The notes below the pieces were generated by a model. The model was not told the origin of the DNA. It made no database searches and saw only the letters and a program-made list of their open reading frames with translations. A DNA stretch of 64,000 nt from Armatimonadota bacterium (lineage in GTDB: Bacteria; Armatimonadota; HRBIN16): the NCBI GenBank assembly GCA_026003195.1, contig BPGU01000003.1, positions 472,763-536,762 of the forward strand, read 5' to 3'. Position numbers and translations under genes: made by a program. Numbering within the stretch: the stretch's first letter is position 1; each line of letters begins with the position of its first letter. Of the stretch, positions 1-64,000 are shown one piece after another.

Positions 1-336
1 CCAGTCGTAAGGGTCGGTGTTCCAAGGCTTGCGAGGCACCCCGTGGCTGGGGCAGCGAAAAATGTCCTCGTTCTTAACGTATGGCAGAATGAACCCTGAC
101 CACGTGTTGGGGAAATGGGTGAACTGCCAGTACGTATCCCAAATGGACATGCCGTCGTAGTCTTCCACGTACATCCGCGCTGCAGTACCGATCTGCTTCA
201 TGTTAGACAGACACGAAGCCTGCCGTGCCTTTTCCCGAGCTTGCGCGAAGACCGGGAACAGAATCGCTGCCAGTATCGCGATAATCGCGATCACTACGAG
301 CAGCTCAATCAGGGTAAAACCGCGACGAGATTTCAT
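1..336 (-). CDS. prepilin-type N-terminal cleavage/methylation domain protein (DUF1559 / H-X9-DG family), 5-prime part only; gene runs off the window
   Basis: Reverse-complement translation from ATG (334-336) reads [61 protein letters not shown]..., the canonical type IV pilin-like leader plus DUF1559 N-terminus. No stop before position 1. Its start overlaps the stop of the upstream regulator (ATGA). Confidence 0.8.
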
Positions 337-1472
337 GGTGAACCCTCCTTCTGGTTTTCAGGTTGTCGAGATGTTTGAGAGTGTGGCGGTGCACACGAAT
401 CGCGCAGCACCACCTGAGCGGGTATCTCTACCCGTTGAGGAACTGGTTTGCCCTCCATCATGTCCATCAGCAGACGTACACCCGTGCGCGCCATCTGCTC
501 GAGGTCCACGCGCACCGAGGAGAGGGGCGGCTGCATGGTGGTGCAGAAAGGCTCGTCGTCGAAGCCGATAAGCGAGAGGTCTTCCGGCACCCGTACGTTC
601 ATCTCCGTGATCGCGGGATAGGCGAACGCCAACAGGATGTCCGACGCTCCCACGATAGCCGTCAGGGGTGGACGTACTTCCAGCAGCCGCTTCAGCGCCT
701 CCTGAACGGTAGGACGAGGCTGACCGTGTTGCATCACCCAGCTGGCTTCAGGGGTGATGCCCGCTTCTTGTAACGCCTCCATGTAGCCCTCGAAACGCTG
801 GGCGTAATGAGGCATATAGTGACCGGTAAAGAAGCCGATGCGCTGGTGTCCGAATCGAATCAGCTCACGCACCGCCAGATAGGTGCCCTCACGGTTCGCC
901 TGCACCACACGGGGAACCGGAACCTCGGGCTCGGCATCTACCACCACTACCGGATAACCCCGCCGCTGCATCCACAGCAGCCCCTCATCGTGCAGAGGAC
1001 CGAACACCAGCGCGGCGTCGAAGCGGTGGTGTCGCTCCCACTCTTGCAGGTAGCTGGCAGATGCGCTTCGGTCGGGGAAGTGGAGTAACAGGCTACCCCA
1101 CAGATGCCGGGCACACTCCTCCGCCGCTGCGTGCAACATGCGCATCTCGCCCACCGAATAGGAGGGGCGTGCCCCCGGTATCTGCCAGGTGTAGATGAGA
1201 GCAACCAGATGCTGTTGCACCGGCTGTTTGGGGCGGCTGGCGGCGATAACCGTTCCTCGCCGTGTGCGTTCCACCACCCCACGCTGCGCCAGCAGAGTCA
1301 GCGCACGCTCGGCGGTCTGGTAACTGATGCCGTAGTGCCTGGCGATAGCACGGGCAGACCACAGGGGAATGCCCGGCTTGAGCTGCCCCGAGCTGACCGC
1401 TGCCTCTATCTGCTCCACGATTTGCACGTAGAGCGGTGTGCGCAGATGTGGGTTCAGGTGCAACGGTATCAC
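333..1472 (-). CDS. GntR-family HTH transcriptional regulator with C-terminal LacI/periplasmic-binding-protein-like sugar-binding domain
   Basis: N-terminus [22 protein letters not shown]...[31 protein letters not shown] is a GntR winged HTH. The remaining ~280 aa has a PBP type 1 fold pattern (RIGFFTG, LIGFDD). Probable GTG start at 1470-1472. Translationally coupled to the downstream DUF1559 gene. Confidence 0.75.
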
Positions 1473-1863
1473 TTGGCTAATCCTTTGCTATGACTGCTAT
1501 GATATACTCATCGCTAATACTCTACAACACTTCACGCCGTTTGTCAAGGGGTTTTTCCCCTGTTTTCTGCGAGGTTTTCAAAAAATCGGCGCAAACCGAA
1601 GGCAAAACGCAAACTTTCTCCATACTGATATTCAGAGCCAATAAAAACGGGAGAATAGTCAATAAATGGGAAATTCATTCTCTGCTTCCGCTGCGTGCTC
1701 TCTGACAAAGGAAGAAGCATCCGTCTGCCCCCTGCAAATACCGGTATCGTCAGCCATCCCATAAACTAATATGTGCTATGATTAATGGAGTGAACACCCT
1801 CTGTGTGCTATGAGAGAAATTCCTGTTTGGGAAGAATTTTACTGGTCAACGCGCAAAAAGTTA

Positions 1864-1892
1864 TTGACAAACGTGGAAAGTTTTTGTATAAT
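1864..1892 (+). promoter_or_regulatory. consensus sigma70-type promoter (TTGACA-17 nt-TATAAT) upstream of the DUF1559 gene
   Basis: TTGACA at 1864-1869, a 17-nt spacer, TATAAT at 1887-1892. GGAGG RBS at 1935-1939 and ATG at 1950. Confidence 0.55.
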
Positions 1893-1949
1893 AAGGAAAC
1901 AAGTTATGCCCTTAACCGGGCGAAATCACCAGTGGAGGTGTTTCTGGTC

Positions 1950-2885
<936 letters not shown>

Positions 2886-2901
2886 TCTCACCCGTGCTCC
2901 G

Positions 2902-2934
2902 AATCCCTCTCCCACGCTGTGGGAGAGGGATTTT
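2902..2934 (+). terminator. intrinsic terminator hairpin after the DUF1559 gene
   Basis: Perfect 14-bp inverted repeat AATCCCTCTCCCAC / GTGGGAGAGGGATT with a 3-nt loop, followed by TTTT. Confidence 0.5.
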
Positions 2935-3083
2935 GGCTATTCTCTCTTGCGCCCCCGCCACTTGGCGTCCAACAGCCTGCCGATTTGCTTGTCGGGAGTG
3001 GAAGGTTGAGGCGCAGCTGGACGAGGGGAAGTCTGCGGTGTTTCCCAAGCAAGTATTGGAGGCTGAGCAAGGACTACGAGGCT

Positions 3084-3844
3084 TTACCGCAGACCGGTGA
3101 GGCGTTGATCTATGCCAGCCGTGGTTCCGGTGGTGGTCCGACTCTTGGCATGTAGATGACGTAAACCCGCCTCCACACGCGCCACAGGCAACCAACCTGC
3201 CTCCTCCAACTGCTTTAACAAACACGCCCGATGCCCACACAACCTGTCCCCCACCAACAAAGTGCCAGACGCCAAACCACCACGACCATATCGCTCCACC
3301 CACTCCCCCAACAGCCGACCCTCATCCGCATACGCCTCCCCCAACTGCAACCCCACCACCCAGACCCGACCACCCTTCCCAACGCCACCCTCTTCACATG
3401 CGACCGCTGCTGACGTGCCTGTGCCCCTCGCCAATACTGCGCGAAAAACGGCGAGGGCTACCCCACCCCCGTGCCATCCACAAACACACATGACGTCTCA
3501 CCGGTCGGCGTCTCGGCACCGATACCCTGCTGGACGAGCCAATGGAGCAGTTGTTGCAGGCGTTCGTCTGCAAGATGCCGCAAGCGGTAGGAGAGCGTGC
3601 CTAAGGCAGGCAGAGGGTGGTCGGGCAGAATCTCGGGGGCAAGCGCAAAGAGCAGGCGTCGGTAGGGGACGTGTTCGCGCACGCCGAGCAGCCAGAGGGT
3701 GAGGATGAGGGCTTCGGGATACTTGTGGGGTCGTCCGCGTCGTTTGGGAAGGGGGTTCTCCTGGCAGAAGCGCAGGACAAGGCTGTAAATGGTGCGTACC
3801 CGTATGGTGGCGAGAGTAGTTCGTCTGGAGTATGTGTGTTTCAT
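3084..3844 (-). mobile_element. degenerate IS5-family (IS427-group-like, two-ORF) insertion sequence remnant
   Basis: OrfA (3458-3844) carries a DUF4096-type HTH: KRRGRPHKYPEALILTLWLLGVREHVPYRRLL. A second ORF (3084-3491) lies in the -1 frame and overlaps OrfA, with weak DDE-region similarity (VGDRLCGHRACLLKQLEEAGWLPVA resembles ADKGYDS..LR..L...G..PVIP). Catalytic residues appear lost and no terminal inverted repeats were found. Confidence 0.5.
3458..3844 (-). pseudogene. IS5-family transposase OrfA (HTH, DUF4096) of the IS remnant
   Basis: 128-aa ORF with the RRGRP-HKYP...LILTLWLL signature of IS5/IS427-group OrfA proteins. Confidence 0.5.
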
Positions 3845-3900
3845 AGTATGTTTTATACCCGATGCTCACCGATTTTTCGAACACCCTCTGCTACCCCTGA

Positions 3901-4189
3901 CTCGCCGCGCGGACAGATTGTAAGCCAGTATGGATGGTTGGTTAACCACCTGAAGGGAGCACACTTCCTGTTCGCAGACGGACACGCCAAGTGGACGCGC
4001 GTGCAGGTGACTATTGCCAACAACCTGTGGAAGTGGCACTGCTTCCAGAGACCGGGCGAGAAAACCTTCGCGGGCGGCGATAATGTCCGCGACTTCGCCC
4101 CGGGATACGGTGCGCGTATCGGTGCAGTGTCCGATGCTGCATCCTGCCGCGCTGTCGCTTCGATCCGGGTCGCGGCAGAATACAAGTAA
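3901..4189 (+). pseudogene. C-terminal fragment (about 95 aa) of a DUF1559 / H-X9-DG paralogue, truncated next to the IS remnant
   Basis: Translation ...[50 protein letters not shown]... parallels the C-terminus of the intact gene at 1950-2885. It has no N-terminal pilin-like leader and no start codon. Confidence 0.75.
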
Positions 4190-4214
4190 TCTCCTCTTCT
4201 CGTTCTCATCATCG

Positions 4215-4240
4215 TACGGGGCGCCCGAGGGCGCCCCGTA
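4215..4240 (+). terminator. GC-rich hairpin (11-bp perfect stem) downstream of the DUF1559 fragment; probable relic terminator
   Basis: TACGGGGCGCC-CGAG-GGCGCCCCGTA. No U-tract. Confidence 0.3.
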
Positions 4241-4573
4241 TGCATGATCCCGTCCCACCCTTACTTGCAGAGGTTTATGCCCCGCCGCAACCATAAAGTG
4301 CTTCCGCACACAGACATCCCGAATAGCCCCATACAGAGCGAAGCGGAGAATCTCCGAGATGCTTCCCTTTTGTTTAGCGACGGTAAATGTCATAAAGAAA
4401 ACTTTCCCCGCATCCCATAATTCCTTTATAGATGCTCTTCTTGAAGAGAGAGATGTACCCCGATGCCATCTTCGCAGAAACGCCCTCCTCGGTCACATCT
4501 CTGTTTGGATCGCTGCCCATGTGGTGAACCGAGTTGCGTACATAGCACGAACCTTCTTCAGGAGGTGACGTTG

Positions 4574-6919
4574 ATGCAACGATTTTACAACCTGAGCACC
4601 GCTGTGAAACTAGGTGTCGGTTTCGGGGTGTGTGCCCTGTTGACTGCAGCAGTAGGCATCTTCAACCTGGTGCAACTGGTGAAAGTGAACCAGCCTGCCC
4701 GCGAGGTCGTACGCCACCATCTGGCAAACGCTATCGCCTTTGGCAAGATGGACTCGAACATGCAGCAGGTTCGGGCGCGCGAGTTTCGCCACATGCTCGC
4801 CATCGGCGACCCCAAAGAGATGCAAGCTGCAGAGGAAGCCGCCCAGAAGAACATCCAGGCGATAGAAGAGGCTTTCAAGCAGTATGAAGCCTCCTTGACC
4901 TCGGAGGACAATCGCCAGACGTTTGAGGAGCTCAAAAGCGCGTGGGCGGAATATGTGAAGCTGCACGAACAGCTCATTCAGCTGAACCGTCAGGGCAAAC
5001 GCGCTGAGGCAGCGCGTTTTGTAGCAGAGCAGATGCGCCCTGTCCTGCGCGAGCGCATTGACCCGCTCATACAACAGATAGACCAGGAGGTTAGCGAGAA
5101 GAGCAAACGCGCTGAAGCCGCTATCATGGGCACGTACGGACGAGCACGAGTATGGACTATCCTCTTCGTGCTTTTTGCGGTAATGGTCGGTGTGCTCTTC
5201 GGCTGGACCATTTCACGTTACCTGGTAGGCGTGGTTCGGCAGATGATGCAGGGGATGGAAAGCCTGCGCACGGGTGACCTCAGCAGTCTCCAGCAGGCGA
5301 TGAGTGCCATGGAACAGGGTGACCTGACGGCACAGGTGACCACGCAGGCTCTCCCGTTGCCTGTCCAAACCCGCGATGAGTTCGGCATGCTGGCACGCAC
5401 GTATAACTCGATGCTGGAGGGCATCCACGAGATTGGGCGTGCCTACTCGAAGGCACAGGAGACTCTGCGCTCGCTGCTGGCTGAAGTTGCCCGCTCTGCA
5501 GGAGAGGTCTCCAGCGCAAGCACGGAGCTCGCGGCGTCCACCGAACAGTCCGGACAAGCCTCCAGCGAAATCGCCAGAGGCAGCGAGCAACTTGCCCAGC
5601 AAGCGGGCGAAGCCGCACAGGCGATGGACAACCTCGACCGAGCCATCCACACTGTGCAGCAGGGCAGCGAAGCACAACGCGAAGCCGCCCAGCAAGCCGA
5701 AGAGGGCATGAGACAGGCTGCCAAAGCGGTGGAAGAGGTCGCTCGCTCCGCCCAGCAGATGGCTGCCTCCGCCCAGCAAGCCAGCGCGATTGCCCAGCAG
5801 GGTGGGCAATCGGTGGAAGAGATGTTGCGCACCATGCGCCAGATTCAAGAGCAAGCGGAAGCCTCCGCGCAGAAGGTGGCGCAGTTAGACCAGCTGGGTC
5901 AGCAGATAGGCAACATTGTGCAGACGATCGAGCAGATCGCGGAGCAGACAAACCTGCTGGCGTTGAACGCGGCGATAGAGGCGGCGCGTGCGGGCGAGCA
6001 CGGCAGAGGTTTCGCGGTGGTGGCGGACGAGGTGCGCAAGTTGGCGGAGCAGGCAGGTGCTGCCACCAAAGAGATTGCGACGTTGATTGGCAACGTGCGT
6101 TCTGGAGTGGAGGAGGCGGTTCGCGCCATGCAAGCCACCGGTGCACAGGTTTCGGACGGTTTCGCCCGCAGTGAGCAGGTCGGTTCCGCGCTGATGCAGA
6201 TTGTGGAGTCGGCGCAGCAGGTAGCGGGTGAGGTGCAGTCGGTGACGGCGGTGGCGGAGCAGATGTCGGCGAGCGTGCAGCAGGTATTGGCGACGGTGAG
6301 CACGGTGTTGCAGAGCGCGGAGGAGAACGTTCGCGCGGCATTAGAGATGGCGTCTGGTGCGGAGCAGGTGTCTTCGGCGATTGCGTCGGTGGCGAGCATC
6401 AGCGAGGAGGCAGCGGCGAGCGCGCAAGAGCTGACCGCTACCAACGAAGAGGTCGCAGCCACTGCTCAGGAGCTGTCCAGAATGGCGTCGGAGCTGCAGC
6501 TGGCACTGGTGCAGTTCAACACGGGCGACAGTTCGGCTTTGCAGGAATGCATCCACGTGTTCAAGAACGCGCATATCAGTCGTGCAGAGCGGCTGCAGAA
6601 GGTGATAGCAGGCAAAGTCTCGTTGACCGAAGCCGCTCTGGGTGACCACACCACCTGCCATTTCGGCAAGTGGTACTATAGCTCCGGGCAAAGAGACTTC
6701 GGCGCATACGCGGAGTTTCAGGCGATAGAAGCTCCGCACGCCCGCTTCCACCAGCTGGAACAGGAGATTGTCTCGCTGGTCAACCGCGGGCAGAAAGGAC
6801 AAGCGGAGCGGTTGCTGCCTGAAGCCCTCCGGGCGAAGGACGAGATCGTTCATCGGCTGGATGCGCTGATGAACCTCATCAGCGGGAGACAACAAAACAT
6901 TTTGCGCAAAGCGGCATAA
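4574..6919 (+). CDS. methyl-accepting chemotaxis protein: 4HB_MCP sensor, TM, HAMP, MA signalling domain and C-terminal CZB (chemoreceptor zinc-binding) domain
   Basis: ATG at 4574, 8 nt after GGAGG. Two TM segments flank a periplasmic helical sensor. The signalling-domain core is [33 protein letters not shown]. The C-terminus H-x27-C-H-F-G-K-W-x22-H-A-R-F-H fits the CZB 3His/1Cys motif. Confidence 0.9.
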
Positions 6920-6948
6920 AAGAGCTGAAAGGCTACACTGTGCGAACA

Positions 6949-6974
6949 GAGGGGCACGATAGAGCGTGCCCCTC
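6949..6974 (+). terminator. hairpin terminator after the MCP gene
   Basis: GAGGGGCACG-ATAGAG-CGTGCCCCTC, a perfect 10-bp stem. No clear U-tract. Confidence 0.35.
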
Positions 6975-7147
6975 AGGAGTTATCCTGGTGCTTTCACGGG
7001 TGCGCGCCGCTGCACTCCACACCCAACGGCTCGGCAGGAGCCTCGCCCTCCAATGACCTGAATGAGGGGACATACTTCGCGGCGTCCAGAGGAGAGCTGT
7101 TCCCTTACCGCGAAAATACAGACGACGCCACAGGAGGTAGCGGAACG

Positions 7148-7554
7148 ATGAAGTGCTCTCGGCATATCTGGTTGCTTTTTCTCCTCATTGCCCTGTCTGC
7201 CGCCGCCTTTGCCCAGCAGAGCCCCGACTGGGTGCAGGTGCGGCGGGAGGTTCCCACTCCGGGCTCACCCTGTCTGGATGGACACGTCCGTCAGTACGGG
7301 TGGCTGGTGAACCATCTAAGGGGGTACACTTCGTGTTCGCAGATGGGCACGTGAAGTGGACGCGCGTGCAGGTGACTATTGCCAACAACCTGTGGAAGTG
7401 GCACTGCTTCCAGAGACCGGGCGAGAAAACCTTCGCGGGTGGCGATAATGTCCGCGACTTCGCCCCGGGATACTGTGCGCGTATCGGTGCAGTGTCCGAT
7501 GCTGCATCCTGCCGCGCTGTCGCTTCGATCCTGGTCGCGGCAAAGTACAAGTGA
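7148..7554 (+). pseudogene. chimeric, frameshifted ORF: Sec-type signal peptide fused to a mosaic DUF1559 H-X9-DG C-terminal fragment
   Basis: AGGAGG RBS then ATG at 7148. MKCSRHIWLLFLLIALSAAAFAQQ resembles a signal peptide. From about 7236 the DNA is about 97% identical to 2597-2700 of the intact paralogue, with a 1-nt deletion near 7318 that shifts the frame. From about 7350 it is about 97% identical to fragment 3990-4190. The domain continues in the second frame (7153-7554). Confidence 0.6.
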
Positions 7555-7633
7555 CATTTTCCTGTGGAAGACTAGAAGGCATGAGGCTTGACCAACCACC
7601 GGGAGGGGCGGTTTCGCATGGGACAGCAAAGCC

Positions 7634-8497
7634 TCACGCCTTCAACGCGCCGCTGGTGACCCCTTGCACGAAGGCGCGCATTCCTATCGCGAATAGCGCA
7701 ATCAGCGGCAGACTGCCTATCACATACCCCGCCAGTGTGGGACCATAGTCCAGGTTGAACTCGCCCGAGAAACGAGTCACGCCGACGGTGAAGGTCTGCA
7801 GGCTGCTATCGCTGATGGTGACGAGAGGCCAGATGTAGTCGTTGTAGATGCCCAGCGTGGTCATGATGGCGATGGTCGCCAGCGTGGGCAGGGAAAGAGG
7901 CAGGGCAAGATGGCGGTAAATCTGCACGTCGCCTGCGCCGTCCAGCCGCATCGCCTCGAACAGCTCGTCGGGCAAGCTGGTGAAGAAGGTACGACACAGT
8001 ACCACGCCCAGCACCTGCCCACCCGCCAGGTAGGGCAGTATCAACGCCCAGCGCGTGTTCAGCAGCCCCATGCTCTGCACCAGCGCGTAGGTGGGGATGA
8101 GCGTGAGGATACCGGGCACCACCAGCAGAGCCAGAATCAGCGCGAACACCCCATCGCGCCCGCGAAAGTGGAGCCGCGCCAGCGCGTAGCCCGATAGGGA
8201 ACTGAACAGCAACACACCCGGTACCACCACTGCAGTGACAATGAGCGTATTGAGCAGATAGCCCTTGAGTGCGATGGCGGCGTCGCGGTAGAAATCCCAG
8301 CGAGCAGGCTGGGGCAGTCCCCAGAAGCGGGTGAAGATATCGGCGTTGGTCTTCAACGAGAGCAACAGCATCATCGCGAAAGGCAACAGCGACAACGCCA
8401 GCAGCACCGCCAGCACCGCACCGGAGAGCACCTCCGAAAAGCGGAGGCGACGCCTTCGGGAGGGAGACAGTGAACGAACTGTGCGGAGTGGTTTCAT
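7634..8497 (-). CDS. carbohydrate ABC transporter permease (MalG/UgpE-like, binding-protein-dependent inner membrane component)
   Basis: Six predicted TM helices and the EAA-like loop ...EAMRLDGAGDVQIYRHLALP.... Start ATG at 8495-8497 overlaps the upstream permease stop (ATGA). Confidence 0.85.
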   Translation of the reverse strand: MKPLRTVRSLSPSRRRRLRFSEVLSGAVLAVLLALSLLPFAMMLLLSLKTNADIFTRFWGLPQPARWDFYRDAAIALKGYLLNTLIVTAVVVPGVLLFSSLSGYALARLHFRGRDGVFALILALLVVPGILTLIPTYALVQSMGLLNTRWALILPYLAGGQVLGVVLCRTFFTSLPDELFEAMRLDGAGDVQIYRHLALPLSLPTLATIAIMTTLGIYNDYIWPLVTISDSSLQTFTVGVTRFSGEFNLDYGPTLAGYVIGSLPLIALFAIGMRAFVQGVTSGALKA

Positions 8498-9381
8498 GTC
8501 AGCTTCTCCAGCCTCCTGCCCCAGAGCAGGTTCAACAGCGACAGTACAAATATCGCCACAAACAGCGTCAATCCGATGGCGGCAGCATACCCCAGGTGCC
8601 CGAAGCGAAACGCCTGAAAGTACATGTGCAATGCGGGCACATGCGTCGCCAGCCCCGGGCCGCCTCCCGTCAGAATCAGGATGCTTCCGAAATCCTGCAA
8701 CACACCGATGAGCGTGAGTATCACCAGCAGGCGCACCTGCGGTAGCAGAAGAGGCAGGTCCACATACCACACCCTCTTCCAGCCGCTCACCCCGTCCACC
8801 TGGCACGAGTCCCACACGTCACCCGAAATCTGGTTCAGTCCCGCGAGATAAATGAGCAGAGCCAGTCCCCCTGCCCATGGGAAGCCGATGCCGATAATCG
8901 CCCACAATGCGGTGCCGGACTCGCCCAGCCACGAGCGGGTCAACGCGCCCATACCCATCGCTTCCAGCACCTGATTGAGCAATCCCACACTGCCGTCGTA
9001 GATGAAGCTCCACAGCAGCATCGTTACCATACCGGGCACTACCATCGGCAGGATGAAGGCGGTACGCAACACGTACTGCCAGCGTGGCGAGCGCAGGCTC
9101 ATGAGCAGCTCCGCAACCAGCAAGGGCATGGTCAGCGTCTTCAGCACGCTGGCTATCAGAAGGATAAGCAGGTTGCGCAAGCTGAGGCGCAGGAACTCAT
9201 CGTGCCACATCGCCACGAAGTTCCCCAGACCAATCCACTGCGGGTCTTCGCCCGTTTCCCATCGCGTGAAGGCTCGCGACAAGCCCAGTATCGCCGGGTA
9301 GTAGTTGAACAGTGCCAAAAGCACCAGCGTCGGCGCGAGCATCAGCGCAATGACCACTATGGAGGTGCGTCGTCGGCTCAT
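8494..9381 (-). CDS. carbohydrate ABC transporter permease (MalF/UgpA-like)
   Basis: Multi-TM protein with ...DSCQVDGVSGWKRVWYVDLPLL... (EAA motif region). ATG at 9379-9381 overlaps the SBP stop. Confidence 0.85.
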   Translation of the reverse strand: MSRRRTSIVVIALMLAPTLVLLALFNYYPAILGLSRAFTRWETGEDPQWIGLGNFVAMWHDEFLRLSLRNLLILLIASVLKTLTMPLLVAELLMSLRSPRWQYVLRTAFILPMVVPGMVTMLLWSFIYDGSVGLLNQVLEAMGMGALTRSWLGESGTALWAIIGIGFPWAGGLALLIYLAGLNQISGDVWDSCQVDGVSGWKRVWYVDLPLLLPQVRLLVILTLIGVLQDFGSILILTGGGPGLATHVPALHMYFQAFRFGHLGYAAAIGLTLFVAIFVLSLLNLLWGRRLEKLT

Positions 9382-10805
9382 GAGGGTGTATCCTTCGTAC
9401 GGGGATTCATGTCCAGCTTCTGCATGGCGATCACGCGGGGCACCGCCTCCTCTATCAGTTGCTGGTAGCGTTTCAGAAACTCTTGCAGAGAGATGCGCCC
9501 CTCCATGTACCTCTGCGCCCACACCGTCCACTGCCATATTGATTCCTGCTCGTCCATCAGCCCACGAAAAGAGAGCTTTTCGAACCCTCTGCCCTCAAAG
9601 GGACGATAGTACCGCTGCAGTTCGGGGGGCATTTGCACGTCGGGGATAAGCATCGGACCGCTGAGGGTGCGACGGTGTCGCACGGCTTCATCCACCAGAA
9701 TCTGTGCGCCTTGTGGGCTGGTCAGGAACATCAGGAAATCTATCACGCGCCTCGTCTGCTGGGGGTTCTTCTTCACCACGCCCAGTACCAGCCCCGGTCC
9801 GCCCACCCCCCGAAACGGCGGTATCTTGAAGCGTGAGGTGATCAACGGTGGCACGGCGAAAATCCCCCACTCGAAACGCGCCCGAGGCGGCAGGTCCGCC
9901 ATGTCTTGCATCAGGTCGCCGATGAGCCACGAGCCTTCCAGCAGAATCGCCGCCCGCCCCGTCAGGAACAGGTTGTACGCGGTCACCGAGTTCGCGCCAT
10001 GAAAGCCACGTTGCCAATAGCGCGAAAAGTTGTGGATATGCGTATACAGCTCAGCGAAGCGTTCACCGTCAAAACGGATGAGTCGTCGACGCACCGCGTC
10101 TAGCAGCCGTTCGCCGTTGATGATGACCAGCGAGTCGTTATAAGGGTCGTTCAGGTTCAGGCGGAAGTGGGCGTTGCGCGTGGGGTCATAGTCCCAATCG
10201 CCCGGGCGCGACATCACCAGAGGAACCCACTGGCGCGTGTAGGCATCGGTAAAGAAGCGCACAATCCAGCCGACCGTGCCTGACCAGTAGGAATCGGCGT
10301 TGCCGGGCACAGCGAAGGGCAGGTAGCCTGCGGCGCGAATACGCTCCGCCAGAGCCAGCATCTGCTCCCAGGTGCGCGGAGGCTGTAAGCCCAGCTTGCG
10401 GAAAAGAGTCGCGTTGTAATAAAAACCAATCTCTACGAAGTCTACGGTAACGAACGAGACGCCGCCTGCGGTCTTAAACTTCTCGATGAACTGGGGGTTG
10501 AGCGTTTCTATCCACGCCTTGCCCGTATAGGGGTTGTGCTGGTTCAGGTAGGGGGCAAGGTTCACCAGCAAGCCTTTCTCATACATGCCCCAGGCATAGT
10601 TGGCGTTGAACAGGTCGGGCGCACGGTCTCCCGCTCCGGGAATCTGGGTGCGCAGCCACGTCTCATAGCCGTTCACGGGCATCACCTGCACCTTCACCTG
10701 CACGCCAGGGTGGGCACGTTCATACTCCCGCGCCAGCCGATAAAACCCCTCCCGGTAGTTGCCGCTCACGGTGGCGAGAAACAGGGTTGCCGCCTGTTGG
10801 GGCAT
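9378..10805 (-). CDS. ABC transporter extracellular solute-binding protein (family 1, sugar-binding)
   Basis: About 475 aa with typical SBP_bac_1 features and a Trp/Tyr-rich sugar-binding fold. Start assigned to the ATG at 10803-10805 with an upstream GGAGG. No obvious signal peptide at this start, so the true start may be an upstream alternative. Confidence 0.75.
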   Translation of the reverse strand: MPQQAATLFLATVSGNYREGFYRLAREYERAHPGVQVKVQVMPVNGYETWLRTQIPGAGDRAPDLFNANYAWGMYEKGLLVNLAPYLNQHNPYTGKAWIETLNPQFIEKFKTAGGVSFVTVDFVEIGFYYNATLFRKLGLQPPRTWEQMLALAERIRAAGYLPFAVPGNADSYWSGTVGWIVRFFTDAYTRQWVPLVMSRPGDWDYDPTRNAHFRLNLNDPYNDSLVIINGERLLDAVRRRLIRFDGERFAELYTHIHNFSRYWQRGFHGANSVTAYNLFLTGRAAILLEGSWLIGDLMQDMADLPPRARFEWGIFAVPPLITSRFKIPPFRGVGGPGLVLGVVKKNPQQTRRVIDFLMFLTSPQGAQILVDEAVRHRRTLSGPMLIPDVQMPPELQRYYRPFEGRGFEKLSFRGLMDEQESIWQWTVWAQRYMEGRISLQEFLKRYQQLIEEAVPRVIAMQKLDMNPRTKDTPS

Positions 10806-10959
10806 ATTTACGATTCCTCCTGCATGGTATAAGTTATCGGCTGGCAAGAAGGACTCCTGTGCGGGGAGGGTCTCTCGCGTGTTTCCCAGAGGAACGTCTC
10901 GCAGGATGGAGGAATCTGTAACAGAACGCCTTGCCTGAAGTAGAAAAACGGAGAGTGTC

Positions 10960-12195
10960 ATGAAGTCGGTGCACAGCATGGAATGGCATCCAGACCGTTC
11001 CTCCACGCAGAGGGAGACCCGCGCCCTGGGGGTAGTGTCTACGCCTCGTGACCTGGTAGAGTTCATGGTGCGCCTAGCTCAACCTTCGCGGAGGAGGTGT
11101 CGGGTGCTGGAGCCTGCCTGCGCCGAAGCGCCCTTCCTGGCTTCATTTGCCCAGCATTACGGTCGCGAACACGAGCTGGTCGGCGTAGAGATCGCCCCTG
11201 AACGCCTGCAACGCGCCCGTATGAGCTTACCTCAGGCTCACTTCATAGAGGCGGACTTTCTGCTGTGGGAACCTGTTGCACCGTTTGACATCGTTCTCGG
11301 CAACCCTCCGTACGGCATCATCGGCAACGCCTCGCACTATCCCCTTTATCCGTTGAAAGAGCGCAAAAGGCTCTATCGCCAGCGTTCAAGCACCTGGCAC
11401 GGCAAGTTCAACATCTACGGCGCGTTTATCGAACGGGCGGTGAACCTGCTAGCTGCAGGGGGCAAGCTGGTGTTTGTGGTTCCAGCCAGCTGGCTGGTGC
11501 TGGACGATTTTCATCGGCTGCGCCGATACCTGGCACAGTCGGGCCAATTGCACGTGTACTATCTCGGCAGGGTCTTTCCAAAGCGCAACGTGAGCGCGGT
11601 GGTGCTGATGCTGGAAAAGGGCGGGCAGGGGTTACTGCTCTACGATGGCATAGACGATGTGAAAGTGGCGCTGCCGAAGTATGGCGGTGAAATGATTCGG
11701 TTCGAAACGGACGAATGGCTGCGCTTTGAGCGGGAAGGCGTAGCGTTGGGAGACCTTTTTGATATCCGCTTCGCTGCACGTAGTACCGAAGTGCGCGCGC
11801 ATCCAGCAGTGGCTCTGGAGAAACGCGAGGGATATGTGCCCATTCTCACCGGGCGCAACCTGCACGCAGGCTGGATAGACTACGACACCTGTTACTCCGG
11901 ACTATGGATGCCCCACGAGCGGGTGGTGGAGCTGCGCACGTTCTATGGTTTTCCGCATCTGGTGGTAGCGCACACGAAAGGCGCGCGAGTGGTTTGTGCG
12001 TACGACGAGCGCTGTTACCCGTGGCGCGAGGAGTTTCATCTGGTGCCGAAGGCAGGAGGCTTAGACCTGCCCTCCATCAGGGAACATCTGAACAGTGAGC
12101 CTGTCCAGCGTTACGTGAGGCAACTCTATCGGGATTTCGTGCCCCACCTGACGGCTTCGATGCTGAGGCGGATACCTGTGCCCTGCGGATTCTGA
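10960..12195 (+). CDS. gamma-class N6-adenine DNA methyltransferase, close homologue of M.TaqI (TCGA-specific family); apparently solitary
   Basis: VLEPACAEAPFL (motif I), LGNPPYGIIG (motif IV, NPPY), and long collinear similarity to M.TaqI as I recall it: ...STWHGKFNIYGAFIERAVNLLAAGGKLVFVVPASWLVLDDF...YYLGRVFP...VSAVV...IRFETDE...LGDLFDIRFAARSTE...HPAV...VPILTGRNL..GW.DY....SGLWMP.ER..ELR.FY..PHLVVAHTKG.RVV.A.DER.YPWREEFHL.PK...LD......LNSE..Q..VR.LYRDFVPHLT..ML.R.PV. No endonuclease gene is adjacent. Confidence 0.85.
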   Translation: MKSVHSMEWHPDRSSTQRETRALGVVSTPRDLVEFMVRLAQPSRRRCRVLEPACAEAPFLASFAQHYGREHELVGVEIAPERLQRARMSLPQAHFIEADFLLWEPVAPFDIVLGNPPYGIIGNASHYPLYPLKERKRLYRQRSSTWHGKFNIYGAFIERAVNLLAAGGKLVFVVPASWLVLDDFHRLRRYLAQSGQLHVYYLGRVFPKRNVSAVVLMLEKGGQGLLLYDGIDDVKVALPKYGGEMIRFETDEWLRFEREGVALGDLFDIRFAARSTEVRAHPAVALEKREGYVPILTGRNLHAGWIDYDTCYSGLWMPHERVVELRTFYGFPHLVVAHTKGARVVCAYDERCYPWREEFHLVPKAGGLDLPSIREHLNSEPVQRYVRQLYRDFVPHLTASMLRRIPVPCGF

Positions 12196-12407
12196 GATGG
12201 TTCCGGTCCCTATATGGGTTTCTGCAATCGCTATGATTGCAAAAATCGCCTTATGCCCTTTTCAAATGGGAGAAGTTGGTGTACTATATTGACTGGGTGA
12301 AGCGAGTGAGACACCACAACGTGTAACATCAGGCAAGTCAGGCGTTACGCCTTGCAGATATAGTTGTGGTGTACGACCGACAACGCTACACAGAAAGGGT
12401 CACGACG

Positions 12408-15400
12408 ATGAAACGTTCCTATATCACCTTAGACGGCAACGAGGCAGCGGCATATACCGCTTACCGTACCAACGAAGTGATAGCCATCTACCCTATCACC
12501 CCCTCCTCCCCCATGGGCGAGTTCAGCGATGAATGGTCAGCCAAAGGCATTCCCAACATCTGGGGTACTGTTCCTCAGGTGGTGGAGATGCAGTCGGAGG
12601 GGGGAGCCGCAGGAGCCGTGCATGGCTCTCTGCAGGCAGGAGCCCTCACCACCACTTTCACCTCCAGTCAGGGGCTCCTGCTGATGATACCCAACATGTT
12701 CAAAATCGCCGGTGAGCTCACCAGCACGGTGTTCCATATCGCCGCGCGAACGGTAGCCACGCACGCCCTCTCCATCTTCGGCGACCACAGCGACGTGATG
12801 GCGTGCCGTTCCACAGGCTGGGCGATGCTGTTCTCCAATGACCCGCAGGAAGTGATGGACATGGCGCTCATTGCGCAGGCTGCGACGCTGGAGGCGCGGG
12901 TGCCCTTCCTGCATGTGTTTGACGGTTTTCGCACCTCCCATGAGGTGCGCAAGATCGAACTGCTCACGGAAGACGATATGCGCGCGATGATAGACAACGA
13001 GCTGGTGCGCGCCCACCGTGAACGAGCGTTGACTCCCGACCGCCCGATTTTGCGTGGCACCGCCCAGAACCCCGATACCTTCTTCCAGTCGCGCGAGCGC
13101 ATTAACCCCTTCTACATGGCGACGCCGGGCATCGTGGAGAAGACGATGCGCAAGTTCGCCAGCATCGTCGGCAGGGAGTATCATCTCTTCGAGTACATCG
13201 GTGCCCCCGACGCCGAGTACGTCATCATCCTGATGGGCTCGGGCTGTGGCACCGTGGAAGAGACGGTGCGCGTGCTGATGGAGAAAGGCGAAAAGGTAGG
13301 TTTCATCAAGGTGCGCCTGTATCGCCCGTTCTCGCGCGAACACTTGCTGAAGGCGCTGCCAGTGACGGTCAGAGCGATTGCTGTGCTGGACCGCACTAAG
13401 GAACCGGGCGCACTGGGAGAGCCGCTCTATCAGGACGTGGTCACCGCACTGGGCGAGGCGATGATGGAAGGAACCCTGCCGTTCGAGCGGGCACCTCGTG
13501 TGATTGGCGGACGCTACGGGCTGTCCTCCAAAGAGTTCACACCGGCAATGGTCAAGGCGGTGTACGACGAACTGGCAAAAGACAACCCCAAAAACCACTT
13601 CACCGTGGGCATCGTAGACGATGTAACCCATACCAGCCTGGAGGTAGACCCCCACTTCAACACCGAGTCGCCTGACGTGGTACGTGCGGTGTTCTGGGGT
13701 CTGGGCGCGGACGGCACCGTCGGCGCAAATAAAAACTCCATTAAAATCATCGGTGAGGAGACACCCAACTGGGCGCAGGGTTACTTTGTGTACGACTCTA
13801 AGAAGTCGGGAGCAGTGACCGTTTCTCACCTGCGCTTCGGTCCGCGCCCCATCCTAGGCACGTACCTGATCCAGCGGGCGAATTTCGTCGCGTGTCACCA
13901 GTTCCACTTCCTAGAGCGCTACAACGTGCTGGAGATGGCGGAGGAGGGCGCGACTTTCCTGCTCAACAGCCCGTATGGTCCTGAAGAGGTGTGGGACCAT
14001 CTGCCCCGCTCGGTGCAGCAGCAGATTATTGACAAAAAACTGAAGTTTTACGTCATCAACGCCTACGACGTCGCGAAGCACGTGGGGCTGGGCGTGCGCA
14101 TCAATACCATCATGCAGACCTGCTTCTTCGCCATCAGCGGCGTGCTTCCGCGCGAGGAAGCCATCGAAAAGATTAAGGAAGCCATTCGCAAGACCTACGG
14201 GCGACGCGGAGAAGCGGTGGTGCAGCAGAACTTCGCAGCCGTAGACGCCGCGCTGGACAACCTGTTCGAGGTCCAGGTGCCTGCTCAGGTGACCAGCACC
14301 TTCGACCGCCCGCCGGTGGTTCCCGACCACGCTCCAGAGTTCGTGAAGCGTCTGACGGCGCAGCTGATGGCAGGACGAGGAGACCTGCTGCCGGTGAGCG
14401 CATTTCCGGTGGACGGCACGTATCCCACCGGCACCGCCGCATGGGAGAAGCGCAACATCGCACTGGAAGTGCCTGTGTGGGAGCCGGACCTGTGCATCCA
14501 GTGCGGCAAGTGCGTGTACATCTGCCCGCACGCCACCATCCGCGCGAAGGTATACGACAAGGAACTGCTGGCCAACGCCCCGGCAACCTTCAAGACAACA
14601 CCCGCCAAATGGCGCGAGTTGCCCGACAAAATGTTCACCATTCAGGTGGCGGTGGAAGACTGTACGGGATGCCAGCTGTGCGTAGAGGTCTGTCCGGCAA
14701 AGGACAAGAGCGACAGTTCGCGCAAGGCACTGAATATGCGCCCGCAAATCCCCCTGCGGGAGCAGGAGCGGGTCAACTGGGAGTTCTTCCTGAGTCTGCC
14801 GGACGTGCCCAAGCACGACAGCCTGCGCTTCAATAATATCAAAAACGTGCAGCTGCTGCGACCACTGTTCGAGTTCTCCGGAGCATGTTCCGGCTGCGGT
14901 GAAACCCCGTACGTGCGACTGCTCACCCAGCTGTTCGGCGATCGGCTGTACATTGCGAACGCAACGGGTTGTTCCAGCATCTACGGAGGCAACCTGCCCA
15001 CCACGCCCTACACGACGGATAGCGAAGGCAGAGGTCCCACCTGGAGCAACTCGCTGTTTGAGGATAATGCCGAATTTGGTCTGGGGATGCGGCTCGCTAT
15101 CAATCGCCAGAATGCCTATGCTCGCCAGCTGCTTCAGGAGCTGCGTCCGCTCATCGCCGATGACGAACTGGTGGATGGTCTGCTGAACGCCGACCAGTCG
15201 AATGAGGCAGGTGTTCAGGCGCAACGCGAGCGCGTGGCGAAGCTGAAGCAGAAACTGGCAGGTAAGAGTGAGCCCAAAGTGCGCGACCTGCTCGCCGTCG
15301 CCGATATGCTGGTGCGTAAGAGCGTCTGGATTATTGGGGGCGACGGCTGGGCATACGACATCGATTACGGTGGGCTGGACCACGTTATCGCCAGCGGTGA

Positions 15401-15977
15401 GGATGTGAACATTCTTATCCTCGATACCGAAGTGTACTCCAACACGGGTGGGCAGGCTTCTAAAGCCACTCCAATGGGTGCGGTCGCTCGCTTTGCGGCA
15501 GGTGGCAAGCCCACCGCCAAGAAAGACCTGGGCATGATGGCGATGCACTATGGCAACGTCTACATCGCCCAGGTGGCAATGGGCGCGAACGAGCTGCAGA
15601 CGCTGAAGGCTTTCCTGGAGGCGGAAGCGTACCCCGGTCCCTCCATCATTATTGCCTACAGCCACTGCATCGCGCACGGCATCGACATGTCCAAAGGACA
15701 CATCCAGCAGAAGCTGGCGGTCGATTCCGGTTACTGGCCGCTCTATCGCTACAACCCCATGCTGGCGGAGCAGGGTGAGAACCCCTTCCAGCTCGATTCG
15801 AGCGGACCGACCGTCCCCTTCAAGGAGTACGCCTCCAAGGAAGGGCGTTACCGCATCCTGATGCAAGCCAATCCCGAAGCGGCGGAGCAGTTGCTGCAAC
15901 AAGCACAGCAGGTAATCGAGGAGCGGTGGCGCTACTACCGGATGCTGGCGGGCAAAAACCCCGACGGTGCAAAGTAG
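12408..15977 (+). CDS. nifJ: pyruvate:ferredoxin (flavodoxin) oxidoreductase, single-polypeptide PFOR (NifJ/YdbK type)
   Basis: Hallmark PFOR blocks: DGNEAAAYTAYRTNEVIAIYPITPSS, GGAAGAVHGSLQAGALTTTFTSSQGLLLMIPNM, two 4Fe-4S Cys clusters (CIQCGKCVYICPH, CTGCQLCVEVCP), the TPP motif GGDGWAYDIDYGGLDH and SNTGGQ. ATG at 12408 chosen over the GTG at 12366. Confidence 0.95.
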   Translation: MKRSYITLDGNEAAAYTAYRTNEVIAIYPITPSSPMGEFSDEWSAKGIPNIWGTVPQVVEMQSEGGAAGAVHGSLQAGALTTTFTSSQGLLLMIPNMFKIAGELTSTVFHIAARTVATHALSIFGDHSDVMACRSTGWAMLFSNDPQEVMDMALIAQAATLEARVPFLHVFDGFRTSHEVRKIELLTEDDMRAMIDNELVRAHRERALTPDRPILRGTAQNPDTFFQSRERINPFYMATPGIVEKTMRKFASIVGREYHLFEYIGAPDAEYVIILMGSGCGTVEETVRVLMEKGEKVGFIKVRLYRPFSREHLLKALPVTVRAIAVLDRTKEPGALGEPLYQDVVTALGEAMMEGTLPFERAPRVIGGRYGLSSKEFTPAMVKAVYDELAKDNPKNHFTVGIVDDVTHTSLEVDPHFNTESPDVVRAVFWGLGADGTVGANKNSIKIIGEETPNWAQGYFVYDSKKSGAVTVSHLRFGPRPILGTYLIQRANFVACHQFHFLERYNVLEMAEEGATFLLNSPYGPEEVWDHLPRSVQQQIIDKKLKFYVINAYDVAKHVGLGVRINTIMQTCFFAISGVLPREEAIEKIKEAIRKTYGRRGEAVVQQNFAAVDAALDNLFEVQVPAQVTSTFDRPPVVPDHAPEFVKRLTAQLMAGRGDLLPVSAFPVDGTYPTGTAAWEKRNIALEVPVWEPDLCIQCGKCVYICPHATIRAKVYDKELLANAPATFKTTPAKWRELPDKMFTIQVAVEDCTGCQLCVEVCPAKDKSDSSRKALNMRPQIPLREQERVNWEFFLSLPDVPKHDSLRFNNIKNVQLLRPLFEFSGACSGCGETPYVRLLTQLFGDRLYIANATGCSSIYGGNLPTTPYTTDSEGRGPTWSNSLFEDNAEFGLGMRLAINRQNAYARQLLQELRPLIADDELVDGLLNADQSNEAGVQAQRERVAKLKQKLAGKSEPKVRDLLAVADMLVRKSVWIIGGDGWAYDIDYGGLDHVIASGEDVNILILDTEVYSNTGGQASKATPMGAVARFAAGGKPTAKKDLGMMAMHYGNVYIAQVAMGANELQTLKAFLEAEAYPGPSIIIAYSHCIAHGIDMSKGHIQQKLAVDSGYWPLYRYNPMLAEQGENPFQLDSSGPTVPFKEYASKEGRYRILMQANPEAAEQLLQQAQQVIEERWRYYRMLAGKNPDGAK

Positions 15978-16052
15978 TCGGGCTGGGGGTTGGCACGCGC
16001 CAACCCCCCTTCCCATCTGTCAAGGAATCGCAACTCAGGAGGACTGCAGACA

Positions 16053-17051
16053 ATGGATTTGAGTACCACATACATGGGTTTGAAATTGCGCAACCCGCTG
16101 GTTGCCTCTTCCTCGCCCCTGTCGCACAAGGTGGAAGGTATCTGCCAGCTGGAGGAGGCGGGTATTGGCGCAGTGGTGATGTATTCGCTGTTCGAGGAGC
16201 AAATCACCCTCGAGAGCCAGCAACTGGATTACTTCCTCACGCATGGCACCGAGAGTTATGCTGAAGCGCTCAGCTACTTTCCGGACCTGGGCGAGTATAA
16301 CGTGGGACCGGATGAATATCTCCGTCTCATCCGCAACGCCAAGGAGAAAGTGGGCATTCCCCTCATTGGCAGTCTGAATGGCGTCTCTGCGGGGGGGTGG
16401 GTGCACTACGCGAAGCTGATAGAGCAAGCCGGTGCGGATGCGCTGGAGCTGAATGTGTACTATCTGCCCACCGATCCCGACCTGACCGGTAGCGCCGTGG
16501 AAGAGATGACGGTCGAAGTGGTGCAGGCAGTGCGCAAGGAGGTCACCATCCCGCTGGCGGTAAAGATAAGCCCCTTCTTCAGCTCCATTCCCCACATGGC
16601 GAAGAGATTGGCGGAGGCGGGCGCGAACGCTCTGGTGTTGTTCAACCGTTTCTACCAGCCCGACATCGATATCGAGAATCTGGAGGTCAAGCCTCATCTG
16701 GTGCTCAGCGACTCGGATGAGCTGCGCTTGCCCTTGCGCTGGACAGCTATCCTGCATGGGCGCGTGCCTCTGGACCTCGCCATCACCACAGGAGTCCATA
16801 CCCACCGTGACGTGTTAAAGGGGCTGATGGCGGGTGCGAAGGTGACCATGATGGCTTCGGAGCTGCTGCAGAACGGTTTGGGGCGCATCGGGCAGATACT
16901 GCAGGAGATGCAGGCATGGATGGAAGAGTACGAATATTCCTCCGTGCAGCAGATGATTGGCAGCGTCAGCCAGAAGAACGTGGCGGAACCTGCCGCGTTT
17001 GAGCGTGCCAACTACATGAAGGTGCTCGATTCGTATCCTCGTCTCATATAA
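16053..17051 (+). CDS. dihydroorotate dehydrogenase-like flavoprotein (class 1 DHODH / dihydropyrimidine-dehydrogenase PreA-like TIM barrel)
   Basis: [23 protein letters not shown]...[13 protein letters not shown]...ELNVYY...PLAVKISP...ALVLFNRFY is the DHO_dh family pattern. AGGAGG RBS 10 nt upstream of ATG 16053. Confidence 0.7.
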
Positions 17052-17053
17052 GC

Positions 17054-17087
17054 ATTCGCGGGAGCACACCACTGTGCCCCCGCGAAT
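17054..17087. terminator. bidirectional hairpin terminator between the convergent DHOD-like gene and flgM
   Basis: ATTCGCGGG ... CCCGCGAAT outer stem with a nested GCACA/TGTGC inner stem. Confidence 0.35.
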
Positions 17088-17141
17088 CAGGCTCCTGATC
17101 CGAAAATGGTTCGCCCGTGTCTCTGTAGTCCGGGAGGCAGA

Positions 17142-17459
17142 CTACCGCACGTTGTCGGCGATGGTGCGCCGAACGATAAGGTCCGCGATCTCCGCAGAAG
17201 AGACGTGATACTCGCCCGCTTCAATCTTGCGGCGGAGCTCCTGTACCATCTCCTCGCGTACCTCCGGGATTTCGTCCAGAAGGAACTTAATTTGCCGGAT
17301 TTCCTGGGCGCGAGGCGATAGCTCCACCGAAGCGGCGGGGGAAACGTCCCTTTGAGCGTCGACCGGCGGAGGGGCAGGCAACACTGCCGCACCCACCCTG
17401 CCCGTGCGGCTGAACTGCAACACCCGGCTGTACTCGTCCAGCGATATTTTCATGACCAT
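17142..17459 (-). CDS. flgM: anti-sigma-28 factor FlgM
   Basis: 105 aa. The C-terminus EEMVQELRRKIEAGEYHVSSAEIADLIVRRTIADN matches the conserved FlgM helix region. GGAGG RBS. Confidence 0.75.
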   Translation of the reverse strand: MVMKISLDEYSRVLQFSRTGRVGAAVLPAPPPVDAQRDVSPAASVELSPRAQEIRQIKFLLDEIPEVREEMVQELRRKIEAGEYHVSSAEIADLIVRRTIADNVR

Positions 17460-17625
17460 CCTGCCTCCTTCGACGACGCCCCTGCGAAGATGCGTCGTGT
17501 CGTTCGGCAGAACTTCGGCAGCCGGGCGATCATATCCCGACCCTCGTCGGGACTTAGACCCCTATGGCTTTGCGTCCCCACATTTCTGTGGGTTTGCCTT
17601 TATCGGATCCGCCTGTCAATCTCTA

Positions 17626-17653
17626 TTATTGGCAAATCTGCGCAGGAACTTTA
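17626..17653 (-). promoter_or_regulatory. sigma28 (FliA)-like promoter upstream of flgM
   Basis: On the minus strand: TAAAGTTC-N12-GCCAATAA, versus the consensus TAAAGTTT-N11-GCCGATAA. About 165 nt upstream of the flgM ATG. Confidence 0.35.
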
Positions 17654-17726
17654 GGGTTGAAACGGTTTCTTTTCAAAAATTCCCACCTGCAGTATAGCAA
17701 AAAAGGCGCAGAGGTTGCAAGCTGCT

Positions 17727-19838
17727 TTACTCCCCCTTCTCATCGCTTCCCCGAACCTCGACGAGCCGATGCCCCAGAGCGGGTACGCGAACCCACAGGG
17801 TGACCTCCCCGCCTCGCTGGTGGGACGGCACGTCCGGGAAGTGAGCCCGGAAGTTGTCTGGCAGACCGATGTCCCCCAGGCGAAAGCGAATCTCGCGCTC
17901 TACCTCCGTCGTCGCCAGGTTGAAGACGTTCAGCACCGCTACCGTCTGTCCCTCCGCGAAGGCTTCACCGGTGAGGGTGTGTGCGTGCACGGTCTCATCG
18001 ATGCCGTAAAACCTGCCCTGCGTGTAGAAGCGTTTGAGGGAGAGGTAGGTCTGCATCGCCTGTTTGTGGGCATACCAGACCCTTGGGTCGGGGTGTCTCC
18101 CACCAATCCCCAGATGCCGACAGGTACTGGCATACCACCAGAAAACCAGAGCGTGTTCGTTGTCCTTGCGCAGGTCGATGTGCAGGTAAACCGGAATGGA
18201 GTACGCCAGATTCAGGTAGTAGAGGCTGAGCGCGCGCCCACTGCGCAGGTCATCCATCGGGTCCCACATGTACTCGTAACCCCAGAGCTCATCAAACGAG
18301 TCGGGCAGGGCGTGTAAGAAGTAGGTAGGCGCATACCGTATCGTCGTACCGCCGACTATCGGGTCGTGCAGTTCAATCCACACCTGAGGGAACTCTCGCT
18401 TGACCGACTGTATCAGCTGCAACAGCGCCATACAATGCTCATGGCGGGTGAGAGGGAGGGAATGACCATGCGACTCGTCATAACATTCACCGGTAAACAT
18501 GGTTCCGTCATACATCAGGAACGAGGCGCCATCCCGACAGAGCCGCAGCAATCTCTCCGACTTTGTCTGCAGGTAAGCAGGAGACGCACTGCATAAGGAC
18601 GGGAGCGTTTGCCCGTCTTTTGCTTTTCGCCGTGCCTGCTCGGGATAACCGTTCACATCACACCAGGCTGCCAGCGGATTGTGCAGCGCCAGCCGTAAAC
18701 CGTAACGCTCCTCCAGCAGCCTGACGAACTCCCGCTGTTTGCCCAGCCTGTCTTCCGCCCATATCGAGGAGGCAAAGAGGGTGTCCCAGCCCGGGTCCAG
18801 GTAGAGCGCTTCGCACCCCAGATACACTGCCTTGTGCGCCTCTGCTTCCATATCCGCCAGTTGATAAAACTGCTGGCGACGCTCGAGGGTATCTGCTCCC
18901 CACCAGAGCGGGTTGTCGTACAGCTCATTCCAGTGCACAGGCGGGTCATAGCCTTCTGGTATCCGGTGTCCCAGCGATTCCGTCCATTTGCGAAACGCGC
19001 TGAAAGCGCCTTTCCATCCACCCTCACAGGGCTCGAACCGGGTTCTTCCAAAGTGCACACTCTGCCCCGGTTGCAGGCAGGCAGCGGGTTCAGGGTCGCC
19101 CAGCTTCCACAAGCCTGCTCCCCCAAAGCGCAGGTACGTCTTGTCTGCACGCTGGAAAGCCTCCAGCAAAGACCATTCCATCGCGTCAGGGTTGTACTTG
19201 GCGATGAGAAGCGTGTGCTCTCCATCCGAATCCGTCCAGCCCCACGCCTCCGAACCAAAAGCGGAGGTGGTGTAGCGCTGTAGAGGGATTTCAAACGACC
19301 AGAAGTAAAAGCCACCCTGACGCGATAGAAGCTCTTCCGGGGCGAGGTCCCCAAACTCGCCGGTTACCGTCTCCCTGCGGTACGGGATGGGGTGAAAACA
19401 ACACCCCTTCAGGTCCGCACGGAAATCGTTGCCGTCCCGCAGAGTTCTCGTGAAACCGAAGACGGCGTCCCGCAGGTCTATCGGTTCTGCACCCCCATTG
19501 GTCAGGGTGAGTTGCTCCTCCAGAGCGTCGAGAGTGGCTCGGAAGGTATGCTGCACCACCAGATTGCCTCTACGGGCGAGGAGAGTCACTCGAAGCGAGC
19601 CATCGTCTCCCTGCTCCACGTGAGGCTCGCCCTGCAACTGCGGTAAAGGGGCGTCCGGCTTGCCGTAGCAGTAGTCGGCGTCGGCGTACACGCGCCCGGT
19701 TCGCCAGTGCACCAGATGATAAGGGTTCAGTCCATCGCGCGTGCGAATACGCAGCTGCAGGGCTGAGTTTTCCAGTACGAGTTCACCCGTTCGTCGGTTC
19801 CACCGCACGAAGGGAGAAGGGGGCTCCTTTTTCGCCAT
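17727..19838 (-). CDS. putative glycoside hydrolase, GH36/alpha-galactosidase-like (N-terminal beta-sandwich plus TIM barrel)
   Basis: 703 aa with no signal peptide. The YLDPGWD motif recalls the (I/L)DDGW of GH27/GH36, in a Trp/Tyr/His-rich barrel. The family assignment is tentative. Confidence 0.4.
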   Translation of the reverse strand: MAKKEPPSPFVRWNRRTGELVLENSALQLRIRTRDGLNPYHLVHWRTGRVYADADYCYGKPDAPLPQLQGEPHVEQGDDGSLRVTLLARRGNLVVQHTFRATLDALEEQLTLTNGGAEPIDLRDAVFGFTRTLRDGNDFRADLKGCCFHPIPYRRETVTGEFGDLAPEELLSRQGGFYFWSFEIPLQRYTTSAFGSEAWGWTDSDGEHTLLIAKYNPDAMEWSLLEAFQRADKTYLRFGGAGLWKLGDPEPAACLQPGQSVHFGRTRFEPCEGGWKGAFSAFRKWTESLGHRIPEGYDPPVHWNELYDNPLWWGADTLERRQQFYQLADMEAEAHKAVYLGCEALYLDPGWDTLFASSIWAEDRLGKQREFVRLLEERYGLRLALHNPLAAWCDVNGYPEQARRKAKDGQTLPSLCSASPAYLQTKSERLLRLCRDGASFLMYDGTMFTGECYDESHGHSLPLTRHEHCMALLQLIQSVKREFPQVWIELHDPIVGGTTIRYAPTYFLHALPDSFDELWGYEYMWDPMDDLRSGRALSLYYLNLAYSIPVYLHIDLRKDNEHALVFWWYASTCRHLGIGGRHPDPRVWYAHKQAMQTYLSLKRFYTQGRFYGIDETVHAHTLTGEAFAEGQTVAVLNVFNLATTEVEREIRFRLGDIGLPDNFRAHFPDVPSHQRGGEVTLWVRVPALGHRLVEVRGSDEKGE

Positions 19839-19862
19839 GTCGGTCCTCCCGAATCTGCGCTG

Positions 19863-22800
19863 TCAGCGCAGCTTCACCGAGATCACTTCAAAGGGCTGAA
19901 TCTGGATGGTGAACGAACCGTTCTCCATCGGTAAGGGCTGGAGGTCTCGCTCCAGCAAGTCGCACAGCACTGCCTCTCGAACAGGCAGGCTGGTAGTGAC
20001 GGTCACCTCGCCTCGCGAGTTGTACGCCTCATACAGCCGAACCACTATCGCCTCTTCGTCTTCCGCTTTCTTGACCGCTTCGATAATCACTCCATCGCGG
20101 TCTACCCAGAAGAACTTGCCCTCGGTATCCCCCTCTGCCGGTCTGCCTGCAGGCAATCGCAAGGTGCGCGGTGGGCTGTTCAACCAGTATGCCTCCTCGA
20201 TGACGCCACCCTCCTGCGGGCTACCCGCATGGGGGAAGAGGGAGTAAGTGAAGACGTGATGTCCCATATCCGCCTCGGGGTCAGGCGCTTTGGGGGCGCG
20301 CAGAAGCGTGAGGCGCAGGGTGTTGCCAAACACATCGTGTCCGTACTTGCAGTCGTTCAAAAGCGCCACGCCGTAGCCGTGTTCGCTGAGGTCTACCCAT
20401 TTCTGCGCGGCGACCTCGAAGCGCGCCATATCCCAGCTTGTGTTGTAGTGGGTCGGCCGCTCCACGTGACCGTATTGTATCTCGTAAGTTGCCCGATGGC
20501 TGTTGACCGCAACGGGGAAAGCCACTTTGAGCAGTTTGTACTCCTCGTGCCAGTCCACTTCTGTGACGAAATCGATGCGGCGGCTCCCCGCTGCCAGCCG
20601 AACCGTTTGCACGATGCAGGAGTTGCCGAACCGTCGGGTGAAGCGTACTGCTCCGCGCAGAGCACCCGCTTCCACCACCTCTGCTGACTCCAGCTCGGTA
20701 ATGACGCACCCCTTCTCCTGATAGAAGATGTCGATATCCCAGGCATCCCAGAAGAGAGGTTTGTCCTCAAAGAGCTGTAGCTGATTGCCCTTTTCACCGG
20801 GGGCGAGCACTTCCCGCTGGTGTTCATAGTCGTAAATGCGGGTAATCAGCCCCTGCTCGTCGAACTCCACCCGCAGGATGCCGTTGTCCAGCACGCGCGC
20901 CGAGACAGTGATTCCGGTTTCCTCCGCACAGGGCTCCTCGCGCAGGTCGTACACGGAGAAAGAGTACTCCTCGGAGCTCTCCACATCTTCCAAAAGAACG
21001 TAACGCTGTCCCTCCCGCTCCACGATTTGCACGGGCATCACGTTTTCGCCACAGCGAACCGATCGTGGCGTGAATCCATCGACAAGGGGTGCTTCCACCA
21101 GCTGGGCGGAAGAGGGAGGCGGCAGGGTGCGCACCACCAGAAGAGGCGCCTGCATCCCTTCGGTGTTCACCGCTTCGCCGATGGCTTGGAGCGACTCCAC
21201 GACAATGCGTTCGGCAATTGCCCTGACCTCTGCGTAGTCGCGCTCGGAGTCGCGGTACACTTCATTCACCGACGAGCCGGGGATAATATCGTGGAACTGA
21301 TTGGTCAGCACCAGTTTCCAGGCGCGCTCCAGCTCCTGCGCGGGGTAGTGGCGCAGTCCTTCGGGGCGCACACACGCCAGGAACTCGGCTTCGCGCAGCA
21401 AGAACTCGCTCTTTCGGTTGTGGCGTTTGTTGCGAGCCTGCGTGGTGTAGGTGCCACGATGCAGTTCCAGATAGAGTTCACCCACCCACACGGGCAGGTC
21501 TTTCGCCTCCGCTTCCGCCTTGGCGAAGAAATCGCGAGCGAACTCCAGCGTCACGCGGGGCATTCCTTCCACATCGCGCAGACGGCGAGCGTATTCTAAC
21601 ATCTGGGCGGTGGGACCGCCGCCACCGTCGCCATAACCGTAGATGTAGAGCGCACGGGTGGCGCGGTCGTGTTCGCGGAAGTTGCGCACGTGGTACATCA
21701 GCTCGCGCGGTGTCATGTTGCCGTTATAAGTGTCGGCAGGCGGGAAGTGCGTGAAGATGCGCGTACCGTCGATGCCCTGCCACAGGAAGGTATGGTGCGG
21801 GAACTTGTTCACCTGATTCCAGCTGATTTTCTGTGTCATGAAGTAGCGGATGCCCGCTTTCTTCAGGATTTGGGGCAGGCACGCCGCATAGCCGAACACA
21901 TCAGGCAGCCACAGGTCCACCGTTTCGATGCCGAACTCCTGCATCCAGAACCGCTTTCCGTACAGAATCTGCCTCACCAGCGACTCGCCGCCCGTAATAT
22001 TACAATCTGCCTCCACCCACATCGAGCCGGCGACCTCCCACTGCCCTTCGCGCACTTTCTGCTTGATGCGCTCGTACAGACGGGGAGCCAGCTCCTTCAC
22101 CCATGCATACTGCTGCGCCTGTGAGCAGATGAATTTGTACTCCGGGTACATGTCCATCAGGCGCACGGCGGTAGCGAAGGTGTGAATGCACTTTTGCTGG
22201 GTGCGCTCGAGAGGCCACAGCCATGCGGTATCGATGTGGGCGTGCCCGATAGCGCTGATGCGGTGTGCCGAGGGGCAGGCAGGCTTGTTGTAGGTCTCGC
22301 TGATTATCTGCCGACAGCGAGCGATGCTACTGCGGTCACCGGGATCAAAAGCGTTCACCGCCTGATTCAGCGCATACAGCAGCTGCGCCCGGCGCGGTTC
22401 AGCAGGTGGAAGCTCCTTCAATACCTCCAGGGCGACCTGCATGTCCCAATACAGCGCAGAGATCTCGCGATCCCATACCGCCAGATGGGCATAGTGGAAG
22501 GTGAAAGGTTGGGGAGGGGGTTCTATCGGCTTGGCATCCACGCTGACGTAAGGGTTCATGCCTGTTGCCTGCACGTAGAGAGTAATTTCCTCACCGCCAC
22601 GTGCCGAATCGGTAACCAGGTACTCGCGGTGGTATTCGTCGATACCCTGTCGTGGGTCGTCCCCCACCCAGACCACCGCTTCCGCGCCGCAGTCGATGAG
22701 GGCACATACGGTTTGCCCGCGCCATTCCGGGGGAACGACAGCGGTCAACCGGAACCAGGCGTCGCTCCAAATCGGTCCCCAGGTATAGCCCGGCTGCACG

Positions 22801-22961
22801 GGGGTATAGGCTTGCCTGGGCGCGTCCGCCGGGGAGATTTTGCCGCTGGGGCGGTACACTCCCGCCTGCATGGGTATCTGCGCAGCCCAGATTCGAGGCT
22901 GCAGCTCATTGCGTAGAAAACGTTCCACACGCGCCAGAGTCAGTTCGGGATGTTTCAGCAT
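19863..22961 (-). CDS. GH38 alpha-mannosidase
   Basis: GHAHIDTAWLW (metal/nucleophile region), ...GGESLVRQILYGKRFWMQEFG...DVFGY..., and a 1,032-aa architecture typical of bacterial GH38. RBS GAGGAGAAGG. Confidence 0.9.
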   Translation of the reverse strand: MLKHPELTLARVERFLRNELQPRIWAAQIPMQAGVYRPSGKISPADAPRQAYTPVQPGYTWGPIWSDAWFRLTAVVPPEWRGQTVCALIDCGAEAVVWVGDDPRQGIDEYHREYLVTDSARGGEEITLYVQATGMNPYVSVDAKPIEPPPQPFTFHYAHLAVWDREISALYWDMQVALEVLKELPPAEPRRAQLLYALNQAVNAFDPGDRSSIARCRQIISETYNKPACPSAHRISAIGHAHIDTAWLWPLERTQQKCIHTFATAVRLMDMYPEYKFICSQAQQYAWVKELAPRLYERIKQKVREGQWEVAGSMWVEADCNITGGESLVRQILYGKRFWMQEFGIETVDLWLPDVFGYAACLPQILKKAGIRYFMTQKISWNQVNKFPHHTFLWQGIDGTRIFTHFPPADTYNGNMTPRELMYHVRNFREHDRATRALYIYGYGDGGGGPTAQMLEYARRLRDVEGMPRVTLEFARDFFAKAEAEAKDLPVWVGELYLELHRGTYTTQARNKRHNRKSEFLLREAEFLACVRPEGLRHYPAQELERAWKLVLTNQFHDIIPGSSVNEVYRDSERDYAEVRAIAERIVVESLQAIGEAVNTEGMQAPLLVVRTLPPPSSAQLVEAPLVDGFTPRSVRCGENVMPVQIVEREGQRYVLLEDVESSEEYSFSVYDLREEPCAEETGITVSARVLDNGILRVEFDEQGLITRIYDYEHQREVLAPGEKGNQLQLFEDKPLFWDAWDIDIFYQEKGCVITELESAEVVEAGALRGAVRFTRRFGNSCIVQTVRLAAGSRRIDFVTEVDWHEEYKLLKVAFPVAVNSHRATYEIQYGHVERPTHYNTSWDMARFEVAAQKWVDLSEHGYGVALLNDCKYGHDVFGNTLRLTLLRAPKAPDPEADMGHHVFTYSLFPHAGSPQEGGVIEEAYWLNSPPRTLRLPAGRPAEGDTEGKFFWVDRDGVIIEAVKKAEDEEAIVVRLYEAYNSRGEVTVTTSLPVREAVLCDLLERDLQPLPMENGSFTIQIQPFEVISVKLR

Positions 22962-23040
22962 GGATGCCTTCTCCTCACCTCCTGAGCAGAGTGATGATAC
23001 TGATAGGTTTCTTTCTCCGCAGAGCCGGTTCCTGCAGGGG

Positions 23041-23083
23041 GAGCAAAAGTAAAGGCGTCCTGCCCAGAAGGAGGCAGGACGCC
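23041..23083 (-). terminator. rho-independent terminator for the 23101-23916 gene
   Basis: 11-bp perfect stem GGCGTCCTGCC/GGCAGGACGCC followed, on the minus strand, by TTTACTTTT. Confidence 0.4.
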
Positions 23084-23100
23084 AGGCAAAGGGGAGTGTC

Positions 23101-23916
23101 CTACAGCCGGGTAGACCGGAGGGACTTTTGATACAGAGCCATCAACACCAACGCGGGACCTGAGCCGGTCTCGTACGATACCTCCATTTCCACCGAACCA
23201 GTATTCGCCCTGAAAATGCACACAGGAACGGCGTCGGTCTCGATATCCCGCTTAAGCACCCGTCCGTTTTGCCTCACTTCCAGGTCTAAGTCGTCGGCTT
23301 CATCGTCGGCAACCGCTATCGCCATGTAATCGCCCTCGCGGATGCCGTTCATATTCATAGACTGTTTTTCGCCGCGTTTCATCACGAAGCCGAAGAATCG
23401 CGCGGGCAAAGACTCGAAGCCTGTCAAATCACTGAGCGTAGAAGCTGTTCCCAGACGGGTGAGTACTGTCTCTACATCGCGTTCCGGGACATTCCATCCT
23501 CTGCCGGGCGTTTCGATGATGAAGTAACACAGGGCGCGTGCACTGGCTTCCGCCAAATGCAACTCGATACTGTATCTTCCGGTGTTCTTCGGGCGGAACG
23601 TGACAGAGGCATCTCTTGAACTGCTGGAGTCTTCCGTAACGACGCGACCGTCCCGGTCCAAGATTCTCAGGTCCACATCGCGTGCATCCTTGTCTCCTGA
23701 AGCGGCTATCACGTAGGTTACCCCCGCGTAAAACTCGCGGGTAAAGGTGGCTTTTTCACCTTCGCGCAGGGAGCTTCCCCCCAGCGACCAGCCCTCATCC
23801 AGACCGGCGGCGTCCGCGGGTACGTCAGCGTGAAGGATGGCTAACACCGCGTACAAGATGAAGACTGTTAATGTTCTTGTCGGACATTTGGACACCTTCG
23901 TGAACACCTCCAGCAC
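23101..23916 (-). CDS. hypothetical secreted protein (N-terminal signal-peptide-like segment)
   Basis: 271-aa ORF with a hydrophobic N-terminus TLTVFILYAVLAILHADVPA and protein-like composition. No recognisable domain. Confidence 0.55.
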   Translation of the reverse strand: MLEVFTKVSKCPTRTLTVFILYAVLAILHADVPADAAGLDEGWSLGGSSLREGEKATFTREFYAGVTYVIAASGDKDARDVDLRILDRDGRVVTEDSSSSRDASVTFRPKNTGRYSIELHLAEASARALCYFIIETPGRGWNVPERDVETVLTRLGTASTLSDLTGFESLPARFFGFVMKRGEKQSMNMNGIREGDYMAIAVADDEADDLDLEVRQNGRVLKRDIETDAVPVCIFRANTGSVEMEVSYETGSGPALVLMALYQKSLRSTRL

Positions 23917-24126
23917 GAGATTCCAATACGATAGGATTCTGCCTGCCTTGCGATCTCCAGAACCTGTGAGAATTACGGGTATTTCATCCGGAGCGGATCA
24001 TCCACTGTGCATCGCAAGAGCCCTGCACTGTGCGAAGCCGGCTACAGGCTGTGGAGCGGGAGGATCCTGCGAAGTGGGCGAAATAAACGGGAAAGCAGAA
24101 TACATCCGACGGAGGAAGATGTCTCT

Positions 24127-25155
24127 ATGTCTACACAACGTTCGAGGGTACTTTACCTGCCTCAGACTGACCATACCGATCTGGCTTTCACGCCTTACTG
24201 GTGGAACCGACTGCGTCGCCATGCGGAGGTGGTAGAGTGGGACCATGCTGTGCCCTGCACTTCCGAGAATCTGGCAGAACGCATCGGCGAGTTTGAGGTG
24301 CTGGTGACCGCGTGGGGCAGTCCACGCTTGACGGACGAGGTACTGCAAAAGGCGACAAGGCTTCGGTTGATTGCCCATGCCGCCGGGTCGGTCAAGTTCA
24401 TGCTCTCGCAAGAGGCGGTACAGCGTTATCTCCTCCCGCGCGGTATTCGCGTGTTCAGTGGAAACGGTGCGATTGCGCTCAACGTTGCTGAAGCCACTGT
24501 GGGCATGATGATTATGGGCGTGCGCCGCTGGATAGACCACGCCATCGCCTACCGCGAGCGAGGCGTCTGGCGTGACCCGGCTCTTCCCCTGAACGGGCAA
24601 TACCTTCTCGGTGCGACGGTAGGGCTGGTTTCGTGCAGTGCTGTCGCCAGGGAGGTGGTTCGGCTTCTTCGCCCCTTCCGCACCCATCTTCTGGTGTACG
24701 ATCCCTTCCTGCCGCTGCAGGAGGCGCGACGTATGCGCCTGAAGCCGGTAGACCTGCAAACGCTCTTCCGCGAGTCGCACATCGTGAGCGTGCATACCCC
24801 CCTCCTGCCTGAAACGGTGGGGTTGATTCGTGCCGAACATCTGCGCCTGTTGCGCGCGCACAGCGTATTGGTGAACACCAGTCGTGGCAAGGTGATAGAC
24901 CACGAGGCTCTGCTGGAAGAGGCGCGCACAGGGCGTTTTGTGGCGGTGCTGGATGTGACCGACCCCGAGCCGCTTCCTCCCGACCATCCTTTGCGTGAGC
25001 TGCCCAATGTGATTATCCTGCCGCATATCGCCGGTACGGGATTTTACGGCTACCATCGCATCGGCGAGATGCTGGTGAGGGCGGTGGAAGCAACAGCAAA
25101 GGGGCAACCTTTCCAGGGGGAAGTTCCTCTGGAGCGTTACGAGCGAATAGCCTAA
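24127..25155 (+). CDS. D-isomer-specific 2-hydroxyacid dehydrogenase family protein (NAD-binding)
   Basis: Rossmann segment LGATVGLVSCSAVAREVVRLLRPF and the catalytic-region pattern ...LVNTSRGKVIDHEALLEEARTGR...LDVTDPEP...ILPHIAG. Confidence 0.85.
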   Translation: MSTQRSRVLYLPQTDHTDLAFTPYWWNRLRRHAEVVEWDHAVPCTSENLAERIGEFEVLVTAWGSPRLTDEVLQKATRLRLIAHAAGSVKFMLSQEAVQRYLLPRGIRVFSGNGAIALNVAEATVGMMIMGVRRWIDHAIAYRERGVWRDPALPLNGQYLLGATVGLVSCSAVAREVVRLLRPFRTHLLVYDPFLPLQEARRMRLKPVDLQTLFRESHIVSVHTPLLPETVGLIRAEHLRLLRAHSVLVNTSRGKVIDHEALLEEARTGRFVAVLDVTDPEPLPPDHPLRELPNVIILPHIAGTGFYGYHRIGEMLVRAVEATAKGQPFQGEVPLERYERIA

Positions 25156-25772
25156 ACCTCCCAGCCTGACCTGGGTTTGCGGCGCGCTCCGCCGCGTTTG
25201 GCGGTCTGGTAGGCGTCAATCAGGCTGACCACGTACACCGATGCCATCACCGAGGCGAGGAACAGGAACGCCCCGCCGCCCCGCTCGATGTTTTGTGCAC
25301 CCCACGGCGAGAACGCCATGAGCAACCACAGCACCAGCCAGATGGCAATGAGTACTCCGCCCTTGGCGCGGTCGTTCATCAGCCACTGCGCGAGTCCGGG
25401 GAAGACGATGGAAGCAGCAATAGCCAGCAGGGGACTGGCGGGTTCTTCGGGCAAGTCGGAAGCGGAAATACCCTGCTGCTTCAGCAGGGCAGCGGCGTAC
25501 TTGCGCTCGGCGGAGGCATAGCGCGGCGAATCTACCGGAGAGAGGTCGCGCGCCTTGCGAAACGACTGTACCGCCTCCTCGATGCGCCCGGTGCGCTCCT
25601 GAATGTCGCCCAGCAGCTCCAGTGCCTCGGCGTTATGGGCGTCCAGTTCCAGCAGCTGGCGACAACTTTGCTCAGCCCGTAGCAGGTCGTTGCGCATCTG
25701 ATAGACGTATGCCTCGCGTAGCAGCTTCTCTATCTGCTCGCGTCGCAGTTCGTCCTCATCTCCGGCAGGCAT
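25152..25772 (-). CDS. TPR-repeat membrane protein
   Basis: An N-terminal TPR-like helical region (AEQSCRQLLELDAHNAEALELLGDIQERTGRIEEAVQSFRKA) followed by three predicted TM helices. Confidence 0.6.
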   Translation of the reverse strand: MPAGDEDELRREQIEKLLREAYVYQMRNDLLRAEQSCRQLLELDAHNAEALELLGDIQERTGRIEEAVQSFRKARDLSPVDSPRYASAERKYAAALLKQQGISASDLPEEPASPLLAIAASIVFPGLAQWLMNDRAKGGVLIAIWLVLWLLMAFSPWGAQNIERGGGAFLFLASVMASVYVVSLIDAYQTAKRGGARRKPRSGWEV

Positions 25773-25778
25773 CGTTGC

Positions 25779-26123
25779 TTACCCCCGTTTGTCCAGCAGC
25801 GGTGCGTTCCGCCAGAACTCCTCTAACCCGTAGAACTCGCGCACCTCGGGCTGCATGACATGCACTACCACATCACCGTAGTCCAGCAGTACCCACTCTC
25901 CGCGTACATACCCTTCCAGACGCACCTCGCGCTCTCCTGCCTCCTCCATGAACTCGATAATCTTGTCCACGATGGCGCGCACCTGAATGTTGGAACGTCC
26001 GTTCATCAGCAGGAAATAGTCCGCCAGAATGGTTTTGCCGCGCAGGTCGATCTGCGAGATGTCCTCTGCTTTCACTTCTTCTGCGGCTCGCACAATAATG
26101 TCCACTTTCTCTTCGGCTGTCAA
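25779..26123 (-). CDS. rsfS: ribosomal silencing factor RsfS (Iojap/YbeB)
   Basis: 114 aa; ...KAEDISQIDLRGKTILADYFLLMNGRSNIQVRAI...DYGDVVVHVMQPEVREFYGLEEFW. Confidence 0.85.
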   Translation of the reverse strand: MTAEEKVDIIVRAAEEVKAEDISQIDLRGKTILADYFLLMNGRSNIQVRAIVDKIIEFMEEAGEREVRLEGYVRGEWVLLDYGDVVVHVMQPEVREFYGLEEFWRNAPLLDKRG

Positions 26124-27085
26124 GGCGTCTGGTTCCCCCCTTCCACAGTGGTTTGAGAGAGTGCACTCTGCTCCAGTTCGTCCAGCGCGTGGGCAACGCG
26201 CGTTTCATCGGGAATATAGTAACTCACGCCATCTATGTTTTGCGGTTGACCGGGCAAGACCCCCATAAAGATACGCTCCGGCGGCAGGTCTTTGCCGAAC
26301 CTCGCCAGATGCAGCACCTCGCGGGTGGTCATGTCGGTCTCTATCTGCTCCATAATCTGTCGGGTCAGCTCCGGCAGCTTGTCCACCTCCTGCCACTGGA
26401 ACATTTTCGCCGCCAATGCCTTCAGGAACTTCTGCTGGCGCTGGATGCGTCCCAGGTCGCCCAATGGGTCGTGTCGGAACCGCACATACTGCATCGCTTT
26501 TTCGCCGTCCAGCAAGCGATAGCCTTTTTTCAGGTGGATATACAGTCTCTGTTTGCGGTCTACGTAGTGCATGTCCTTCTCAATGTCTATCTCCACACCG
26601 CCCAGCAGGTCCACGATGCGCTTAAACCCTTCCAGCCGCACCAGCACCACGCGGTCGATGGTGATGCCCAGCAAGTTCTCCACCGTCTGCTTCGCCGTCT
26701 GCAGTCTACCCCAGGCGTAGGCAGCGTTTACCTTGAAGGTGCGGTGTCCCGGAATGTCTGCGCGGGTATCACGCGGAATGGACAGGGCGTATACCGCCTT
26801 CTTCTCGAAATCCACCGTCGCCACGATGATGGTGTCGGTGTTGCCTGATTCCTGGTCCACTCCCAGCGCGAGGATGCGCATTCGCGGCGTGCCCTCAAAG
26901 GCTGGGGTCACCAGTTCCCGCACGGTAACGGGTTTGGAAGCGTGCTGATTATATCCCAGCAGCGCACCGGTGATGCCTGCTCCCGCGATGACCACCAGTG
27001 ACAACAACCCCCAGAGCACACGATGCAACCAGAGGCGCGCCCCAGCAGGCGGCTCAAAACTCATTCGGCTCCTCCAGCGGTTCAT
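26120..27085 (-). CDS. LytR-CpsA-Psr (LCP) family protein
   Basis: N-terminal TM anchor then an LCP domain (RILALGVDQESGNTDTIIVATVDFEKKAVYALSIPRDTRADIPG...NAAYAWG). Start may be the internal ATG at 27062-27064; the 5-prime end overlaps nadD. Confidence 0.8.
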   Translation of the reverse strand: MNRWRSRMSFEPPAGARLWLHRVLWGLLSLVVIAGAGITGALLGYNQHASKPVTVRELVTPAFEGTPRMRILALGVDQESGNTDTIIVATVDFEKKAVYALSIPRDTRADIPGHRTFKVNAAYAWGRLQTAKQTVENLLGITIDRVVLVRLEGFKRIVDLLGGVEIDIEKDMHYVDRKQRLYIHLKKGYRLLDGEKAMQYVRFRHDPLGDLGRIQRQQKFLKALAAKMFQWQEVDKLPELTRQIMEQIETDMTTREVLHLARFGKDLPPERIFMGVLPGQPQNIDGVSYYIPDETRVAHALDELEQSALSQTTVEGGNQTP

Positions 27086-27668
27086 TGCGATAAAGCTGAT
27101 GTTTCAGGATATACTGTACCACGCTGTCGGGCGTCAGGTATCGGATAGACGCGCCACGCCGCACCCGGTTGCGAATATCGGTGGCGGAAATATCCAGCAA
27201 GGGCATCTCCATCACGTACACACGCCGGCACAGCGTGTCAGGCAGATGCAAACTGGCGAGGTCAAAGCCGGGACGCGACGCGGCAATGATATGCGCCATC
27301 TGGCAAATACGCTCTGGTTGTTTCCATGTGCTCATGTACGCCAGCGAGTCCGCCCCCATAATGAGAAATAGTTCGTGATGCGGGTAGAGGCTCAGCCACT
27401 GCTCCAGAGTGTCCACCGTGTACGATACGCCGCCGCGCTCTATCTCGATGCGGGAGGCGCGAAAACAGGGATTGCTCGCCGTCGCCAGCAGGGTCATGGC
27501 GAAGCGGTGTTCCGCAGGAGAGACCGCATAGCTTTTCTTATGAGGTGGTGTGCCGCAGGGGATAAACACCACCTGCTCCAGCTCGAAACGCTGGCGCGCC
27601 TCTTCAGCGATGAACAGATGGGCGTAGTGGATGGGGTCAAACGTACCGCCCAGTATTCCTGTGCGCAT
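27054..27668 (-). CDS. nadD: nicotinate-nucleotide adenylyltransferase
   Basis: MRTGILGGTFDPIHYAHL (HxGH-type motif) and ...YISSTDIR-like ISATDIRNRVRRG. Confidence 0.9.
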   Translation of the reverse strand: MRTGILGGTFDPIHYAHLFIAEEARQRFELEQVVFIPCGTPPHKKSYAVSPAEHRFAMTLLATASNPCFRASRIEIERGGVSYTVDTLEQWLSLYPHHELFLIMGADSLAYMSTWKQPERICQMAHIIAASRPGFDLASLHLPDTLCRRVYVMEMPLLDISATDIRNRVRRGASIRYLTPDSVVQYILKHQLYRNEPLEEPNEF

Positions 27669-27670
27669 GG

Positions 27671-28930
27671 TTACGTCCGCACCTGCCCATCGCCGTACAC
27701 GACGTATTTGGTGGTGGTCAGTTCGCGCAAGCCCATGGGACCACGTGCGTGCAGTTTCTGCGTGCTGATACCAATCTCCGCCCCGAAGCCGAACTCAAAG
27801 CCGTCGGTGAATCGAGTGGAGGCGTTCACGTACACACAGGCAGCGTCTACCTCGCGAGTAAATCGTCGTGCGGCGTCTAGACTGCGCGTAAGGATGGCTT
27901 CGGAATGGCGACTGCCGTAGTGGTTGATATGCGCCACCGCCTCCTCGAGACTGTCCACCACCTTCACCGCCAGTATCAGCGCGAGGTATTCGGTGTACCA
28001 GTCCTCTTCGGTGGCGGGCACCGCCCAGGGAACCAGTTGTCGCGTACGCTCACAACCGCGAATCTCCACTCCTGCGCTCTTCAACCTCTCTGCAAAGGCA
28101 GGCAGGAACGCTTCCGCCACTGCCGAATGCACCAGCAGCGTCTCCATCGCATTGCATACCGAGCACCGCTGTACCTTCGCGTTGAACGCCACCTCCGATG
28201 CCATCTGCAGGTCGGCGTCCTCATGCACGTAGGTATGGCAGTTGCCCACGCCGGTTTCAATCACGGGCACGGTGGCGGTCTGCATCACCGTTTGTATCAG
28301 ACCTGCGCCGCCTCGCGGGATAATGCAGTCCACCAGTCCGTTCAGGCGCATCAGATAGGTGGCCGCTTCGCGGTCAGTGGTCTGCACCATCTGCACACAC
28401 TCCGCCGGTAGACCCGCGCTTTGCACTGCGCGCACCAGACTGCCGGTGATTGCCTGATTCGACTGGAAAGCCTCCGAGCCGCCCCGCAAGATGACGGCGT
28501 TGCCCGACTTGAGGCACAGTGCCGCCGCGTCGGCGGTCACGTTCGGGCGCGATTCATAGATGATGGCGATGACTCCCAGCGGCACACGCACCTTCAGGAT
28601 TTCTAGCCCGTTGGGTCGCTTCCAGCCTTCCACGATCTCGCCCACCGGGTCGGGTAGCGCAGTCACCTGCCGAATGCCCTCTGCCATCGCTGCGATGCGC
28701 TTTTCGCTCAGCGTCAGCCGTTCTATCATGGCTTCAGAGAGTCCCCGCTCACGAGCCCGGCGGATATCCTCGTCATTTGCCTCCAGAATATGCGCGGAAT
28801 CGGCAAGCAAGGCATCAGCCATCGCCAGCAGAGCCCGGTTCTTGACGGCACTGCTTGCCTGCGCCAGCGTCATCGCCGCACGGCGAGCGGCTCTCGCTTG
28901 TTCAGTAATCTGTAGTTCCCAATCGCTCAT
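27671..28930 (-). CDS. proA: gamma-glutamyl phosphate reductase
   Basis: ALDH-like fold with ...[31 protein letters not shown]...[10 protein letters not shown].... Confidence 0.9.
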
Positions 28931-29058
28931 CTGTGTGCTGCACCACCTGTGGAAGTACTTCGTTTATAGATTACCACAAAACATCCCTCTCTACGCACGA
29001 ACGCCAGGGATGCCCCTCCTCTGGAGGAGCGAAAGGCGAAAGGGCAGGTATGCAATGC

Positions 29059-29439
29059 TCACCTCAGCGACAACGCTGCCATGAGATGTTGCTCCAGCTC
29101 CCCAACTGCTCCCCGGACCGCCTCGGGTTGCACCCCGGCAGCGATTTCCGGGTAGCCTGCCTGCGTCAGCATTTCCGGCAGGTGATAGGCGAGCTGCTTC
29201 AGCGTCCAGACGATGGCATCCGACATCCCATAGCCTGCCAGCTCCACACGCTCATCGCGCCCCAGAGGGTCATAATGATAGTGCGGTTGGTACCTGAAGC
29301 AGTCAAAGCGCAGGATTTGGCGCGGGCTTTCGTTCACTCGCGCGTATACCCGGATGTCGAAGCCCTCATCCCCACCGAAGTGCCGGTACTCTGCCGTCAA
29401 CCAGATATTGCCAGCCTCGAAAGTGCGCTGCAAAAGCAT
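29059..29439 (-). CDS. hypothetical protein
   Basis: ORF with a GGAGG-type RBS at the ATG 29437-29439. No recognisable domain. Confidence 0.4.
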   Translation of the reverse strand: MLLQRTFEAGNIWLTAEYRHFGGDEGFDIRVYARVNESPRQILRFDCFRYQPHYHYDPLGRDERVELAGYGMSDAIVWTLKQLAYHLPEMLTQAGYPEIAAGVQPEAVRGAVGELEQHLMAALSLR

Positions 29440-29653
29440 CCCTCCTTCCCTGATTCGGACACGGGTGCGGCAAGCGCATCCCTGCACACAAAACCTCCTT
29501 GCCGTTTGCTCCAGCCCGCACAACGGTTATTACGGAGTTTATCACTAAAACCCACCAGAAGGCAATAGGTGCCCGGCATTGCTCTGAGGTGCAGGAATCG
29601 TCCACCGCAGCGCGTATTCCAGCTTGTCCAACATTGCCGACAGGAGGAGAGCC

Positions 29654-30838
29654 ATGCCCCAACCGGACATCTGTCAGCAGTTCCTGATTTCGTTCTGGTG
29701 TGCACCGCCCGGCGAGGAGACGAATCTGCAACGCTACCGCGAAATAGCGGAGTGCGGTTTCAACGTCGTGCTTCCACCCTGCGGTGCGTGGAGCGTGGAA
29801 CTCAATCGCCAGATTCTGCACCTGTGCCAACAAACCGGTCTGAAGGCGATTGTCGGCGACGGCAGGGTGATGGCGAAGCAACCCAATGATCCCGACTTCG
29901 CACGCAACCTCGACGCGGTCATCGCCGACTACGCTCACCACCCCGCGCTCGCCGGTTATTTTCTCGTCGATGAACCCAGTGCCTCTGCCTTTCCTTTGCT
30001 GGGTTCCGTGAACCGGTACTTTTTGCAGAAAGACCCCAAGCATCTGCCTTACATCAATCTTTTTCCGAACTACGCGAACGAACAGCAGCTCGGCACCGAG
30101 AGCTACGATGAGCATATCGCTCGTTACATCCGGGAGGTACAGCCCGCTCTGGTAAGCTGGGACCACTACGCGCTGCTGGAAAACGGCGAGCGCGATATCT
30201 ACTTCGAGAACCTGGAGATTGTGCGCAGACACTGCCTGCAGGCGAATCTACCCTTTGTGCAAATCGTGCTGACCGTGCCGCATGGTCCGTATCGCGACCC
30301 CGATGAAGTTGACCTGCGCTGGCAGGCGTACACCACCCTCGCGTACGGCGCAAAGGGCATCCTCTGGTTCACTTACTGGACACCACCTTTTGACCCGCAA
30401 TGGCGATTCCGCAACGCCATCATCAACGAGAAGGGCGTGCCTTCCACCAAGTACACTATCCTGAAAGACCTGCACGGACGTATCCGAAACCTTGCCCGCA
30501 CGCAGATGCGCCTGCGCAGTGCAGGTGTTTACCATACGCCGCCGTTGCCAAAGGGCACCGTTGCTCTGGATAGCAGGTCGCCGATTACGGAGTGTGACGC
30601 AGAGGACACCTTGCTGGGCTGGCTGCGCGATGGGCAGCGCAGGGATTATCTGTGGGTGGTGAACCGCTCGTTCCGGCAGAGTCGTCGCGTGCTACTGCGC
30701 CTGCGTGCCTCCGTCAGCGAGGTCGGGGAGGTGAACCAGATAGACGGACTGGTACAGCCTGTCTCTTACGATGCTTCCAGCCGCCGATTACCGATCGCGC
30801 TGTTGCCCGGAGAGGGTAAACTGTTTGTGCTGGCGTAG
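29654..30838 (+). CDS. putative TIM-barrel glycoside hydrolase (GH42/GH113-like, family uncertain)
   Basis: AGGAGG RBS then ATG 29654. FLISFWCAPPGEETNLQRYREIAECGFNVVL... and Trp-rich barrel motifs (ILWFTYWTPP). No signal peptide. Confidence 0.55.
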   Translation: MPQPDICQQFLISFWCAPPGEETNLQRYREIAECGFNVVLPPCGAWSVELNRQILHLCQQTGLKAIVGDGRVMAKQPNDPDFARNLDAVIADYAHHPALAGYFLVDEPSASAFPLLGSVNRYFLQKDPKHLPYINLFPNYANEQQLGTESYDEHIARYIREVQPALVSWDHYALLENGERDIYFENLEIVRRHCLQANLPFVQIVLTVPHGPYRDPDEVDLRWQAYTTLAYGAKGILWFTYWTPPFDPQWRFRNAIINEKGVPSTKYTILKDLHGRIRNLARTQMRLRSAGVYHTPPLPKGTVALDSRSPITECDAEDTLLGWLRDGQRRDYLWVVNRSFRQSRRVLLRLRASVSEVGEVNQIDGLVQPVSYDASSRRLPIALLPGEGKLFVLA

Positions 30839-31037
30839 CCACGAGGGGACACCTGGTAGTCTGTCAACCCGATTGTTGGCAGGTTGCTGGATGAGCTCCA
30901 CCAACTCTTTATCCCGTTATTCTGACAGAATCAACATGCCCTTCTGAGCGAAGCGGAGAATCTCACTAGAGCGACAACTGGAGACGCTTCGCTGACGCTC
31001 CGCGTGACAGGAAAGTAGCACACCCATCTGTCAGTTG

Positions 31038-32051
31038 TTACATCGCCTGTAGCAGCTCCAGCATCTCGCGGTCCAGCTTGTGCCCCCGCCAGTCCTCATA
31101 GCGCACGTCCGCGCGTCCGCTATCTACCGGTCCAAAGGAACCGTAGAAGTTCCACATCGCCCAGCCCCAGCCTGCCTCCTTCCAGAGGCTCAGCAGGTCA
31201 CGCAGCCATGCCATCACCACCCGGTGAGGTGTCTGGTTGTGTGCGCCGAACTCGCCAATCATCACGCCGACGCCCTTCTTCTCCAGCTCTTTCCAGGGCT
31301 TGTAGATGCGCTCCCAGATCGTCTGTTTGTCCCACACGGTGTTGCCTTCGCGCCAGGGGTAGGTGGGTTCGGGCCATCTGTCGGAGCCTTGCACCCAGCT
31401 GGCTTTATAGTGGGAGATGACGAAGGGGTCGTAACCGCGCGTGGCACCCGCTACCTTCAGCCCAACCAGCTCCTCGATGGGGTTCCTTGCCCAGTTCAAC
31501 CCATCACAGATGATGAGACGGTCGGGGTCTTGCTCGCGGATGGCTTCCACCACACGCTCCACCACCCTGCGATGTACTTCGGGAGAAATGTTTGCGGGCT
31601 CGTTGAACAGATTGAAACTGACCTGGCTGTTGGGGATGCCCTTATACCTTTTGGCGAAGTGCGCCCAGTGCAGGCAACACACTTTGAGCGCCTCAGCGTC
31701 TGTCCACAGCGGTTTCGGTTCTGGCGGCGAGGCGACTGTGTAACCGGGCGCGCGATGGAAGTTGATGCATACATGCACTCCATGCTTTTGCCCGTAGCGC
31801 ACTGCTGCATCGATCTCTTTCAGCACCTCTTCGCGCAGTTTCGTCCAGTCCGAAGGGTCTGTCCAGCATCGGTAATCCATCGGCAGGCGCACGAAGTTGA
31901 ACCCCAGTTCGGCAAGCCATGCGAAGTCTTGCTCGCTGAAAGGTCGGTTATTCCAGTCGAGATGAAACTTATTGAGCAGGTTAAAGCCACGCCATCGGGG
32001 TAGCTTTTGCGGCGTTGCCGCAGGGAGCTTGCGCTGTGCTACTGGTGCCAT
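31038..32051 (-). CDS. GH5 family glycoside hydrolase (cellulase family A fold), cytoplasmic
   Basis: FNLFNEPAN (acid/base NEP) and MIGEFGAH (nucleophile GEFG). Strong RBS GGAGGAGGG upstream of ATG 32049-32051. Confidence 0.8.
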   Translation of the reverse strand: MAPVAQRKLPAATPQKLPRWRGFNLLNKFHLDWNNRPFSEQDFAWLAELGFNFVRLPMDYRCWTDPSDWTKLREEVLKEIDAAVRYGQKHGVHVCINFHRAPGYTVASPPEPKPLWTDAEALKVCCLHWAHFAKRYKGIPNSQVSFNLFNEPANISPEVHRRVVERVVEAIREQDPDRLIICDGLNWARNPIEELVGLKVAGATRGYDPFVISHYKASWVQGSDRWPEPTYPWREGNTVWDKQTIWERIYKPWKELEKKGVGVMIGEFGAHNQTPHRVVMAWLRDLLSLWKEAGWGWAMWNFYGSFGPVDSGRADVRYEDWRGHKLDREMLELLQAM

Positions 32052-32199
32052 GCTTTCCCTCCTCCTTCGGTGATGCTTACTGTTGGGTTCTTGCTTCTTC
32101 TTGCGGAATCCTCTCCAGAGGAATCTGGACAGAACAGGGTATTGTGGGTAAACTATGAGTGGGATGGGCAGGAGTATTACATCCTGCTTGAAATCTGAG

Positions 32200-32955
32200 A
32201 TGTCTGACACGGCTTTCAACCTGATCGCTCCCTACTACGACGAGCTCATGCACAACGTGCCCTACGACTTCTGGGTGCGCTACGTGCACGAGCTGATAGA
32301 CCGCTACCGCCTGAAGGTGCACAGTATCCTCGACCTTGCCTGTGGCACGGGCAACGTGGCGATGCGCTTGGCGAAAATGGGTTATGAGGTGTGGGGAGTA
32401 GACATCTCCGCGCCGATGGTGGCGGAAGCGCAGCGCAAAGCGCAGGAAGCGGGGCTACATATCCACTACGAGGTGCAAGACGCTGCGCAGCTGCAACTGC
32501 CCCGACAGTTTGACCTCGTGCTCAGCCTGTTCGACAGCCTGAACTATATCCTCTCTCCCGAAAAGCTGCAAGAGGCGTTCCGAAGGGTTTACACTCACCT
32601 GCAACCCGGAGGTGCGTTCCTCTTCGATGTGAATACCGAGTATGCCTTGCGCGAGGGGCTGTTCGACCAGGACAACCTCGGTTCGCGCCGCCGACTGCTT
32701 TATCGCTGGAAGAGCCGATACGACGAGGAGACCAGAATCTGTACGGTGGAGATGGAGTTCTGGCTGCGCAACGAGAGGGGAGAGCTCGCCCAACATTTTG
32801 TGGAGGTGCATCGCCAGCGAGCGTACACCCTGGACGAGTTGAACACCATGTTACGAGAGGCTGGCTTCGATTACGCCCGCGCCTTTCACGCCTATACCCT
32901 GCGTCCGCCCAACGCTACCACCGACCGCGCCTTCTTTGTGGCGACGAAGTGGTAA
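32200..32955 (+). CDS. class I SAM-dependent methyltransferase
   Basis: ILDLACGTGNVAMRLAKMGYEVWGVDIS (motif I) and ...LVLSLFDSLNYIL. Confidence 0.8.
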   Translation: MSDTAFNLIAPYYDELMHNVPYDFWVRYVHELIDRYRLKVHSILDLACGTGNVAMRLAKMGYEVWGVDISAPMVAEAQRKAQEAGLHIHYEVQDAAQLQLPRQFDLVLSLFDSLNYILSPEKLQEAFRRVYTHLQPGGAFLFDVNTEYALREGLFDQDNLGSRRRLLYRWKSRYDEETRICTVEMEFWLRNERGELAQHFVEVHRQRAYTLDELNTMLREAGFDYARAFHAYTLRPPNATTDRAFFVATKW

Positions 32956-33102
32956 GGCGCTATGGATACGGCTCGTCAGGAGCCTCGCCCTCCAAGTTCG
33001 TACAACAGCAGGGTGCTGCTCGGTCGTGGCCGCAAGATTCGAATGCGGCGGAGCGCCTCTCTCCCATCCGATGGGGAGCGGCCTGAGACGCAGAAACCTG
33101 CG

Positions 33103-35535
33103 TTACGTCCCCACCACCCTTTCGAGAAGGTTCACCTCTGCAATCTCAGGTGGTTCGCCCGGTACTATACGCCACGTCTTGATTTCACACGCGCCGATAG
33201 GAGCCTCCCACCTCACACCCAGCAGGGGCATCTCGATGCGCACGGTGCAGCCCGTGCCGGTGCTCTCGTATGCTCGCACGATGAGTGCATCGGCATCCTC
33301 AGCCTTCTTGCAAACGGCCACCAGCACATTCTCCGGTTCAACGCTCAGCAGGGAGGCGGTTGGTAGCAGATCGCCCTCATGCACATACTCGTTCACGGTA
33401 ATCGGAGGCACGTTCAGCTCCCATGCACGTCGGGGGATATGTGCCTCCTGCCAGCTGCCTGTATGCGGCACCAGCCGATAGGTAACCGTCTGGATACCCT
33501 GATCGATATACTGGTAACGCTTCTCGGTTTCCAGCGTGTTTGGGGCGTGATGTGCGTAGGCAGGGCTGCGCAGGATGCTAAGGCGCAGTTCGGAGTCCAG
33601 CGCGTCGTAGCCGTACTTGCTGTCGTTCAGCAGGGCGAAGCCGTAGGGGATGCGTTCGCCGTCGTCGTTCACCGCCCAGCCCGACAGGTCTATCCACTGC
33701 TGGCAGGGTTCCTCCTCGCCGTTCGGTTCGCGCAGCGTGAAGCCGTACGGTGCCTCGGCGGTGACCCGCGCTTCCTGCAAGCGCAGGGGGAAAGCTATCT
33801 TGAGCATCCTGTACTGCTCCTGCCAGTGGATGGTGGCTCGGCACTCGATGAGGTCGCAATCGCGATACAGGTACAGTCGCTGCGTCATCTGCGAGCTGCC
33901 CCAGCGGGTCTCAATACGCAAGCAGGTGCGCACCTCCCCCAGCTCCTCGATAGCCAGCTGTGCACCGTCGAACCGCCCCAACTCGTTGCGGAAGGAGGAT
34001 ACGTCATGGCTCCAGGTGTCGCTGGGGTCGTCGATGACGATGCCCACATTGGCGGGCGCAGAAAGCACCTCCACACGGTGGCGTTTGTCGTACAGGCGCG
34101 CCAGATGACCAGCAGGGTTGACCTCCAGTCGCCAGAAGTCGTTCTCTAACACTGCGCCTTCCGCCTCCAGTTCCGCGCGGAGAGTGCGCTGAGGCTGGAC
34201 AGGGGCAACCTCCACGTCCGAACGTAACACCCGGTAGCCCATCGGAGGCAGGTGCAGGACAAACACACTGCGCCGCTGTCCACTGGCGGTGGTGGGCTGG
34301 ATGCTTTGCGCTGGCAGGAGGTTGCCCGATTCGTCCTTCAGCTGCGCCGAGCCACGTTCCACCTCCACAGGAACCCTGATCGCCCAGGGCAAGGGATTGA
34401 AGACCACCAGCGGATTACCCTCGCCGCGCGTGTCGATGTGTGCTGTCAACGCCTGCAGGCTGGTGTGCAGGGCGTATGCGCCCAGTGTGGCAGCGTGTCC
34501 GTACAGGTCGCGCGCGTCCTCGTAGCCTTCGGGCAGGCTGGTGCCCGCGAGAATGTCATGGAACTGGTTGAACAGCACGCTCTGCCACGCTTCGGTCAAC
34601 GTCTGCTGCGGATATTCCCGCCCCAGCAATGCCCACGCCATCGATGCCACGCGCTCGGCGGTCATCAGCAGGTGCTCAGTGCGGCGGTTCTGGCGTTTGA
34701 CCTCCGAGTGGGCGGTGTAACAGCCGCGTGCATGGTGTTGCAGCTCTTCGGGCACAGTGGGGAGGGGGACACCTGCCTCCGCCTGTGCTTCTACCGCCTC
34801 GAAGAAGGCGTTCAGGGTGCTGAGACGAACGGCTGGCGTATCGGGGTTCCGGCTCATCTCCAGCAGGGAGCGGATGTTCTGGATGGTGGGACCTCCTCCG
34901 TGATTACCCACGCCGTAGAAAACGATATAGTCCTGCAAGAAACCGGGCGCGCCTTCCGCGCTGGCGCGCACATGCTCTACCAGATCCCTGCCCCACGTGG
35001 CGTAGGAGCGGGTGATTCGCGCCGTCAGCACGCGCGAGCCGTCGGGCGACTGCCACCAGAAAACGTTGGCAGGCAGGCTCTTCTCATGCGGACCGGGGCG
35101 CATGAAGAGGTAGCGTATTAGCCCCGCTTTGCGCAGAATCTGCGGCAGTGTGCCCGCGTGCCCGAAGCTATCGGGGTTATAGCCCACTGTTGCGGTCACG
35201 CCGAAGGTCTTCTGGAAGTAACGCTGCGCGTACAGCGCCTGACGCACGAAGGACTCGCCGCAGGGGATGTTGCAGTCGGGCTGTATCCACCATCCGCCCA
35301 CGATCTCCCACCGTCCCTCGCGCACGCGCTGGCGAATCTGCTCCAGCAGGTCGGGGTCGGTCTGCTCTAACAGCCAGTAAAACGCGGCGGAACTGCCCGT
35401 GAAGTGGAACTCGGGGAACTCCTCCATGCGTTGCAGTACGCTGGCGAAGGTGGAGCGAATGGTCTCTAGCCCCTCCGTCCACCGCCACAGCCATACCGGG
35501 TCGATATGCGCGTTGCCGATAGCGTGAAGAGTCAT
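33103..35535 (-). CDS. GH38 alpha-mannosidase (second paralogue)
   Basis: GNAHIDPVWLWRW, ...GGWWIQPDCNIPCGESFVRQALYAQRYF...PDSFGH.... ATG at 35533-35535. Confidence 0.9.
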   Translation of the reverse strand: MTLHAIGNAHIDPVWLWRWTEGLETIRSTFASVLQRMEEFPEFHFTGSSAAFYWLLEQTDPDLLEQIRQRVREGRWEIVGGWWIQPDCNIPCGESFVRQALYAQRYFQKTFGVTATVGYNPDSFGHAGTLPQILRKAGLIRYLFMRPGPHEKSLPANVFWWQSPDGSRVLTARITRSYATWGRDLVEHVRASAEGAPGFLQDYIVFYGVGNHGGGPTIQNIRSLLEMSRNPDTPAVRLSTLNAFFEAVEAQAEAGVPLPTVPEELQHHARGCYTAHSEVKRQNRRTEHLLMTAERVASMAWALLGREYPQQTLTEAWQSVLFNQFHDILAGTSLPEGYEDARDLYGHAATLGAYALHTSLQALTAHIDTRGEGNPLVVFNPLPWAIRVPVEVERGSAQLKDESGNLLPAQSIQPTTASGQRRSVFVLHLPPMGYRVLRSDVEVAPVQPQRTLRAELEAEGAVLENDFWRLEVNPAGHLARLYDKRHRVEVLSAPANVGIVIDDPSDTWSHDVSSFRNELGRFDGAQLAIEELGEVRTCLRIETRWGSSQMTQRLYLYRDCDLIECRATIHWQEQYRMLKIAFPLRLQEARVTAEAPYGFTLREPNGEEEPCQQWIDLSGWAVNDDGERIPYGFALLNDSKYGYDALDSELRLSILRSPAYAHHAPNTLETEKRYQYIDQGIQTVTYRLVPHTGSWQEAHIPRRAWELNVPPITVNEYVHEGDLLPTASLLSVEPENVLVAVCKKAEDADALIVRAYESTGTGCTVRIEMPLLGVRWEAPIGACEIKTWRIVPGEPPEIAEVNLLERVVGT

Positions 35536-35990
35536 GAGTGCTCCTACCTTATTTCGGTTATTTGACATCGCCTCTACCGATTCGCGGGGGATGGGCGTTC
35601 TCCTGCATCTGCCATGCAGGAAGGCTTCCATCCGCTAATGGTGGTCTTCTTCCAGACCGATGGCGGAATCCAGCCAGCGCGAGTGCGAAAGTCGCCAGTT
35701 GTTGCTGACCACCCGGCGACTGGAAGTCACGGGCAACGTGCACAAAACCTCCTTCGGGGGTTGATAACCTGCGTGAGCAGGTTTCGTCCTCTGTTGCCCG
35801 CGACTTTCCATCGCTGGGGCAAAACCAACATCTTAAGGAAAGGGTTTGACAAAGCAGTACCACTCTGTCAAGGCTCCATCTTCTGGAGGGCGAGGCTCCT
35901 GCCGAGCCGTTGTGGATGTGATGTTCGGCTCACCGGCATGTCGCCCTCCAGAGTATCAGAGCGAAGATGCATGTTTGACAGAGTACTACC

Positions 35991-38135
35991 TCAGTACCAT
36001 TCTAACCGCAGACCACCCAACAGGTGCTCGCCTTCCAGCTTACCCACCGCGCCTTCGTCTGTCAGGCTATACACCACCCAAGGCACTTCACCCTTCTGCC
36101 AGTCTGCCAGAGGCAACAACGGCACGCGGCACGGATAGGGAGCGGTCTGGCGCAGACGCACCACCCCCTGCGTGCGGTCTATCTGCAGCCCGCACAGCGC
36201 GAACAGGTATCCGATGGAGGTGATGCCGCGCGGGTAGAAACAGAGGTTGTTGGTGAAATAGGTATCGATGAACCCTTTGTTCAGCCCGGCAGTGTTCATT
36301 AACTGCTCCATCGCCATATAGCGCGAGGAGTTATCGGGCAGCCCCACCCCCAGATAGGCGGCGATATAGTCGCGCCACAGGTTTTGCGAGAGCCACACGT
36401 TGCTTTTGTCTGCGCTGGTGTGTGTGCAGCCGTATTCGGTGAGCGCGTGTCGGTAGGCGCTGACGATGTCCTGTTTCATGCGCGAGAGGTCTACCGGTGG
36501 CGTATGCCCGCTCATCAGCAGATAGAGCAAACCGTTGGCGGTATAGAGGGAATAGGCATCCCATCCACTCATCTCCCCGTGCAACGGCTCACCGGTCCAG
36601 GGGTCTTTCAAACCCTCGGCGGTGCGCTCCAGACACACCGCGTAGTGGTCGCCCAGCCACGCCTGCGCGTCCAGCGTTTCCCGAATGCGCGTCACGATGC
36701 GCTCACATTGTGTCAGCCATTCGCTATCTCCCAGAGCCTGCGCGATGTGCGCCGCGGCATGACAGGCGGAGAGGGTCTTGACCGCCAGGTACACCTGCTC
36801 GCGGGCGTATTGTACCGCAGCGGAGGCGTCGTCGATAGTGTTTGCCACACCCTCGTTAGGAAAGCCGTTGCCGGTGGTATCGCTGCGCTCGAAGTAGTCC
36901 ACCAGCCGTCGGCACAGGGCGTGGTGTCGGCGTGCCGGCTCCAGGTTGCCCGTCCAGCGCCAGTAAGCGTGCAGCATCAGCAGGTAGTTGGCGTTCTCTT
37001 CCACCTGCATCGGGTGCGGGTACGCCTGCTTACCGACCCTGGCGTGCGTGCCCATGTCATGCGCGAGGTAGCTGCCTACCTCGTCCCGCATCTCGAAGCG
37101 TGCCCACTCGTCCAGCAGCCTCTCCAGCAGGGGCAGCCAGAAGGCAAAGTACACCAGCCCGTTGTTGTACTCTACGTCGACGGTGCTGTGGAAGTAGCAG
37201 GAACCTTCCCACACGCTGAACCACTGCTCGCCCGCTTCGTCGACCGTCCACCAGCTGTTCAGCAGGAAGTTCTGGAAGGAGAAGCGGATGAGGTCCAGCT
37301 GCGATTTGCTCAGGCTGGCTTCGTCCAGCAGGCTTTCCACGAACTCCGTTTTGCGCAGCAGGGTATCTGCCTCTTCTCTGGCGAAACGGGCGACCTCGTC
37401 CACGTTCGCGAACTGGCGCGTGTACAGGAAGCGCATCGGCTTGCCGAACACCTCCAGCACGGGCGCGTCAATATGGGTGCACCATGCAAAGCGCAGGCTG
37501 GTTTCCTCACTCTGGGTGAAGTCGAACGGCAGTGCCAGCCCATTGTTCTCTACCAGAGTACCTTCGGTCAAGGGCACGATGCGCTCATGCGCTACAGGTG
37601 GGTTCTCCCCGACGATGAAGTCCCGGATGGTGAACCGCTCGTCGGCGACATGCGACACAGCGTATTCCAGTGCCAGCGCATCCTGCAAGGGAGTCATCTG
37701 TGTGCCCTCGCGCTGCAGGCGCACCACCAGTCTGCCCTTCTGCACGGGGTTCTGGCAACTTGTCCAGAAGAGGCGGGGCTGGGGTTGCACCTTCACCGTG
37801 AAGTAGAACAGGGGCGCTGTGGAGACCACGGCATCGTGCGGGTAGAAGGGGGCGACGATCTCCACCTCCAGCCGGACGCCGTATTGCACCGAATGTGCCC
37901 GGTAGCGCACCCCGCACAGGCGCAGTTCCTGCTCTACCGCGTCGAACATCTGTGCCTCACTGGTGAAGGGCAGGGCGACCACCTCGCCCTTCTCCGTTTC
38001 TACCCCGATAGTCAGATCCATCGGCTGTTCTACCCACCGCCCGAGTGCGGAGTGGAGCACATGTTTCGCGTAGGGGTCCAGCACCAGCGTCAAGCGCGAC
38101 CCCAATCGGCTCACAGAAGTAGCATGAAGGTTCAT
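35991..38135 (-). CDS. GH52-like glycoside hydrolase (beta-xylosidase family)
   Basis: 714 aa. (alpha/alpha)6-type segments and a C-terminal FYPRGITSIGYLF resembling the GH52 YYPRGVTSILW region. RBS GAGGTGA. Confidence 0.65.
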   Translation of the reverse strand: MNLHATSVSRLGSRLTLVLDPYAKHVLHSALGRWVEQPMDLTIGVETEKGEVVALPFTSEAQMFDAVEQELRLCGVRYRAHSVQYGVRLEVEIVAPFYPHDAVVSTAPLFYFTVKVQPQPRLFWTSCQNPVQKGRLVVRLQREGTQMTPLQDALALEYAVSHVADERFTIRDFIVGENPPVAHERIVPLTEGTLVENNGLALPFDFTQSEETSLRFAWCTHIDAPVLEVFGKPMRFLYTRQFANVDEVARFAREEADTLLRKTEFVESLLDEASLSKSQLDLIRFSFQNFLLNSWWTVDEAGEQWFSVWEGSCYFHSTVDVEYNNGLVYFAFWLPLLERLLDEWARFEMRDEVGSYLAHDMGTHARVGKQAYPHPMQVEENANYLLMLHAYWRWTGNLEPARRHHALCRRLVDYFERSDTTGNGFPNEGVANTIDDASAAVQYAREQVYLAVKTLSACHAAAHIAQALGDSEWLTQCERIVTRIRETLDAQAWLGDHYAVCLERTAEGLKDPWTGEPLHGEMSGWDAYSLYTANGLLYLLMSGHTPPVDLSRMKQDIVSAYRHALTEYGCTHTSADKSNVWLSQNLWRDYIAAYLGVGLPDNSSRYMAMEQLMNTAGLNKGFIDTYFTNNLCFYPRGITSIGYLFALCGLQIDRTQGVVRLRQTAPYPCRVPLLPLADWQKGEVPWVVYSLTDEGAVGKLEGEHLLGGLRLEWY

Positions 38136-38158
38136 ACGCTTTCACCTCAGAAATCGAT

Positions 38159-39241
38159 CTATGTTTGCAGGATCTGTTGCATTGCTTCATTCCACAGCAT
38201 CTTGATAGTGGCAGAAGATTCGCTCATCAGATCAAGAAGCTCCTTAAGAAAAGCATCTCTTCCATGCACTCCAGCAGTTGCCAGGTTGTCGTAAATCCAG
38301 TCACTTAAACGTACGAAGCCAACTTCATGCCCCTGTGCAAAGAGCGAATAAGCCCTCCGAAAAGCGTCTTCTGTCGGAGGGTCGTTGGCAAAAGCAAAAA
38401 GGTAATCGGTAACACTGAGTGCAGAGAGTTTGCTGTGGAAGACTGTTTCCACTCGTGCACCGTCTATCATCCGTTCCGTCACCTCTATGGCGATTCGTAT
38501 GTGTTCACCTTCTCTGACTGTGATGTCTCCTGCTGCGCCGCTCGCGCTATCTGCGACATGAATTCCTTGCCACTCTATTTTCCAATTCAGCCGATATGTG
38601 TTGGAAACGGCTTTGAGCAGTGCTACGCACAGAAGTAGAGGTATCAGACCACCACTTCTTCGGGACAGTAGATTGTCGACCAGTTGACGAATCTGTTCCA
38701 AACTGAGTCGAGGTAAGCGAACCAAGGAGATCGCGGAACTTTCACGCAACCCTACGAAGCGATATAGCAGATATCGTAAAAGATTTAGAGCCGTCTGTTC
38801 ATCAGCTTGCATTAGTTCTTTCAGATATGCCAAGAACGCTTGGTAACCCTTCTTGTCCTTTAACCCTTTTGCGGTGTCGGTGGTGAAGCGGATGCTCCGC
38901 CGGAATACAGCGAGGTATGGTCCCTTGGAACAGGGTATACGCTTCGACACGAGGAATGGATTGACGACCTTCTCATCCAAACTTCGTCCCGAGAAGGCGT
39001 TCTCTCCTTGGTCAGTGTAGGGCTGTGTGAGGTCAATCTGAGCATCTACGACTCGTGCAATGGCACACCCGAGCAGGGCTTCTCGGTATGACTGCACCCC
39101 GGTTTCAAACAGAGTATCTGCGGCTTCCTGCGCTCTTGCCGAAACAGGAGGGGGGGCAGTGTTGAGATAATCTTGCTCTGCACGTTCAAACTGCTCGCGA
39201 AGTATCTGTTCAGCCTTCTTAAAATCTATACTTCTCCCCAT
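38159..39241 (-). CDS. putative type II restriction endonuclease (family unrecognised) partnered with the upstream Dam-like MTase
   Basis: 360-aa ORF starting 6 nt after the MTase stop, in a region of clearly lower GC (about 48-50%). Possible PD-(D/E)xK-like region GDITVREGEHIRIAIEVTER. No similarity that I recognise to DpnII or EcoRV. Confidence 0.5.
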   Translation of the reverse strand: MGRSIDFKKAEQILREQFERAEQDYLNTAPPPVSARAQEAADTLFETGVQSYREALLGCAIARVVDAQIDLTQPYTDQGENAFSGRSLDEKVVNPFLVSKRIPCSKGPYLAVFRRSIRFTTDTAKGLKDKKGYQAFLAYLKELMQADEQTALNLLRYLLYRFVGLRESSAISLVRLPRLSLEQIRQLVDNLLSRRSGGLIPLLLCVALLKAVSNTYRLNWKIEWQGIHVADSASGAAGDITVREGEHIRIAIEVTERMIDGARVETVFHSKLSALSVTDYLFAFANDPPTEDAFRRAYSLFAQGHEVGFVRLSDWIYDNLATAGVHGRDAFLKELLDLMSESSATIKMLWNEAMQQILQT

Positions 39242-39247
39242 GTGAAC

Positions 39248-40171
39248 TTATATCCCTTGCTCAGGTATACTATAGTTCACCCAGAGTGCCTCTTGGCGCG
39301 GTTGCTTTACAGAATGGCAAGTCTTCACTGGGGCAAGAATGCACTTCCAGTCACCGTATAGTTCATCCATCAGATCACAGCGATATCCAGAGATAGCAAC
39401 TTTGCCCTGACACGCATGCAGTACTTTCGCAAGTTCACGGTGCGAGGCTTCATCCATCTCAAACCCATAGGCTTTTCTGTCTTTTCGCGCTTCTGGAGGG
39501 TAGGGTGGGTCGCAGTAGAAGAGGGTATTCGGGGAGTCATACAGTTTGATGACCTCAATCGCCGGGCGATTTTCTATCTGCACCCGCAGCAGGCGTTCCG
39601 CAATCTCAGGGAGCATTTCGATGCCTCCTAGCCAGCGCGATACAACCCCTGACATGCCTCTACGTGAGGTATGGATGCAGTTCGCCCATCTGCCTAGAGT
39701 AGCAGTCTGCGCCAGCCCTGTGCGTGCTTGCCTGGCTCGCACATAGAACCGGCGAGCACGTTCGAGGTCGGAGATGGTCTGGTCAGGCGGTGAGATTGCC
39801 AACTCAAACTCCTCACGCGAAAAGGGGGTTAAAGCGATAGCTTTCACGAGCTCTTCTGTTTGCTCTCTCAGCACCCGAAAGAAATTAACCACCTCTCCAT
39901 CCAAATCGTTGTAGGTCTCTACGGGCGATGGGGCACGGTTCAACAGTACTGCTGCTGAGCCTCCGAAAGGTTCACAGTAATGGTATGTTCGCGGTAGCAG
40001 AGGCAGCAACCAGTCCAGATGGGAATATTTGCCTCCGTACCAGCCGAAGGCGATCAGCTTGCGCGCGCGAGTCCGCCCTTGGCGCGTTACCACAGGAGCA
40101 GGTTTACGCCCACTCTGTGGAGGCGCAGTCAAAAAATAGTCCATGTTCTCCATGATATCGAACAGATCCAT
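39248..40171 (-). CDS. Dam-like (alpha-class, D12 family) N6-adenine DNA methyltransferase
   Basis: EPFGGSAAVLL (motif I, FxGxG) and LFYCDPPYPPE (motif IV, DPPY), in the D12-class order. RBS GAGAGGTGGA. Confidence 0.85.
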   Translation of the reverse strand: MDLFDIMENMDYFLTAPPQSGRKPAPVVTRQGRTRARKLIAFGWYGGKYSHLDWLLPLLPRTYHYCEPFGGSAAVLLNRAPSPVETYNDLDGEVVNFFRVLREQTEELVKAIALTPFSREEFELAISPPDQTISDLERARRFYVRARQARTGLAQTATLGRWANCIHTSRRGMSGVVSRWLGGIEMLPEIAERLLRVQIENRPAIEVIKLYDSPNTLFYCDPPYPPEARKDRKAYGFEMDEASHRELAKVLHACQGKVAISGYRCDLMDELYGDWKCILAPVKTCHSVKQPRQEALWVNYSIPEQGI

Positions 40172-40238
40172 CTGTCCACCTCTCTTTTCGGAACTGTTTC
40201 GATTCTACTACTGATGTCTATGCCCTGTAAACTAACGC

Positions 40239-42332
40239 CTATACTCTCATGCACAGCCTCACCTGAGTCGGGTCGCCGCCCAACTCCTCGAAAAGCACGA
40301 GCACGTTCTGCTCGCGCAGCCAGTCGGCGGGCAGGTGATAATACCGCTGGGTGGGCAAGCCTTCGCCTTCTGGGTAGACCGCTTGCAGCAACCACTCCTC
40401 AGGCTTACCGGTGCCTGCAGCCAGCCAGTAGCGCCCGATGCACCGTCCGTTCAACCACGCCATGCCCTTGGTCATACCGCTCAGGTCCAGGGCGAGGGGA
40501 GCGTTGGTCTTCGGGCGTTCAAAGGTGGTCTTCCACCAGCAGAGGGGCTTGCCTCGTGCTACCTCGATACTGCTCTCCCATCGCACGTAGGCGCTGCCCT
40601 CGGCATACACCCGACAGTGTTCACCTCTCAGTCCCGCTTCGATACGCCAGGGCGCTTCCAGCGGCTCGCTACGCCATAGCAACCTGCCCCAAAAGCCTTT
40701 GCGCTCGTCTGCCATGTTGTGTTCGCCAAGCATCCAGTCGCCCTTCACTAGCCCCAGCGCACAGCAGAGTATCGCCAGCGTGTGCTCGCCTGCGCTCATC
40801 TCCAGTTCGAACCGCTGGGTAAAACTCTCCGGGTCGTCTAAGTTGCGGTTCTCGGGCAGGGGTGACTGTGTGGTGGCAACGAACTGCCCGTCGAGAAACA
40901 GATGCACCACATCCGCTACTCCCTGCAGCTCCAGCACGCCTTTGCCCTCTTGATGGGGCAACACCATGATTTTGGCAACATACCAGCAATAGTCGGTCTC
41001 GTCGTGGGTGAACTGCAGTTGCTCCACCGGCTTGTCGGAGAGCACTGGCGGGTGTAACGGGATCGGCTCGCCATTGGGGAGCGGCTCTACCCACCACTGG
41101 AAGGGGGCAAGCTTCGGGTCGCAGACCTCCATGCGTCGCTCCAGCACGTATTGGGGCTCCACCTGTGCGGTGTTCATGAGCGGTTGCCCATCGCCGATGA
41201 GGGTGACCGACTGCGGCGGCAGCTGGTAACGACGCCCCGCGCAGGAAACCTCTATGGTCTTTTGGGTATCGTCGTTGCACAGGAAGAGCAGTGAGCGTCC
41301 CTCGTGCTGATAGGTGTACATCAGGGCGCCCTCCGGCAGCGTTTCCGGTTGAGCGCGTTCGCTTTCGACCAGCACCGGGGCGTACTCCTGCAGGATGCGG
41401 TGCAGATGTGCCAGATGGTACATCTTGGTAGTGGGCAAGCCGAACTCGTCCAGCGGGGCGTCGTAGTCATAGCTGGTGGTTTGCAGGAAGGAGCCATCGC
41501 GGTCGAAGTTGGTACCGCCGTGCCACATGTAGTAGTTCATCCCCGTTCCGCCCGCCGCGAAGAAACGTGCCGCCGCATACGCAACGTTTTCAGGGGTGCG
41601 GCGGTTGTGCGGATAGCCCCACAGGTCGTACCAGCCGGGCCAGTGCTCTGTCCACAGCGCGGGTTTGTCGGGGTGACAGGTGAAGTGTTCGTCCAGCAGA
41701 GGATGGGCATAGAAGGCGTTAATGGTCTCGATAGTGCCCGGCGCGCTGCCTTTGCACATCACCCAGGGCACCCCTACCTGCAAGGATTCCGCCATCTCGG
41801 CGATGCGCTTCAGATAGTGTTCACCCGCCTCACCATAGCGCCACGCGATATTGCCGTACTCGTTCTCAATCTGCGCCAGGATGATGGGACCACCGTTCGG
41901 GGCGAAGTAGGGGCGCACATAGTCGCAGAGCAGGCGCACCCATCTCTCCATCTCCCGCAGGAACGGTTCGTTATCGGTGCGCATCTGGATGCCGGGCACA
42001 TCGCGCAGCCAGGCGGGCAAGCCGCCGTAGTTGGTTTCGGCGCAGATGTAGGGACCGATGCGCAGGATAACGTACAGCCCCAGCTCGTGCGCGATGTCCA
42101 GAAAGCGGCGGATATCCAGCCTGTCGGAAAAGTCGTAAACGCCGCGACGACGTTCGTGCAGGTTCCAGAAGACGTAGGTTTCGATAGCGTTCAGTCCCGC
42201 CTCTTTGCTGTGTTCCATCAGCGAACGCCACATACCCGGCGTGCTGCGCGGATAGTGTATGGCTCCGCTAAGGAGCAGGGTGCGTTTACCGTCGATGGTG
42301 ATAGCACGACGATCATAACTCACGTTCGGCAT
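40239..42332 (-). CDS. GH35 beta-galactosidase
   Basis: ...GGPIILAQIENEYG (acid/base) and the N-terminal TIM-barrel pattern LNAIETYVFWNLHE...GLYVILRIGPYICAE. No signal peptide. Confidence 0.85.
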   Translation of the reverse strand: MPNVSYDRRAITIDGKRTLLLSGAIHYPRSTPGMWRSLMEHSKEAGLNAIETYVFWNLHERRRGVYDFSDRLDIRRFLDIAHELGLYVILRIGPYICAETNYGGLPAWLRDVPGIQMRTDNEPFLREMERWVRLLCDYVRPYFAPNGGPIILAQIENEYGNIAWRYGEAGEHYLKRIAEMAESLQVGVPWVMCKGSAPGTIETINAFYAHPLLDEHFTCHPDKPALWTEHWPGWYDLWGYPHNRRTPENVAYAAARFFAAGGTGMNYYMWHGGTNFDRDGSFLQTTSYDYDAPLDEFGLPTTKMYHLAHLHRILQEYAPVLVESERAQPETLPEGALMYTYQHEGRSLLFLCNDDTQKTIEVSCAGRRYQLPPQSVTLIGDGQPLMNTAQVEPQYVLERRMEVCDPKLAPFQWWVEPLPNGEPIPLHPPVLSDKPVEQLQFTHDETDYCWYVAKIMVLPHQEGKGVLELQGVADVVHLFLDGQFVATTQSPLPENRNLDDPESFTQRFELEMSAGEHTLAILCCALGLVKGDWMLGEHNMADERKGFWGRLLWRSEPLEAPWRIEAGLRGEHCRVYAEGSAYVRWESSIEVARGKPLCWWKTTFERPKTNAPLALDLSGMTKGMAWLNGRCIGRYWLAAGTGKPEEWLLQAVYPEGEGLPTQRYYHLPADWLREQNVLVLFEELGGDPTQVRLCMRV

Positions 42333-42641
42333 GGTATTACCTCTGTTTGTAAGGGCTCTTTGCTCTGTCTCTATGCGTGTTCGTTATTCATTCTTGTCGA
42401 TACTATACTTAGACGCACTACCTACGTGTCACCTGCAAGAAGCGACGTAGCCGTCGCGTAAGAGAGTATGCTAAAGCAATCTCTGAGGTGTTACATGACT
42501 CTGTCTTGCAAAAAAGAGAGGAAATGGCTGTTAGCCGGTCGATATAGGACATTTTTTGTTTCTTTACGAGAAAGGGAACGACACATTGTAAACAGAAGAT
42601 TAAGAAGAGATAGTCGGCTTCGGGTATTAGGGTGGAGAGAT

Positions 42642-45600
42642 ATGGAAAAGCCAGTTGAAGATGTCAGAGTTCGCAGCCTAGATGTAACGCAGATGCAGTG
42701 GGGCTTCGGATTCGTGGTGGGAGACAGGAATGCTTTTTTCCACATAAAGGTCCTGCGAAAGAGTTTTCCCGAGATCGCAAACGCGATCGACCCGCGAACG
42801 AGGAAGGGCGTTCCGCCGGCGTTTGTGCCTGGCTTGATAGCACGTGTTACACAGACTTCTAGGGGAAGCGAAGTCGTAGAATTTCTCCTTATAAATGAGT
42901 CGGAAACCTGCCTTGTTGGATACGAGATTACGCAAGAAGGTTATCGGCTCTGCAATCTTCCCGCATTGCATCCTTCATCTAGCTACAGAGTAGACTACTC
43001 ATCGTGGCAGCCTAAAGGTAACTATACAACAGGCTTAGTGGTTTGTGAGGTCAGGCCTGTAACCCTTGTAATGGAATATGTTCGCCGTAGCCCTGATCCC
43101 GCATGGGGAATCTTCCCTATTGCCGAGTACAGTCGTCAGGATATTTCGACGTTTGCTAACCATGTGGAGTGGCAGTCTCCCCAAAACACCGAATTCCTGC
43201 TGAAGATTTTTAGTGAAAGAGTACTACGTGCTCCTGTGGTCGCTCTGGATATAGAGTCAGACGGCGAGCGTATTCACCAAATAGGTATTGCGGGAGCAAA
43301 TGGAGCGACACTCCTTTTCGGAAACGGTAACAAAGGTTTAGACGCTGCTCTACAAGAGCTTCAACAGATCATTAGAGGCAAACTGGTCGTTGGGCACAAT
43401 ATCGTTGATTGGGATATTCCTATACTGAAGCGTCACGGAGTATCTTTCGATGACTCGGAGACCTGGGACACCCTACACATGAGTTTGTGGTCGGCACCTT
43501 TGCAATGGACGCATGCTTTGGGAGGGACACATCAAGCAGACCAGGACGCGCAACAAGCTCTGCGACTTTTCGAAAAGCAGCTATTGGGATGGATAAGCGG
43601 CGCGTATACTATACCCTCTAATCTTCTTCCGTCAACCGTTCGAGAATTGGATGCCGAGATCGCTGTCTTGAAACCCGTATTTTCCTTATGTCCAGTTTCG
43701 CAGAACGAAATAAGAGATGTCAGTGCAGACGACAATTATGCTCGCCAGATTGCAGATCAAATAAGGAGTGTCGTAAAGGATCTCGCGTCTACCACAATAG
43801 TAGTGGTCCCTGAACCCTGCCTGCTAGCTGCACGGTTTCTCGAGGGATCGGCAGTGATAATACCTGAGTCATCGTTTGGCTGGGATGCAAGCGGGGATGC
43901 AGGTATCGCCTTGTGCCCCGAACTAGTACCCTACGAGGCTAACAACGAGAAGTTCTTCTCCATAGCAACCAGGTATATCGAGGCAGCGAGGGCAAGCAAG
44001 ACATCTCCAGACCGCTTCCTGATCCCACCGTATCTAAAGCAGGTTCTTTCTGGAAGCCCAGAGTCGTGGGAAAGAACGAAGAAACGATGTATAAGCTGTA
44101 GCAGTCAGCAATGTGCTTTTTATCCTTCGCGCTTACAGTTTACTACTTACTCCGCCCTTCCTGAACCCTCCTTTTGGGAGTATGTGGAGTCAAAGGATAT
44201 CAAACACATAGTCATTTATTACTATCCTTTAATCCCACCTTACGTGACTATGCGTGTGAAGTCAGAACAACTCGACAAGCTATACCTGCATAGAAGGGGA
44301 TTGCTGATAGCAGCGCGGGAACGGACGGTATCAGTAGACAGAGATATGCTCAGCGTGTTGGGTTTCAGGGAAGATCAACAACAGATACTTCAGAATGCGT
44401 GTTTCCTCCATTACACCGCTTACGATGGCTACTATCTGGTTGCCGACGTCAGGCAACTACGGCTACCGGAAATTCAGAACCTTTCCATTGTCAAACACAT
44501 CTTTCACATCTTTAAGACGGAAGAAGCAATTGGAGAAAAGATTACCATTGCACAACCGAAATACCCGTCTCCAATGAGTGAAGAAGCACCATCTCCGGTC
44601 GTCGCTATAACCACTCGATACCGCGCCGATTTTTGGAGTACTCAAACATTGTTGGTCAAAGAACTGCATCGAAGTTTGAAGGCTCCATTGGTGGTTTTCG
44701 TCCCCCGCGCAGAGGTCACGGAAGTTGAAAACCTGTTTGACGTCGCAGGCATTCCTTTGCTGCCTAGGTACCTTAGCCTACAGAGGCAGACGGAGCTGCT
44801 AACTGTTGGAAAGGTGCTATTACACACCTACCGGAACGCCTATAACCTCTGTTCACAGGCGGTACAGCTACTCACCTCTTATACGCTACCAAAGGGGATA
44901 GTTTTTGTTCTTCCTGAAGTACCTCTTTTCCCTATTGCCGAGCAGAGCTCGTTCACTAACGGGGAGTTCAAGAGTGTGGCGGGAGTAACAACGGAAGCTA
45001 GTATCGAAAATAGCATTCCCGGCGACGAAGAGGAAGAAGAGCAAGATGAAATCCCTGCAGTGCCGCGAAGCCTGCTCGGCGAACACTTTCTCAAAGAGGC
45101 TGCTGCCTTTCTCGTGACGTTGAGCAAGCTAGCGAGTTGCTCCCGTGAGGCAAAGATCGTGGTGACAGATATAGCGGTATCAGCTATAGGATACAGAAGG
45201 CTGCCAGATTTTAGATCTCAAAGATTACCAGTCTACGATGACCAAGAGCGATGTCGAGAGGTGTACGAGAAGGCAGTAGTGTTGTTTGCACAATCTCCTT
45301 TGAAGCCTGCGTTTCCTGAAGATGCCGAGACGCGCTTACAAAGATGGCGAGACCTTCTTCTACCTCCAACAGCGGACTATACTTCAGAACAACGACGTTA
45401 TCTCCTGCGCGTGATGGCGCAAGAAGATGGCGTAGCAGTTCGCATTCCAACTGGTGGGGGGAAATCCGTTATATTCCAGATACCCGCTCTGGACGAAGGG
45501 ATTAGAAGTGGGTTTTTAAGCGTTGTCATCTCGCCCCTTAGAGCTCTCATAGACGATCAGGTGCGTCACCTATGGGAGAAGGGTTTTGCTAGCTGCGTTG

Positions 45601-45965
45601 ACGGGATTACCAGTGACTTAACACAATTTGAGATTGAAAGCATCTTTCGACGCGTAGCTGGTGGAGAGATACTGCTCCTGTACGTCACCCCAGAACGTGT
45701 GTATACGAGACGTTTTCAGAAGTATATAAGCAGGCGCATCGAGCTCGATGGACGTATTGCTTACTGGATTCTAGATGAAGCCCATTGCGTTTCTCAGTGG
45801 GGGCTGGACTTCCGTCCTGCCTACCTGCGCGCTGCCCGCTGGATACAACAACGTCGCCAGGTGAACTTGACCAAACAAGAAGGGGCTACCCCGGTTGTTT
45901 TTCTGTCCGCAACACTAACGGCAAAGACTATCAGTGATCTTAAACGAATATTTGAAACCTTCTAG
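42642..45965 (+). CDS. multidomain protein: cold-shock-like OB fold, DEDDh 3-prime-5-prime exonuclease, about 500 aa unknown, and RecQ-type helicase lobe 1 (motifs I-III); WRN-like architecture
   Basis: CSD-like QWGFGFVVGDRNAFFHI. Exo motifs: I ALDIESDG, II VGHNIVDWDIPIL, III H-QADQDAQQAL. RecQ lobe 1: PTGGGKSVIFQIPAL...VISPLRALIDDQV...LLYVTPER...ILDEAHCVSQWGLDFRPAY...FLSATLT. The ORF stops directly after motif III. ATG 42642 preferred over upstream starts. Low-GC region. Confidence 0.8.
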   Translation: MEKPVEDVRVRSLDVTQMQWGFGFVVGDRNAFFHIKVLRKSFPEIANAIDPRTRKGVPPAFVPGLIARVTQTSRGSEVVEFLLINESETCLVGYEITQEGYRLCNLPALHPSSSYRVDYSSWQPKGNYTTGLVVCEVRPVTLVMEYVRRSPDPAWGIFPIAEYSRQDISTFANHVEWQSPQNTEFLLKIFSERVLRAPVVALDIESDGERIHQIGIAGANGATLLFGNGNKGLDAALQELQQIIRGKLVVGHNIVDWDIPILKRHGVSFDDSETWDTLHMSLWSAPLQWTHALGGTHQADQDAQQALRLFEKQLLGWISGAYTIPSNLLPSTVRELDAEIAVLKPVFSLCPVSQNEIRDVSADDNYARQIADQIRSVVKDLASTTIVVVPEPCLLAARFLEGSAVIIPESSFGWDASGDAGIALCPELVPYEANNEKFFSIATRYIEAARASKTSPDRFLIPPYLKQVLSGSPESWERTKKRCISCSSQQCAFYPSRLQFTTYSALPEPSFWEYVESKDIKHIVIYYYPLIPPYVTMRVKSEQLDKLYLHRRGLLIAARERTVSVDRDMLSVLGFREDQQQILQNACFLHYTAYDGYYLVADVRQLRLPEIQNLSIVKHIFHIFKTEEAIGEKITIAQPKYPSPMSEEAPSPVVAITTRYRADFWSTQTLLVKELHRSLKAPLVVFVPRAEVTEVENLFDVAGIPLLPRYLSLQRQTELLTVGKVLLHTYRNAYNLCSQAVQLLTSYTLPKGIVFVLPEVPLFPIAEQSSFTNGEFKSVAGVTTEASIENSIPGDEEEEEQDEIPAVPRSLLGEHFLKEAAAFLVTLSKLASCSREAKIVVTDIAVSAIGYRRLPDFRSQRLPVYDDQERCREVYEKAVVLFAQSPLKPAFPEDAETRLQRWRDLLLPPTADYTSEQRRYLLRVMAQEDGVAVRIPTGGGKSVIFQIPALDEGIRSGFLSVVISPLRALIDDQVRHLWEKGFASCVDGITSDLTQFEIESIFRRVAGGEILLLYVTPERVYTRRFQKYISRRIELDGRIAYWILDEAHCVSQWGLDFRPAYLRAARWIQQRRQVNLTKQEGATPVVFLSATLTAKTISDLKRIFETF

Positions 45966-45990
45966 CCAGAGACGGAGTGTGGAGGATAAG

Positions 45991-48900
45991 ATGTTTAACG
46001 AGACGACACCTTCTGCAGAAGTGATTCAAGATTATCTCTCTTTGCGTTTCGAGCAGGTACCTCGTGCAGAACGCACAGAGTGGGTAGCAGATTATCTAGT
46101 TGATGCTATCTTTAATAGCGAGTTTAACCCGCAGCTCAGCAGGGCAATCGTTTTTGTCACCGCTCGGAATCGAGCAGAAGAAGTAGCCCAAGGGCTCCAA
46201 CAACTCTTTGAAAAGCGTAACCTGAGGCTTGCAGTAGAGGCTTTCCACGCGGAACTATCAGGAGAAGTGCGCAAGGAGCGCTATGAACAGTTTCGCGAGG
46301 GTAGCCTGTGTGTCCTTGTTGCTACGAAGGCTTTCGGATTGGGAATGGATATCCCCAACATCCACTTGGTTGTCCATTATGATCCGCCGACCAGCCTCGA
46401 GGACTACATTCAGGAGATAGGTAGAGCTGGACGAGACCCCAAAGCACGCCTCCAGGCGGGTTTCGACGGTTCGCGTCGTGTACCCTGTATACTGCTGTGG
46501 GACGCAGACGACTTAGGACGCTCTCGTGACCGCCTGCGTCGTCAGCTAGTCTCTTGGCACGACGTTACGCGAGTTTTCGAAGCTATCAAGGAATATGCGA
46601 AAGAGGTCGGGCATATATTCGCGACGGCGGGGCAGCAAAGTGACAAGCCTCTGTATGTACCTACTAACCTACTCGCCGCCGAAAGGAACGGCGCGCTGAA
46701 ACTAGACATGGGAATGTACTGGCTGGAAAGAGCGGAAAGGATTAAAGTCTGCTACATGGTTCCAGGGCTATTCTACATCAAGAGGCTAGTAGATAAACCC
46801 AAAGATGTAGACAAAAGAATACTTGCTCTGATGGATCTTATCGCCAGAAGGGAAAGAGGCGACGAGGCTGTGCCGTTGCTGATATACGAACTTCTGTGTG
46901 AGCTGGAGATCGAGGATATCCCTGACCTGGTTGACTTTCTCTCGCAGGTAGAAAAGAAGGGATACATCGAGGTTGTTGACAAGATTCATGTTAGGACTAC
47001 AGGAAAATGGCTTAGCGAGGTCGAGGGTGCACTCCAAGGCAAGTTAGATATACCGCGCCTTCGCACGGCGATGAACATCTTGCAAGGAATCGTGCAAGAA
47101 GCGGCTGCCTGCCAGGATGGCTTGCTTAGGCTAAGTCGAGACGAGCTCGAGAGTCTTAAGAAGGAACTCGCCATCAAGTCCTTAGGAGAGAACAACAAAG
47201 GATGGGCGGAAGATGTAGCAAAACGTGCTTGCATCCTGCGTATGCTCACACTGGCACCAGGTGTCAGCGTAAGGACCTCTGTGGAAGAGGGGAAACTTTA
47301 CTACAGTATAGTGGTTCTAGGAAAAAAGGGTGGCGCCGAGTCATCTCAGTTTACGCAATGGCTATACGAGACATCAGCAAGTTTTCTTCGAGAAGTGTAT
47401 GTTGCCAACAGTGGAACGTACTCTCTTACGAAGATCCTCGCTTCGTTGGGTCTCATCAACCAAGGAAAGCTTTGGGGGTATAACTCCTTAGAACTGCTGG
47501 CACTTGTCATCCAGTGGCTGAGAGGACTAGGTTACGTTCACGCGGACTCCAACCTTATACCTTTCGCTACGGAGATCCTGCTGAAAGACACTCGTGACCT
47601 GGATCCATCCGATTTGCGCAGCCTTGACTATCAGGTGCAGCAAAAGTTGATAGAAAGTAACCGCTTTAGGGAGTTGAGTATGTTCGTGCTGTTCACAATA
47701 GCCAAGATTGGTGAGGAGCAAACTGTAAGGGATCTGGTGAGAAGCTATTTTGAAGTAGAGGACTCGGCGACGCTTATGGATCTTCTGTTGACGAGACTAC
47801 CCGACACAAGCGACCTTGTTAGAGCACTCCGTGCGGACGCCCTGCGCGAGGAGATGGAAAGGCTTAATGAGGAGCAGAGGCAGGTCGTCACTGCTCCGGT
47901 AAACTGTTCTCTCATTGTGTATGCGGGACCAGGCTCTGGAAAGACCCATACCCTTCTACTACGCCTCGCATATCTTGTGCATGAAGAACAGATTACTCCT
48001 TCACAAATACTGGTGCTTGCCTACAATAACGCTGTGGTAACAGAGATTCGTCATCGGCTGCGTGAATTGTTTAGGAGGTTAGGATATGCCTCATATATCA
48101 ACGGCTTGTCTGTGTATACTTTCCACGGTTTTGTGCGCGCTCTGGTAGGGAGGCAGATGAATTCGCTAAGTGAACGAGAACGGGAGGAACTCTTAGATAA
48201 TTGTTGCTATCTACAGGTTACTCAATCTGCTGACTACAACAAACTCATTCGGCGAAGAAGGGGAACTGTTAATCCCGATGGTACAAGAAGGCTACCTGTG
48301 TCTATGTATATCGCGTACTTTAACTACCTGTGCGAGCAGGGACGTGCACCGTTGGAGTTGTCAAACTATCGCTACATTTTGGTAGACGAGTTTCAAGACA
48401 TCACCGAAGAGCGTTATCGGATGCTGAGACATATCTCCAACGCTAGTAACAAGTATCTGACTGTCATTGGCGATGACGACCAGAGTATCTACGGGTATGA
48501 GAGGGAGCGAGAGATAGATGCAGGGCTGCTTGATTCACAAAAAGGCCGGGCTAAGGTCGTTGGAGCTAGTTGGTGGTTCGCACGCTTCAAAAAGGAATAT
48601 CAAGCAAACCACATCGTCCTGAAATCGAACTACCGAAGCCTTCCCCTAATACTGGTAACTGCTCTGGACTGGATCAGCCGAAACAGTTCACACGTTAAAC
48701 AGTACAAACAAGATATGCGTGCAGAGCGTACAGTATCGGAGCAATGGGACATTCGCGACAGGTACTGTGAGATTATTGAAGACACCCAGGTGGACTGGAA
48801 GGATATCGTTCGTTCTCTGTTATCTGAGAAAAACACTCAGGGAACGAAATATAGAGAGATCGCTTTGCTGTTCCGATACCATGCACAGGCTTACAGAGCC

Positions 48901-49923
48901 TACCAGATTCTGCGTGAAGATGATCTATTGGGAGGGATGCTTCGCCTGCATGATAGGTCGCCGCACTTTACCAATATCCGGGAAGTACACCTTGTGCTAC
49001 AGCGATGGGAACAGCGTGCAAGTGAGCCAATTGATGAGATAAAACCGTTCGAGGACATACAAGAGGTCGCTCAGGAGTGCCGTCTCAGTATGGATGCGGA
49101 CAACCTGTCTTTGTTGAACATGCTGGCAAAAGAATTTTTTCTCACCGCTCCGCCTCGTTCCACATACTCAGACCTCATCCAGGCAGTACAGGACTTCGAA
49201 CACAGCGGCAACATCAGCAAGCTGATGCAGGCGTACTGGGACAAAGTTAGCGGTCAAGAACGAGAGACGCGAATCATTCTGACTACTTTTCATCAGGCAA
49301 AAGGCTTAGAGTTCGATGCTGTAGTGGTAGCTCCTGTCGAGAAACTAATGCGTAACAATGGCTCCCAAGACGAGGACAGCCCGGAAGAGGATACAAACAA
49401 TCCAGAAGAGCTGAGGCGGATTGTTTACGTTGGTTTAACCCGAGCTCGAGATAGATTGATATGGATTCGTGGCGACATCGAAAAACAGCTCCTTGCAGGA
49501 AAGTTAGCGGCGCAACCAATGGAAGAACCGCTTGTCACCTTCAAGTGGAGCGACCCTTCCACCATCTTTCTCTCCTACTGTGCAAGCGACCAACTGGCAG
49601 CAAAGTCTGGTTCGACAGCTGTTAGCTTACAGGACTACATACGACAAGAAGTACATAGGTATGACCCTCTCAAGCTTGTCCCCCTCAACGATCAGCTTTA
49701 CCTCCAACACGGGGACACCAATTTTGTTGCAAGAGTAGCAGGAAACTGGCGCGACAGAATCTTGAATCTGAGCAGATATAAATCCCACCTGTACGTTTCT
49801 GATGTTTTCTGGAAAGAGTACGATGAAAACGAAGACATAGAAAGGGATTACGTATCCGAATCCATCAAAAACCGTGGCGGCTATTACTACGTCTCCGTCT
49901 TTGGCTACGTAGAGCCCGCGTAA
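45991..49923 (+). CDS. multidomain protein: RecQ helicase lobe 2 (motifs IV-VI), linker, UvrD/Rep-like SF1 helicase, and an unknown C-terminal domain
   Basis: GGAGG then ATG 45991. RecQ lobe 2: [16 protein letters not shown]...[42 protein letters not shown]. UvrD motifs: [12 protein letters not shown] (I), TFHGF (Ia), VDEFQDIT (II), IGDDDQSIY (III), NYRS (IV), [12 protein letters not shown] (V), VYVGLTRAR (VI). The ORF track start at 45934 is a GTG in the overlap. Confidence 0.8.
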   Translation: [1310 protein letters not shown]

Positions 49924-49972
49924 TCACCAAGGCGTTCCTGCTTACACATAGCCTGTTCTCATCTCTGCAGTA

Positions 49973-50392
49973 CTACTCCCTCCTCGGTATCGGGCGATCC
50001 TCGAAGTAGTGCGGGTTCTCGCTTTCCATCACATGGTGTCGAAAAGCCTCGATCAACCGCTCCGCTTCCGAGCGCAGTCGGAAGGTACCTTTCACCTCGC
50101 CCTGCCACACGTCCTCCTGCACCCATTCGGGCACCGGCATGAAGACTACCGGCTCCGGGGTGTCTACCTCCACACACAGGATCAGTGGCGCGCCCGGGGT
50201 GTCATGTAGAAAGACGAACTCCAGTATGACGCTGTGCGGGGTATAGCGGGTGCTGCCCATCTGCACTTCGCGCATCTGCACTGCCTCTTCGAAGGTCTTG
50301 AGGTCAAAGTGTCCGACGGGCGGCGCCTGTTTGTGCTGCAGCGCTTCCAGAATCTGCTTGCGGGTGGTGTTGGTGAACTCACGCAGGGTCAT
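49973..50392 (-). CDS. hypothetical protein
   Basis: 139-aa high-GC ORF, convergent with the helicase module. No recognisable domain. Confidence 0.45.
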   Translation of the reverse strand: MTLREFTNTTRKQILEALQHKQAPPVGHFDLKTFEEAVQMREVQMGSTRYTPHSVILEFVFLHDTPGAPLILCVEVDTPEPVVFMPVPEWVQEDVWQGEVKGTFRLRSEAERLIEAFRHHVMESENPHYFEDRPIPRRE

Positions 50393-50396
50393 TGTC

Positions 50397-50996
50397 TCAC
50401 CTCCGACGATTCTCCAGCCACTCCTCCACCTCCTCCAGGCTTTGCTGGTAGTGTCCTATCTCCTGTTGCAGCTCCTGCAGCGCTTCCAGCAGACCCTTGG
50501 GAGGGTCGGTCGTGACGCGCGGTGTGGAATGGAGCAACAGCACCCTATCGTGCAGCACATCCAGCGCCACCAGCCACTGATGTATCTGCGCTTCGATCTG
50601 ACGTGCCGCCAGCAGGGCATGATTGCGCTGGCGACGAGATTCCTCCAGCTGTTTCAGTGTCAGGCGGTACGTAATCGCCAGTTCGATCTCTCCACGGTGT
50701 TCATACCACCATGCCAGCCCCGTGTACCACAGCCGCTGCAACCACCGGTCCGGGGGCAGGTGCCTCAAAATACGGTCTTGCTGCAGCAGGTGTTCGTAGA
50801 TGCCTGCCAGTAGCCTCTGCAGGCTTTCCGGCAGTTCGCGCAGGCACTCCTTGCCGTGTCGGGGTAAGGAGCGATAGGTGCGCAGGATCCTCTTCGCGCG
50901 TTCTCGCACCCGACGCCACAGCGCTTGCGTGCGCCCATGCCGCAGTCGACGTGCTTGCCACTGTTGCCATCTCTCCAGCCAGGTACGCCAAATCAT
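50397..50996 (-). CDS. hypothetical protein (Trp/Arg/Gln-rich helical)
   Basis: 199-aa ORF directly downstream of gatA on the same strand. MIWRTWLERWQQWQARR.... Confidence 0.45.
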   Translation of the reverse strand: MIWRTWLERWQQWQARRLRHGRTQALWRRVRERAKRILRTYRSLPRHGKECLRELPESLQRLLAGIYEHLLQQDRILRHLPPDRWLQRLWYTGLAWWYEHRGEIELAITYRLTLKQLEESRRQRNHALLAARQIEAQIHQWLVALDVLHDRVLLLHSTPRVTTDPPKGLLEALQELQQEIGHYQQSLEEVEEWLENRRR

Positions 50997-51008
50997 CGTG
51001 GTAACCCT

Positions 51009-52469
51009 TTAGAGCGACGGCTTCTGCCGATGCCAGTCGGTTGCCTGTTCGTAGGTGTATGCCACGCGCAGGATGGTCCACTCGTCCCACGGTTTGCCGA
51101 TAATTTGCAATCCGATGGGCAATCCATCCTGAAATCCACAGGGCATGGACAAGGCGGGTAGACCGGCGATGTTGACCGGAATGGTGCATACATCCGCCAG
51201 TTTCATCGCCAGCGGATCGTCCGCCTTCTCACCAACGCGGAACGCCACCGTCGGTGAGGTGGGGGTAATGAGCACATCGTACCGCTCGAATGCGCGGTCA
51301 AAATCTCGCCGGATGAGTGTGCGCACCTGTTGCGCTTTCAGATAGTAAGCATCGTAGTAACCGGCGGAGAGGGCATAGGTGCCAATCATGATGCGCTGCT
51401 TCACCTCCGCCCCAAAGCCCTCGCCCCGCGTCTGCTCCACCATATCGATATGTCCTGCCAGCTGCTCGGTGCGCCAGCCATACTTCACACCGTCATAGCG
51501 GGCGAGGTTGGAGCTGGCTTCCGCCGGCGCGAGGATATAGTAACATGCCAGACCGTAATCGATGTAGGGCAGGGAGGTCTCCTCTGCCTGTGCTCCCAGG
51601 CTTTCCAACACGCGAACCGCCTGATACACCGCCTCCGCCACTTCCGGCGCGACGCCCTGTGCGAAGAACTCTTTCGGCACGCCGATTCGCAAACCTTTCA
51701 CTTCCGGTACCAGCGCAGCGGTGAAATCGGGCACGGGGACGTCCACACTGGTGGAATCGCGGTGGTCCTTACCGCAGATGGCATTGAGCAGGATGGCGCA
51801 GTCGGTCACATCTTTGGTAATCGGTCCTATCTGGTCCAGCGAGGAGGCGTACGCCACCAGTCCGTATCGGCTGACACGCCCGTAGGTGGGCTTCATCCCC
51901 ACCACGCCACACAGCGCGGCGGGCTGGCGGATAGACCCCCCTGTATCCGAACCCAGCGCGGCGATGCACATATCCGCCGCCACCGCTGCTGCCGAGCCGC
52001 CGCTACTGCCGCCCGGCACGCAGTCCAGATTCCACGGGTTGCGCGTGACGAAGAAGGCGGAGTTCTCGGTGGAGGAACCCATCGCGAACTCGTCCATGTT
52101 GGTTTTGCCGGTAAACACGGCGTGCCGATAGCGCAACTGCTCCACTACATGCGCGTCGTAAGGGGGCACGAAGTTCTGCAGTATCTTCGAGGCGCAGGTG
52201 GTCAATACACCGCGCGTGCACAGATTATCCTTCAAGGCGATGGGCACGCCGGTCAGCACGTCGGCATCACCACCGGCTTGCAGTACCCGGTCTGCCTCTT
52301 CTGCCTGTTGCAGTGCCAGGTCGGGTGTCAGCGTGATGTAAGCACGCACCGATGGCTCCGCCGCCTCGATGCGTTCCAGAACCGCCTGTGTCAGCTCTCG
52401 GCTACTGATGGCACGCTGACGCAGCAGGTGGTGTGCCTCATGAATCGTCAGTTTCTGTAACTCGCTCAT
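51009..52469 (-). CDS. gatA: Glu-tRNA(Gln)/Asp-tRNA(Asn) amidotransferase subunit A
   Basis: Amidase signature [13 protein letters not shown]...[13 protein letters not shown]. 486 aa. Confidence 0.95.
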
Positions 52470-52635
52470 CGCTTCCTTGTATTCCTGACCGTGACGGTAT
52501 CTGCGAAAAGATGTTTCACCGCAGGGTGCGCAGAGCGATAGTTACCACTCATGCGTTCTGCGCATCCTCAGCGTCTCGCTCCTGTCGAGTGTTCCGGTCC
52601 AACACACTCCATTATACCGCCCTTTCGGATGGCTG

Positions 52636-53868
52636 TCACGTGGTGAACGCTCGCTGCACTTTGGCGATAGCGGTGGCGATATCTGCCATGTCCTCTTCAT
52701 CTCCGAGCAACATGTTCTGGAAAAGCCATACAGCCTCCTCATAGCATGCGCGCTCGCACACGGGACAGTGCACTTGCGAGTAGTCCTTCAACCTGCTCAT
52801 CTGGCACAGGTCACTGGAGGCAGGACGGTTGGCGAATACGCGCTCCTTATAGAGCGGCACGTAGCCCGCACTACAGGGAATCCCCTCCGCATTCAATGCC
52901 TTCAAGAACTCCTCGCGCGGCTTGCCGCCGAAGGCTTCCTTGTCGTAACGGAAGATGTACAGGTGATAGGCGTGGCGGGTCACGCGGGGGTCGGGGCGTG
53001 GGGGGCGAATGCCCGGAATCTGGCTGAGCATCTCGCTGAGCTTTTGCGCGTTTCGGGTACGTCGCTCGGTCTGTTCAGGCAGACGTTGCAGCTGGCAGAG
53101 CAGTATCGCCGCCTGAAACTCGGTCATACGGAAATTACTGCCCAGCACATGGTGTTCATACCAGCGCCCACCGCGTACTCGCCCGACGTTATGCACCGAC
53201 CACACCTGGTCTGCCCAGTGCGAGTTGTTGGTCAGCACTGCACCGCCCTCTCCGGCGTTCAGATTCTTGCTCGCCTGAAAGCTGAAGCAGCCCATGTCGC
53301 CGATCGCGCCCACTTTGGTGCCTTTCCACTCGGCGGCGTGTGCCTGTGCGGCGTCCTCGATCACCAGCAGGTTGTGCTTGCGGGCGACCTCCAGCACGCC
53401 GTCCATGTTTGCGGGACAGCCCGCGATATGCACGGGAATAATAGCACGGGTACGCGGGGTAATGGCTTCTTCGATCTTCGTGGGGTCTATATTGAGGCTC
53501 TCCTCCTCCACATCCACGAACACAGGCGTCGCTCCAACTGCCAGCACCGCGGTGGCGGTGGCGATAAAAGTATAGGGTGGCACGATGACCTCGTCTCCAC
53601 AGCCGATGTGCGCGGCGCGAAGAGCCACTTCCAGGGCGGCGGTGCCGTTGGTCACGCATACGGCGAACTGCGCATCCTGAAAGCGGGCGAACGCCTCTTC
53701 GAACTCGCGAACCTTCGTACCCTCTACCGACCACCACTTGCCGCTGCGTACGACTTCCAGTAGGGCTTGCTCTTCCGTTTCGTCAAAGACGGGCCATCGC
53801 GGCCAGGGGCGTGTGCGTACAGGTGTGCCCCCGTTGATGGTCAGGACGTCGGATGTGCCTACAGACAT
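52636..53868 (-). CDS. DegT/DnrJ/EryC1/StrS-family PLP-dependent aminotransferase
   Basis: ...VTNGTAALEVALRA...DEVIVPPYTFIATA...FSFQASKNL (PLP lysine region). ATG at 53866-53868 with an RBS. Confidence 0.85.
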   Translation of the reverse strand: MSVGTSDVLTINGGTPVRTRPWPRWPVFDETEEQALLEVVRSGKWWSVEGTKVREFEEAFARFQDAQFAVCVTNGTAALEVALRAAHIGCGDEVIVPPYTFIATATAVLAVGATPVFVDVEEESLNIDPTKIEEAITPRTRAIIPVHIAGCPANMDGVLEVARKHNLLVIEDAAQAHAAEWKGTKVGAIGDMGCFSFQASKNLNAGEGGAVLTNNSHWADQVWSVHNVGRVRGGRWYEHHVLGSNFRMTEFQAAILLCQLQRLPEQTERRTRNAQKLSEMLSQIPGIRPPRPDPRVTRHAYHLYIFRYDKEAFGGKPREEFLKALNAEGIPCSAGYVPLYKERVFANRPASSDLCQMSRLKDYSQVHCPVCERACYEEAVWLFQNMLLGDEEDMADIATAIAKVQRAFTT

Positions 53869-54023
53869 CACATTGGTCCTCCTGCAGGTGGTTACGAAAA
53901 GATTCCTTCTGCTCAGCGAGTTTACCTGCTGTGCCGGTGCGGTTTGCCTCGCGCTGGCAAAAGGGGTACAATGAGGTGTGCACCACTCTCCGTGTTCTTA
54001 CGGTCTGGCAGAGGGTTATCACG

Positions 54024-54524
54024 ATGAACGCTGAGGCGCAATACTGGATAGAGAAACTGGGGCTTCAACCTCACCCAGAGGGGGGTTATTATCGGGAAAC
54101 CTATCGCTCCAGCCAGAGGCTGCTGGGCTGTTGCCTGCGTGAGCATGAGGGACCACGTGTCGCGGCAACCTGTATCTACTTCCTGTTGCCGGGAGGGCAG
54201 TTTTCCGCTCTGCATCGCCTGCGCTCCGATGAGATATGGCATTTCTATGCAGGCAGCCCGTTGACCCTGCACATCATAGACCCACAGGGCAACCTCTCTC
54301 AGGTCAGACTGGGAAAAGACCTCGAGAACGGCGAAACTTTTCAAGCGGTGGTGCAGGCAGGATGTTGGTTCGGGGCAACAGTAGAGGACCCACACGGTTA
54401 CACACTGGTAGGCTGCACGGTGGCGCCCGGTTTCGAGTTCGAAGATTTCGAACTGGGCAATCGTCAACAGCTGATGGAACAGTATCCACAGCACCGCGAC
54501 TGGATCGAGCGGTTGACGAGGTAA
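54024..54524 (+). CDS. cupin-fold protein (DUF985-like)
   Basis: 166 aa; GGYYRETYRS...FHRL.SDEIWHFYAGSPL pattern. Confidence 0.65.
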   Translation: MNAEAQYWIEKLGLQPHPEGGYYRETYRSSQRLLGCCLREHEGPRVAATCIYFLLPGGQFSALHRLRSDEIWHFYAGSPLTLHIIDPQGNLSQVRLGKDLENGETFQAVVQAGCWFGATVEDPHGYTLVGCTVAPGFEFEDFELGNRQQLMEQYPQHRDWIERLTR

Positions 54525-54531
54525 GAGCAAG

Positions 54532-55998
54532 ATGCACCATACCCGACTGGTGATATTTGGTGCGACTGGCGACCTGACGCGACGGTTTTTGGTGCCGTCG
54601 CTTTACCGCCTGCATCGCGCGGGCTTGCTGGAACCCAACCTGCAAATTCTCCTCTATGCCCGCCGCCCTGTGACGCTGGAAACGTTTCTGGATAGCATGG
54701 AGAACGCTCTGCGCGAGTCGGGCAAGGACCTGAGTGCGTGGAGCGAGTTTGCCCGACGGTTTGTCGCCTATGTACGGGGCGGACTGGACGCAGAGGGAGT
54801 GCGTCAGCTGCGCGACTGGATAGACGGCAACGCAGTGTTCTATCTCGCCCTGCCTCCCGGCTTGTTTGCAGAAGCGGCGGAGTATCTCGCCCAGGCGGGG
54901 CTTCATGAGCAAAAATCGGGCTACCGCCGCCTGGTGATTGAAAAGCCCTTCGGGGAGGACCTGCAGAGCGCGTGCCAGTTGCAACAGCGCGTGAGCCGGT
55001 ACTGGCAAGAGGAGCAGGTGTTTCGGATAGACCACTACCTGGGCAAAGAGACGGTGCAGAATATCCTGGTCTTTCGCTTCGCGAACCTGTTGGTCGAATC
55101 GTTGTGGAACCGCAACTACGTAGACTGTGTGCAGATTACTGCTGCGGAAACCGCCGGTGTGGAAGACCGCTCGGGCTACTACGATCAGTCGGGTGCACTG
55201 CGGGATATGGTGCAGAACCACCTGATGCAGCTGTTCACGCTGACCGCGATGGAGCCCCCTGCCAGCCTGGACCCCGACGCCCTGCGCAGTGAGAAGGTGA
55301 AGGTGCTGGAGTGCGTGCGTCCCATCCCGAAGAACGCGGTCGGTGCGTTCGCGGTGCGTGGACAGTACACACGCGGACAGTTCGACGAGATGGAAGTACC
55401 CGGCTATCTGGAAGAACCCGGTGTGTCGCCACAGTCTACCACCGAGACGTACGCCGCGATCAAACTGTATGTGGACAACTGGCGATGGCAGGGTGTGCCT
55501 TTCTACCTGCGCACAGGCAAGCGACTGGCTGCAGAGCGCAGCGAAATCGCCATTCTGTTCAAATCGCCGCCTGTGCAGCTGTTCCGGCGCACTCCGCTGG
55601 ACCACCTCGAACCGAACAGCATCGTCTTTGAGATGAAGCCCTCGGAATCCATGCTGCTCATCGCGCAGGCGAAGACCGTGGGACTGGAGATGGGGGCGCG
55701 TACGATTATCCTGCGGGCGTGTTACCGCGAGGCGGGAGAGATTGGTTTTGAAGCGTATGAAACACTGTTGTTGAGCATCCTGCAGGGTGACCGTACCTAC
55801 TTCCTGCGCTTCGATGAAGTGGAAAAGGCGTGGGAAATCCTGGACCCGGTGCTGCGCGCCTGGCAAACACACAGCGTTCCGATGGCGTTCTACCCTGCGG
55901 GAGGCGAGGGACCGCGCGAGGCGGAACGTATACTGGACTCATCCACTCACCAATGGCGACCACTGAAAGGCGAGACGGACGGTTCGGAGTGCGCATAG
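54532..55998 (+). CDS. zwf: glucose-6-phosphate 1-dehydrogenase
   Basis: VIFGATGDLTRR (NADP-binding site) and RIDHYLGKE (active-site motif). Confidence 0.95.
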   Translation: MHHTRLVIFGATGDLTRRFLVPSLYRLHRAGLLEPNLQILLYARRPVTLETFLDSMENALRESGKDLSAWSEFARRFVAYVRGGLDAEGVRQLRDWIDGNAVFYLALPPGLFAEAAEYLAQAGLHEQKSGYRRLVIEKPFGEDLQSACQLQQRVSRYWQEEQVFRIDHYLGKETVQNILVFRFANLLVESLWNRNYVDCVQITAAETAGVEDRSGYYDQSGALRDMVQNHLMQLFTLTAMEPPASLDPDALRSEKVKVLECVRPIPKNAVGAFAVRGQYTRGQFDEMEVPGYLEEPGVSPQSTTETYAAIKLYVDNWRWQGVPFYLRTGKRLAAERSEIAILFKSPPVQLFRRTPLDHLEPNSIVFEMKPSESMLLIAQAKTVGLEMGARTIILRACYREAGEIGFEAYETLLLSILQGDRTYFLRFDEVEKAWEILDPVLRAWQTHSVPMAFYPAGGEGPREAERILDSSTHQWRPLKGETDGSECA

Positions 55999-56693
55999 CC
56001 GACACCACCGGCGAACTCCTTCAGGCAGTCGCGGAGGCGATTGCCGCCCGAGCGGGGGAGGCGCTTGCTCGGCAAGAGAATTTCAGCCTCGCCTTGTCGG
56101 GAGGCAACACTCCGCGCGCCCTGTACCGCTTGCTGGCTGAGGAATACCGCTTGCGGATAGACTGGCATCGCGTGCATTTCTTCTGGGGCGACGAACGCTA
56201 TGTGCCTCACGACCATCCTGCCAGCAATTTCCGCATGGCAAGAGAGACGTTGATAGACCCGCTGAACCTTCCCCCTGAAAACATCCACCCGATGCCCACC
56301 GATGTTGCCAACCCGGACGAGGCTGCGCACCTCTACGAACGGCAACTCCGCGCTTTCTTTGGGGAAACGCCCCGCTTAGACCTCATCTTGCTGGGCATGG
56401 GGGCGGATGGACATACCGCATCGCTGTTCCCGGGAACCTCTGCGCTGCAAGAACGCACACGGTGGGTCACCGTCGGCGAGGCGCCTGTAGAACCGCGTGT
56501 GCGCTTAACGTTGACCCTGCCGGTGCTGAACGCCGCGAAGGCGGTGTACTTCCTGGTTACCGGCGCAGACAAGGCGGAAACGGTGCGACGTATCCTTGTG
56601 CAACAGGAGCCTCTGCCCGCCGCGCTGGTGTCTCCCACAGAGGGCGAACTGCTCTGGTGGCTGGACAGGGACGCCGCAAGCAGCATATCATGA
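55953..56693 (+). CDS. pgl: 6-phosphogluconolactonase
   Basis: ...ALSGGNTPRALY...FFWGDERYVP...LLGMGADGHTASLFPG. Overlaps the zwf 3-prime end. An in-frame GTG at 55989 is an alternative start. Confidence 0.85.
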   Translation: MATTERRDGRFGVRIADTTGELLQAVAEAIAARAGEALARQENFSLALSGGNTPRALYRLLAEEYRLRIDWHRVHFFWGDERYVPHDHPASNFRMARETLIDPLNLPPENIHPMPTDVANPDEAAHLYERQLRAFFGETPRLDLILLGMGADGHTASLFPGTSALQERTRWVTVGEAPVEPRVRLTLTLPVLNAAKAVYFLVTGADKAETVRRILVQQEPLPAALVSPTEGELLWWLDRDAASSIS

Positions 56694-56759
56694 GGTAGCA
56701 TCATAGACCTGCGTGAGACAGGATGTGATTCCTGCACGATTGCCGAAAAATAAACTGCA

Positions 56760-58139
56760 ATGGCTATTTGGGTGCAACATACCGAAGATACCCTTCTGCC
56801 CATGCGCACGAGGATGCCTTTTCGCTACGGTATCGCTACCGTGCGTGAAGTGCAGCATCTGATTCTGCGCGTCAGTGTTGTTATCGATGGACAGCAGATG
56901 GAAGGCGTATCTGCCGACCACCTCGCCCCGCGCTGGTTCGTGAAAGACCCCCATCTGACGCTCGAACAGGAAGCGCAGTTGCTACTGCGAGCTATCCGCC
57001 ACGCTTGCCACCTTGCCATCGATCTTGGCGAATGCCCGACCCCTTTTGACCTGTGGTGGCAAGTGTATCAGGCGCAGATGTGCTGGGCGAAGGCGGAGGG
57101 CATCGCCCCTCTGGTGGCATCTTTCGGCGTGAGCCTGGTGGAAAGGTCGCTGATTCACGCCTTTTGTCGGGCAACCAGCACCTCCTTCGCACAGGCGCTG
57201 CGCGGGAACACGCTGGGCATCGCCCTGGAGCGGATTCACCCTGTGCTTCAGAACATCCAGCCGCGCGATATTCTTCCCGCCGAGCCGTTACGCCGTATCA
57301 CCGTGCGCCATACGGTGGGGCTTGGTGACCCACTGACGGAAGCCGATATCGCTCCCGACGAACGACTGGATGACGGGTTGCCCCAGTCCCTGCGGGAGTG
57401 CATCCGTGTTTATGGGTTGACACACTTCAAGATCAAACTGGGTGGTGATGCGCAGGCGGATAGAGAGCGATTGCTGTCGCTGGCAAGATTGCTACAGGAG
57501 GAGTGCCCTGCCTGTCGGTTCACCCTCGACGCCAACGAGATGTATCCCGACATGGAGCATTTCCGCGCTTTCTGGGAGAGCCTGCGAGCGGACGCGGACA
57601 TACGCGATTTTCTGCAGAGGCTGATTTTCGTGGAGCAACCGTTATACCGCGATGAGGCACTCAGTGAACGTACCCGTGCGGAGTTGCGCCGCTGGAGCGA
57701 CCGCCCTCCGATGATTATCGATGAGTCCGACGCCGACCTGTACAGTCTGCCCCTCGCGCTGGAGTGTGGATATGACGGCTGCAGTGTGAAGAGCTGTAAA
57801 GGCGTTTTCAAAGGCATCGCCAACGCCTGTCTTGCGGAGCACCTGCGTCGGCAGGGCAAACAGGTGCTGATCAGCGGGGAGGATTTGACCACCGTACCCC
57901 CTGTTTCCCTGCAACAGGACCTTGCGCTCATGGCGAACCTGGGCATCTCACACGTGGAGCGCAACGGTCACCACTACTTCAGAGGCTTGAGCATGTTGCC
58001 TGAGCATGCACAGGAGGCTCTTCTGGCTCAGCATCCCGACCTGTTCACCCGCCATGAGCAGGGGGTGGTGGTGGTGAGGGTGGCGGATGGTTGTTTGAGC
58101 ACCGAAAGCGTGACGGAAGCTGCGTATGGGGTCCCCTAG
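56760..58139 (+). CDS. enolase-superfamily protein (mandelate racemase / muconate lactonizing enzyme-like)
   Basis: FKIKLGG (KxK motif) and the acidic metal-ligand pattern ...IIDESDAD.... The N-terminal start is uncertain. Confidence 0.55.
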   Translation: MAIWVQHTEDTLLPMRTRMPFRYGIATVREVQHLILRVSVVIDGQQMEGVSADHLAPRWFVKDPHLTLEQEAQLLLRAIRHACHLAIDLGECPTPFDLWWQVYQAQMCWAKAEGIAPLVASFGVSLVERSLIHAFCRATSTSFAQALRGNTLGIALERIHPVLQNIQPRDILPAEPLRRITVRHTVGLGDPLTEADIAPDERLDDGLPQSLRECIRVYGLTHFKIKLGGDAQADRERLLSLARLLQEECPACRFTLDANEMYPDMEHFRAFWESLRADADIRDFLQRLIFVEQPLYRDEALSERTRAELRRWSDRPPMIIDESDADLYSLPLALECGYDGCSVKSCKGVFKGIANACLAEHLRRQGKQVLISGEDLTTVPPVSLQQDLALMANLGISHVERNGHHYFRGLSMLPEHAQEALLAQHPDLFTRHEQGVVVVRVADGCLSTESVTEAAYGVP

Positions 58140-58303
58140 AGAAATCCTCGTAGCTGTCTGACGCCTGGCATTCACAGAACCCCAAGCCAGCTTGTTTGCC
58201 CGCCCTGCTTCATTGTGTTAAAATGAAAAGCAGGAAGTTTGCAGAGAACAGACACCGTCACGTCCGATCTGGAAAGCGGAGTGGCAGGAGAGGCAGAGAG
58301 GAT

Positions 58304-59200
58304 ATGCCGATTGCGGTTGGTATAGCGTTCAAGCGGGTAGCGCGTTCTTACTGGTTCGACCCCGCCGGTCACACCTTGAAGGAATGGGATAAGGTCATTG
58401 TGGAGACGACGCGCGGTCAGGAGATGGGCACGGTGCGCATCCCGGCGCGCGAGGTCGCTGAGGAGGATTTGCAAGCGCCCCTGAAGCCCATTCTGCGTCC
58501 CGCTACCCCCGAAGACCTGGAGCAGCACAAGCAAAACCTCTATCTGGCCAAAGAGGCGATAGGCATCTGTAGAGAGAAGATAGCCAAACACGGTTTACCC
58601 ATGAAGCTGGTGCACTCGGAGTACGCTTTTGACCGCTCGCAGCTCACTTTCTATTTCGTGGCGGAAAACCGTGTGGACTTCCGCGAGCTGGTGCGAGACC
58701 TCGCCGCGACTTTTCGTACGCGCATCCAGCTCCTGCAAATCGGTCCCCGCGACCAGGCGAAAATGATGGGCGGAATCGGTCCCTGTGGGCGGACGCTGTG
58801 CTGTAGCACCTTCTTGAAAGAGTTCACGCCTATCTCGATGAAAATGGCGAAGGACCAGAGCCTGTTTCTGAATCCGGTAAAGTTCTCCGGGGTGTGCGGC
58901 AAGCTGATGTGCTGTTTGCAGTACGAACACGAAATGTATCAGGACGCCCGAACGCGACTGCCCCGAATCGGTGCAATGGTGCAGACCCCGCGGGGAGAGG
59001 GGCGCGTCAACGACCTGAATATTCTGAAAGAAGAGGTCATGGTGGAGTTTTCGGACGGGACGATTATTGCCTATGCCGCCTCCGAGTTACAATGGGAGAG
59101 GCAGACGTTGACCTGTGCCTGCGCTGCTGGCGCCGCTGAGGCGGTGGAAGAGGAACCTGTCGTCGACGAGGAGGTGCCGGATACCGATGCCTATCTATGA
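58304..59200 (+). CDS. ricT: PSP1 C-terminal domain protein RicT (YaaT)
   Basis: ...IGPCGRTLCCSTFLKEF...VCGKLMCCLQYEH, the conserved Cys cluster of YaaT/RicT. Confidence 0.8.
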   Translation: MPIAVGIAFKRVARSYWFDPAGHTLKEWDKVIVETTRGQEMGTVRIPAREVAEEDLQAPLKPILRPATPEDLEQHKQNLYLAKEAIGICREKIAKHGLPMKLVHSEYAFDRSQLTFYFVAENRVDFRELVRDLAATFRTRIQLLQIGPRDQAKMMGGIGPCGRTLCCSTFLKEFTPISMKMAKDQSLFLNPVKFSGVCGKLMCCLQYEHEMYQDARTRLPRIGAMVQTPRGEGRVNDLNILKEEVMVEFSDGTIIAYAASELQWERQTLTCACAAGAAEAVEEEPVVDEEVPDTDAYL

Positions 59201-59429
59201 GTTCCGCTGCAAAGGGTGTGGTCAGAAGTTTGAACAGAGGTTTTCCAGCACCGATGTTGCTGGGGTCACCTGCCCGCAGTGTGGCTCGCCGGAAGTATCG
59301 CGCCTCATCTCACTCTTCTTCTCGCCCAAGGTAAGCCGTGATATGGGCGTGGTAGGTTGCGACAGATGCGCAGGAGGCAACCCTCCTCCGTTCTGCGAGC
59401 CGGGCGGTTGTTCCTCTTGTGAGACGTGA
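59187..59429 (+). CDS. FmdB-family zinc-ribbon protein
   Basis: MPIYEFRCKGCGQKFE...CPQCGS. Confidence 0.75.
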   Translation: MPIYEFRCKGCGQKFEQRFSSTDVAGVTCPQCGSPEVSRLISLFFSPKVSRDMGVVGCDRCAGGNPPPFCEPGGCSSCET

Positions 59430-59430
59430 A

Positions 59431-59685
59431 ATGCGCAAAGGCTCTCGCGAGCGGTGGGTGCTTTTTTACTCCACCCCGAACGTGATGGAGGGAAACATCA
59501 TTCTAGACCTGCTGCGCAGTGCAGGGGTGAAAGTGTTGGCGCGTACGCTGGGACACGTTTACGTGACGTGGGGAATGGAAATCCTGGTGCCGCAGGAACA
59601 ACTGCAGCAGGCTCAGCAGGTATTCGCGGAAGCGAAAGAGACGAATGAATCGGAAGAAGGAGACAACGGACATCATGGGGAGTGA
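59431..59685 (+). CDS. small hypothetical protein (DUF2007-like)
   Basis: ATG directly after the FmdB stop. 84 aa. Confidence 0.4.
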   Translation: MRKGSRERWVLFYSTPNVMEGNIILDLLRSAGVKVLARTLGHVYVTWGMEILVPQEQLQQAQQVFAEAKETNESEEGDNGHHGE

Positions 59686-61609
59686 GAAAGCCTACTATGT
59701 GACCACTCCGATCTATTACGTGAACAGCTCGCCACACATCGGCAGCACGTTGACCACGCTGGCGGCGGACATGCTGGCGCGCTACCAGAAAATGCAGGGG
59801 CGCAAGGTGTGGTTCCTGACCGGAACTGACGAAAACGCGATTAAAGTGCACCGCGCTGCGCAGGAGCGGGGGGTACCCACCCAGCAGTTTGTGGACACGC
59901 TCGCCGCCGAGTTCCAGCAGGCATGGAAGGTGATGCACATCGAATACGATGACTTCATCCGCACCACCGAGCCACGCCACGTACGCGTGGTGCAGGAGTT
60001 TTTCCGCCGCATGCAGGAAAACGGCGATATTTACAAGGGCGTCTACGAGGGCTGGTACTGTGTTTCGGATGAGACCTTCTTCGCTCCCTCTGATGTCGGC
60101 GAAGACCGTCTTTGCCCCAACGCCGAGTGCCGCCGCCCCCTACAGTGGGTGCAGGAAGAGGATTACTTCTTCCGCCTCTCGGCGTACGGCGACCGCTTAT
60201 TGCAGTATATCGAAGAGCATCCGGACTGGCTGGAGCCGGAGTTTCGTAAGAACGAGGTCATCGCCTTTATCCAGCAGGGGCTGCGGGACCAGAGCGTCAC
60301 CCGCGCCAATCCGGGCTGGGGCATCCCCGTGCCCGGCGAGCCGGACAAGGTCATCTACGTGTGGTTCGACGCCCTGATTAACTACGTCTCCGCCACCGGC
60401 TGGCCCGAGGACATGGAGCGTTACCGGCAGCTGTGGCCCGCCGTGCACCTGATGGGCAAAGAGATTTTTGTGCGCTTCCACGCCACCCTCTGGCCCGCCA
60501 TGCTGATGTCTATCGGCTTGCCGGTGCCGGAGCGAATCTTTGGGCATGGCTGGTGGACTATCGGAGGCGAAAAGGGAAGCAAGTCCAAAGGCAACTTGCC
60601 CCATCCGGTGCAGCTGGCAAAGGATATCGCTGCATGGTCGGGCGCGGACTTCGACATCGCGGTGGATGCCGAACGATACCTGTTGATCCGCGAGATGCAG
60701 TTCGGGCTGGACAGCGAGTTCTCGGAGGAGTCCTTCCGCAAACGTTATAACAGCGACCTCGCCAACGACCTGGGCAACCTGCTCAACCGCACACTGAACA
60801 TGGTGTGGCGGTATGCGGAGGGGCGGGTGCCTAAGCCTCTGGAACGCAACAGGGAGCTGGTGGAACTGGCAGAGGACATCGACAGGGGTATCGCCGAGGA
60901 GGTCTATCGCTTTCGCCTGAACGGAGTACTGGAGCAAGTTTGGCGGATGGTGTCGCGGTTGAACAAGTATCTGGACGAGCAGGCGCCGTGGGGTCTTTAC
61001 CGCAACGGCGAGGTAGAACGTGCGCAGGGCGTGCTGTACGATGTGCTGGAAGGCGTTCGGCTCTGTGCGCTCTGGCTGGCGCCCACCATGCCCGTCGCTA
61101 CCGCCCGCATCTGGGAACAGCTGGGCATCGAAAGCCAACCTGTACAGGCGAACTGGCAAGCGGAAAGCACGTGGGGACGATTGCAGACGGGCACGAGTGT
61201 GCGGCAGCCTCAGCCTCTCTTCCCGCGCATTACGGAAGAAGCACTGACGGTGACGACAGAAAAGGAGACCGAAATGGAGCAGAGCAACCTGATTACCATC
61301 CAGGATTTCCAAAAGCTGGAAATCAAAATCGCTGAGGTGAAGTCGGCAGAACCCGTGCCGAATACCTCCAAACTGTTGAAGCTGACGGTAGACATCGGCG
61401 GAGAGGAGCGTACACTGGTGGCGGGTATCGCCGAGACCTATAGCCCACAGGACGTTATCGGCAGACAGATTGTGGTGCTGACGAATCTGCAACCTGCCAC
61501 CATTCGCGGAGTGCAGTCCCAGGGCATGTTGCTGGCAGCGGAAGTGAACGGCAAAGCCATTCTGCTCATACCCGATAAGCCTGTGCCGACTGGAAGTAAG
61601 GTGCGTTAG
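59675..61609 (+). CDS. metG: methionine--tRNA ligase with C-terminal EMAP/Trbp111-type tRNA-binding domain
   Basis: HIGS (HIGH motif) in YYVNSSPHIGSTLTT, the zinc knuckle CPNAECRRP, KSKGN (KMSKS motif) and the C-terminal tRNA-binding OB fold. Confidence 0.95.
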   Translation: MGSEKAYYVTTPIYYVNSSPHIGSTLTTLAADMLARYQKMQGRKVWFLTGTDENAIKVHRAAQERGVPTQQFVDTLAAEFQQAWKVMHIEYDDFIRTTEPRHVRVVQEFFRRMQENGDIYKGVYEGWYCVSDETFFAPSDVGEDRLCPNAECRRPLQWVQEEDYFFRLSAYGDRLLQYIEEHPDWLEPEFRKNEVIAFIQQGLRDQSVTRANPGWGIPVPGEPDKVIYVWFDALINYVSATGWPEDMERYRQLWPAVHLMGKEIFVRFHATLWPAMLMSIGLPVPERIFGHGWWTIGGEKGSKSKGNLPHPVQLAKDIAAWSGADFDIAVDAERYLLIREMQFGLDSEFSEESFRKRYNSDLANDLGNLLNRTLNMVWRYAEGRVPKPLERNRELVELAEDIDRGIAEEVYRFRLNGVLEQVWRMVSRLNKYLDEQAPWGLYRNGEVERAQGVLYDVLEGVRLCALWLAPTMPVATARIWEQLGIESQPVQANWQAESTWGRLQTGTSVRQPQPLFPRITEEALTVTTEKETEMEQSNLITIQDFQKLEIKIAEVKSAEPVPNTSKLLKLTVDIGGEERTLVAGIAETYSPQDVIGRQIVVLTNLQPATIRGVQSQGMLLAAEVNGKAILLIPDKPVPTGSKVR

Positions 61610-64000
61610 GGAGCCACCACAACCACCGCCGTCTGTTCCGCTGCTAGCTTCAGCCTCAGCTCGAGCTGGCTTCCCTGCACCTTCCAGCCCAGCGCGATCG
61701 CGTGCACCAGCTCCACCGGCTGCTTGACCGCGCTGGCTGAGATATTCAGGGCGCGCAGGTCGATTCGCATTCGCACCTCGCGTTCCGCGCCCTCCGGGTT
61801 GAACACGGTGAATGTCTTCGTGCCGTAGCGTTCTATCCATGCGCCCTCGGCGGTAGCGTGTGTGATCGGCTGCCAGCCTGCCTCGGCGACGCGGCGAATC
61901 AGCGGAATGTATTTTTGGAACAGTTCGCGGTCGCGGTTGTACCAGTTCGGGTTGTGCCAGTAGGGGTTGTCCGCCGCGTTGTGGCTGAACATGCTGGGAT
62001 AGATGCCCCAGAACAGACAACGCTGGAAATACCGTTCCACCTGCCCGCCGAAGGTCTCATAATCGGTGTTCATCAGCAGCAGGTAGGGCTTCTGGTAGCT
62101 CATGCTGCGCCAAACATCCATCTGCGCAGGCGACACGGGCTTCCATGCACCGTTTTGCCACCAGTTGGTCTCCGTGCCCGATACGTCCAGCTGTGCCATC
62201 AGGAAGGGAAATCGCCAGCCGACCGCGTTCGCGAACAGCCACTTGCCGCGCTGGCGCATCTCGCCCGCCAGGTAGCGCGTGTACTCCCAAGTGCTGAATA
62301 TCTGCAGGATAGCCGGGCGCAGGCTGCTGGTGTCGAATACCAGCGGTACGTCCGCCGTGGCGAAATGTTCCTCGCGGAAGTTGAGCATCTCACCGCCCAT
62401 CTCCAACGAGTCCAGATATTCACCGTCCAGCCCCTCCGTGCCCGGCTTCGTGTACGCACGCTGGGCATGTTCGGGTGGAAAGTTCAGGGTGGCTTTGGAA
62501 GGGTTGTCGGGTGTAGAAGGGAGGTCCGGGTCGGGGTTGAGCAGGAACATCGCACCGTCGTTCCACGGGGCGACGGTGATATAGCGATACAGCTTGCCGC
62601 TGGCGTCGGTGATGATACCACAATGGAGGGTTGCGCGCGCCTGCGCCCTCTGCCATGCGTCGCCGATTTTGCCCTGCGCATATTGCTGCAGGCAGTCTTC
62701 TGCGCCCGCGTCGGTACGGGGGAACTCCTTTGGCATGGGCATCCAGTAGCTCATCGGCTCGGTGTAGCGGAAGCTCAGGATGCCCAGCTGGTCGTCTTCG
62801 GCGATGCTGTTGTCGCCCTCGTGGAAGACGATGCCGAAATCCTGCACGTTCTGTACCGTATGCGGCGCGGTGAAGGGCATCCAGATACCCTGTTTGGGCA
62901 CACGGGTGCGGAACCAGTCGGGGAATGCGTCGATATATCTCTGCAGAGCGGAACGAAAGCCCCACTGCGGCTCCGCCGACCACAGCAGCAGATGGAACTG
63001 CGCCTGATAGGGAAACTTGCGCGTCTTGCCGGTGAGCACACAGTCGTACGCCGCACACGCCCATCCCCACTGCGGGTTCGCGAACAGGCGCACCAGCCGC
63101 GGTGCATCCATTCGCCATCCCCACGCCAGACCCCAGTCCTTGCCCGAGAGGCACGCCAGCGGGTAGAAGCTCATCATGCTGTTGGCACCGCCGTGGGCGC
63201 GTATCAGGTGCGCCTTCTCATTTCCCTCTGCGCCCACCGACTGACGGATGTCATCATGCCAGAGTGCTCCCTGCATTCCCACCGGCAACGCCCATATCAG
63301 ACTCACCGCACGGTCAGGCGAGCCCTGCGGGGTGCGCAGGGTAGCGGTGGCTTGAAGGAGGTTGCCCTGTTGTTCGTACTTCACCTCTATCTGCACATCC
63401 TTTGCCTTGCCCGTCCACATGAGCGGTTTGCGGCTTGTCCACTTGCCGGTGAAGGGCACCAGTTCTTCAGGACGCTGCAGATCACGTAGAAACCAGCCTC
63501 CGGGCAGTTTCCCTCTGGGCAGGGGTTTCTTGCCTGACGAAACGCCAGTGACGAACCCCGCATTGTCGAACTGTACCTGCAACCCGCCGGCATCTCCCCA
63601 GAGGACGGTGGTTTTGCCCGCGCGCAGGGTCGGCTGGCGGGTGGTTTGCATATCCAGCACCTGTAAACCCTCCAGAATCTCCATCTGTATATCGTCAAAC
63701 CACACCGTGCCCGAGTGATGGCGCAACAGCAGATGCACATGCACCTTCCCCACCGGCTTGCGGGGTATCACCAGCACCTCGCGCCGTTCCCAGTCGTGCG
63801 TGCCGGTGCTGAAGGGGGCAATCCATCCCCATTCGGGCGTGCCGTCGGTGTAGTAGATGTCCAGGTACAGGGAGTAGCCGGAATCTGCGCTGCCGGACAC
63901 GTCCTGCGCCCGGCTCCACGCGGTCACCCGGAAGGGTGCCGGCTTTGTCTGATTCATCTCCACCACGTGCATCACGCCACTGCGCAGGTCGGCGGTGGGA
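61606..64000 (-). CDS. large hypothetical protein, possibly glycoside-hydrolase-like; 5-prime end probably beyond the window
   Basis: Open frame of more than 789 aa with Trp/Tyr-rich, protein-like composition. No stop upstream before the window edge. The opposite-strand ORF 61858-63489 looks like an antisense artefact. Confidence 0.55.
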   Translation of the reverse strand, partial: PTADLRSGVMHVVEMNQTKPAPFRVTAWSRAQDVSGSADSGYSLYLDIYYTDGTPEWGWIAPFSTGTHDWERREVLVIPRKPVGKVHVHLLLRHHSGTVWFDDIQMEILEGLQVLDMQTTRQPTLRAGKTTVLWGDAGGLQVQFDNAGFVTGVSSGKKPLPRGKLPGGWFLRDLQRPEELVPFTGKWTSRKPLMWTGKAKDVQIEVKYEQQGNLLQATATLRTPQGSPDRAVSLIWALPVGMQGALWHDDIRQSVGAEGNEKAHLIRAHGGANSMMSFYPLACLSGKDWGLAWGWRMDAPRLVRLFANPQWGWACAAYDCVLTGKTRKFPYQAQFHLLLWSAEPQWGFRSALQRYIDAFPDWFRTRVPKQGIWMPFTAPHTVQNVQDFGIVFHEGDNSIAEDDQLGILSFRYTEPMSYWMPMPKEFPRTDAGAEDCLQQYAQGKIGDAWQRAQARATLHCGIITDASGKLYRYITVAPWNDGAMFLLNPDPDLPSTPDNPSKATLNFPPEHAQRAYTKPGTEGLDGEYLDSLEMGGEMLNFREEHFATADVPLVFDTSSLRPAILQIFSTWEYTRYLAGEMRQRGKWLFANAVGWRFPFLMAQLDVSGTETNWWQNGAWKPVSPAQMDVWRSMSYQKPYLLLMNTDYETFGGQVERYFQRCLFWGIYPSMFSHNAADNPYWHNPNWYNRDRELFQKYIPLIRRVAEAGWQPITHATAEGAWIERYGTKTFTVFNPEGAEREVRMRIDLRALNISASAVKQPVELVHAIALGWKVQGSQLELRLKLAAEQTAVVVVAP

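What the first reader, a model, noticed from the sequence alone, without database searches (positions are those of the whole stretch)
45900..46000. RecQ helicase core split between two ORFs at the lobe boundary, with the downstream ORF carrying its own RBS and ATG
Gene A ends ...FLSATLTAKTISDLKRIFETF-stop (TAG 45963-45965), directly after RecQ motif III. The RecQ continuation (NETTPSAEV..., then motif IV) is in another frame and begins at ATG 45991, five nt after GGAGG (45981-45985). This looks like a genuine split-gene arrangement, with two polypeptides reconstituting one RecA-like helicase core, rather than a simple in-frame stop. It could also be a frameshift error or a programmed frameshift. 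Split SF2 helicase cores are unusual.
Basis: seen in the sequence. Interest (0 to 1): 0.7.

Follow-up and report, generated by a model that had tools for sequence, protein, structure and literature searches.

The report
Helicase motor split between two genes
A RecQ-like helicase motor in a giant exonuclease/double-helicase gene is encoded as two adjacent genes cut exactly between its two ATPase lobes, and the same cut recurs in many distant bacteria, so it is a maintained two-protein design rather than an error or a dead gene.

Summary
ORF A (42642-45965) ends at TAG 16 residues after RecQ motif III (SAT). ORF B (45991-49923) is in the +1 frame and starts at an ATG 5 nt after GGAGG; it carries RecQ motifs IV-VI and then a UvrD-like SF1 helicase.

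It is not a sequencing error. Assemblies from four read sets give three haplotypes, and all keep the same frame offset, GGAGG and ATG.

It is not a lone pseudogene. Of 164 family representatives, 46 are B-type proteins starting at this lobe boundary. Eighteen distinct split junctions were read at the DNA level. The 17 that could be read in full have an A-type gene directly upstream ending 14-28 residues after SAT, usually with an ATGA stop/start overlap. Fused giants of 2,300-2,900 aa are the other common form.

ATPase motifs on both sides stay conserved in split lineages. Both RecQ lobes show purifying selection in the window clade.

In an AlphaFold model of a fused homologue, the split site is the only low-confidence stretch inside the helicase core.

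Programmed frameshifting and intein trans-splicing find no support. Complex formation and ATPase activity in trans are inferred, not shown. The family is uncurated and probably a defence or mobile-element conflict system.

The parts
42642..45965 (+). Gene A (1107 aa, GIV20947.1). It has an N-terminal region, a DEDDh exonuclease-like module, a long middle region and RecQ-like lobe 1. It ends at TAG 45963-45965.
   Evidence: ORF list. Exact protein found in NCBI as a hypothetical protein of Armatimonadota MAG KatS3mg023. An SD-like GGTGGAGAG lies just before ATG 42642.
43248..43550 (+). DEDDh 3'-5' exonuclease-like motifs in A: DIESDG (43248-43265), GHNIVDWDIP (43392-43421) and HQADQDA (43530-43550).
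   Evidence: The motifs are conserved in split and fused homologues. Pfam gives only sub-threshold hits (DNA_pol_A_exo1, E=0.033), so the assignment is inferred.
45384..45962 (+). RecQ-like RecA lobe 1 (A residues 915-1107): Walker A PTGGGKS 45447-45467, DEAH 45774-45785, SAT 45906-45914, terminal helix ...DLKRIFETF.
   Evidence: Pfam DEAD 74.5 bits. NCBIfam recQ profile 14-182. PDB RecQ, RECQL5 and BLM lobe 1. Variation within the clade is 1 nonsynonymous to 5 synonymous.
45963..45990 (+). Junction: TAG stop of A (45963-45965) and a 25-nt spacer with Shine-Dalgarno GGAGG at 45981-45985, 5 nt before B's ATG.
   Evidence: GGAGG and ATG are kept in all haplotypes despite nearby substitutions. 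In L005 the TAG is TCG, and A runs on to a TAA that overlaps B's ATG. No significant RNA structure.
45991..49923 (+). Gene B (1310 aa, GIV20948.1), in the +1 frame relative to A. It has RecQ-like lobe 2, a variable middle region, a UvrD-like SF1 helicase and a C-terminal domain.
   Evidence: The identical protein was found in the Logan assembly of DRR290133.
45991..46470 (+). RecQ-like RecA lobe 2 (B residues 1-160): motif IV IVFVTAR 46147-46167, FHAEL 46243-46257, motif V VATKAFGLGMD 46318-46350, motif VI QEIGRAGR 46411-46434 (arginine finger).
   Evidence: Pfam Helicase_C 82.5 bits. recQ profile 226-320. These residues are invariant in 33 split B-type proteins. Helicase_C (B 49-148) shows 1 nonsynonymous to 4 synonymous changes within the clade; B 1-160 as a whole shows 3N:5S.
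46471..47850 (+). Family-specific middle region of B (residues 161-620). It is fast-evolving.
   Evidence: No Pfam family. 19N:6S within the clade. Partly conserved across the family, for example LYWLE.
47851..49461 (+). UvrD/PcrA-like SF1 helicase (B residues 621-1157): Walker A GPGSGKT 47926-47946, DEFQD 48385-48399.
   Evidence: Pfam UvrD-helicase 129 bits and UvrD_C 69.7 bits. PDB UvrD and PcrA. PADLOC GajB-like.
49462..49920 (+). C-terminal domain of B (residues 1158-1310), of unknown fold and fast-evolving.
   Evidence: No Pfam hit. 9N:1S within the clade.

Best explanation
This is a genuine, evolutionarily maintained gene fission inside the RecQ-like SF2 motor of an uncharacterised giant protein family. 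The family architecture is a DEDDh exonuclease-like module, a RecQ-like helicase, a UvrD-like helicase and a C-terminal domain.

The cut lies in the flexible linker between the two RecA-like lobes. Gene A supplies lobe 1 (Walker A, DEAH, SAT). Gene B supplies lobe 2 (motifs IV-VI, including the arginine finger) together with the SF1 helicase.

The two genes are most likely co-transcribed; this is inferred from adjacency and from finding no promoter- or terminator-like site between them. B is translated from its own start. In most lineages this is termination-reinitiation at an ATGA overlap. In the window lineage it is a GGAGG Shine-Dalgarno 5 nt before an ATG that lies 25 nt after A's stop.

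The two polypeptides are inferred to associate so that the ATP site forms in trans at the A/B interface. That would give the same motor as in the fused 2,300-2,900-aa relatives.

Shown here: the split itself, its conservation, the motif conservation, the selection pattern and the linker location. Inferred: the A-B complex, ATPase activity in trans, and the biological role, which is probably defence or mobile-element conflict.
For: Not an error. L001 (Logan DRR290133) is 100% identical to window 41860-50028, although it may derive from the same reads as the MAG. L002 (JGI 3300038964), L003/L004 (SRR13170868 / GCA_017880035.1) and L005 (SRR23854656) carry versions at >=90% identity. All keep the same +1 offset, GGAGG and ATG, with no indel at the junction.

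Old and widespread. A full HMMER scan with B gave 340 hits at E<=1e-30. Of 164 representatives classified, 46 are B-type proteins of about 1,250-1,400 aa that begin at the lobe boundary with N-termini MI[EQK]RL..YNPIR.HI. A further 94 are fused giants.

At the DNA level, L006, L007 and 16 of 80 metagenome loci are split. For 17 of these 18 distant loci an A-type ORF immediately upstream could be read; L163 could not be read cleanly. Each ends 14-28 residues after SAT. All have a DExH motif, and all that are not cut by a contig end have Walker A. Ten of the 18 have a stop/start ATGA (or TTGA) overlap.

Split forms occur in Armatimonadota, a Deltaproteobacteria MAG and the cyanobacterium Coleofasciculus.

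Functional constraint. Motif V and VI residues (T112-G118, Q141, E142, G144, R145, R148) and the UvrD motifs are invariant in 33 split B proteins. Within the window clade, A has omega 0.24 (P=2e-7). RecQ lobe 1 shows 1N:5S and Helicase_C in B shows 1N:4S (P=0.013). Both indels between haplotypes are in frame. The chance of no stop arising in A+B under neutrality is 0.014.

Structural rationale. In the AF2 model of the fused core of P0001 (pLDDT 78, pTM 0.73), the only low-confidence stretch inside the helicase core is model residues 197-214. It lies between the helix after SAT and the first strand of lobe 2, which is where A ends and B begins. Foldseek confirms a RecQ-type fold.
Against: No experiment or multimer model shows that A and B bind or hydrolyse ATP together.

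Within the window clade, B as a whole has omega 0.69, not significantly below 1. The chance of no stop arising in B alone under neutrality is 0.11. Short-term evidence for selection on B therefore rests on the small Helicase_C sample (1N:4S) and on one in-frame indel. The neutral N:S expectation ignored the transition bias (84 of 115 substitutions), so those P values are somewhat optimistic.

The window's junction type (+1 offset, 25-nt spacer) differs from the common ATGA overlap. Its common ancestry with the other splits is plausible but not proven.

The NJ tree is rough, so the number of fission or fusion events (about 8 by parsimony) is uncertain.
Confidence: 0.85

Rival explanations
1. 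Recent frameshift pseudogene. An ancestrally fused gene suffered a 1-nt indel in this Armatimonadota lineage. Only A, or nothing, is still functional, and B is decaying.
For: Fused homologues exist, and the frame-B extension upstream of the ATG restores their linker length. B overall has omega 0.69, not significantly below 1. Its middle and C-terminal parts have omega of about 1-2.5. The chance of no stop in B under neutrality is 0.11. Island divergence is small (dS 0.01-0.03), so there has been little time for decay.
Against: Helicase_C in B shows 1N:4S, unlike the rest of B. Both indels between haplotypes are in frame. GGAGG and ATG are retained despite flanking substitutions. The cut is at the same position as in dozens of long-diverged lineages whose lobe-2 motifs are invariant. 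Lobe 1 in A is strongly conserved, which makes little sense if its partner lobe were dead. The split island is 99-100% identical in hosts whose backbones are 87-95% identical, so it has spread or been retained recently.
Confidence: 0.07
2. The split is real, but the halves have diverged in function. A and B act separately, and the two RecQ lobes no longer form one ATPase.
For: No direct evidence of a complex. B has a complete SF1 helicase that could work on its own.
Against: A single RecA lobe cannot form the SF2 ATP site; this is established helicase biochemistry. All ATP-site motifs on both sides remain conserved in split lineages: GxGKS, DExH and SAT in A, and motifs IV-VI with the QExGRAGR arginine finger in B. 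A and B were adjacent and co-oriented in every split locus that could be read.
Confidence: 0.04
3. Programmed +1 ribosomal frameshift, or another recoding event, in 45919-45965 yields a single fused polypeptide.
For: Frame B is open from 45919, so a +1 shift at ...ACC TTC TAG would read through as ...ETF-SQRRSVEDKMFNE. Frameshifting stimulated by a stop codon is a known mechanism; prfB is an example (my own knowledge).
Against: There is no slippery site with good re-pairing: TTC to TCT re-pairs poorly. There is no SD at the stimulatory upstream position, since the GGAGG lies downstream. No RNA structure is present (z=+0.57). L005 has lost the TAG (TCG) yet keeps the two frames. Distant split loci use different offsets (-1 with ATGA; +1 with gaps or overlaps) and unrelated junction sequences, and stops in frame B often lie only 4-7 codons before its ATG.
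Confidence: 0.03
4. Sequencing or assembly error in the MAG.
For: The window is a metagenome-assembled genome. L001 may come from the same reads.
Against: Three other datasets, assembled by different pipelines, give the same frame arrangement with distinct haplotypes. No homopolymer longer than 3 nt lies in the overlap zone.
Confidence: 0.01

Closest known systems
RecQ-family SF2 helicases (E. coli RecQ 1OYW, RECQL5, BLM, WRN)
   Same: Both have a two-lobe RecA-like core with motifs I-VI. A matches lobe 1 and B matches lobe 2 of RecQ profiles and structures. The pairing of a DEDDh exonuclease with a RecQ-like helicase recalls WRN.
   Different: Here the core is encoded on two polypeptides. No RecQ Zn-binding, RQC or HRDC module is detected. 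Scores fall below the recQ_fam cut-off. Lobe 2 is fused to a full UvrD-like SF1 helicase.
Fused giant homologues of the same family (for example P0001-P0007, 2,323-2,682 aa; L008 with a 2,889-codon open frame, L009 with 3,973)
   Same: They are collinear domain for domain with A+B at 34-39% best-segment identity. The catalytic motifs are the same.
   Different: They are a single ORF. A linker, low-confidence in the model, of about 20-30 residues joins the lobes where the window has a stop, a spacer and a start.
Naturally split reverse gyrase (Nanoarchaeum equitans, Methanopyrus kandleri)
   Same: It is a helicase-containing enzyme encoded as two subunits that associate into an active heterodimer (PMC4117796).
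   Different: Those splits lie between the helicase and topoisomerase modules, or inside the topoisomerase, not between the two RecA lobes. The N. equitans genes are not adjacent (NEQ318 and NEQ434; PMC3655853).
DISARM DrmA/DrmB and other YprA-family defence helicases broken into several genes; split Lhr of Nanoarchaeota
   Same: These are defence-associated or large SF2 helicases whose domain array is divided among genes, consistently in some lineages and sporadically in others (bioRxiv 10.1101/2025.09.15.676423; PMC3655853).
   Different: In DISARM the break is after the helicase core, separating the helicase from OB-CON-DUF1998. For Lhr, the paper read gives no split site. Neither is described as a cut between RecA1 and RecA2.
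PADLOC models DpdF, PsyrT (RecQ-like) and GajB (UvrD-like)
   Same: Domain-level similarity: DpdF 131.7 bits and PsyrT 98.9 bits on A; GajB 144 bits on B.
   Different: The matches cover single domains only. The partner genes of Dpd, PsyrTA or Gabija are not adjacent; the immediate neighbours are a GH35 gene and two unannotated host-GC ORFs, with a type II R-M pair and an amidase gene beyond them.

Membership tests
RecQ family helicase (TIGR00614 recQ_fam / Pfam DEAD+Helicase_C+RecQ_Zn_bind+RQC) | Two RecA-like lobes carrying helicase motifs I-VI | tested here: met
   Motifs I, II and III are in A; motifs IV, V and VI are in B. They match RecQ profile positions 14-182 and 226-320. The two lobes are, however, on two polypeptides.
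RecQ family helicase (TIGR00614 recQ_fam / Pfam DEAD+Helicase_C+RecQ_Zn_bind+RQC) | Score above the curated family cut-off (219.8 bits) | tested here: not met
   A scores 108 bits and B 80.3 bits. Even summed, they fall below the cut-off.
RecQ family helicase (TIGR00614 recQ_fam / Pfam DEAD+Helicase_C+RecQ_Zn_bind+RQC) | Zn-binding subdomain, RQC winged helix and HRDC | tested here: not met
   No PF16124, RQC or HRDC hit at E<=0.01 in B. No cysteine cluster follows motif VI in the sequence.
UvrD/Rep/PcrA SF1A helicase | UvrD-helicase N-terminal and UvrD_C domains above the Pfam cut-offs, with Walker A and DExQ motifs | tested here: met
   PF00580 scores 129 bits (cut-off 23) and PF13361 scores 69.7 bits (cut-off 25.6). 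GPGSGKT and DEFQD are present. The NCBIfam equivalog cut-offs for UvrD, PcrA and Rep are not reached, so it is a family member but not an orthologue.
Maintained gene fission (split gene) with coupled translation | Adjacent, co-oriented ORFs that together are collinear with single-ORF homologues | tested here: met
Maintained gene fission (split gene) with coupled translation | The split is conserved across diverged lineages at the homologous position | tested here: met
   46 of 164 representatives are split-type. 18 distant split loci were found, and the A tail could be read for 17 of them.
Maintained gene fission (split gene) with coupled translation | Both halves are under purifying selection or retain their catalytic residues | tested here: met
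   Invariant motifs. RecQ lobes have omega 0.06-0.18 in the window clade. B as a whole is not significantly constrained over the short term.
Maintained gene fission (split gene) with coupled translation | The two products form one functional enzyme | not testable with these tools
   This needs co-purification and ATPase assays, or at least a multimer structure prediction.
Programmed ribosomal frameshift | A conserved slippery site, a stimulatory element and a conserved frame relation | tested here: not met
   No structure. Junction sequences and frame offsets differ among lineages, and the TAG is lost in L005.
Frameshift pseudogene | The disruption is unique to one genome, with further disruptions and uniformly relaxed selection downstream | tested here: not met
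   The disruption is shared by all relatives in the clade and by distant clades. There are no further stops or frameshifts. Helicase_C in B is constrained.
Split-intein trans-splicing ('fractured gene') | Intein N- and C-fragments at the ends of the two ORFs | tested here: not met
   A ends 16 residues after SAT. B begins about 10 residues before the first strand of lobe 2. That leaves no room for intein fragments, and no intein domain was hit.
Known anti-phage systems in PADLOC v2 (Dpd, PsyrTA, Gabija) | Full-length match to the system's protein model, with the partner genes nearby | tested here: not met
   Only partial, domain-level matches. The nearby genes are a GH35 gene, an R-M pair, an amidase gene and two ORFs without a Pfam hit.

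The most novel reading that the evidence does not exclude
The family may be an unrecognised defence or conflict system in which assembling the SF2 ATP site in trans is itself functional. A carries the exonuclease and lobe 1. B carries lobe 2, the UvrD motor and fast-evolving sensor-like domains. The two would form an active motor only under certain conditions, acting as a natural split-enzyme switch that limits autoimmunity. Switching between fused and split forms by small indels in the linker would then tune this control.
Probability: 0.12. Interest if true: 0.8.

Novelty: new variant of a known kind. Interest (0 to 1): 0.6.

Why it matters
SF1 and SF2 helicases are usually described as motors in which both RecA-like lobes lie on one chain and close around ATP. 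A family in which nature has cut the chain between the lobes and kept both forms would be useful for study. Split forms make up roughly a fifth to a quarter of the family members sampled and occur in at least three phyla.

Such a family is a ready-made system for asking how much the covalent linker contributes to coupling ATP hydrolysis to translocation. It also shows where RecQ-type cores tolerate splitting, which is useful for engineered split helicases. Current annotation misses this: the halves are labelled 'hypothetical' or 'UvrD-helicase domain-containing protein', so the RecQ motor goes unrecognised.

The family itself combines a DEDDh exonuclease-like module, a RecQ-like helicase and a UvrD-like helicase. 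It is large, not covered by a whole-protein model in the libraries scanned here, found in low-GC islands next to R-M and TA genes, and a reasonable candidate for experimental testing as a defence system.

Tried and rejected
- **Failed first query.** I then used a concatenated A+B query. It returned only fused homologues and missed the split ones and the window's own cluster. Taken alone, that result would have wrongly suggested a unique disruption.
- **Genome-contig scan.** All 30 family loci it returned were fused, mostly the shorter 1,600-1,900-aa type. It says little about how frequent the split is.
- **Viral contigs.** One family-level hit was found; the rest were generic RecQ-like genes, many on giant-virus (GVMAG) contigs. 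There is no evidence that the family is phage-borne.
- **RNA structure at the junction.** None was found (z=+0.57).
- **Promoter and terminator scan.** Nothing lies between A and B.
- **Pfam on the N-terminal, middle and C-terminal parts.** Only a sub-threshold exonuclease hit was found.
- **NJ tree.** Split forms fall into about 6 pure clades plus singletons, with about 8 state changes. The tree is too rough to decide between one fission and several.
- **Literature.** I found no description of this family or of a natural split between RecA1 and RecA2. The library is incomplete, so this is absence of evidence only.
- **Split-intein trans-splicing.** I considered and rejected it because there is no room for intein fragments.
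- **Phase variation.** I considered and rejected it because there is no repeat tract in 45919-45990.


Full report
**1. The observation**

- ORF A is most likely 42642-45965 (1107 aa), the start NCBI uses for GIV20947.1.
- A ends ...FLSATLTAKTISDLKRIFETF followed by TAG at 45963-45965. This is 16 residues after the SAT of helicase motif III.
- ORF B starts at ATG 45991, in the +1 frame, 5 nt after GGAGG (45981-45985). It runs for 1310 codons to 49923.
- Frame B is already open from 45919, so a single +1 shift in a 47-nt zone would fuse the two ORFs.

Pfam finds DEAD (lobe 1) only at the C-terminus of A. In B it finds Helicase_C (lobe 2) at residues 49-148, followed by a complete UvrD-type SF1 helicase at 625-1157. 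NCBIfam's recQ profile matches A over positions 14-182 and B over positions 226-320. Solved RecQ, RECQL5, BLM and WRN cores match the two proteins in the same complementary way. The cut is therefore at the boundary between the two RecA-like lobes.

**2. It is not a sequencing error**

The window comes from the MAG 'Armatimonadota bacterium KatS3mg023'. A Logan assembly of run DRR290133 contains an 8,169-bp contig 100% identical to window 41860-50028. This may be the same read set as the MAG.

Three further datasets carry versions at >=90% protein identity:
- a 135-kb JGI contig (L002) with the same gene neighbourhood,
- SRR13170868 / GCA_017880035.1 (L003 and L004),
- SRR23854656 (L005).

The junction DNA of all of them aligns without a single indel, and the +1 offset, GGAGG and ATG are kept. 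L005 is informative: A's TAG is TCG, so A runs on for 12 codons to a TAA that overlaps B's ATG (ATGCTTAA). The stop moved, but the two frames were not rejoined.

**3. It is not a lone pseudogene: the split is a property of the family**

A word-indexed search with concatenated A+B returned only fused giants of 2,323-2,682 aa at 34-39% best-segment identity, plus shorter fused RecQ+UvrD proteins. These are collinear with A followed by B.

The exhaustive HMMER scan with B changed the picture. Among the best 150 representatives, many are 1,250-1,400 aa, and residue ~10-40 of B aligns to their residue ~13-40. Their N-termini read MI[EQK]RL......YNPIR.HI. Classified with a profile, 46 of 164 representatives are split-type, 94 are long fused and 11 are short fused.

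At the DNA level:
- L006 (a Deltaproteobacteria MAG) has a 1622-aa A-type gene ending ...LSATMTEQVLKDLERIFS*. Its stop overlaps the start of B-type P0040 (ATGA).
- L007 has a 1159-aa A-type gene 7 nt upstream of P0041.
- In a metagenome scan seeded with the B head, 16 of 80 loci were split and the rest were fused.

For 17 of these 18 distant split loci the A-type ORF tail could be read. L163 could not be read cleanly; its boundary-type B start (MIERLEKNTVYNPIR) was seen, but no A tail. Each tail ends 14-28 residues after SAT. All have a DExH motif, and all that are not truncated by a contig end have Walker A. The commonest junction is ...I-F-S-stop overlapping M-I-x-R (tcATGAt, offset -1), which is the classic arrangement for translational coupling. 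Other lineages have a 7-nt gap, or 8-, 20- or 50-nt overlaps. The window clade has a 25-nt spacer with an SD.

Split forms occur in at least Armatimonadota, a Deltaproteobacteria MAG and the cyanobacterium Coleofasciculus. Where annotated, they are called only 'UvrD-helicase domain-containing protein'.

A rough NJ tree places split forms in about six pure clades plus singletons, with about 8 state changes by parsimony. I do not regard the number of events as settled.

**4. Evidence that both halves still work**

Across 33 split B-type proteins at about 26-30% identity to the window, the lobe-2 ATPase residues are invariant. These are motif V (T112, K113, A114, F115, G116, G118) and motif VI (Q141, E142, G144, R145, R148). 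The UvrD motifs are invariant as well.

Within the window clade there are three haplotypes and 115 substitutions:

| Region | N:S | omega | P vs neutral |
|---|---|---|---|
| A, whole | 24:31 | 0.24 | 2e-7 |
| RecQ lobe 1 (A 915-1107) | 1:5 | 0.06 | 0.004 |
| Helicase_C in B (49-148) | 1:4 | 0.08 | 0.013 |
| B, whole | 42:18 | 0.69 | not significant |
| B middle (161-620) | 19:6 | ~1 | not significant |
| B C-terminus (1158-1310) | 9:1 | ~2.5 | not significant |

A uniformly decaying pseudogene would not keep its helicase lobe constrained while other parts vary freely. The pattern looks more like conserved motors combined with fast-evolving specificity modules.

Both indels between haplotypes are in frame: +2 codons in A and -1 codon in B. 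Under neutral simulation, the chance of acquiring no stop codon is 0.11 for B alone and 0.014 for A+B.

There are caveats. The counts are small, the domain boundaries were chosen after seeing the Pfam results, and the neutral expectation ignored the transition bias.

**5. Why the cut is tolerated there**

An AlphaFold2 model of the fused core of homologue P0001 (residues 1086-1600) has mean pLDDT 78 and pTM 0.73, with both lobes predicted confidently. The only stretch inside the helicase core with pLDDT <50 is model residues 197-214. This stretch lies between the helix that follows SAT (182-193) and the first strand of lobe 2 (221-227, HPIRNHIEI).

In the alignment, A's C-terminus corresponds to about 195-196 and B's Met to the start of this stretch. 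Foldseek returns RecQ, RECQL5, BLM and WRN cores. The fission therefore sits in a flexible surface linker at a domain boundary.

**6. How it most likely works**

The following is inferred.
- A and B are co-transcribed. No promoter- or terminator-like site lies between them.
- B is translated from its own SD-ATG in the window, and by termination-reinitiation in ATGA-type relatives.
- The two products then associate so that Walker A, DEAH and SAT of A face motifs IV-VI of B. This would reconstitute the ATP site that is intramolecular in the fused relatives.

The chance of a GGAGG falling 4-10 nt before a given ATG in this island is about 0.5%, given 6 GGAGG on the + strand of 8.2 kb. Genuine gene starts elsewhere in the window also use GGAGG.

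**7. Alternatives**

- *Programmed frameshifting.* There is no usable slippery site, the GGAGG lies downstream rather than at the stimulatory upstream position, no RNA structure is present, the TAG is dispensable (L005), and junctions in other lineages are unrelated in sequence and frame.
- *Split-intein trans-splicing.* It is ruled out by lack of space: 16 residues after SAT in A and about 10 residues before the first lobe-2 strand in B.
- *Sequencing error.* It is ruled out by section 2.
- *Recent pseudogene.* It retains a little probability because short-term selection on B as a whole is weak.

**8. What the whole gene pair is**

A also carries conserved DEDDh exonuclease motifs (DIESDG, GHNIVDWDIP, HQADQDA). 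These are shared by split and fused homologues, although Pfam scores them below threshold.

No curated model in Pfam, NCBIfam or PADLOC v2 covers the family. The hits are domain-level only: DpdF and PsyrT for the RecQ half, GajB for the UvrD half.

The pair forms a 7.5-kb island at 49-50% GC in a genome of about 60% GC. It lies between a GH35 gene and two unannotated host-GC ORFs, with an amidase gene beyond them. A second low-GC island 2 kb away encodes a SacI-like endonuclease and a D12 methyltransferase.

Between the window and L002 the host backbone is 87-95% identical, but both islands are 99-100% identical. This indicates recent exchange or a sweep.

Relatives sit next to HicAB, T4SS genes and NERD-helicase genes. 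The family is essentially absent from viral contigs. A role in defence or mobile-element conflict is plausible but untested.

**9. Comparison with what is known**

Natural splits of helicase-containing enzymes are documented between modules:
- N. equitans reverse gyrase, between the helicase and topoisomerase subunits (PMC4117796).
- DISARM and other YprA-family helicases, where the helicase is separated from the OB-CON-DUF1998 array (bioRxiv 10.1101/2025.09.15.676423).
- Lhr in Nanoarchaeota, for which no split site is given (PMC3655853).

In four further searches I found no description of a conserved cut between RecA1 and RecA2 in a RecQ-like helicase, nor of this family. The library is incomplete.

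**10. Verdict**

Gene fission at a domain boundary is a known evolutionary process, so this is a new variant of a known kind rather than something categorically new. A maintained, widespread split through the ATP site of an SF2 motor, in an uncharacterised exonuclease/double-helicase family, is still unusual and easy to test. Interest: 0.6.

Noticed in passing
window 38159-40171 and 42400-49950, compared with L002: Two low-GC islands are 99-100% identical between the window and JGI contig L002, while the surrounding host genes are only 87-95% identical. One island carries a SacI-like endonuclease and a D12 methyltransferase; the other carries the A+B pair. Both islands seem to have been exchanged or swept recently across diverged Armatimonadota hosts, at the same chromosomal sites.
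   Followed up: partly
window 49462-49920 and 46471-47850: Within the window clade, the C-terminal domain of B (9N:1S) and its middle region (19N:6S) change mostly at nonsynonymous sites, whereas the helicase lobes do not. This may reflect diversifying selection on a specificity or sensor module, but the counts are small.
   Followed up: partly
window 43248-43550: DEDDh exonuclease motifs (DIESDG, GHNIVDWDIP, HQADQDA) are conserved across split and fused homologues, although Pfam scores them below threshold. The family thus combines an exonuclease and a RecQ-like helicase, as WRN does, with an added UvrD-like motor.
   Followed up: partly
L101:8457-10538 (and 23 other family loci); L006:1-1131: A gene encoding NERD plus an SF1 helicase (~694 aa) lies directly downstream of the family gene(s) in 22 of the 78 metagenome and relative loci, and nearby in 24. 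In L006 a similar gene lies upstream. A NusG-like gene lies upstream in 10 loci (L103:16-657). Neither is present in the window.
   Followed up: partly
L005:3976-4012 (equivalent to window 45945-45998): In the SRR23854656 haplotype, A's TAG is TCG. A extends 12 codons to a TAA overlapping B's ATG (ATGCTTAA), which converts a spaced junction into an overlapping one.
   Followed up: yes
L001 ends (window 41860 and 50028): The Logan contig of DRR290133 breaks about 500 bp before and about 80 bp after the low-GC island. L003 and L005 are likewise short contigs that end near the island edges. This may reflect strain heterogeneity around the island in the source communities.
   Followed up: no
window 49973-50996 (- strand): Two host-GC ORFs (139 and 199 aa) directly downstream of B have no Pfam family. 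They are syntenic in L002.
   Followed up: no
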